From: an uncultured Candidatus Saccharibacteria bacterium
GTDB lineage: Bacteria > Patescibacteriota > Minisyncoccia > Minisyncoccales > PEYH01
Direction of reading: 5' to 3'
Length of the DNA stretch: 47,958 nucleotides
NCBI GenBank assembly: GCA_964616145.1
Contig: CAZTRD010000007.1
Span: 1 to 47,958, forward strand
Shown: positions 1-47,958 of the stretch, piece by piece
How positions within the stretch are numbered: the first letter of the stretch is position 1
Layout of the letters: each line of letters begins with the position of its first letter
Made by a program: the position numbers and the translations under genes
Notes under the pieces: model-generated
Database searches by the model: none
What the model was told of the DNA's origin: nothing
What the model saw: the letters and a program-made list of their open reading frames with translations, nothing else

Positions 1-314
1 TTTTCATGCTGAAATGTTATCTCATTTCAGTTGCACTTCAAAACGGAATTCGCAGCTATTTTAAAAGAAGTTAGATTAAAAATTATTGTTAAAGAAATTG
101 AAGGAGGAGAAAAGTTCTTTTATAGCCTATATCCTTTTTGGAGAACCTCCGGGGATGATGTAAAAAAGAAAATATTCTATTCAGGAAATTTAGAGGAAGA
201 TTAAAAAACACTCGTCTGCAGTTTTTGTGTTAACCGCGAGAGAGCCGAAGCCCTCACGAGTGCAATCTAAATATAGCTCAAGCCATAATTTTTGTCAAGA
301 ATTAAAAAAAACAT

Positions 315-722
315 ATGAAAAAGATAATTATCCCAATCATAGTAATCATATTAATAGCAGTTGGTTTTGCCGTTTACTATTTCCTGCCAAAAGAAACTTC
401 TTTGGACACTGAAGATAAAGTTAAAATTCAGACAATGGAAGCAATAAACGGCCAGAATTTCTTAATCACTCTTTTGGGAAAGAAATCTTCCGGATATGAA
501 TGGAACGCCAACTATGATTCAAATGCAGTTGAATTTGTTACCAGAGAATATATAGAGCCAGAAGGAGATCTATTAGAAGGAGCCGGGTTTGAGAAATTTA
601 CATTTAAGGCGTTAAAAGAAGGAGAAACAGATATTGAATTTGTCTTCAAAAAAGTAGAAGATACAGATGATAAAGCGATAGATAGGATATATTATCAAGT
701 AACAATAAAGCCGAATATATAG
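315..722 (+). CDS. Membrane-anchored chagasin-like (I42 family) cysteine-peptidase inhibitor candidate
   Basis: 135-aa ORF with an N-terminal hydrophobic anchor (IIIPIIVIILIAVGFAVYYF). SSGYEW and GAGFEKFTF resemble chagasin-family loop motifs. Assignment by eye only. Confidence 0.45.
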   Translation: MKKIIIPIIVIILIAVGFAVYYFLPKETSLDTEDKVKIQTMEAINGQNFLITLLGKKSSGYEWNANYDSNAVEFVTREYIEPEGDLLEGAGFEKFTFKALKEGETDIEFVFKKVEDTDDKAIDRIYYQVTIKPNI

Positions 723-723
723 T

Positions 724-1617
724 ATGAATCAAAAATTCATTCTTTACATGGATGGGGGAGCGATGTCCGGTGTTTTTGGAGGGGGAGTGGTTAGAGCCCT
801 AGAAGATCTAGATTTCTATCCCAATATTGAAGCCATATATGCTGCGTCGGCAGGAGCATTCAACGCCGCATATCTTTTAGCCAGACAAACCAATGAAGGG
901 AAAGAAGTATATCTAAACTATCTAAGAAGTGGTTTTATCCATCGCTGGAATTTGGTTCCGGGAATTCCTCAAAGAATCTGGCATAGATTTGTTAAGCCGG
1001 TTTCAAAAGAAAAAACAATTAATGCAATAGATATTGATTATGTTATTAAAATAATCAAAGAAAAAGTGCCCCTAAGGATAGAAAATATATTTGATAAAGG
1101 AATTAAACTATATATTCAGGTATTGAATATTGAAAGCAAGCAATCTGAATATATTCTGGCTGATAAAGATAACATGTATGATCTTTTGAAGGCCTCTGCT
1201 TGCATTGCTCCGTATACATTTGAAAACGTTGAAATTAACGGAAAGAGATATATAGATGGCACGATAAAAGACCCGATCAATATTAAATATCTTCTAGAAA
1301 GATACCCTGATGATAGAATCATACTGATTACTGGGAAAAGAGGAATTAGCAAAACTAGGCATCAATTAGAATCGTTTTTAGAAGGAAGCGTGACTTCTCT
1401 AATGTATGGCAAAGAACTTTTCAAGATATTCATGCAAAGGCAAAGATTATCAGACAACAACTTTCTATTAGCTCAAAACAATCCAAAAATATATTTAATT
1501 AAAGCTCCAGAATATTGTCCGGTCAGGCCGAGGACAAAAAAACATAGTAAACTATTTGATTCTATGGAAATGGGAAGGGAAGCAGGAATGAAAATTAAGG
1601 AATTTTTGGATGATTGA
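724..1617 (+). CDS. Patatin-like phospholipase
   Basis: 297 aa. Gly-rich oxyanion loop DGGAMSGVFGGG, nucleophile elbow AASAG (GxSxG variant) and downstream catalytic Asp motif IDGT. Confidence 0.75.
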   Translation: MNQKFILYMDGGAMSGVFGGGVVRALEDLDFYPNIEAIYAASAGAFNAAYLLARQTNEGKEVYLNYLRSGFIHRWNLVPGIPQRIWHRFVKPVSKEKTINAIDIDYVIKIIKEKVPLRIENIFDKGIKLYIQVLNIESKQSEYILADKDNMYDLLKASACIAPYTFENVEINGKRYIDGTIKDPINIKYLLERYPDDRIILITGKRGISKTRHQLESFLEGSVTSLMYGKELFKIFMQRQRLSDNNFLLAQNNPKIYLIKAPEYCPVRPRTKKHSKLFDSMEMGREAGMKIKEFLDD

Positions 1618-1651
1618 CAATATCCTGAAGAAGATAATATAATCTAAACAT

Positions 1652-1864
1652 ATGGTAAAAAAAGCTGTAACAATCGATGATTTAGCGATAATGGTACAGA
1701 AGGGATTTGAAGAAACTTCTAAAAAGACAGAAGTTAATACTCGTTTTGATGCAATGGATAAAAGATTTGATAAGATAGAAAATATGATTCTCATAGATCA
1801 TCTTAAACGGATAGAAAAACTAGAAAAACATGTGGAAGAATTGCAAGACGCCCTGGCGCTATAA
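1652..1864 (+). CDS. Small charged coiled-coil protein, unknown function
   Basis: 70-aa ORF followed by hairpin ATCGCC-ctaa-AGGCGAT plus T-run. No recognisable motif. Confidence 0.45.
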   Translation: MVKKAVTIDDLAIMVQKGFEETSKKTEVNTRFDAMDKRFDKIENMILIDHLKRIEKLEKHVEELQDALAL

Positions 1865-1935
1865 TAACCAGATAAAGATCGCCCTAAAGGCGATTTTTAC
1901 TATTCAAAATCATGAAAATATTGTAAGCTTATCCT

Positions 1936-2286
1936 ATGATAATAATAAACAAGGATAATAAAATATCAGTTCAGGATCTGGTCAAAATGTCTGAAAAGAT
2001 GTTTGGTAAACTTGTGAAAACTGTCGTTGATGTTGAAAAAGGGATTATGGCTGTAGATGCTGAATTTCATTCCGACGAAGAAACCCTTTTAATGCAAAAC
2101 GGATCAAAAAGATCAGAAGTATGGGGTATTAGTCTTTACCCAGATTTATTCGGTAAAGACGATTTTATTGAATTTGATTCAATGATTAATTTAAAACCAT
2201 TTGTTGGAAATCGTACTCGTAATGTTGATGATCTGCAGATTAAAGAGAAAATCAAAAAGATTGTTAATAATTTAGTTGTTAAATAA
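1936..2286 (+). CDS. Hypothetical protein
   Basis: 116-aa ORF with host-like AT-rich codon usage. Its stop abuts the next ATG (taaATG at 2284-2289). Confidence 0.5.
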   Translation: MIIINKDNKISVQDLVKMSEKMFGKLVKTVVDVEKGIMAVDAEFHSDEETLLMQNGSKRSEVWGISLYPDLFGKDDFIEFDSMINLKPFVGNRTRNVDDLQIKEKIKKIVNNLVVK

Positions 2287-2625
2287 ATGAATGAATATAT
2301 TCATAAACAAGCAGCTGGTGGAAAATGGCAAACCCTATCCCTTATGGAACAAATGGCCAATATTGGCAGCGAGATAGAAAGAGCTATTAATTGGAGAGAG
2401 AAGGGGAATATGGAATATAGCAAGATGGCCGTTGACAGAGGACTAGAGCTTATTGGTTTGACCATTGATGATAGTAAGAATAGAAAACACCTTCCAGAAC
2501 TTTTAAGATTAAATGAGTTATTCATAGACTATTTCTACTATGATAATATTTTTTCTTCGGCAGATAATTTTTGGAGACAATATTTCTATCCGTTTAATTA
2601 TGCCGCAAGGGTTTCTTTACGTTAA
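2287..2625 (+). CDS. Hypothetical protein
   Basis: 112-aa ORF directly abutting the upstream ORF. Aromatic-rich C-terminus. No motif recognised. Confidence 0.5.
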   Translation: MNEYIHKQAAGGKWQTLSLMEQMANIGSEIERAINWREKGNMEYSKMAVDRGLELIGLTIDDSKNRKHLPELLRLNELFIDYFYYDNIFSSADNFWRQYFYPFNYAARVSLR

Positions 2626-2630
2626 TCTAA

Positions 2631-3215
2631 ATGAAACAATACCGAAGCTATAAAATTCCGGATGCAAAGATTGGTTTCTACGGAACAGGGTTGAATAAGG
2701 TTAAAGTGGCTGAAGTGAGGAAATTGGAAGAACTGATAGAGCCAATTGAAAAATATTTTACCAATCTTTTGGAATTAAAGCAGATTCATTTGTCTTTAAG
2801 ATATTTGGGTTATCATGATGAGATAAATGATGATAATTTGAAAGATGCCAAGCAAAGAGTATTGGATATTTATTCTAAATATCTTCCAATCACCGTAAAT
2901 GTATCTAGTTTGAGCGGAAGCTGGAAAAATCATCCTGAGATAGAAAGGCAATTATTATTTGCAGATATCAAGGATAAAAAGCTGATACAATTGCACAAGG
3001 AATTGGTAAAAGCAACAACAATTTTCCCGATTTTCCAGGATGTGGAAGGAGCAAATTTCAAGCCCCATATTACTTTGGCTGAATTGGAGAAAAAGTATCA
3101 TAAAAAGATACCAAAGGAATTGGAAACATACATTAAAAATACCAAAGTAGACATAGATATTACTTTGAAAGGGGGATATATATGGGATAAAAAAGGATTA
3201 AGACAATTAATCTAA
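2631..3215 (+). CDS. 2H phosphoesterase superfamily protein (LigT / 2'-5' RNA ligase-like)
   Basis: 194 aa with two H-x-S/T-x motifs (IHLSL and PHITL) at spacing typical of 2H phosphoesterases. Confidence 0.55.
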   Translation: MKQYRSYKIPDAKIGFYGTGLNKVKVAEVRKLEELIEPIEKYFTNLLELKQIHLSLRYLGYHDEINDDNLKDAKQRVLDIYSKYLPITVNVSSLSGSWKNHPEIERQLLFADIKDKKLIQLHKELVKATTIFPIFQDVEGANFKPHITLAELEKKYHKKIPKELETYIKNTKVDIDITLKGGYIWDKKGLRQLI

Positions 3216-3219
3216 TAAC

Positions 3220-3582
3220 ATGACGCTAACAACAGACCAGGAAAAATTAATTGAAGGGAACAATATAATTGTTTTAGCTACAGCTGATCAATACGGACAG
3301 CCAAGAGCTGTTTTCATGGGTTATCCAAAATGCATAAATCATAGAATAGTTTTAGTGGATAACTTCATGAATATTACTAAAAGAAATATCGTAGAAAATC
3401 CCTTAGTCTCTATTCTGGCATATAACAAGGATTATAGCGTATGCTTGAAGATATCTGGAAAGGCTTCTTACCATACTGACAGCAGTCATTTAGAATGGGC
3501 TAAGGGGCTGGAAGAAAACAAGGACCTGAATCCTAAAGGAGTGGTAGAGGTAATAATAGATAATGTTGAAGAAAGTAAATGA
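3220..3582 (+). CDS. Pyridoxamine 5'-phosphate oxidase-like FMN-binding protein
   Basis: 120 aa. The N-terminal pattern (IVLATADQYGQPRAVFM) is typical of the split-barrel PNPOx-like family. ATGA overlap with the next gene. Confidence 0.5.
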   Translation: MTLTTDQEKLIEGNNIIVLATADQYGQPRAVFMGYPKCINHRIVLVDNFMNITKRNIVENPLVSILAYNKDYSVCLKISGKASYHTDSSHLEWAKGLEENKDLNPKGVVEVIIDNVEESK

Positions 3583-4049
3583 AATCATTAATCATTTGTT
3601 CATCGATTCATCATCAAAATACTTTTAAGATTGCTAAGGCAATGGCAGAATTTTTAAATTGTCCAGTTATCAGAACTGAAGATGTAAAGATAGAGGAATT
3701 GAAAGAATATGATTTGATTGGTTTTGGATCAGGGGTATATTTATGGAAAAATCATAGAGATCTGATAAAACTAGCAGGAAATTTACCAAACATGTCAGGC
3801 AAATCCTCCTTTATCTTCTCTACAAGCGGAGATAAGAATCAAGATATGCAAAAATGGCATAAACCATTAAGAGATAAATTAATTCAGAAAGGATTTAAGA
3901 TTCTAGATGAATTTAATTGTCTTGGCTGGGATACAATAGGTCCCTTAAAACTCTTTGGGGGATTTAATAAAGGCAGGCCAAATGAAAAAGATCTAGAAAA
4001 TGCCAAGAACTTTGCCAATAACATCTTAAACTTATACACAAATAGTTAG
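3579..4049 (+). CDS. Flavodoxin-like protein
   Basis: 156 aa. MKSLIICSSIHHQNT ... DLIGFGSGVY pattern of the flavodoxin-like fold. Translationally coupled to 3220-3582. Confidence 0.55.
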   Translation: MKSLIICSSIHHQNTFKIAKAMAEFLNCPVIRTEDVKIEELKEYDLIGFGSGVYLWKNHRDLIKLAGNLPNMSGKSSFIFSTSGDKNQDMQKWHKPLRDKLIQKGFKILDEFNCLGWDTIGPLKLFGGFNKGRPNEKDLENAKNFANNILNLYTNS

Positions 4050-4115
4050 TTGAAAGAAAATAGCCATAGTGCTATACTACTTTTGAGGTCGAATTAATTA
4101 ATGATTATATAATCT

Positions 4116-4604
4116 ATGGATAAAAAAATATTAATTGCTATATGCATCATATTATTAATAATAGTTGCAGTATTTCTATATCTGATTTTTGGCACAGACA
4201 CTTTTAATAAGACTAGTTTCGATATTTATGAGGGTTGTCCGAAACTAGCATATACTTGCCAAGATGGTACAACGATATTCCCCAAGGGACCAGAATGTCT
4301 TCTTGAATGTCCAGGAGAAGAACATATGACACTATCTCAGATCAAAGAAATAGCTTGTACTAAATCTGGCGGTGTCGTCGTTGTCGCCTCCTGTTGTACT
4401 TCTTCAGCAGATTTTCCAAATACTTGCGCAATCGGAGCTTGCGGATGTTCTGCAGAAAACAGCAAAGATACCAAGACTTGCCTTTGTCCCGAGGGAACTT
4501 GCTTTGATGGAACCAGCTGTGCCGCTGCCGAAGCGGAAGTTGTTCCAGTAGAAGAAGTTCCAGCTGGAGAGGATGCAACAGAAACAGAACCAGTGACTGA
4601 ATAA
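4116..4604 (+). CDS. Membrane-anchored Cys-rich secreted protein
   Basis: 162 aa with an N-terminal TM/signal anchor, 17 Cys, and an acidic Pro/Glu/Val tail. TTGAAA-17-TATACT promoter-like sequence upstream. Terminator at 4627-4653. Confidence 0.55.
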   Translation: MDKKILIAICIILLIIVAVFLYLIFGTDTFNKTSFDIYEGCPKLAYTCQDGTTIFPKGPECLLECPGEEHMTLSQIKEIACTKSGGVVVVASCCTSSADFPNTCAIGACGCSAENSKDTKTCLCPEGTCFDGTSCAAAEAEVVPVEEVPAGEDATETEPVTE

Positions 4605-4626
4605 TCTTTCAAAGATAGAAGTGGAG

Positions 4627-4653
4627 AAAAACGCCCTTGACCGGGCGTTTTTC
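4627..4653 (+). terminator. Rho-independent terminator
   Basis: AAAACGCCC-ttgacc-GGGCGTTTT followed by a T-run. Confidence 0.75.
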
Positions 4654-4682
4654 TGGTATAATAGAAGAATTAAGACAATATT

Positions 4683-5147
4683 ATGAAATTTAAATGGAAT
4701 TACATAATTATTCCTTTAACAATAGCCATAGTTGGCTATGGAGGTAGTTTGATTACTAATATGGGAATGACTTGGTATGACACCTTATCTCTTCCTAAGA
4801 CAGCCCAGGAAGGTTGGTTTATCGGTTCTGTCTGGACTGTCATCTTCATTCTTTCAGCGATTTCCTCTTTGTTATTCTGGAATTCCAAAGAAAAGAAATC
4901 AAAGGCCTTGATAGCTTTATTGATATTTAATGCGCTGCTTAATGTATTATGGAGTGGCCTATTCTTTGGTTTTCACCTTATCCTCTGGTCTGTGGTAGAG
5001 ATGATAATATTGAATATCGTAAATATTGCCATTGTTATCCTTTTTTGGAAAAAACACCGGGTATCAGCAATTCTTTGGTTTCCATATATAATCTGGGTGG
5101 CTTTCGCCACATACCTTGCCTATTCTGTATTTTCTCTTAACAGTTAA
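4683..5147 (+). CDS. tspO: TspO/MBR family tryptophan-rich sensory protein
   Basis: 154 aa with five hydrophobic segments, Trp-rich, with a WYDTLSLPK-like N-terminal motif and a PYIIWVAFATYL C-terminal motif. Confidence 0.8.
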   Translation: MKFKWNYIIIPLTIAIVGYGGSLITNMGMTWYDTLSLPKTAQEGWFIGSVWTVIFILSAISSLLFWNSKEKKSKALIALLIFNALLNVLWSGLFFGFHLILWSVVEMIILNIVNIAIVILFWKKHRVSAILWFPYIIWVAFATYLAYSVFSLNS

Positions 5148-5178
5148 AGGTCGCAAAGCAATTAAATATTTTTAAAAT

Positions 5179-5472
5179 ATGATCAATTTTGTCATTAAAA
5201 GAGACGGCAGCAAAGAACCCTTTGATGCTGAGAAGTTAAAAAGGGCCATAGCTTCTGCCGCCCGCAATGCTAATTTCCCTCCAGATAAAAGACAAGACCT
5301 AATAGATAGTTTAGCTGTTAAGGTTGTAGGCCATTTTGCAGACAAAGAAGAAATAACTTCTTTATCAATCCGTGACTTTATCCTCCAAGAATTAGATGCC
5401 ATTGCTCCAACAGTTTCTATGGCTTGGAGAAATCATGATAAGGAGAAAGAGAATAGGGAGAAGCAGATCTAA
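5179..5472 (+). CDS. Stand-alone ATP-cone domain protein
   Basis: 97 aa. VIKRDGSKEPFDAEKLKRAI is the canonical ATP-cone opening. No zinc ribbon, so not a full NrdR. Confidence 0.7.
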   Translation: MINFVIKRDGSKEPFDAEKLKRAIASAARNANFPPDKRQDLIDSLAVKVVGHFADKEEITSLSIRDFILQELDAIAPTVSMAWRNHDKEKENREKQI

Positions 5473-5475
5473 TCA

Positions 5476-5510
5476 GAACAAGACCGCCTGAGGGCGGTTT
5501 TGTGTTCTTC
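5476..5510 (+). terminator. Rho-independent terminator
   Basis: ACCGCC-tgag-GGCGGT flanked by GAACA/TGTTC, followed by a T-rich run. Confidence 0.7.
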
Positions 5511-5554
5511 TCTCTTTTTTTCCTTAATCATTCATGTTAGATTAAAAATATCTA

Positions 5555-5626
5555 GTCCCCATAGCTCAATGGATAGAGCGCAGCCCCGCGGAGGCTGAAA
5601 TGAAGGTTCAACTCCTTCTGGGGACA
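5555..5626 (+). tRNA. tRNA-Arg, anticodon read as GCG (unusual C at position 33)
   Basis: Cloverleaf folded by hand: acceptor GTCCCCA/TGGGGAC, D arm GCTC/GAGC, anticodon stem CAGCC/GGCTG with loop CCGCGGA, T arm AAGGT-TCAACTC-CCTTC, discriminator A. No encoded CCA. Confidence 0.85.
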
Positions 5627-5705
5627 CTTTTGTTTGATGGATTGCATAAATGATATAATAGTATTAATATTCAATGTATTGGTTCTTTATATCTAAACGC
5701 GGATA

Positions 5706-5756
5706 TTGTTGTGCCGCTTTTGGTATATAAAATATATATTAAAAGCGGCACAACAA
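5706..5756. repeat. Perfect 16-bp inverted repeat with 19-nt AT loop
   Basis: TTGTTGTGCCGCTTTT (5706-5721) pairs with AAAAGCGGCACAACAA (5741-5756). It ends directly at the RBS GAAAGGAG (5757-5764) of the G+C-rich ORF. Confidence 0.85.
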
Positions 5757-5769
5757 GAAAGGAGCGGTG

Positions 5770-6141
5770 ATGGGAGACAAAAGCAAAACGATCAAGTTGG
5801 CAGTAGTCGGCCATGGAGCGAGGGCCAGAAGGCAAGTCCTGAAGATCGTTCCAATCACGAACTACTTCAGAGGAAATGAGAGATCGGTTCTCTTCGACTA
5901 CCTGAGGCCAAGAGGCGCCTCGCTCACCACAAAAAGGTGGGCGATCGCTAAACGTATCAAGAGATTGGATGCTCTACCCGAAGGGGTAGATTTCCTTCTT
6001 CTTCTTGGGTCCGACCAGGAATCAAGCGCGATCGTTTGGAGGTATGGCAGGTATCTGATGTTAGCGGACAGCGCAAGGATACCAAGATACGAGCCATTCT
6101 TCTGGATTGTCGTTTCGGTCGGAGAGGAACCAATCAAGTAA
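5770..6141 (+). CDS. Hypothetical protein in G+C-rich block A
   Basis: The ORF track starts at GTG 5767. ATG 5770 has better spacing to GAAAGGAG. Composition clearly differs from the flanks. No motif recognised. Confidence 0.4.
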   Translation: MGDKSKTIKLAVVGHGARARRQVLKIVPITNYFRGNERSVLFDYLRPRGASLTTKRWAIAKRIKRLDALPEGVDFLLLLGSDQESSAIVWRYGRYLMLADSARIPRYEPFFWIVVSVGEEPIK

Positions 6142-6237
6142 ACCTGCATCCGCGCGAAGTTCTGACGGGGCCCCTAATGGCTCCGTCAATTCTTTAAGAT
6201 ATTTTCATTTTTACTCTTTTCCTGTATAATCAGTTGT

Positions 6238-7215
6238 ATGTCTGCCATTGAGGCGAAAAACCTGGTAAAGAGATTCAACAGCTTAACAGCTGTTGATGAT
6301 TTGTCTTTTGAGGTAAAAGAAGGAGAAGTTTTTGGGCTATTGGGTCCTAACGGAGCAGGAAAAACAACAACAATTAAAATGCTGACTACCCTCATCCCTT
6401 GTACTAGTGGAAGCGCAAGGGTTTTTAATTACGATATTGTAAAACAAAAGGGTAAAGTAAGGGATAATATTGGGATAGTATTTCAGGAGCCGGCCTTGGA
6501 TAATCGTTTGACAGGATATGAAAACCTTGATCTTCATGCCAGATTGTACGGACTTTCTAGGATCTTAAGAAAAGAAAGAATTAAAGAAGTTCTTTCTTTG
6601 GTTGGTTTGGAAGAAAAAGCCAAGGTTTTGGTAAAAAACTATTCTGGAGGAATGAAAAGAAGATTAGAAATTGCCAGGGGCCTAATGCATTATCCCAAAG
6701 TATTGTTTTTGGATGAGCCAACCTTAGGGTTGGATCCCCAGACAAGAAGAAATATTTGGGATTACATTAAGAAGTTAAACCAGAAGGAAAAAATTACAAT
6801 AGTTTTGACAACTCATTACATGGAAGAAGCTGATAGCCTATGCGACAGAATTGCTATTATTGATTTTGGAAAGATTGTGGCCTTGGATACCCCCAAGATG
6901 TTAAAGAACCTTTTGGGAGGAGACGTGATATCTATTGAGGCATTTCCCCAGGAAGCTGCCTTCGAAATCTTTAAAAATCTTCCTTGGGTGAAAAAGATCA
7001 AGATTCACAATGAATTCATTCATTTGATGGTAGAGCAGGGAGAGCAAAAGCTTCCTCTACTCATTCAGATAGATCAGGAAGAAGAAGGATTTACAATGAA
7101 GACAATTAATTTAAGAAAACCAACATTGGAAGATGTTTTCTTAAGCTTTACCGGAAAAATGATCAGAGACGAAGAGAATCAGAACGGGGATAGCATTAAA
7201 CATTTTCATCCATAA
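6238..7215 (+). CDS. ABC transporter ATP-binding protein (ABC-2 / DrrA-like)
   Basis: Walker A GPNGAGKTT, signature YSGGMKRRL, Walker B LFLDEPT, H-loop TTHYMEE. Confidence 0.9.
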   Translation: MSAIEAKNLVKRFNSLTAVDDLSFEVKEGEVFGLLGPNGAGKTTTIKMLTTLIPCTSGSARVFNYDIVKQKGKVRDNIGIVFQEPALDNRLTGYENLDLHARLYGLSRILRKERIKEVLSLVGLEEKAKVLVKNYSGGMKRRLEIARGLMHYPKVLFLDEPTLGLDPQTRRNIWDYIKKLNQKEKITIVLTTHYMEEADSLCDRIAIIDFGKIVALDTPKMLKNLLGGDVISIEAFPQEAAFEIFKNLPWVKKIKIHNEFIHLMVEQGEQKLPLLIQIDQEEEGFTMKTINLRKPTLEDVFLSFTGKMIRDEENQNGDSIKHFHP

Positions 7216-7217
7216 TT

Positions 7218-7988
7218 ATGGTATCAAGGGATTTACAAACAATATATGTAATGTGGTCAAGAGATGTGAAGGGATTTTTCCGTTCAAAAGTCAGATTAAT
7301 TACCACCCTTATCGTTCCATTCTCTTTGCTATTCTTTGTTTCTTTTGGTTTTAGCTCAGGATTTAGATTGCCAGGGATGCCGGATAATATTAAATATCTG
7401 GATTTTGCAGCCCCGGGAATTATTGGAATGACAATGCTTTTTGGATCAATCTTTGCTGGAATTTCCGTATTGTGGGACAAGGAATTCGGATTCTTAAAAG
7501 AAATGATAGTTGCTCCTGTGCACAGGTGGGCGATTGTATTAGGTAGAATAGCCGGGGGAGTGACCACCGGATTTATCCAGGGTCTTTTGATTCTTCTACT
7601 CGCTTTATTAATGGGATTTAAGGTCTTAAATCCATATGGCATAGCCCTTACATTTCTTTTCATGATTCTGATAGGGGTGGGATTTGTAGGTTTTGGAGTG
7701 GCCTTAGCTTCTATTCTTGAAGATACCCAGGCATTTTCCTTGATAATGCAGATAATCATTTCCCCAACCATATTTTTATCAGGAGCATTCTTTCCATTAA
7801 GCAGCTTATCCTGGTGGATTCGCTTGATTTCCATGGCTAATCCCTTGGTATATGGAGTGGATGGATTAAGGTTCGGCTTGATCAATTCTTCTCAATTTCC
7901 TTTGTATCTTAATATATCAGTATTAGTTGCTTTTGATATTTTAATGATAATTTTAAGCTCTTGGTTTTTCTCAAAAACTAAGGGATAA
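7218..7988 (+). CDS. ABC-2 type transporter permease
   Basis: 256 aa with about six hydrophobic segments. It starts 3 nt after the ATPase gene. Confidence 0.85.
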   Translation: MVSRDLQTIYVMWSRDVKGFFRSKVRLITTLIVPFSLLFFVSFGFSSGFRLPGMPDNIKYLDFAAPGIIGMTMLFGSIFAGISVLWDKEFGFLKEMIVAPVHRWAIVLGRIAGGVTTGFIQGLLILLLALLMGFKVLNPYGIALTFLFMILIGVGFVGFGVALASILEDTQAFSLIMQIIISPTIFLSGAFFPLSSLSWWIRLISMANPLVYGVDGLRFGLINSSQFPLYLNISVLVAFDILMIILSSWFFSKTKG

Positions 7989-7995
7989 TGTAGAC

Positions 7996-8379
7996 ATGGA
8001 TAAAAAGAAGTTTATCATCCTTTCTTTATTTGTGATAGGATTTGTTGCCATCATTTTAATTTCCAGCAGGACATACAAAGTAGATTCCAGATACAGGCAA
8101 CCAGCTGAAACAGAGACAGATCCTTTCCAAGGAAAAGAATGTTCTGATCTTGAATGCGTAGCTGATAGGTTTTTGAATTGCAAAATAGCCAGCTATGGAA
8201 ATGGAAAGATTACGGTTTTAATATACGGGCTGGTTGATGGCAAATGCTATGTCAAGGTCAGCAAAGATACGACAAAAACTTGCTATCTCTCCCAGAAAAA
8301 CTTAAGCATTCCTTTACTAAATCAACTTTTAGGAAACGATGAAGGCCTGGAAAATGTAGTGGCGCAAGAATGCAGATAA
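7996..8379 (+). CDS. Membrane-anchored secreted protein, unknown function
   Basis: 127 aa with an N-terminal hydrophobic anchor and 6 Cys. Terminator-like AACAGC...GCTGTT TTTG downstream. Confidence 0.5.
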   Translation: MDKKKFIILSLFVIGFVAIILISSRTYKVDSRYRQPAETETDPFQGKECSDLECVADRFLNCKIASYGNGKITVLIYGLVDGKCYVKVSKDTTKTCYLSQKNLSIPLLNQLLGNDEGLENVVAQECR

Positions 8380-8411
8380 TTAAGGAAACAGCTTACGGTA
8401 ATAGGCTGTTT

Positions 8412-8440
8412 TTGACTTTTTGATAACTATCATTTAGTAT
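8412..8440 (+). promoter_or_regulatory. sigma70-like promoter for block B ORF
   Basis: TTGACT (8412-8417), 17-nt spacer, TAGTAT (8435-8440). Confidence 0.55.
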
Positions 8441-8480
8441 TTATTTGCAGTACATTCACGTTGAGCTAGGGGGGGGGACC

Positions 8481-8885
8481 ATGCTGTATCTGTGGTTGTT
8501 GCTTTTGGTCAAGGTGGGGTATCACCAAGCCATATGTCTGGGAGATAGGGTCTTCTGTTTTGCCCAGCGGGATGGAACGGTGTATCTCTACTGGTACAAC
8601 CAGATCGGCTTCCGGGAGATTAGCTACCTGAGCTCTAGTAAGAGCAGGATAAGGGGTCTTGCTATGAGACCCAGGGCTTCCAGGATCTTCTTCCTGGTAG
8701 AGGATCCACAAAGGCATTGGCTGGAGGTCAGGGTTTGGCGGGCTTCCGAGAAGGGAGTGCAAGAGATCATTCCCGTGAGCATGGAGATCAATCCCAAGGT
8801 GGTCAGGGGTCTTTCAATCTCACCTGACAGGCAACTCTTCATTGTTCTGTCTGGCGGGAGGTCCGAACTTCTGTCAGATATCTAG
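8481..8885 (+). CDS. Hypothetical protein in G+C-rich block B
   Basis: The track ORF starts at TTG 8445. ATG 8481 follows a G-run (GGGGGGGGACC). The 134-aa product has a hydrophobic N-terminus and is beta-strand-rich by eye. No motif recognised. Confidence 0.4.
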   Translation: MLYLWLLLLVKVGYHQAICLGDRVFCFAQRDGTVYLYWYNQIGFREISYLSSSKSRIRGLAMRPRASRIFFLVEDPQRHWLEVRVWRASEKGVQEIIPVSMEINPKVVRGLSISPDRQLFIVLSGGRSELLSDI

Positions 8886-8943
8886 CAACGTTTGCGAGGT
8901 CGCCTCAGTAACTGGGGGGCGATCTTTCGTTTCTATTAATGGA

Positions 8944-10440
8944 ATGTTAAAGTATACTATGATCAAAAAAATACTTTTTATCCTTCTGATATGTTTGTTT
9001 CTGCCAGTGATAGCATTGGCAGATGATTGGTATGTCAGGGATTTCAATACCCAGATTAATGTAAATCAAGATTCTTCTTTAGCTATTACAGAAAGAATAA
9101 CTGCAGATTGCGGAAATGCTTTAGGAAAACATGGAATATTCAGAGTTTTACCAACGAAGATGAATGTTGATGGAAAGCTGGTTAATATTCCAATCAAATT
9201 AATCTCAATAACTGATTTTAATGGAAATCCTATCAAATATTCTGTAATCAATAATTATTCTGATAATACGGTTACTTTTAAAATCGGAGATGCTAAAAAA
9301 ACAGTACAAGGAGTGAATTATTATCAAATAGTGTATTCTGTAAAGAATACTATTAGATTCTATGATTCATATGATCAATTGTATTGGAATCTAACAGGAA
9401 ACTTCTGGGAACTTAATATTGATAAATCTTTTGCAAGCATTATCTTCCCTGAAGAGATAAATGAAAACAATTCTAATACAAAGATTTTTATTGGAGAATT
9501 GGGGAGCCAAAATCTTTTAACAGGTATTTGGGAAAATAATGTTTTAAATGTTTCCAATAATACGATGCTTTATCCTAGACAGGGGATAAGCATAATGATA
9601 GATTTTCCTAAAGAGATATTTACTGCTTCAAAACTTACGTTTCTGGAAAAATATTCCAAAACCCTCGGGTATTTATGGCTCTTGATCCCAATATCAGTAT
9701 TTATCTTTTGTTTTTCCATTTGGAAAAAATATGGAAAAGAATATTCTATCTCAAAAACTATCACTCCCGAATTCGGTCCGCCTCAGGATTTGAGCCCGGC
9801 AGAAATCGGGCTGATATCAAACTTTGGAAAAGTGAGTGGAGCTGTAATTACTTCTACCATCATTAATTTAGCTACAAGAGAGATTTTGAAGATAGAAGAG
9901 ATTGATAGAAAATGGATGCTGGGAGGGAAAGATTACAAGCTTACTATAATAGATCAGGGAAAATTAAAAGAAGTCAGTCAGGCAGAGAAGATGATCATTG
10001 ATGAGATATTCTCGGGATATGATCCCGTACATATTTCTGCATTAAAACAGGACTTTAGGAAGAAATTGCCGAATTTGCAGAAGAAAATTCGGAATCTAAT
10101 GTATTCCCAAGGATTATTGGTGAACAATAAAAGAGTTAATGGTTTAATGAGCATTCCTTTTATTATTTTTATCATCCTCTGGATTATTTTAGGAAACATT
10201 AAGCCGAGAAATGAAACCATAGCTAGATTTGCTATTCTTGCAAGCTTTTTTATCTCCTTTATCTTCCTGATGTTTATGCCCAAGCGCACTCAAAAAGGAG
10301 CGGAATTAAATTGGCAGATAAAAGGGTTCAAGCTTTATATGGAAACCGCTGAAAAGTACAGACAGCAATTCTTTGAAAAAGAAAATATGTTTGAAAAACT
10401 ATTACCGTATGCAATTGTATTCGGAATAACTAAGATTTAG
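8944..10440 (+). CDS. DUF2207-type membrane protein, truncated by an in-frame TAG
   Basis: Signal peptide MIKKILFILLICLFLPVIALA, a large extracellular domain, TM segments and an LLPYAIVFGI motif. The likely start is ATG 8944 or 8959, not 8842. TAG at 10438-10440. Confidence 0.7.
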   Translation: MLKYTMIKKILFILLICLFLPVIALADDWYVRDFNTQINVNQDSSLAITERITADCGNALGKHGIFRVLPTKMNVDGKLVNIPIKLISITDFNGNPIKYSVINNYSDNTVTFKIGDAKKTVQGVNYYQIVYSVKNTIRFYDSYDQLYWNLTGNFWELNIDKSFASIIFPEEINENNSNTKIFIGELGSQNLLTGIWENNVLNVSNNTMLYPRQGISIMIDFPKEIFTASKLTFLEKYSKTLGYLWLLIPISVFIFCFSIWKKYGKEYSISKTITPEFGPPQDLSPAEIGLISNFGKVSGAVITSTIINLATREILKIEEIDRKWMLGGKDYKLTIIDQGKLKEVSQAEKMIIDEIFSGYDPVHISALKQDFRKKLPNLQKKIRNLMYSQGLLVNNKRVNGLMSIPFIIFIILWIILGNIKPRNETIARFAILASFFISFIFLMFMPKRTQKGAELNWQIKGFKLYMETAEKYRQQFFEKENMFEKLLPYAIVFGITKI

Positions 10441-10656
10441 TTAAAAAAGGTCGAGGCGATATATCAACAGGAAAACAAAACATTCTCCTATACCCCAATA
10501 TGGTTTACTGGAGCCAACTTTGCCTCTTTTGATATAGATAGTTTTACTAGTTCCTTAAACAGTATTTCTAGCAGCATTTCCAGTAGCACTGCTTCTGGAG
10601 GGGGAGCTGGTGGTTCGGGCGGAGGTGGAGGAGGTGGTGGTGGAGGAGGATGGTAA
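10441..10656 (+). pseudogene. In-frame continuation of the DUF2207-type gene (Ser-rich then poly-Gly-Trp tail)
   Basis: The same frame as 8944-10440 stays open for 71 codons after the TAG and ends ...SSTASGGGAGGSGGGGGGGGGGGW. This is the characteristic C-terminus of the family. Confidence 0.6.
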
Positions 10657-10667
10657 AAATATTGCAT

Positions 10668-10696
10668 AAAAAACCACCAAATGAAGGTGGTTTTTT
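10668..10696. terminator. Bidirectional Rho-independent terminator
   Basis: AAAAAACCACC-aaatgaa-GGTGGTTTTTT between convergent genes. Confidence 0.75.
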
Positions 10697-10712
10697 GATC
10701 TTTGATTATTTT

Positions 10713-11258
10713 TTAAAAACTTACCTCAACTCCGCTTTTTTGTTGGTCATTCAGCCAGAAATTAAAGGTAAAATTCATTGAGCTGTATTCTGCTGTAACA
10801 GGATTAGATTCATTTTTAATCTTAGCCCCCATTGTCTTTAAAGCTATCTTGAAGTTTTCTACATCTTCATCAGTGCAAGTCCTATTAAAAACATATACCA
10901 GCTTATTATCATCAGAAGAGATATTTAATTTCACATTATCTATAATTATTTCTTCTGGATTTGCCGGAGCAAGATTAAATATCATTTTTAATACAGGAAA
11001 TATTACTCCATCAACTACCTGGCTCTTGGCTCCTTGAGGTTCTGTGGATAAAGATTCATTGAAATATACTTGAGCCATTGGCAATGGCTCTGGAGATGTA
11101 TCTGTGGCATTTTCATTATTTAATGTTTCTTCTAGATTTTGATTTTCTTCCAATTTTATATTTACAGGAGTTTTCATGAAATACATGATATATATCAGAA
11201 CAGCTGCCAAAACAATTACAACTATTGTTATTATTATACTCTTTATTTTTGTTTTCAT
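10713..11258 (-). CDS. Membrane-anchored protein, unknown function
   Basis: 181 aa with an N-terminal TM anchor (IIITIVVIVLAAVLIYIMYF). No motif recognised. Confidence 0.55.
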   Translation of the reverse strand: MKTKIKSIIITIVVIVLAAVLIYIMYFMKTPVNIKLEENQNLEETLNNENATDTSPEPLPMAQVYFNESLSTEPQGAKSQVVDGVIFPVLKMIFNLAPANPEEIIIDNVKLNISSDDNKLVYVFNRTCTDEDVENFKIALKTMGAKIKNESNPVTAEYSSMNFTFNFWLNDQQKSGVEVSF

Positions 11259-11363
11259 ATTTTATCATTAATTGTATATACGTATTATATCAAAAAAGAA
11301 GGGAAAATTATATCCTTTCACTCCTTTATTCCTCTTCTCTTTAATGCTAGAATATTGATACAT

Positions 11364-11813
11364 ATGCAAAATCCAGAATTTAACATATTCATGCAAGAAG
11401 CCATCAGGGAAGCAAAGATTGGTTTGCAGCAAGGAGGCATCCCTATCGGCTCTGTCATGGTGAAAGATGGAAAAGTGATAGCCAAGGGGCATAACAAAAG
11501 AGTGCAGGAAGGAAGCCAGATTCTTCATGCAGAAATGGATTGTCTGCATAATGCCGGGAGAATGAAAAGCTTTAAAGATGTTACCCTGTATTCAACTTTA
11601 ATGCCTTGTTATATGTGTGCTGGAGCAATTGTAGAATTTGATATCAAGAAAGTTATTGTTGGAGAATCCGAAAACTTTTCCGGAGCCAGGGATTTAATGG
11701 AAGAGCATGAAATAGAAGTCATTGATCTGGATTTGGAAGAATGCAAAACAATGATGTCCGAATTCATCGCTAACAACCCCTCTTTATGGAAAGAGGATAT
11801 TGGAGAAGAATAA
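11364..11813 (+). CDS. Yeast (Fcy1)-type cytosine deaminase, CMP/dCMP deaminase fold
   Basis: HAE (LHAEMDC) and PCxxC (PCYMCAGAI) zinc motifs. GGIPIGS...GHNKR, TLYSTLMPC, VVGE-like, FI..NP..W.EDIGEE align by eye along the whole length with S. cerevisiae Fcy1. Start moved to ATG 11364. Confidence 0.75.
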   Translation: MQNPEFNIFMQEAIREAKIGLQQGGIPIGSVMVKDGKVIAKGHNKRVQEGSQILHAEMDCLHNAGRMKSFKDVTLYSTLMPCYMCAGAIVEFDIKKVIVGESENFSGARDLMEEHEIEVIDLDLEECKTMMSEFIANNPSLWKEDIGEE

Positions 11814-11825
11814 TTAAAATATCAT

Positions 11826-12557
11826 ATGAAGACAAACTACAAAATCATCCTAATAGTTCTCTTGATAATTATTCTTTTGGGAATAATTATCTGGCAGGCG
11901 ATAACCTGCAAGAGTAAGTGTGTGTCATCAGAAAAAACTGATGAATTCTGTACTCAGGCAGAAGCAAAAGATATTGCTAGGAATTGGATTTTAACTAATT
12001 CCTCTACGTATAAATTTGACGGATATGATTTGAATTATAAATCCGTGAAATTAATGAAATGCGTCAGTTGCTATCAGTATTCATATTCATTTAAAAGCAA
12101 ATACCCCGGATACGGGGATAGGACTGAAGTAGCTTTGACAGAAGATAAGACACCTCATATTATCACTATCAATATCCAGAAGGGGCAGATCATCGAAGCG
12201 ATTACTGACGGGAAATACGATGAGATTAAAATGGAATTATTGGGAGAAGGATTTAACGCTACTTCGTCTGGATCAGCAGCCCCAACTGCTATTGCCAATC
12301 CTGCTTCCACATACTGCAAACAACAAGGTGGAAGTATAGAGATAAGGGAATTTACAGACGGTCAGAAAGGATTTTGCGTATTTGAAGATGGTTCAGAATG
12401 CGAAGAATGGAAATTCTTCAGAAGAGAATGCTCTATGGGAAAATCATTCTGCCAGGATTTCTGCGGAGATGGGATTTGCCAGGAAATGGTATGCATGGCC
12501 GTGGGTTGTCCTTGCGCAGAAAATGTAAACAATTGCTTAATTGATTGCACTGAATAA
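11826..12557 (+). CDS. Secreted Cys-rich protein with DUF333-like module
   Basis: 243 aa with an N-terminal anchor. ANPASTYCKQQGG...GFCVFEDGSECEEWKFFRREC resembles DUF333. C-terminal CGDGICQE...C module. Confidence 0.6.
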   Translation: MKTNYKIILIVLLIIILLGIIIWQAITCKSKCVSSEKTDEFCTQAEAKDIARNWILTNSSTYKFDGYDLNYKSVKLMKCVSCYQYSYSFKSKYPGYGDRTEVALTEDKTPHIITINIQKGQIIEAITDGKYDEIKMELLGEGFNATSSGSAAPTAIANPASTYCKQQGGSIEIREFTDGQKGFCVFEDGSECEEWKFFRRECSMGKSFCQDFCGDGICQEMVCMAVGCPCAENVNNCLIDCTE

Positions 12558-12558
12558 T

Positions 12559-13473
12559 ATGCAAAAAATACGTTCTACTTTCCAAAAGATCAAAAAATTA
12601 GAAGTGCAGGGAGCTAGCGCTGTTGCTACAGCAATAGCCATATCTTTAAAGAACTATTCTTCAAGGATAGAGGCAAAGGATAAAAGAGGATTTATCAAGC
12701 AATTCAAGGAAGCGGCAGATCTTCTGTTGTCTTCCCGTCCTACTGAGCCGTTATCCTTTAATCTTGTAAAATATATTTTTCTTAAATTAAAGAAAGCAAA
12801 AAATGCAAAAGAATGCACATTGATTGTGAAAAAATCTGTTGATGATATTTTAAAAACCTTAGAGGAGAGCAGAAGAAAGATAGCAAGACATGGAGCAGAA
12901 TTGGTAAAGAATAATGATAATATTTTCACCCATTGCCATTCTTCTGTAGTAGAAGATATTTTAATCAGAGCCAAAAAATCAAAAAAGAAGTTTAATGTTT
13001 TTAATACGGAAACAAGACCTTTATTGCAGGGACATATTACCGCTAAAAATCTTTTAAAAGCGGGAATCTATGTAACTATGGTTACAGATGCTTCTGCCGG
13101 ATTTTTCATCTCAAGATTTTCTGATAGGGGATTAATGATGGATAAGGTGATAATCGGATGTGATGCCATGCTTTTGGACGGATCCTGCGTAAACAAGATT
13201 GGAAGCTTTGTGACTGCTTTGGCCGCTCACAATGAAAAAGAAAAAGTATATATCGCCGGATCATTATTGAAATTTCATCCAAAAAACTGGATTAAGATTG
13301 AAAAAAGACCGGCTAAAGAGATTTGGTCCAGCGCTCCGAAGAATTTAAAGATAATTAATCTTGCTTTTGATGTTATCCCTTCAGAATATATAGAGGGAAT
13401 AATCTGTGAAGCGGGAATAATTAAACCAAATCAGGTTGCCAGAAAAGCAAAAGAAATATATCCATGGCTGTAA
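12559..13473 (+). CDS. Ribose-1,5-bisphosphate isomerase (eIF-2B alpha/beta/delta family, e2b2)
   Basis: eIF-2B-like fold motifs (THCHSS, NTETRP..QG, VIIGCDA). The track starts at TTG 12541, but ATG 12559 lies just after the upstream stop. Overlaps rbcL by 10 nt. Confidence 0.75.
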   Translation: MQKIRSTFQKIKKLEVQGASAVATAIAISLKNYSSRIEAKDKRGFIKQFKEAADLLLSSRPTEPLSFNLVKYIFLKLKKAKNAKECTLIVKKSVDDILKTLEESRRKIARHGAELVKNNDNIFTHCHSSVVEDILIRAKKSKKKFNVFNTETRPLLQGHITAKNLLKAGIYVTMVTDASAGFFISRFSDRGLMMDKVIIGCDAMLLDGSCVNKIGSFVTALAAHNEKEKVYIAGSLLKFHPKNWIKIEKRPAKEIWSSAPKNLKIINLAFDVIPSEYIEGIICEAGIIKPNQVARKAKEIYPWL

Positions 13474-14687
13474 ATTCATACTTAAAATTAGGGCAGAAGC
13501 CGGATAAAACAGATATAGTGTCTGTTTTAAAAATGATTCCAGCCAAAGGAATTAGTTTTAAAGATTGCGTGCAGGAGATAGCCGGAGAATCGTCTGTCGG
13601 AACTTGGACAGAGATAAAAACATTGGATAAAAAGACATTTGATAAACTAGCTGCCAAGGTAATATATTTAAATGAAAAGGATGGAATTGCCAAGATTGCC
13701 TACCCGATTAGATTATTTGAAAAAGGAAATATATCCCAGTTATGGTCTACTATTGCTGGAAATATTTTCTCAATGAAAAAGATTCAGGATTTAAAACTTT
13801 TAGATGTAATTTTTCCAGATTCATATATCAATTCATTTCCGGGTCCACAATTCGGAGCAGAGGGGATAAGAAAGATGTATGGGATTAAGAGCAGACCAAT
13901 AGTCGGCTGCATCATTAAACCCAAAGTGGGGCTTTCTGCCAAAGAGACAGGAGATTTGGCATATGATGTTTTTGTAAATGGCGTTGATTTCATCAAAGAT
14001 GATGAAACTCTGACCAACATGACATTCTGTCCTTTTGAAGAAAGAGTCAGGGAGGTTGTTAAAGCTACCAAAAGAGCAGAAAAGATTACCGGAAAGAAAA
14101 AAATCTTTGCTTTTGATATTTCCGCTCCAACAGATATAATGAAAAAAAGAGCTAGATTTGTAAAGAAAACAGGAGGTAAATGCATAATGATAGACGTGGT
14201 TACTTGCGGATTAGCTTCCTTGCAAGATATCCGAAGCGATAAATACGGAATGATAATTCACGGCCACAGAGCGGGGCATGCCGCCTTTACCGATGATGTA
14301 TCAATGCTTGTGTTTGCTAAGTTCTGCCGGCTTTGCGGAGTAGATGAATTGCATACAGGCACTGTTGTCGGGAAAATGGAAGGAAGTAAAAAAGATGTGA
14401 TTGAAATTAACAGATTTTTGACTGGCAAATGGGGAAAATTAAAACCAGTCATGCCTGTTGCTTCCGGAGGTTTGCATCCCGGATTATCCTCTCAATTGAT
14501 CAAGATTCTTGGAAAGAATCTGATCGTTAATTTCGGAGGAGGAATACATGGTCATCCAAATGGATCTGAAGATGGAGCCAAAGCTGCCTTGCAATCAATT
14601 GAAGCCGCCAGTAAAGGAATTCCTTTAAATACATATGCCAAGAAGCATAGAGAATTAAAAATAGCATTAAAACATTTCAAAAAATGA
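13464..14687 (+). CDS. rbcL: RuBisCO large subunit, form III-like (II/III group)
   Basis: 407 aa. GVDFIKDDE (carbamyl-Lys motif), IIHGHRAGHAAF, SGGLHPG, FGGGIHGHPNG. No small-subunit gene and no phosphoribulokinase in the window. Confidence 0.9.
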   Translation: MAVNSYLKLGQKPDKTDIVSVLKMIPAKGISFKDCVQEIAGESSVGTWTEIKTLDKKTFDKLAAKVIYLNEKDGIAKIAYPIRLFEKGNISQLWSTIAGNIFSMKKIQDLKLLDVIFPDSYINSFPGPQFGAEGIRKMYGIKSRPIVGCIIKPKVGLSAKETGDLAYDVFVNGVDFIKDDETLTNMTFCPFEERVREVVKATKRAEKITGKKKIFAFDISAPTDIMKKRARFVKKTGGKCIMIDVVTCGLASLQDIRSDKYGMIIHGHRAGHAAFTDDVSMLVFAKFCRLCGVDELHTGTVVGKMEGSKKDVIEINRFLTGKWGKLKPVMPVASGGLHPGLSSQLIKILGKNLIVNFGGGIHGHPNGSEDGAKAALQSIEAASKGIPLNTYAKKHRELKIALKHFKK

Positions 14688-16192
14688 AAAATGGAAATTT
14701 TCTTTTGAAAGCCAAGATAGTTGATATATCTGCCAGAGTAGCTACAGGAGTGGTTTTAATCAATCGCAGCGATTGCGATAGGTATAGTATAAAGCCGGGG
14801 AGCAATGTAGCTATGCATATCAAGAACCAGACAATTACAGTGCATGTGGATATCACAGACAGCTTGATTAAGAAAGGAGAGGTTGGCATTTTTAAGGACT
14901 TGGGAGCCAAATACAGAATATATAACGGAGAAGCATTAGAATTCTCTTTAGTGGGGATTGGCAAGCCAAAATCCTTGGAAGCAATACAAAAGAATATGCT
15001 TGGCCATGATTTAAGCTATGCAGAGATGAAAGCCATCGTTTCAGATATTGTTGACAGGAAATTGAATGATGTAGCCATAGCATTCTTTGTCTCCTCATCA
15101 TTTTTAGGCCAGATTTCTCCTAAAGAGCTCTTTTACCTTACCAAAGCAATGGTAGAAACGGGTAAAAGGATATCTTTCCCTGGCATTGTGGTGGACAAAC
15201 ATTCAATTGGAGGACTATGCGGAAACGAAACAACTCCAGTAATTGTTCCAATAGTTGCAAGTTTTGGAGTATATATTCCAAAGACCTGTTCCAGAGCCAT
15301 TACTTCCGCTTCTGGAACAGCTGATACTTTTGAAGTATTGGCTCCAGTATCTTTTACTGACGAGGAATTGAAAAGAATTGTAATGAAAACAAAAGGCTGT
15401 ATTATCTGGGGAACAGGAGACATCACTCCTTCCGATGCCATTATTCTTGATGTGGCTTCTCAGCTTTTGATAGAATCATTTCCAAAGATGGTAGCCAGCA
15501 TTATCGCTAAAAAGGTGGCTCTGGGAGTAAAATATCTTGTCATTGATATTCCGGTGAATAAATCGGCAAAGATAAAGAACGTGGCTGATGGCAAAAAACT
15601 GGAAAAAGTATTTATTGATGTCACAAAACAGTTTGGAATTAAAACAATTGTATCTTTAAATCCTGTTACCGGGCCTATCGGAAGAGGAATAGGGGCAGCT
15701 TTGCAGATCAGAGATGATTTAAAGGTATTGGAACAACAGCCAGATAGGCCAATGGACTTGCAGAACAGAGCTGTCTATCTGGCAGGAATAATTCTTGAAA
15801 TGTCTGGAGCGGTTCCCAAAGGACAAGGAAGAAAAGCAGCTCTGGAAACATTAGTTTCAGGAAGAGCTTTGATGAAGATGAAAGCGATAATTGCTGCCCA
15901 GGGAGGAAAGCCAGACATTACTTCAAAAGATATCAAATTGGCCAAGAAGAAATATGATCTGAAAGCAAATATTTCCGGGACAATTAAATCAATAGACAGC
16001 GTCAACCTTTCTGAAATATGCAGAATTCTTGGCTCGCCTTTTATCAAATCAGCTGGGATATATTTTGAGAAGAAAATGGGAGACAAGATATCAAAAGGAG
16101 ACATTCTTTGCACCCTGTATTCCACTACTGATTTCAGGATAGAGCTGGCCATAAAAACATTAAAAGAAAAACCAATATTTGAAATCAATTAA
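14684..16192 (+). CDS. deoA: AMP phosphorylase (thymidine phosphorylase family with N-terminal extension)
   Basis: 502 aa. DKHSIGG, TSASGTADT and an alpha/beta core plus the ~85-aa N-terminal domain typical of archaeal AMP phosphorylases. ATGA overlap with rbcL. Confidence 0.8.
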   Translation: MKNGNFLLKAKIVDISARVATGVVLINRSDCDRYSIKPGSNVAMHIKNQTITVHVDITDSLIKKGEVGIFKDLGAKYRIYNGEALEFSLVGIGKPKSLEAIQKNMLGHDLSYAEMKAIVSDIVDRKLNDVAIAFFVSSSFLGQISPKELFYLTKAMVETGKRISFPGIVVDKHSIGGLCGNETTPVIVPIVASFGVYIPKTCSRAITSASGTADTFEVLAPVSFTDEELKRIVMKTKGCIIWGTGDITPSDAIILDVASQLLIESFPKMVASIIAKKVALGVKYLVIDIPVNKSAKIKNVADGKKLEKVFIDVTKQFGIKTIVSLNPVTGPIGRGIGAALQIRDDLKVLEQQPDRPMDLQNRAVYLAGIILEMSGAVPKGQGRKAALETLVSGRALMKMKAIIAAQGGKPDITSKDIKLAKKKYDLKANISGTIKSIDSVNLSEICRILGSPFIKSAGIYFEKKMGDKISKGDILCTLYSTTDFRIELAIKTLKEKPIFEIN

Positions 16193-16196
16193 AAAT

Positions 16197-16442
16197 ATGT
16201 TTGATAAATTGAAACAATTGTCTCAGTTAAAGGAAATGGAAGCCAAGATGAAAGAAGAAAAGACAACAGTGGAGAACAACGGAGTAAAGATAGTGATAAA
16301 TGGGAAGTTCGAAACAGAAGAAGTAATTTTAAATCCTCAATTAAGCATAGAAGAGCAGCAAAGAATCATTAAGGATTCTTTAAATGAGGCAGTCAGGAAA
16401 ATACAGATGTCTATGGCTCAGAAGTTTTCCGGATTGTTTTAA
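16197..16442 (+). CDS. ybaB: YbaB/EbfC family nucleoid-associated protein
   Basis: MFDKLKQLSQLKEM...NGVKIVINGKFE...IIKDSLNEA pattern. ATG 16197 is preferred over TTG 16179. Confidence 0.7.
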   Translation: MFDKLKQLSQLKEMEAKMKEEKTTVENNGVKIVINGKFETEEVILNPQLSIEEQQRIIKDSLNEAVRKIQMSMAQKFSGLF

Positions 16443-16498
16443 TGCTTGACTAAGGTTTTGGCAGTGCTACGATTAAAGAATAATTAATATTTAATACT

Positions 16499-16561
16499 AT
16501 GTGCGGGGATTCGCAAGGCAGAGGAGATACATGTGGGTTAAATGGTGATATCGGGATATAA
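16499..16561 (+). CDS. Micro-ORF 1, MCGDSQGRGDTCGLNGDIGI (20 aa)
   Basis: ATG-TGC-GGG-GAT-TCG encodes the same MCGDS as micro-ORF 3 with three synonymous third-base differences. TTGACT-16-TACGAT promoter-like sequence at 16446-16473. Confidence 0.45.
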   Translation: MCGDSQGRGDTCGLNGDIGI

Positions 16562-16589
16562 TCAATTTTTATAATTAAACTTTAAAAAT

Positions 16590-16739
16590 ATGGCAGAAAC
16601 AGCAGTTGGTCGTGGAGAATCAGCAGAAGGTCTAAAAGGGCCAGGAGATGGAGGTGGTTTAATGCTAGGGCCCAAAGAAAGCGGATTGAAGGGCGGAGAT
16701 CAAATAGGAGGTTTAAGAGGGGATGATGGTGGAGTTTAA
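16590..16739 (+). CDS. Micro-ORF 2, Gly-rich 49-aa peptide
   Basis: Preceded by the same 24-nt leader repeat as micro-ORFs 3 and 4. Product MAETAVGRGESAEGLKGPGDGGGLMLGPKESGLKGGDQIGGLRGDDGGV. Confidence 0.4.
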   Translation: MAETAVGRGESAEGLKGPGDGGGLMLGPKESGLKGGDQIGGLRGDDGGV

Positions 16740-16767
16740 AATATATTTATAATTAAACTTTAAAAAT

Positions 16768-16812
16768 ATGTGTGGAGATTCAGTAATGTTCAATGGAGAG
16801 ATATCCGCTTAA
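16768..16812 (+). CDS. Micro-ORF 3, MCGDSVMFNGEISA (14 aa)
   Basis: Preceded by the 24-nt leader repeat. In-frame TAA lies 21 nt upstream of the ATG. Confidence 0.45.
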   Translation: MCGDSVMFNGEISA

Positions 16813-16838
16813 TTCTTTTATAATTAAACTTTAAAAAT

Positions 16839-16886
16839 ATGTGTGGAGATTGGGTAGGATTTGCGCCAGATGATCATGGCCCATAA
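16839..16886 (+). CDS. Micro-ORF 4, MCGDWVGFAPDDHGP (15 aa)
   Basis: Preceded by the 24-nt leader repeat. Followed by the terminator at 16889-16916. Confidence 0.45.
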   Translation: MCGDWVGFAPDDHGP

Positions 16887-16888
16887 AA

Positions 16889-25885: not shown

Positions 25886-26916
25886 TTTATATTCAAATAT
25901 TTTATTCTTCTCTTCTTATGATACCTTATCGCAAACCTATGCGCTTCATCTCTAATTTGTAAAAATGTGTTTTTAATGCTTTCCGGTAATTTATCAGCAT
26001 AGATGAAATTCTTTGAAAACAAAGAAAATATCTTTCCTGATCCTTTTTCTGACTTGGCTAAGGATAAAACAGGAATATTGATTGTTTTAGCTGCTTTTAA
26101 TTGTCCTTTTCCTCCATCTAAAAGAATTAAATCTGGGGACTTCCATTCATTATGTTTTAATCTTCTTTGAAGGATTTCTTTTAAAGAACCTACGTCATTT
26201 TGTCCTTTTATCCTTTTAATCTTAAACATCCTGTAATCCTTTGTTTTCTTTTTGTTCTTTTCAAATACTGTCATAGAGCCAGTTGCCAGAGTTCCGGAAA
26301 GGTTAGAGATGTCATAGCATTCTAATCTTAAATCCTGATTATTGCAAAGCATTAACAATGCTTTAATTGTTTGTATTAATTTCTGATATTGTTTCTTTCT
26401 CCTTGCATTAATGCAAGGAGCAGAGCACATATCTAGCTGATAATACAAACAAGGTTTCTTGGGAAGATTTCTGCAGGATCGATAGGGGAGAATCTTTCTT
26501 ACATTTTTCAAAAAAGATTTTAATTCTGTTCCTTTTACAAAAGGACCGATAAAGCTGTTAATATTATCTTTTTGATGAGTAAGAAATATTCTTGGGAATA
26601 TTTCTTTTGTAATTCCTACAAAGAAATATTGTTTGTCGTCTTTCCATTCAATATTGTACTTTGGCTGTAATTTTTTAATTAATTCTGATTCTAATAACAG
26701 AGCTTCTTTTTCATTGGCGCATTCAAATGTTTCAATATCTGAAATTAAAGAAATGAAATCAAAACCAAAAACTTTTGGTTTTGCAAAATGAGAATTTACC
26801 CTCTTTTTAATATTATTTGCTTTTCCAATGTAAAGAATATTCTCATGAATATCTTTGAATATATATACACCAGAAAAAGAGGGAAGTATTTTGATCTTTT
26901 CTTTGATATTTTCCAT
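25882..26916 (-). CDS. uvrC: Excinuclease ABC subunit C, short form (344 aa)
   Basis: GIY-YIG (GVYIFKD...LYIGKANNIKKRVNSHF), PCLYYQLDMCSAPC, and an RNase H-like endonuclease domain (YDISNLSG, LLDGGKGQL, RDEAHRFAI). No UVR or (HhH)2 segment is visible. ATGA-type overlap with uvrB. Confidence 0.8.
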   Translation of the reverse strand: MENIKEKIKILPSFSGVYIFKDIHENILYIGKANNIKKRVNSHFAKPKVFGFDFISLISDIETFECANEKEALLLESELIKKLQPKYNIEWKDDKQYFFVGITKEIFPRIFLTHQKDNINSFIGPFVKGTELKSFLKNVRKILPYRSCRNLPKKPCLYYQLDMCSAPCINARRKKQYQKLIQTIKALLMLCNNQDLRLECYDISNLSGTLATGSMTVFEKNKKKTKDYRMFKIKRIKGQNDVGSLKEILQRRLKHNEWKSPDLILLDGGKGQLKAAKTINIPVLSLAKSEKGSGKIFSLFSKNFIYADKLPESIKNTFLQIRDEAHRFAIRYHKKRRIKYLNIK

Positions 26917-26964
26917 AGAGATTAGTTAAAAGTAGCATTTTGTGGTGGTTTTTTCAATTAAATT

Positions 26965-26973
26965 TGATAAAAT
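26965..26973 (+). promoter_or_regulatory. Extended -10 promoter element (TG-A-TAAAAT)
   Basis: TGATAAAAT lies 10 nt upstream of RBS AGGAGG (26983-26988). Confidence 0.4.
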
Positions 26974-26996
26974 ACAGATAGTAGGAGGTGATTGAC

Positions 26997-27116
26997 GTGA
27001 CGGCCCGTCTTCGTATCAACCGGACAAGGCTGAGACGGCATGTTCTATTCGTTTTGCCATGGTTGGTTCTGGCGGTTTCTATCGTTACAATCATCGTCGG
27101 GCGTTTGATGATGTAG
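26997..27116 (+). CDS. 39-aa Arg-rich/hydrophobic peptide (type I toxin-like or small membrane protein), block D
   Basis: GTG start 8 nt after AGGAGG. Product MTARLRINRTRLRRHVLFVLPWLVLAVSIVTIIVGRLMM has a basic N-terminus plus one TM helix. Below the ORF-track length cutoff. Hairpins and a T-run follow (27130-27195). Confidence 0.35.
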   Translation: MTARLRINRTRLRRHVLFVLPWLVLAVSIVTIIVGRLMM

Positions 27117-27249
27117 TACATTGGGTGAGCCATCCCTATGGCTTGAAGGAGGTGCAAGCGGCGAAATGCGATAAGCACCCCGCTTTTCATTTTCAACGTT
27201 GACAAGCATTCTATAAATATAGTAAGCTAATAATAAGATATAAGAAATT

Positions 27250-27603
27250 ATGAAAAAAGGAACAAAAAACACTAAAAAAAGCGGAATTTTGCATTTCCGT
27301 ATTTTTAAATGGAGCGGTCGTTATCTGGGAATATGTAAAGAAACGGGTTTTGTTGAAGAGGATAAAGATTTTGATATAGTTAGAGAAAAACTTTCCAACG
27401 GAACCGTTGCTCTCTTAGAAGCTATTTATAAAAGCTCTCAGAATTTAGAGCCAAGTTTAAATACTCGTCCTCCTTTAAAATATTTAATTTACTATTATAT
27501 CGCTCCAATTTTAGGCTGGGTTGAACTTATTAGAGATGATTCTAGGGTAGAATCTGGAGGATTCTATGCTTTTACTAAACCCATAGGGTATTGCAATGGC
27601 TAA
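27250..27603 (+). CDS. Hypothetical protein, possible HicB-like partner
   Basis: 117 aa, overlaps the HicA-like ORF by 8 nt. The pairing is contextual only. Confidence 0.35.
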   Translation: MKKGTKNTKKSGILHFRIFKWSGRYLGICKETGFVEEDKDFDIVREKLSNGTVALLEAIYKSSQNLEPSLNTRPPLKYLIYYYIAPILGWVELIRDDSRVESGGFYAFTKPIGYCNG

Positions 27604-27862
27604 AAGATTTAAGAATAGAAGAGCTGAAGAAATAAATGATTATTTAGAAGCTCACGGATTTTTTATACAAAATGTTAAAGGCGATGACAGAATATACGCT
27701 CGCCAAGGGTACGGATATACAGTTAAAACTCCTGACAGAAAAAATGAGATAGTTCCGCAAGGTACGATGGATTCTATTTTGCATTGCATTGGAAAATGCG
27801 GGATAGATAACCCTAAAAGAATTGTATTAAAATGGTGGGGAGAGAATGGGTACGGAGAATAA
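27596..27862 (+). CDS. HicA/YcfA-like protein
   Basis: INDYLEAHGF...VKGDDRIYAR...IVPQGTMDSILHCIGKCGI follows the HicA pattern, but the usual GSH(H) is replaced. Confidence 0.45.
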   Translation: MAKRFKNRRAEEINDYLEAHGFFIQNVKGDDRIYARQGYGYTVKTPDRKNEIVPQGTMDSILHCIGKCGIDNPKRIVLKWWGENGYGE

Positions 27863-27993
27863 TCAATTATTTTGCGCCATATAATTTAAGATATATTAAA
27901 AGAAACCTTTTCAAGGTTTCTTTTGTTTATACCATTATCCTTTCATATCTTGACTTTTTGGTGTATAATATTCTTCTTGATTAAAATACTCAC

Positions 27994-30885
27994 ATGCAAG
28001 GAGAATATATAGAACTCAAGGGGGTGAGGGTAAACAATTTAAAGAATATTGATGTAAAGCTTCCCAAAAACAAATTGGTTGTGATTTGCGGTATTTCTGG
28101 TTCTGGGAAATCATCTTTAGCTTTTGATACTATCTATGCCGAAGGCCAGAGAAGATATCTTGAAAGCCTATCCTCATATGCCAGGCAGTTTTTAGGAGGA
28201 TTAAAAAAACCAGACGCAGACAAGATAGAAGGATTATCTCCGACAATAGCGGTGAATCAAAAAACAATTTCTTCTAATCCCAGATCTACTGTTGGGACCT
28301 TAACAGAGATATATGACTACATGCGTTTGCTTTTTGCTCATATTGGGAAAGCATATTGTCCTAAATGTGGGAAATTAGTAAGTTCTCAAACTCCCCATCA
28401 GATAGCAGATCAGGTATATGAAATAGCTCAAAAAGGATGGGTTTCTGTATTTGCTCAAGTAGTGAGCGGAAAAAAAGGAGAACACAAAGGAGTCTTAGAA
28501 GAGATTTACAGAGAAGGATGGCCGCAAGTAAGGATAGACGGGATTTTGTATTCTACTGATGAGGCAAAGGATAAGTTGCTGGATAAACAAAAGATGCATA
28601 GCATCGATGTTTTAATTGATAGGTTTTCTTTATCTGATTTTTCCAAGAAAGAAGACAAAAAACCTCAAAGCAAAAAAGAAAAAGAAGCTCTATCTACCAG
28701 AAAACAAAAAATCAAGAGACTCTTCAAAGAAGAAAAAGAGAGGATTCTTGAATCAGTCAAAAAGGGGCTAGATATGGGAAGGGGAAGAATAATGGTAGTG
28801 TATCAACAAGGGAAAACTGCCAAAGAAGAGCAATTTTCCCGTCTTTTAACTTGTACTAAATGCGATATCTCTTTCCCGGATATAGAGCCAAGAATATTTT
28901 CTTTTAACAGCCCGTATGGGGCTTGCCCTGTTTGCCAGGGTTTAGGCAAGCTTCTTAAGGTTGACCCATCTTTGATTCTTAATCCGGAACTATCTTTAAA
29001 CGAAGGAGCAATTCTTCCTTGGTTTTCTTTAAGCAGGTTCTCCTTAAGATCTCTAAGAGTTCCAAGCATGCAATGGGAATTAGGAAAAGTAAGCCAGGAA
29101 TATGATTTTTCTTTGGATGTTCCATTTAAAGAATTGTCAGAAGAATTACAAGAAATTGTTTTGCAAGGAGATAAGTCAGGGAAAACCGACTATGAAGGAG
29201 TTGTTCCTAAAATGGAAAAACTGTTTCATGAAACTGATTCTGATTACATCAGGGAAGAAATATCAAAATACATGACAGAAATTGTCTGTCCCAAATGCAA
29301 TGGAGCCAGATTAAGAGAAGAAGCATTATCTGTCAGAATTAAAGACAAGAATATACATGATGTCTGCTCTATGTCTATTGAAGAAGCAGCTCCATTCTTT
29401 GAAAAGCTTCCTTCTGTATTAAGCGAAAATGATAACAAAATAGCTCAGCCATTAATCAAGGAAATTATCAAAAGATTTAATTTCCTTATTGATGTCGGGG
29501 TTGAATACATTAATCTGGCCAGAGAAGCGACAACTCTTTCTGTGGGAGAGAACCAAAGGATACGTTTAGCTTGCCAATTAGGTTCCGGATTATCAGGAGT
29601 TGTATATGTTTTAGACGAGCCGACAATTGGTTTACATCAAAGAGATATTGCAAAGCTAATCAAGGCCTTAAAACAATTAGTAGAGAAACAAAATACCGTA
29701 ATAGTGGTAGAGCATGACCAAAAAGTAATGGAAAGCTCTGATTGGATAGTAGAAATTGGCCCAGGGGCTGGAAAATTCGGAGGAAAAGTTGTTTTTGAAG
29801 GAGAATATAAGAATCTTTTAAAATCAAAAACAATAACTGGATTGTATCTCTCAAAGAAATTAGAAGTAAAAACTAAATTTCCTCAAAAACAAGTTACCAA
29901 AGATACAAAATGGCTTACTTTAAAGGGAGCTAATCAGTTTAATTTAAAGAATATTGATTTAAAGATTCCTTTGGAGAAATTTGTCTGTATTGCCGGAGTT
30001 TCAGGTTCCGGGAAAAGCACTTTGATTATCGAGACCCTAGGAAAAGCATTATTAAGAGAGATCAACAGACAAAAAAGATTATCCCATTTTAGATACTCTG
30101 AAATATTGGGCCAAGAAGCATTAAACAAGATAATTATGGTTGATCAAACACCAATAGGGAGAACTCCAAGATCCAATCCTGCCACATATACAGGCGTATT
30201 TGGTCCAATCAGAGATCTGTTTGCTTCAACATATCAAGCAAGACTGAGAGGATATACTGCTTCGTATTTCAGTTTTAATACCAAATCAGGCAGGTGCCCT
30301 GCCTGCAATGGGGAAGGATTAAAGAAAGTAGAAATGTATTTTTTGCCTGATATATATGTTGAATGTGAAACCTGCCTTGGGCAAAGATTCACTCCTGAAG
30401 TATTAAAAGTGGAGTATAACAACAAGAATATTGCTGAGGTTTTGGATATGAGCATAGAAGAAGTAAGAACTTTCTTTTCCAATATCCCTCAGATTAAAAG
30501 CAGAATGCAATTAATGGTTGATATTGGTTTGGGATATTTACGGCTAGGCCAAAGCTCTACCGATTTATCAGGGGGAGAAGCGGAAAGGATTAAATTAGCC
30601 AATGAATTAGCCAGAAGGGATACTGGCAAAACAATATATATTTTAGATGAACCTACTGTTGGTTTGCATTTTGATGATATAAGCAAACTATTGAATATAT
30701 TAAGAAGATTAGTAGAAAAAGGTAATACCGTTATCGTTATCGAACATAATCCTGAAGTTTTAGAAGAGTCCGATTGGATTATTGAAATGGGTCCAGAAGG
30801 AGGGGATAAGGGAGGAAGGATTGTATTTCAAGGAACACCAAAGCAATTAAAAAAAGCCAGTACTTGGACTGGGAAATATTTGTAG
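27994..30885 (+). CDS. uvrA: Excinuclease ABC subunit A
   Basis: 963 aa. Two ABC modules (GISGSGKSS, GVSGSGKST), zinc-finger Cys pairs (CPKCG, CPVCQG, CPKCNG, CPACNG, CETC) and LSGGE signatures. Confidence 0.95.
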   Translation: MQGEYIELKGVRVNNLKNIDVKLPKNKLVVICGISGSGKSSLAFDTIYAEGQRRYLESLSSYARQFLGGLKKPDADKIEGLSPTIAVNQKTISSNPRSTVGTLTEIYDYMRLLFAHIGKAYCPKCGKLVSSQTPHQIADQVYEIAQKGWVSVFAQVVSGKKGEHKGVLEEIYREGWPQVRIDGILYSTDEAKDKLLDKQKMHSIDVLIDRFSLSDFSKKEDKKPQSKKEKEALSTRKQKIKRLFKEEKERILESVKKGLDMGRGRIMVVYQQGKTAKEEQFSRLLTCTKCDISFPDIEPRIFSFNSPYGACPVCQGLGKLLKVDPSLILNPELSLNEGAILPWFSLSRFSLRSLRVPSMQWELGKVSQEYDFSLDVPFKELSEELQEIVLQGDKSGKTDYEGVVPKMEKLFHETDSDYIREEISKYMTEIVCPKCNGARLREEALSVRIKDKNIHDVCSMSIEEAAPFFEKLPSVLSENDNKIAQPLIKEIIKRFNFLIDVGVEYINLAREATTLSVGENQRIRLACQLGSGLSGVVYVLDEPTIGLHQRDIAKLIKALKQLVEKQNTVIVVEHDQKVMESSDWIVEIGPGAGKFGGKVVFEGEYKNLLKSKTITGLYLSKKLEVKTKFPQKQVTKDTKWLTLKGANQFNLKNIDLKIPLEKFVCIAGVSGSGKSTLIIETLGKALLREINRQKRLSHFRYSEILGQEALNKIIMVDQTPIGRTPRSNPATYTGVFGPIRDLFASTYQARLRGYTASYFSFNTKSGRCPACNGEGLKKVEMYFLPDIYVECETCLGQRFTPEVLKVEYNNKNIAEVLDMSIEEVRTFFSNIPQIKSRMQLMVDIGLGYLRLGQSSTDLSGGEAERIKLANELARRDTGKTIYILDEPTVGLHFDDISKLLNILRRLVEKGNTVIVIEHNPEVLEESDWIIEMGPEGGDKGGRIVFQGTPKQLKKASTWTGKYL

Positions 30886-30926
30886 AAAAAGCACAAGCGG
30901 GCGGCCTCTACAGAGAACCGCCCGCT
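30886..30926 (-). terminator. Rho-independent terminator oriented for a minus-strand transcript
   Basis: AGCGGGCGG (30896-30904) pairs with CCGCCCGCT (30918-30926). On the - strand the stem is followed by TGTGCTTTTT. There is no T-run on the + strand. Confidence 0.6.
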
Positions 30927-31500
30927 GCTCACAAGAACGCCTTCAGCGTCCCAACCCTTCCGACTATCATCGAGGTGGCGTCTCATCCATAGGAGTCAAA
31001 CTCCTATGAGAGAGCTAGTTCCTCGTTCGGGGAAGCAACCAGGTTCGTCGCAAGCTCTTCGGGATTTTCGAGCGTTGAATCTTCAAAGCCCCCCTCCTCA
31101 CGAACAGCCGCTGATCGAAACCCACTCCCAATTGCCATTGGCGGGCAGACCATGTGCCGATCTCTAGCAACACCTGGAGCCAAGAAGTTGCTAGAGCATT
31201 CCTACATAGAAGTTTGCCTCCCTCACTTCAGGAGAAAGAAGTACCGAGGGAAGCGGCAGTTCCGCGGGAAACAGGGTTCCCTGGTAGAACATGAGGCTTC
31301 CTCCTCAGAGTTCTTCGTTCTCGTGCCCTTTCGAGGCACATCCCCTCTACTTCGTGGCCGAGAACGACGCCGTCGATGCCTTCGTCACGGAGGTCACGAG
31401 CTGACTGTTCACGATTTGGCCCATGTTCATATCTCTACCTACCCTCCTTTCTCTCTTGTTGTCGGAAAGGTGTCAAAGAACTGATGTGGCTAGCCTTTGC
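30927..31500 (-). other. G+C-rich ORF-poor hairpin-rich block E (candidate large ncRNA or decayed foreign DNA)
   Basis: Only short, non-protein-like ORFs on either strand. Strong stems include CATAGGAGT/ACTCCTATG (30988-31008) and CTCTAGCAAC/GTTGCTAGAG (31162-31196). Strand is inferred from the terminator orientation. Confidence 0.3.
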
Positions 31501-31532
31501 CCTCGCCGACATTATTAATAATATATCAATTA

Positions 31533-31561
31533 TTGACAGGAAATGCAAGGTAGAGTATACT
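31533..31561 (+). promoter_or_regulatory. sigma70-like promoter of the RRM protein gene
   Basis: TTGACA (31533-31538), 17-nt spacer, TATACT (31556-31561). Confidence 0.7.
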
Positions 31562-31644
31562 CATCGGTGAGGAAGCATCTCAGTTAGTTTAGCTACTGGG
31601 CAGGTCGGCTCTTCAGATAACATTAAAACTTTAAAATAAATTCG

Positions 31645-31914
31645 ATGGAAAACAGCAGATTATATGTAGGAAATCTTTCCTACGACACTAATGATGAAGG
31701 ATTGAAAAATCATTTCTCTCAATGTGGAGAAGTGAAAAGCGCCTCTATCATTATGAATAAGATGACAGGCAGATCAAAAGGATTCGGATTCGTTGACATG
31801 GCAACTCCAGAAGATGCCAAGAAAGCGATAGAAACCTTAAACGGAAAAGAATTGGATGGAAGACAATTGACCGTTGATGAGGCCAGACCAATGAATACAG
31901 ATTTTCAGAATTAA
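31645..31914 (+). CDS. RRM-type RNA-binding protein
   Basis: RNP2 LYVGNL and RNP1 KGFGFV. 89 aa. Terminator at 31936-31968. Confidence 0.9.
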   Translation: MENSRLYVGNLSYDTNDEGLKNHFSQCGEVKSASIIMNKMTGRSKGFGFVDMATPEDAKKAIETLNGKELDGRQLTVDEARPMNTDFQN

Positions 31915-31935
31915 TTCTAGATAACGTCTGTAAAC

Positions 31936-31968
31936 AAAATCCACTGTGCAAACAGTGGGTTTTGTTTT
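31936..31968 (+). terminator. Rho-independent terminator
   Basis: AAAATCCACTG-tgcaaa-CAGTGGGTTTT followed by GTTTT. Confidence 0.75.
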
Positions 31969-32010
31969 CTTCTTTCTTTTGATATAATAATAATAATTAA
32001 AATCAAACAT

Positions 32011-32745
32011 ATGGATTTAAAAGATAAAGTAGCTATTGTGACAGGAGCCCAAAGAGGTATTGGAGAAGCTTGTGCCATCAAATTAGCTCAATTAGGAGCA
32101 AAAGTAGCAGTTACAGATATCTCAAAAGAAAATTGCGGGGAAGTAGTAAAGAAGATAGAAAAACAAGAAGGAGAGGCCATTGCTTTTAAAATGGATGTAA
32201 CTGATATTGATGAGATAAAAGAAGTGAGGGATAAAATTATCAAAGAATGGGGAAAGATAGATATTTTAGTTAATAATGCAGGAATATTTGATTACGAAGA
32301 ATTAGAAGAAATAGATAAGATAGATAAGATATTAAATATAGATCTAAGAGGACTTATGGTTGTAACTAAAACGTTTGTTCCAGAAATGGTAAGAAAAAGG
32401 TATGGAAAGATAGTAAATATTGCTTCGATTGCTGCATTACTTGGCTCTCCTAAAACTCATAGCTACTGCACAGCTAAAGCAGGGGTTACGGGATTTACCA
32501 GGAGTTTAGCCGCTGAATTAGGAGCTAATGGGATCAATGTTAATTGTGTTGCTCCTGGAGCAATAGAAACACCAATGCTCACTCAAGCCGGGATAGATGA
32601 AAAAGCATTTATGGCCATGGTTCCAAAGAAAAGAATAGGAAAGCCGGAAGATATTGCCAACGCTGTGGCATTTTTGGCCAGTGATGAAGCTGACTATATC
32701 ACAGGCCAAGTATTAGTAGTAGATGGTGGATATACGATAATGTAA
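32011..32745 (+). CDS. fabG: Short-chain dehydrogenase/reductase (FabG-like 3-oxoacyl reductase)
   Basis: TGAQRGIGEA cofactor motif, NNAG, catalytic YCTAKAG (YxxxK). Confidence 0.85.
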   Translation: MDLKDKVAIVTGAQRGIGEACAIKLAQLGAKVAVTDISKENCGEVVKKIEKQEGEAIAFKMDVTDIDEIKEVRDKIIKEWGKIDILVNNAGIFDYEELEEIDKIDKILNIDLRGLMVVTKTFVPEMVRKRYGKIVNIASIAALLGSPKTHSYCTAKAGVTGFTRSLAAELGANGINVNCVAPGAIETPMLTQAGIDEKAFMAMVPKKRIGKPEDIANAVAFLASDEADYITGQVLVVDGGYTIM

Positions 32746-32802
32746 ATGAATTAAGGAATGTAAACATGGATGGGCCTGAGCGGCCCATTCTGTATTTAGA
32801 AA

Positions 32803-33669
32803 ATGATTTCTAAAAAAACAATATTAATCATCTTAATCTTTTTAAATATTGTTTCCTGGTCTTTTGTATACGATTTAACATCTTTTAATAATCTGGAGGT
32901 ATGTTTCTTTGATGTAGGGCAGGGAGACAGTATTTTAATTAAAACAAGAGACAAGCAGATATTAATAGATGGGGGGCCTAACAGTTATATTATTTCTAAA
33001 TTATCAAAAAAGATGCCTATTTTTGATAAATCAATAGATTTGGTTGTTTTAACTCATCCTCATTCAGATCATTTAAATGGATTAATCAATGTATTTGATA
33101 AATTTAAGGTGAATGATTTCCTATCAACAGGAGAGATATTTGAATCAAAGAATTTTAATCTTTTACAAGATTTAATTTCAAAAGAAGAGTCAAAAAATTA
33201 CATTGCTAAAAAAGGTTTAAGAATTACAATCTCCAAAGATCAATATATTGATGTATTGTATCCATTTAAGAGTTTAAACAATCAAATTCTGTCAGACGAA
33301 GAAGCCAATGATAGCTCCGTGATCTTGAAGTTAAGCAGTTTTAACGATACAATGCTATTTACAGGAGATGCTTCTTTTAAGACAGAGTCAGAATTAGTGG
33401 AAAGAGGGATTGATATTCAATCAGATATCTTAAAAGTAGGCCATCATGGAAGCAAATATTCTACAACTGACTATTTCTTGAATGCGGTTTTACCGCATTT
33501 AGCTGTAATCTCGGTTGGAGAGGATAATAGATACAATCATCCAGCTCAAGAAACATTGGATAGGTTGGAGAAATATAAAATAAAGGTCGTAAGAACAGAT
33601 AAGAATGGAGACATATGCCTCACCCAAAAGAAGACAAAACAGTTCTCATTATCAAGCCAGATGGAGTGA
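32803..33669 (+). CDS. Membrane-anchored metallo-beta-lactamase fold protein (ComEC C-terminal domain-like)
   Basis: HPHSDHLNG (HxHxDH), FTGD, GHHGS. N-terminal TM anchor. Confidence 0.7.
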   Translation: MISKKTILIILIFLNIVSWSFVYDLTSFNNLEVCFFDVGQGDSILIKTRDKQILIDGGPNSYIISKLSKKMPIFDKSIDLVVLTHPHSDHLNGLINVFDKFKVNDFLSTGEIFESKNFNLLQDLISKEESKNYIAKKGLRITISKDQYIDVLYPFKSLNNQILSDEEANDSSVILKLSSFNDTMLFTGDASFKTESELVERGIDIQSDILKVGHHGSKYSTTDYFLNAVLPHLAVISVGEDNRYNHPAQETLDRLEKYKIKVVRTDKNGDICLTQKKTKQFSLSSQME

Positions 33670-34205
33670 AAAGAGGCCTGATTGGAGAAATCATTTCAAG
33701 AATTGAAATGAGAGGATTAAAGATAATCGCTCTTGAGATGTTTATGGCCACCAAAGAACATATTGATGGTCATTATCCAAAAGACGAAGAATGGATGATA
33801 AAAATAGGGGAGAAGACCAGGAAAAACTATGATGATTACGGATATGATATTAAAAAGGAATTAGGGACAGATGATCTGCTAGAAATTGGAAAATTAGTCA
33901 GAAACTGGCTGATTGATTACATGACAAGCGGTCCAATGGTAAAGATGGTTGTAAAAGGTATCCATGCTATTGAAATGGTAAGAAAAATAGTTGGGCCAAC
34001 GCTTCCATCTCAAGCAGAAATGGGAACAATCAGAGGAGATTTTTCTGTTGATGATTCAACAGCTGCAAATAGGGATAAAAGAGCGATAAGAAACTTAGTT
34101 CATGCTTCAGGAAATCAAGGAGAAGCTGATCATGAAATACTTTTCTGGTTCGCACCAGAAGAGATTACCGATTACAAAAGAGCAGAAGACGATATAATGT
34201 TTTGA
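33615..34205 (+). CDS. ndk: Nucleoside diphosphate kinase (long form with insertions)
   Basis: LIIKPDGVKRGLIGEIISR, GPMV, NLVHASG (active-site His), EILFWF. Overlaps the upstream gene by 55 nt. Confidence 0.8.
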   Translation: MPHPKEDKTVLIIKPDGVKRGLIGEIISRIEMRGLKIIALEMFMATKEHIDGHYPKDEEWMIKIGEKTRKNYDDYGYDIKKELGTDDLLEIGKLVRNWLIDYMTSGPMVKMVVKGIHAIEMVRKIVGPTLPSQAEMGTIRGDFSVDDSTAANRDKRAIRNLVHASGNQGEADHEILFWFAPEEITDYKRAEDDIMF

Positions 34206-34230
34206 TTGTAAAGGTGTGAAAAACTTTTGA

Positions 34231-34258
34231 TTGACTTGCTACGATGTAAAGCTAAAAT
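34231..34258 (+). promoter_or_regulatory. sigma70-like promoter upstream of the rod-like RNA
   Basis: TTGACT (34231-34236), 16-nt spacer, TAAAAT (34253-34258). Confidence 0.55.
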
Positions 34259-34264
34259 GTAGCT

Positions 34265-34400
34265 GGGACCCTGAAAAGTTCTGATCTCATTCCGGCACTA
34301 TCTTATTTCTTGGGAATCCTAATTCGGATAGCCCGAGGGCTGTCCGTGCGGACACCCACTAGGATTCTTACCCGGAATAAGTTATCAGAAGACAGGGTCC
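34265..34400 (+). ncRNA. Candidate 136-nt rod-like structured RNA, class unknown
   Basis: Nested stems: GGACCCTG/CAGGGTCC (34266-73 with 34393-400), TTCTGAT/ATCAGAA (34279-85 with 34384-90), ATTCCGG/CCGGAAT (34289-95 with 34372-78), GAATCCTA/TAGGATTC (34314-21 with 34360-67). Apical hairpin GGATAGCC-cgag-GGCTGTCC. Followed by TTTAGTTTGATT. Confidence 0.4.
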
Positions 34401-34413
34401 TTTAGTTTGATTA

Positions 34414-34442
34414 TTGACATAAATATATGTGTGTGATATAAT
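34414..34442 (+). promoter_or_regulatory. Consensus sigma70 promoter of the block F cassette
   Basis: TTGACA (34414-34419), 17-nt spacer, TATAAT (34437-34442). Confidence 0.7.
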
Positions 34443-34738
34443 GCGAATTAGGTTAATTGAAGTTATGATTAACCCGTTCTTTACCTAACTGAGGTTGTTC
34501 CCGTCTCGGGAGCAGCCGAATGAGAGTAATCCTTATTCTTGTTCGTATGCTCCCTGAGGCGAGATACGCTTCAGGGTGAAAATAATGAGAACCCCCTCAT
34601 CTTCTTCACCACCCGGAGGTGGGCGGCCGAGCTACCTAGCACGGCCGCCCACACACTCTTCTTTCTTTATTTGAGCCCAACAGAACTGGTGGTCTGTGGG
34701 TTGAAAAGAGGAAAGAAGAAAGGAGAGGGGGAAACGAA

Positions 34739-43951: not shown

Positions 43952-43994
43952 AAACTGAATCAATGGAAAGAATTAGATTATTAATTCACGTCTA

Positions 43995-44050
43995 TTGACA
44001 GGAATATTGTGAAAATATACAATAAATATTGTATAGAATTACAATAAAAC
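43995..44050 (+). promoter_or_regulatory. Promoter with an ATTGT/ACAAT half-site array
   Basis: TTGACA (43995-44000), 17-nt spacer, TACAAT (44018-23). Overlapping inverted repeats: ATTGTgaaaatatACAAT, ACAATAaaTATTGT, ATTGTAtagaatTACAAT. Confidence 0.6.
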
Positions 44051-44051
44051 T

Positions 44052-44597
44052 ATGCTAAGATTAAAATCAAAAATAACCGTTAAAACATTAGATTATTTTT
44101 TTATCAATCGTGATAAAAAACATAATATTAATCAATTAGCAACCATCTTGAAGGTTGATCCAGGTAATTTATTTCGTAAATTAAGAGAATTAGAAAAAGA
44201 GGGATTATTGTCATCCGAGAGAGAGGGTAACCAGCGTCAATTCGGATTGAATAAAAAATATCCACTTCTAAAGGAGGTGGAGAAATTATATTATTCCCAA
44301 TACGGATTCGCGTTTTTATTAAGAAAAGCTATGGCCGATTTTAAGAATCTTGAAGAAGCATATATTTTTGGTTCTTTCGCTAAGAACAAATTAGAGCCAG
44401 AGAGCGATATAGATTTGTTGCTAGTTGGTCATCACTCTCCTATAGATGCGAAACGCATTATCCTACCGTTGCAGAATAGAATTAAAAGAGAGATTAATAT
44501 AGTAGATTTGACCCCAGAAGAACTGAAAGAGAAGAAAAAAAACAAGGATGAGTTTATCGCAAACATATTTTCTGGAGAACTTGTCAAAATTTACTAA
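44052..44597 (+). CDS. wHTH + minimal nucleotidyltransferase (MNT) protein
   Basis: N-terminal winged-helix-like region (LFRKLRELEKEGLL). GSFAKN...ESDIDLLLVG nucleotidyltransferase motif. Confidence 0.7.
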   Translation: MLRLKSKITVKTLDYFFINRDKKHNINQLATILKVDPGNLFRKLRELEKEGLLSSEREGNQRQFGLNKKYPLLKEVEKLYYSQYGFAFLLRKAMADFKNLEEAYIFGSFAKNKLEPESDIDLLLVGHHSPIDAKRIILPLQNRIKREINIVDLTPEELKEKKKNKDEFIANIFSGELVKIY

Positions 44598-44602
44598 TTG
44601 CT

Positions 44603-45007
44603 ATGTTTGAGAAATTTCATTTTACCCAAAATCAAGTAGAAAGACACTATAGGTCCGGATTGAAGGATTTTAACATAGCAAGCAAATCAGAAATAGCAGA
44701 AGTAAGTTTTCGCTTCTGCTATGATGCCATTATTAAATTAGCGATAACGATTTGCGCTCATGACGGTTTGAGAGTAAAAGCTCGAACCGGACATCATATA
44801 GAATTAATTCAAAAGCTAGCAGATTATTTGGGCGAGAAGGAAATCATTTTAATAGTCAACGATATGCGAACTAAAAGAAACAGAGATTTATATGGAGATG
44901 GGTTTCCAATTAGCGAGCGCGAGATTGAAGATTATATCAAATGGACAAGAAAAATATTTGATTTAGCGGAACCATATCTTAAAAGAAATAAAAGATTAAA
45001 ACTATAA
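44603..45007 (+). CDS. HEPN-like helical protein (partner of MNT)
   Basis: 134 aa, starts 5 nt after the MNT gene. All-helical by eye. No clean Rx4-6H motif seen, so the call is mainly contextual. Confidence 0.45.
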   Translation: MFEKFHFTQNQVERHYRSGLKDFNIASKSEIAEVSFRFCYDAIIKLAITICAHDGLRVKARTGHHIELIQKLADYLGEKEIILIVNDMRTKRNRDLYGDGFPISEREIEDYIKWTRKIFDLAEPYLKRNKRLKL

Positions 45008-45029
45008 ATCCGCTGCAAGCGGATTTTTT
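45006..45029 (+). terminator. Rho-independent terminator
   Basis: AAATCCGC-tgcaa-GCGGATTT followed by TTT. Confidence 0.75.
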
Positions 45030-45039
45030 GTATACATAT

Positions 45040-45113
45040 TGGTCGGGGTGCTGGGAATTGAACCCAGATCGCACGCACCCCATGCGCGTATACTGCCGTT
45101 GTACTACACCCCG
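45040..45113 (-). tRNA. tRNA-Pro (GGG) with encoded CCA
   Basis: Reverse complement folds as acceptor CGGGGTG/CACCCCG, anticodon stem CGCGC/GCGTG with loop ATGGGGT, T arm CTGGG-TTCAATT-CCCAG, and 3' ACCA. Confidence 0.9.
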
Positions 45114-45117
45114 AGAA

Positions 45118-45315
45118 TTAAGATTTCTTTTTAGCTTGGGATGCTTTTTTAATGCATTTGGTGCAAGCTTTTACTCTTTTTCCATTGGCTAAAGTATGCC
45201 ATTGAAGATTTGGTTTTTTAATATGTTTAGGATTTGGATTGTAGCGGGACATCAGCTTGTTGTACTTTACAACCGTTGTATGTTTTTTTCCGCATATTGC
45301 ACAGATTATTGCCAT
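45118..45315 (-). CDS. rpmB: 50S ribosomal protein L28
   Basis: MAIICAICGKK...PNLQW pattern, 65 aa, very basic. Start moved to Met-13 of the track ORF. Confidence 0.7.
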   Translation of the reverse strand: MAIICAICGKKHTTVVKYNKLMSRYNPNPKHIKKPNLQWHTLANGKRVKACTKCIKKASQAKKKS

Positions 45316-45404
45316 ATTTTTATTTCTATAATTCAAGAATAGAATAAGCATAGATTATTTCTTAAAATTTGGCAAGTACTGATATTTAAAGTATTATTAT
45401 TGAT

Positions 45405-46040
45405 ATGGTACTAATAGAAATATTGATAATCGCCATCATTTTAATCTTTTCCATAATCTTCCACGAGATAGCCCATGGAATGGTTGCCTATGCTTTGGGG
45501 GATTCTACTGCCAAAGATAATGGAAGATTGTCTTTAAATCCGGTAAGACATATTGATCCTTTCGGATCTATCTTACTTCCGGGGATACTTTTATTTACCA
45601 ATTTTCTATCGGGAGTTAATGGTTTTGTAATTGGCTGGGCAAAGCCAGTTCCAATTAACCCTTTGAATTTCAGGGATAAAAAATACGGGAATGCAAAAGT
45701 TGCCCTATCCGGACCAGCGGCTAATCTTTTGATTGCCTTAATATTCGGTATTGCTTTAAGAATATTCTTGTTTAATTTTCAAACCATTCCAAAAGGCACG
45801 GCAATGGTTTTTGCCTACATTGTCCAGATCAATATTGCCTTGGCAATATTTAATTTGATACCATTGCCTCCGTTAGACGGTTCTCATATTCTATTTACCT
45901 TTTTGCCCAAAGTAAGCGATCAATTAAAAATATTCTTAATCAGATATGGAATGCTGATTTTACTAGTTATTATTATCTTTTTTGGAGATTACATTTCTAG
46001 ATTAAGCGGTTATGTGTTCAAATTAATCGTAGGAATTTAG
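45405..46040 (+). CDS. Site-2 protease family (M50) membrane metalloprotease
   Basis: HEIAHG (HExxH) inside TM1, LNPVRHIDPFG, and NLIPLPPLDGSH. Confidence 0.8.
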   Translation: MVLIEILIIAIILIFSIIFHEIAHGMVAYALGDSTAKDNGRLSLNPVRHIDPFGSILLPGILLFTNFLSGVNGFVIGWAKPVPINPLNFRDKKYGNAKVALSGPAANLLIALIFGIALRIFLFNFQTIPKGTAMVFAYIVQINIALAIFNLIPLPPLDGSHILFTFLPKVSDQLKIFLIRYGMLILLVIIIFFGDYISRLSGYVFKLIVGI

Positions 46041-46041
46041 T

Positions 46042-47874
46042 ATGAAACGAAAAACAAATTGGCTTTTTCTTGGAATAATCATTGTCATATTGATACTGAT
46101 TGCCAGCTACTATTTTTACTGTCAGGAATCAGCAACAAAAATATATCAATCTATCAATATTCAAGGAGGGGGAGAGATAAGGATAAATGATAAGGATATT
46201 AAGGATAAGATTGGGCAGATGATAATGATAGGATTCAGGGGAACAATAGCTGTAGAAGAATCTGAGATTGTTAAGATAATAAAGGAAGTAAAAATCGGAG
46301 GAGTTTCTTTATCTGACTGGGATATTCCATCAGATAGTTTTCCAAGAAATATTATCGATCCCCAACAAACAGAAAAACTGATTTCTGATCTTCAGAAATT
46401 CTCTGACATCCCTCTGTTTGTAGCAGTAGATGTAGAAGGGGGAAATGTTAATCGCTTAAAACCAAAATACGGATTTAAATCAATTCTTTCTGCAGAAAAG
46501 ATGGCTAAGAATAACAAAACAGATGCAGAATCTAAAAAGATTGCGGAGGAATTAAATAATCTGGGCTTTAATATGAATTTTGCTCCAGTGGTTGATTTGA
46601 ATATTAATCCTTCAAATCCTATCATCGGAGCAATAGAAAGATCTTTTTCTTTAGATTCAGAAGAAGTTATTAATAATGCCAGAGTATTTATTACTAATCT
46701 TAAAGAGAAAAATATAATTTCTGTTGTAAAACATTTTCCTGGGCATGGAAGCTCTGCTGGAGATACTCATTTGGGAGTCACTGATGTAACAGATACATAT
46801 AAAGAGGAAGAATTAATTCCTTACCAGAAATTAAATGAAGAAGGATTGATTTCTGCTGTTATGACAGCTCATATCATCAACAAAAATGTTGATGAAGATA
46901 ATCCGGCAACTCTTTCTGAGAAATTCTTGCAGGATATTTTAAGAAATCAGATTGGTTTTAAAGGAGTGATAATCTCTGATGATATGCAAATGGGAGCGAT
47001 AAGTGGTTATTCCTTGGAAGATGCAGTTGTATCAGCAATCAATGCCGGCTGTGATATTATATATGCTTTTAATAATATTGCTGATGGGTATGATAAAGAT
47101 ATTGCCTATGAGATAAGAGATATTATTTTTAATGCCATGAAAGATGGAAGAATCAAAGAAAGCAGAATAATAGAAGCATATAATAGAATTATTAATCTTA
47201 AGAAACAATTTAAAATAATTTTAACTAATGAGGAAATCAATCAGATAAAAAATGAGAGATTTGAATTAATTGGAATGCCCGATGCTATTAATTTTGAAGA
47301 TGCCTTGGATATTGCAAATTATGTATCTAGCGTTGTTCCGATAAGACCAGCATTTTTGATGGCAGTTACCCAGGAAGAATTGAGCCTAGTCAATGAATAT
47401 GAATTATGCTACATTACTGATTTAAAAACAGGAGAAGGAAAAACAATTACTAACGGAAAGAAAATGGTAAGAACAATGCATCCTACAAGAGACATGAAAC
47501 CATTTTTAGAAATTACAAAAGAATTAGGAATAGATCCTTTTAAAACTCCTGTTACTTGCCCAATGAGTTTTGGTTGGGGAGGGGCGATGGGCCCCGCTGA
47601 TTTCATCCCATCAACTTGGATGAGATATCAAGATAAGATCGAAGAGATAACCAAAAAACCTGCTGACCCCTGGAATATTACAGATGCATTTTTAGCTGCC
47701 GGACTATACCTATCAGAATCAGGAGCTAATTTAAAAACAGAAGATGGAGAATGGAGGGCAGCAATGATATATTTTTCTGGAACTCCAGATTCTATTTACA
47801 CTTGGTATGCAGATAATGCGCTAAAGATTGCAGAGGGGATAGAAGAGAAAACCGGTGCTTTACAGAATAAATAG
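46042..47874 (+). CDS. GH3 beta-N-acetylhexosaminidase (NagZ-like) fused to a lytic transglycosylase (MltB/SLT_2-like) domain
   Basis: N-terminal anchor. KHFPGHG and ISDDMQMGA of GH3. The C-terminal segment WGGAMGPADFIPSTW...DPWNITDAFLAAGLYL resembles MltB-type transglycosylases. Confidence 0.75.
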   Translation: MKRKTNWLFLGIIIVILILIASYYFYCQESATKIYQSINIQGGGEIRINDKDIKDKIGQMIMIGFRGTIAVEESEIVKIIKEVKIGGVSLSDWDIPSDSFPRNIIDPQQTEKLISDLQKFSDIPLFVAVDVEGGNVNRLKPKYGFKSILSAEKMAKNNKTDAESKKIAEELNNLGFNMNFAPVVDLNINPSNPIIGAIERSFSLDSEEVINNARVFITNLKEKNIISVVKHFPGHGSSAGDTHLGVTDVTDTYKEEELIPYQKLNEEGLISAVMTAHIINKNVDEDNPATLSEKFLQDILRNQIGFKGVIISDDMQMGAISGYSLEDAVVSAINAGCDIIYAFNNIADGYDKDIAYEIRDIIFNAMKDGRIKESRIIEAYNRIINLKKQFKIILTNEEINQIKNERFELIGMPDAINFEDALDIANYVSSVVPIRPAFLMAVTQEELSLVNEYELCYITDLKTGEGKTITNGKKMVRTMHPTRDMKPFLEITKELGIDPFKTPVTCPMSFGWGGAMGPADFIPSTWMRYQDKIEEITKKPADPWNITDAFLAAGLYLSESGANLKTEDGEWRAAMIYFSGTPDSIYTWYADNALKIAEGIEEKTGALQNK

Positions 47875-47958
47875 ATTATTCTAAAGTATCTATATCTTCA
47901 ACAAGGCAAGTTCACCCCCGAAGTGCAACTGATGAGCAATTAAAATTATCTACATTAA

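Follow-up and report, generated by a model that had tools for sequence, protein, structure and literature searches.

Organization of the e2b2–rbcL–deoA locus

The window, by which we mean the whole 47,958 nt stretch of DNA analysed, carries three consecutive genes on the forward strand. The first, e2b2 (12559–13473), encodes a 304 aa protein assigned as a ribose-1,5-bisphosphate (R15P) isomerase from Pfam, NCBIfam, structural and residue comparisons. It is followed by rbcL (13464–14687), which encodes a 407 aa form III (III-c clade) RuBisCO large subunit identified with Pfam, NCBIfam, a tree and an AF2 model, and by deoA (14684–16192), encoding a 502 aa AMP (nucleoside-monophosphate) phosphorylase (AMPpase) with the AMPpase N-terminal domain, recognized by NCBIfam, structure 4GA5 and motifs. 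The gene structure was established from the ORF listing and a reading of the junctions: the ATG starts lie at 12559, 13464 and 14684, and the stops are TAA at 13471–13473 for e2b2, TGA at 14685–14687 for rbcL and a stop at 16190–16192 for deoA. The end of e2b2 overlaps the start of rbcL by 10 nt (13464–13473, forward strand), and the rbcL stop and deoA start share an ATGA (14684–14687, forward strand), exactly as the first-pass annotation had described. A TTG at 12541, in frame with e2b2, is an unlikely alternative start because gene callers chose the ATG on public contigs. The stop codon of an upstream DUF333 gene (12555–12557) is 1 nt ahead of that ATG.

The Pfam matches of all three products are far beyond chance: IF-2B for E2b2 (2e-62), RuBisCO_large_N (1e-36) and RuBisCO_large (1e-78) for RbcL, and all three thymidine-phosphorylase-family domains for DeoA. 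NCBIfam equivalog cutoffs were missed by all three, with E2b2 scoring 212.5 bits on its top model, TIGR00511 ribulose_e2b2 (cutoff 314.1), RbcL 483.6 bits on the type III model TIGR03326 (497.45) and DeoA 483.8 bits on TIGR03327 AMP_phos (535).

Identity of the isomerase and the phosphorylase

The best structural matches of E2b2 were the R15P isomerases of Thermococcus kodakarensis and Pyrococcus horikoshii (1e-42), with MtnA at 1e-27 or weaker; MtnA models gave 146–160 bits. The catalytic residues C126 and D202 are conserved, as are the ligands R60, S128, Q157, N212, K213 and K238, and E2b2 retains each of the substrate ligands identified in PH0208 (PMC5789824). It is set apart from MtnA by a THCHS motif and by the 5-phosphate Lys, a position at which three annotated MtnAs have Thr; the HCN(A/T)G insertion of MtnA is missing from E2b2. 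The NCBIfam scores, structures, ligand residues and 5-phosphate Lys thus uphold the assignment of the first gene to the R15P-isomerase type, not to MtnA or eIF2B.

DeoA scored 486 bits on NF003338 (cutoff 434) and 480 bits on TIGR02645 (cutoff 434.6), and 221 bits on the pyrimidine-nucleoside phosphorylase model. It matched the T. kodakarensis AMPpase structure 4GA5 at 6e-95 across residues 11–493, vs 6e-46 for PyNP. The N-terminal domain, a PKTxSRAITSAxGTAD motif, a loop insertion and a C-terminal deletion are common to DeoA and the T. kodakarensis enzyme and are not found in Escherichia coli TP. From the NCBIfam scores, the 4GA5 match, and these motifs and indels, the third gene is of the AMP-phosphorylase type that had been proposed, and not a pyrimidine or thymidine phosphorylase.

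Class and integrity of RbcL

RbcL passed the cutoff of NCBIfam NF003252 (459 vs 438 bits) and matched archaeal form III structures at 1e-113 to 1e-95. The four motifs quoted for it, GVDFIKDDE, HGHRAGHAAF, GGLHPG and GGGIHGHPNG, are all present. Alignment showed conservation of E60, T65, W66, N123, K175, K177, K201, D203 and E204, and also of H294, R295, H298, H327, K334, S379, G380, G381, G403 and G404; W66, K177 and H298 are among the residues missing in two form IV controls. A neighbour-joining tree grouped RbcL with 'Form III-c'-labelled proteins in a clade made up solely of CPR sequences, apart from form IV, form I and 'Form III-like', with weak deep nodes (bootstrap 33–37 % for the CPR/III-c clade). 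Tree and active-site alignment agree that the protein is not form IV. Its identity is 54–57 % to III-c-labelled proteins, vs 43–48 % to archaeal III-b structures.

A methionine/sulfur-salvage module, consisting of MtnA, a form IV RuBisCO-like protein (RLP) and a pyrimidine/thymidine phosphorylase, could be read from two of the scores: the sole isomerase cutoff passed by E2b2 is that of TIGR00524, an NCBIfam subfamily model named after MtnA (202.8 vs 185.85), and RLP and MtnW models gave secondary matches to RbcL at 188–227 bits. However, the type III model gives RbcL 484 bits, the protein has K177, H298, W66 and all other carboxylase residues missing in the RLP controls, the isomerase has the 5-phosphate Lys and no MtnA insertion, and the phosphorylase has every AMPpase-specific feature. 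The residue tests contradict this reading, and we regard it as exceedingly improbable.

The label 'form III-like' given by the first-pass annotation had to be replaced. In Wrighton 2016 (PMC5113843), that name denotes a specific clade whose members have residues inserted between helix 6 and strand 7; RbcL has no such insertion and groups with Form III-c. The predicted AF2 model (pLDDT 92) has the RuBisCO fold and superposes on 2CWX with a TM score of 0.94 and an rmsd of 1.7 Å at 44 % identity; the beta-hairpin after loop 6 is missing. A 4-residue deletion in loop 5 (FTDD----VSM) falls in the otherwise universal 'RNxxHG' and is carried by 10 of 202 sequences. III-c-labelled proteins pass the NCBIfam type III cutoff, and the window RbcL falls just below it because of this subclade-specific deletion.

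The loop shortened by the deletion is conserved in forms I, III and IV, and AF2 confidence is lower there (mean 77 over a 10-residue block), as might be expected if RbcL were a decaying gene or had been re-purposed for new chemistry in this subclade. We consider that very improbable for several reasons: the active-site residues are all intact, the subclade keeps the operon and both overlaps throughout, and the confident overall model superposes on an active form III enzyme. Furthermore, in comparisons with two deletion-carrying relatives, one 85 %-identical and one 65 %-identical, rbcL has dN/dS values of 0.07 and 0.14, respectively; the first of these relatives gives 0.12 for e2b2 and 0.06 for deoA, all at a dS of ~1.0–1.3, which is near saturation. 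The operon genes are under purifying selection.

Conservation and genomic neighbourhood

The order e2b2>rbcL>deoA on one strand was found at 19 of the 25 CPR loci with sufficient flank (16 of them tight) and at 4 of 38 archaeal loci. The relatives L086 and L089 share the geometry of the 10 nt e2b2/rbcL overlap. The product of the upstream gene (11826–12557, forward strand) has a DUF333 domain (Pfam, 1e-19) and a hydrophobic anchor at its N terminus; the position of this gene is kept in L086, L087, L089 and L090, and none of the other 32 CPR loci compared has it. An accessory gene for an Fcy1-type cytosine deaminase (11364–11813, forward strand) belongs to the same tight string, 12 nt ahead of the DUF333 gene. 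This assignment held, as yeast cytosine deaminase structures in the PDB outscored TadA (2.5e-35 vs 1.5e-21), with an alignment running through the C-terminal EDIGE. The deaminase gene occurs only in the closest relatives, L085–L087, with none in L089 or any other CPR locus compared.

On the other side, a gene for a YbaB/EbfC nucleoid-associated protein (16197–16442; Pfam YbaB_DNA_bd) begins 4 nt past the deoA stop, followed by a gene for a 285 aa protein with a weak ATP-cone and an AF1548-like nuclease-fold domain (16951–17808; PDB 1Y88, 7e-27). Next is a 2-oxoacid (pyruvate):ferredoxin oxidoreductase (POR) locus (17810–20304), comprising a gamma/alpha fusion (17810–19462) and a beta subunit (19459–20304), with Pfam matches to POR, POR_N, TPP_enzyme_C and PFO_beta_C. 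All are on the forward strand and are conserved in L086 and L089. A profile search of window ORFs confirmed the reported Ndk at 33615–34205. Of the ATP-cone proteins said to lie nearby, the 285 aa protein does carry a signal, at E 5e-4, below the Pfam cutoff, and a 97 aa ORF (5179–5472) is connected by position, occupying the place of a 92 aa ATP-cone protein in the closest relative. The window also contains bacterial genes indicative of the host (UvrABC, YbaB, MnmA and ThiI), and the nearest homologues bear the names Paceibacterota, Parcubacteria or Patescibacteria. The host is a small-genome CPR bacterium of the Parcubacteria/Paceibacterota type.

Proposed pathway

We consider it very likely that e2b2, rbcL and deoA form a translationally coupled, co-transcribed operon through which a CPR bacterium carries out the archaeal AMP (pentose-bisphosphate) pathway. 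DeoA would phosphorolyse AMP, and probably other NMPs too, to the free base and R15P, which E2b2 would isomerize to ribulose-1,5-bisphosphate (RuBP). The form III-c RuBisCO would then convert RuBP, CO2 and H2O into two 3-phosphoglycerate (3-PGA), which may enter lower glycolysis and fermentation; no lower-glycolysis genes were found in the window. The conserved downstream POR genes suggest conversion of pyruvate to acetyl-CoA and reduced ferredoxin, making POR a plausible sink for pyruvate derived from 3-PGA.

The same chemistry could operate mainly on pyrimidine NMPs (CMP, UMP) or nucleoside-derived ribose-1-phosphate instead of AMP, with the Fcy1-type deaminase turning released cytosine into uracil, in a general rather than AMP-specific salvage of nucleotide ribose. 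The T. kodakarensis AMPpase reportedly also accepts CMP and UMP (Aono et al. 2012), the deaminase gene is in the same string in the window and two closest relatives, and the allosteric AMP site responsible for the AMP dependence of the Thermococcales enzyme is missing from CPR isomerases. However, the deaminase is missing in L089 and all other CPR loci, so the link is not general, and the window showed no ribose-1-phosphate kinase. Pyrimidines as main substrates are therefore possible, though somewhat unlikely.

A Pfam scan of ~55 window ORFs bore out the reported absence of small subunit, phosphoribulokinase (PRK) and carboxysome genes, which for PRK holds for 48 kb. The visible part of the genome being 48 kb, a PRK encoded elsewhere might be the main source of substrate for RuBisCO, in a CBB-like or reductive hexulose-phosphate pathway or as a supplement to the AMP pathway, with CO2 fixed onto RuBP derived from pentose phosphates. 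PRK homologues are known in Gottesmanbacteria and Peregrinibacteria with Form III-c or III-like RuBisCO, but reports are limited to these two groups, with none for Parcubacteria (PMC6389311). Moreover, the window has no other CBB genes, and e2b2 and deoA, translationally coupled to rbcL, would provide RuBP without PRK; we judge a PRK-fed route very improbable. The nucleotide-ribose salvage reading of the first-pass annotation is thus supported by operon, residues and synteny, with its clade name changed and its PRK statement confined to the window.

Relation to known systems

The AMP-pathway genes of T. kodakarensis are dispersed, whereas those described here form an overlapping operon in a bacterial host. 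The archaeal pathway, as outlined in PMC6389311, consists of AMPpase TK0353, R15P isomerase TK0185 and form III-b RuBisCO TK2290 (Sato et al. 2007; Aono et al. 2012, 2015). The three enzyme families are the same, with the active-site residues conserved in all and the AMPpase N-terminal domain present, yet identities are only 34–45 %. At 407 vs 444 aa, the window RbcL is the shorter protein and has no hairpin. In the isomerase, Arg22 is replaced by Gln, as in most RbcL-linked homologues, and the allosteric AMP site (R124, R190, K194, W231 and D290) is missing. The best structural match of RbcL, the P. horikoshii form III RuBisCO (2CWX/2D69), likewise has no segment after loop 6, but is an archaeal III-b enzyme with a complete loop-5 RNPRHG; it is an octamer in the crystal per PDB entry titles.

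The e2b2–rbcL–deoA arrangement in CPR is already known from the 2016–2019 literature and is not new. Wrighton 2016 (ISME J, PMC5113843) described this pathway in fermentative, small-genome CPR bacteria as nucleotide-ribose salvage, and CPR form II/III RuBisCO was demonstrated to be active (PMC5113843); the forms in that study have 8–29 or more residues inserted between helix 6 and strand 7, unlike the window RbcL. Consecutive e2b2–rbcL–deoA genes and the same pathway were reported for CPR Form III-c RuBisCO by Jaffe et al. 2019 (Mol Biol Evol, PMC6389311), and the window shares with these a CPR host, a CPR-only clade, rbcL flanked by e2b2 and deoA, and intact catalytic residues. Patescibacteria rubiscos carboxylate when purified, and the missing hairpin after loop 6 is a likeness to IIIC (PMC13454268). 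Differences from Form III-c generally, and minor new points, are the loop-5 deletion of the 10/202-sequence sub-lineage and the conserved, lineage-specific operon neighbourhood (DUF333, YbaB, AF1548-like protein and POR). A further minor new point is that CPR isomerases lack the Thermococcales allosteric AMP site.

Organization and genomic context of the RuBisCO operon

The first-pass annotation proposed that e2b2 (12559–13473), rbcL (13464–14687) and deoA (14684–16192), all on the + strand, form an AMP-salvage RuBisCO operon, and the ORF listing and a direct reading of the junctions reproduced its coordinates. The upstream gene stops at 12555–12557, and the e2b2 ATG lies at 12559. The e2b2 stop codon (13471–13473) overlaps the rbcL start (ATG at 13464) by 10 nt, an ATGA at 14684–14687 is common to the rbcL TGA and the deoA ATG, and the deoA stop (16190–16192) is followed 4 nt on by the start of ybaB (16197). 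The first gene matches the Pfam IF-2B family (2e-62), and the third carries three thymidine-phosphorylase-family domains in residues 99–495. We placed the operon boundaries by gene spacing because the promoter and terminator scans were uninformative: the window contains 36 sigma-70 promoter sites versus 38 expected by chance, and 12 terminator-like matches versus 7.6 ± 3.2 expected, which defined no transcript ends. No riboswitch or leader was found near the operon with Rfam, the only matches being two tRNAs. The phosphoribulokinase, small subunit and carboxysome genes reported as missing were likewise not found by Pfam among the ~55 other ORFs of the 48 kb window, nor were glycolysis genes or other cbb genes of the Calvin–Benson–Bassham cycle.

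The gene order e2b2>rbcL>deoA on one strand was found at 19 of the 25 CPR loci with enough flanking sequence, 16 of them with both gaps <300 nt, and at 4 of 38 archaeal loci. Other arrangements were also seen. The CPR locus L019 (5868–9582) reads rbcL>e2b2>deoA, with e2b2 and rbcL reversed relative to the window; L037 (3769–7245), from a MAG labelled Acidobacteriota, reads deoA>e2b2>rbcL, and its DeoA match is N-terminally shorter, beginning at query residue 57. Three RbcL homologs of 705–709 aa (P0084, P0086 and P0114) are RbcL–isomerase fusions with RbcL at the N-terminus.

The lineage of the window has a longer conserved string, consisting of a DUF333 gene, e2b2, rbcL, deoA, ybaB, a gene for an AF1548-like 285-aa protein, POR gamma/alpha, POR beta and a methyltransferase gene. 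This string is kept down to 66% RbcL identity, and its extra genes were found at none of the other CPR loci compared. Of the relatives, only the closest carry the Fcy1-type cytosine deaminase gene. These neighbours are in keeping with a fermentative organism that scavenges nucleotides, and we infer a functional link to the operon. The DUF333 protein (11826–12557 in the window; 8369–9094 and 8531–8953 at the related loci L086 and L089) has a hydrophobic anchor at its N-terminus and is Cys-rich at its C-terminus; its stop codon lies 1 nt before the e2b2 start, and its position is kept down to 66% RbcL identity. The 285-aa protein (16951–17808) has a weak ATP-cone match and an AF1548-like restriction-endonuclease-fold domain (PDB 1Y88, 7e-27); in relatives its gene keeps the place between ybaB and the POR genes. 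In L089, the 66%-identical relative, a [FeFe] hydrogenase large-subunit gene (4258–5991) precedes the operon by ~4 kb, as would fit fermentative production of H2 alongside POR.

The host is a CPR-like bacterium

The assignment to a CPR-like bacterium held, on the basis of the bacterial genes in the window and the nearest homologs. The window (GC ~36%) encodes bacterial UvrA, UvrB, UvrC, YbaB, MnmA, ThiI and IscS/NifU. The nearest RbcL homologs share 87, 85 and 77% identity, the named one being from 'Candidatus Paceibacterota', and those below 66% identity are Patescibacteria/Parcubacteria proteins. Among GTDB species genomes, where an alignment query found relatives and a single-sequence query found none, the top 19 matches carry CPR names, generic 'bacterium' titles or the TPA label 'uncultured Gammaproteobacteria' with the same operon. 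Archaea (DPANN, Asgard and methanogens) come only after those 19, at 43–49% RbcL identity. An origin from a DPANN archaeon was rejected, given the bacterial UvrABC, YbaB, MnmA and ThiI and the Patescibacteria proteins as nearest homologs.

Six GTDB/TPA records labelled 'uncultured Gammaproteobacteria bacterium' (L004, L007, L008, L013, L032 and L044) carry a CPR-type Form III-c RbcL, and their organism labels look wrong. The available flank also includes deoA in L004, L007 and L013; deoA was not seen in that of L008, L032 and L044.

RbcL is predicted to be a form III-c RuBisCO

Both RuBisCO domains were found in RbcL by Pfam (RuBisCO_large_N, PF02788, 1.2e-36; RuBisCO_large, PF00016, 1.4e-78), and the four motifs quoted by the first-pass annotation are all present. 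Of the NCBIfam models, that for type III RuBisCO (TIGR03326) scored highest, at 483.6 bits, below the cutoff of 497.45; the subfamily model NF003252 is passed (459.2 bits, cutoff 438). The form II model scored 273 bits. Among solved structures, the top matches are archaeal form III enzymes (6HUN, 8e-113; 2CWX, 2e-110; 8DHT; 1GEH, 8e-95), and form I structures match at ~1e-68. An AlphaFold2 model (pLDDT 92.2, pTM 0.91) was compared with known folds using Foldseek, and superimposed on Pyrococcus horikoshii form III RuBisCO (2CWX/2D69) with a TM score of 0.94 and an rmsd of 1.7 Å, and on 3A12, 8DHT and 6HUN with TM scores of 0.92–0.95.

The active site was inspected in an alignment of 202 sequences, drawn from 120 homologs, 80 genome loci, three III-b structures and four annotated proteins from plasmid records (two of form I and two of form IV). 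We checked 21 positions (spinach numbering: E60, T65, W66, N123, T173, K175, K177, K201, D203, E204, H294, R295, H298, H327, K334, L335, S379, G380, G381, G403 and G404), and 19 of these catalytic and RuBP-binding residues of the carboxylases are identical to spinach in RbcL. The two differences are T173, replaced by Ile here and in each of the 120 clade members and by Val in the III-b structures, and L335, replaced by Met as in III-c proteins and two of the three III-b structures. A form IV RuBisCO-like protein would share the substitutions seen in the OiaX and Bradyrhizobium RLP controls at W66, K177, H298 and other sites. RbcL keeps the carboxylase residues at these positions, and the MtnW/OiaX (form IV) models scored 188–227 bits versus 484 for type III, so the form IV reading was rejected.

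We built a neighbour-joining tree from Kimura distances, with PDB sequences represented by their aligned regions from HMMER alignments; it is good enough for placement, not for the resolution of deep nodes. RbcL belongs to a clade made up only of CPR sequences, 146 in all. This clade includes all four nr-labelled 'Form III-c' proteins and leaves out 48 archaeal loci and the three III-b structures, at a bootstrap of only 33–37%. Support for the split of III-c from III-b was also low in Jaffe et al. 2019 (PMC6389311). Inner groupings are strong, at 100% with the three homologs P0001–P0003 and 94% for a 27-member subclade. RbcL is 54–57% identical to III-c-labelled proteins versus 43–48% to III-b. 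The window operon also resembles Form III-c as described by Jaffe et al. in its CPR host and the close linkage of e2b2 and deoA. Taken together, the models, structures, active site, phylogeny and fold lead us to predict that RbcL is a bona fide form III RuBisCO belonging to the III-c group.

RbcL had been described as form III-like. The form III part of that description is upheld by the models and structures, while membership of the clade named 'Form III-like' was rejected. That clade is recognized by one or more insertions between helix 6 and strand 7 (PMC5113843); RbcL has none there, and its region is the shortest in the 202-sequence alignment.

E2b2 resembles R15P isomerases but lacks the allosteric AMP site

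As an eIF-2B-family protein, E2b2 might be a methylthioribose-1-phosphate isomerase-type MtnA or a true eIF-2B subunit. Its best NCBIfam model is ribose-1,5-bisphosphate (R15P) isomerase (TIGR00511) at 212.5 bits, below the cutoff of 314.1, and the MtnA models scored 146–160 bits. Among other RbcL-linked CPR homologs, one scored 201 bits on TIGR00511, again under the cutoff, and another had no match to it at a threshold of 1e-40. The best structures are the R15P isomerases of Thermococcus kodakarensis and P. horikoshii (1e-42), ahead of MtnA structures, none better than 1e-27, and eIF2B subunits (1e-17).

Checked against the ligand contacts of PH0208 (PMC5789824), E2b2 keeps the catalytic Cys and Asp as well as the ligand residues (C126, D202, R60, Q157, N212, K213, S128 and K238), the PH0208 ligands concerned being Arg65, Gln166, Lys215 (1-phosphate), Asn214 (sugar), Ser137 and Lys240 (5-phosphate). 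The same residues are kept in essentially all 44 RbcL-linked homologs. At the 5-phosphate site, E2b2 has Lys (KFHP) versus Thr in three annotated MtnAs, one of which adjoins mtnK; E2b2 also has THCHS versus HCN(A/T)G plus an insertion in these MtnAs, and QGAS versus RGAP. The MtnA reading was rejected on the Lys and THCHS residues, and with the models and structures these point to an enzyme of the R15P isomerase type, in line with the first-pass annotation. Arg22 of the P. horikoshii enzyme is Gln in E2b2, and the substitution was considered as a possible defect. We rejected this reading: Gln is the norm of the family, occurring in 42 of the 44 RbcL-linked homologs (28 of 28 CPR, 14 of 16 archaeal).

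The allosteric AMP site is a difference from the Pyrococcus/Thermococcus R15P isomerases, which have it. The P. horikoshii residues R124, R190, K194, N209, R229, W231 and D290 correspond to L, G, S, D, K, K and E in E2b2, and R124, R190, K194, W231 and D290 are conserved in none of the 28 CPR homologs (L001–L053, L086 and L089 among the loci). Of the 16 archaeal RbcL-linked homologs, 12 keep R124, R190 and D290. The absence of these residues from the CPR isomerases suggests that the AMP activation known from the Thermococcales enzyme may not carry over to CPR bacteria.

DeoA is predicted to be an AMP phosphorylase-type enzyme

DeoA passes two models of archaeal-type phosphorylases, NF003338 (486 bits, cutoff 434) and TIGR02645 (480 bits, cutoff 434.6), and scored 483.8 bits on the AMP_phos equivalog TIGR03327, below its cutoff of 535. 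The T. kodakarensis AMP phosphorylase (AMPpase) structure 4GA5 aligns to DeoA residues 11–493 (6e-95), and pyrimidine-nucleoside phosphorylase (PyNP) structures match at 6e-46. The N-terminal extension of AMP phosphorylases noted in the first pass is thus present, as an extra domain of ~85–95 residues; the alignment to Escherichia coli thymidine phosphorylase (TP) begins only at about residue 95.

We aligned DeoA with T. kodakarensis AMPpase, E. coli TP and 31 RbcL-linked homologs. The AMPpase-type motif PKTxSRAITSAxGTAD reads PKTCSRAITSASGTAD in DeoA, versus PMISGRGLGHTGGTLD in E. coli TP. DeoA and T. kodakarensis AMPpase have in common, and TP lacks, one extra residue in the HSIGGxxGN loop (HSIGGLCGNET in DeoA), a CxxWG motif (CIIWG) and a 7-residue C-terminal deletion. 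These motifs and indels also occur in >90% of the 31 homologs. The motifs, N-terminal domain and indels exclude a thymidine phosphorylase, and a pyrimidine phosphorylase is disfavoured by the same motifs and indels and a score of 221 bits on the pyrimidine-nucleoside phosphorylase model. DeoA is therefore best regarded as a putative AMPpase-type phosphorylase.

Comparison with known AMP pathways

The AMP pathway was defined in T. kodakarensis (cited in PMC6389311), and Wrighton et al. 2016 (PMC5113843) proposed it for CPR bacteria, presenting transcripts and a form II/III enzyme that was active. It was extended to Form III-c by Jaffe et al. 2019 (PMC6389311), who reported consecutive e2b2–rbcL–deoA genes, the arrangement found here, and RbcL–isomerase fusions. 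Carboxylation was measurable for purified Patescibacteria rubiscos, which are dimers (PMC13454268). The first-pass annotation identified the operon correctly, and its kind is already described in CPR. It adds one more well-supported case of RuBisCO used for nucleotide-ribose salvage, not autotrophy, in ultra-small fermentative bacteria, and brings no conceptual change because this picture has been established since 2012–2019.

A reduced RuBisCO lacking the post-loop-6 hairpin and part of loop 5

RbcL has no residues in a segment of 15–21 alignment columns that forms the beta-hairpin after loop 6 and is present in form I, 6HUN and 8DHT sequences. A 2026 survey reports this hairpin absent in forms IIIA and IIIC and in RLPs (PMC13454268), and RbcL agrees with Form III-c in this respect. 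In addition, four loop-5 residues are deleted, giving FTDD----VSM (RbcL residues 272–281) versus RNxxHG elsewhere, forms I, III and IV included. The deletion occurs in 10 of the 202 sequences, namely the query, P0001–P0008 and P0017, and all others have RNxxHG. Nine of the ten carriers form one clade and the tenth lies just outside, consistent with a single origin.

The loop-5 deletion accounts for the position of RbcL narrowly under the TIGR03326 cutoff: deletion-bearing proteins score 484–494 bits, and III-c-labelled proteins 501–526. Equivalog cutoffs therefore miss this sub-lineage of type III RuBisCO, which is annotated only generically. Purifying selection on rbcL is indicated by its dN/dS values: 0.07 in the comparison with a deletion-bearing relative of 85% identity, and 0.14 in that with a relative of 65% identity.

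We speculate, with rather limited confidence, that the 407-aa RbcL is one of the most reduced bona fide RuBisCOs and that the CPR pathway perhaps operates without the allosteric control of Thermococcales. If RbcL is a normal carboxylase, the hairpin and the RNxxHG residues would be dispensable and a minimal scaffold would be on offer. We flag this naturally minimal variant for current biochemical surveys of deep-branching rubiscos.

Other genes in the window

A 525-aa ORF (40227–41804, −) had no Pfam match at E≤0.01, and no significant Pfam match was found for ORFs 21151–21927 (−), 22020–22481 and 22500–22874, the first of which had a sub-threshold match to DUF7867 (E 2e-3). UvrC (25882–26916, −) is only 344 aa, with GIY-YIG and UvrC RNase H domains, and its gene shares 4 nt with the start of uvrB; UvrC is usually ~600 aa long. 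The nucleoside diphosphate kinase (33615–34205) is 196 aa, and its Pfam NDK match comes in two separate parts, suggesting that the protein has an insertion or extension. A Fic-domain protein is encoded at 37566–38510. Two likely toxin–antitoxin pairs lie side by side, a DUF6922 protein with an AbiEii nucleotidyltransferase toxin (43060–43951) and an HTH-fused minimal nucleotidyltransferase with a HEPN protein (44052–45007).
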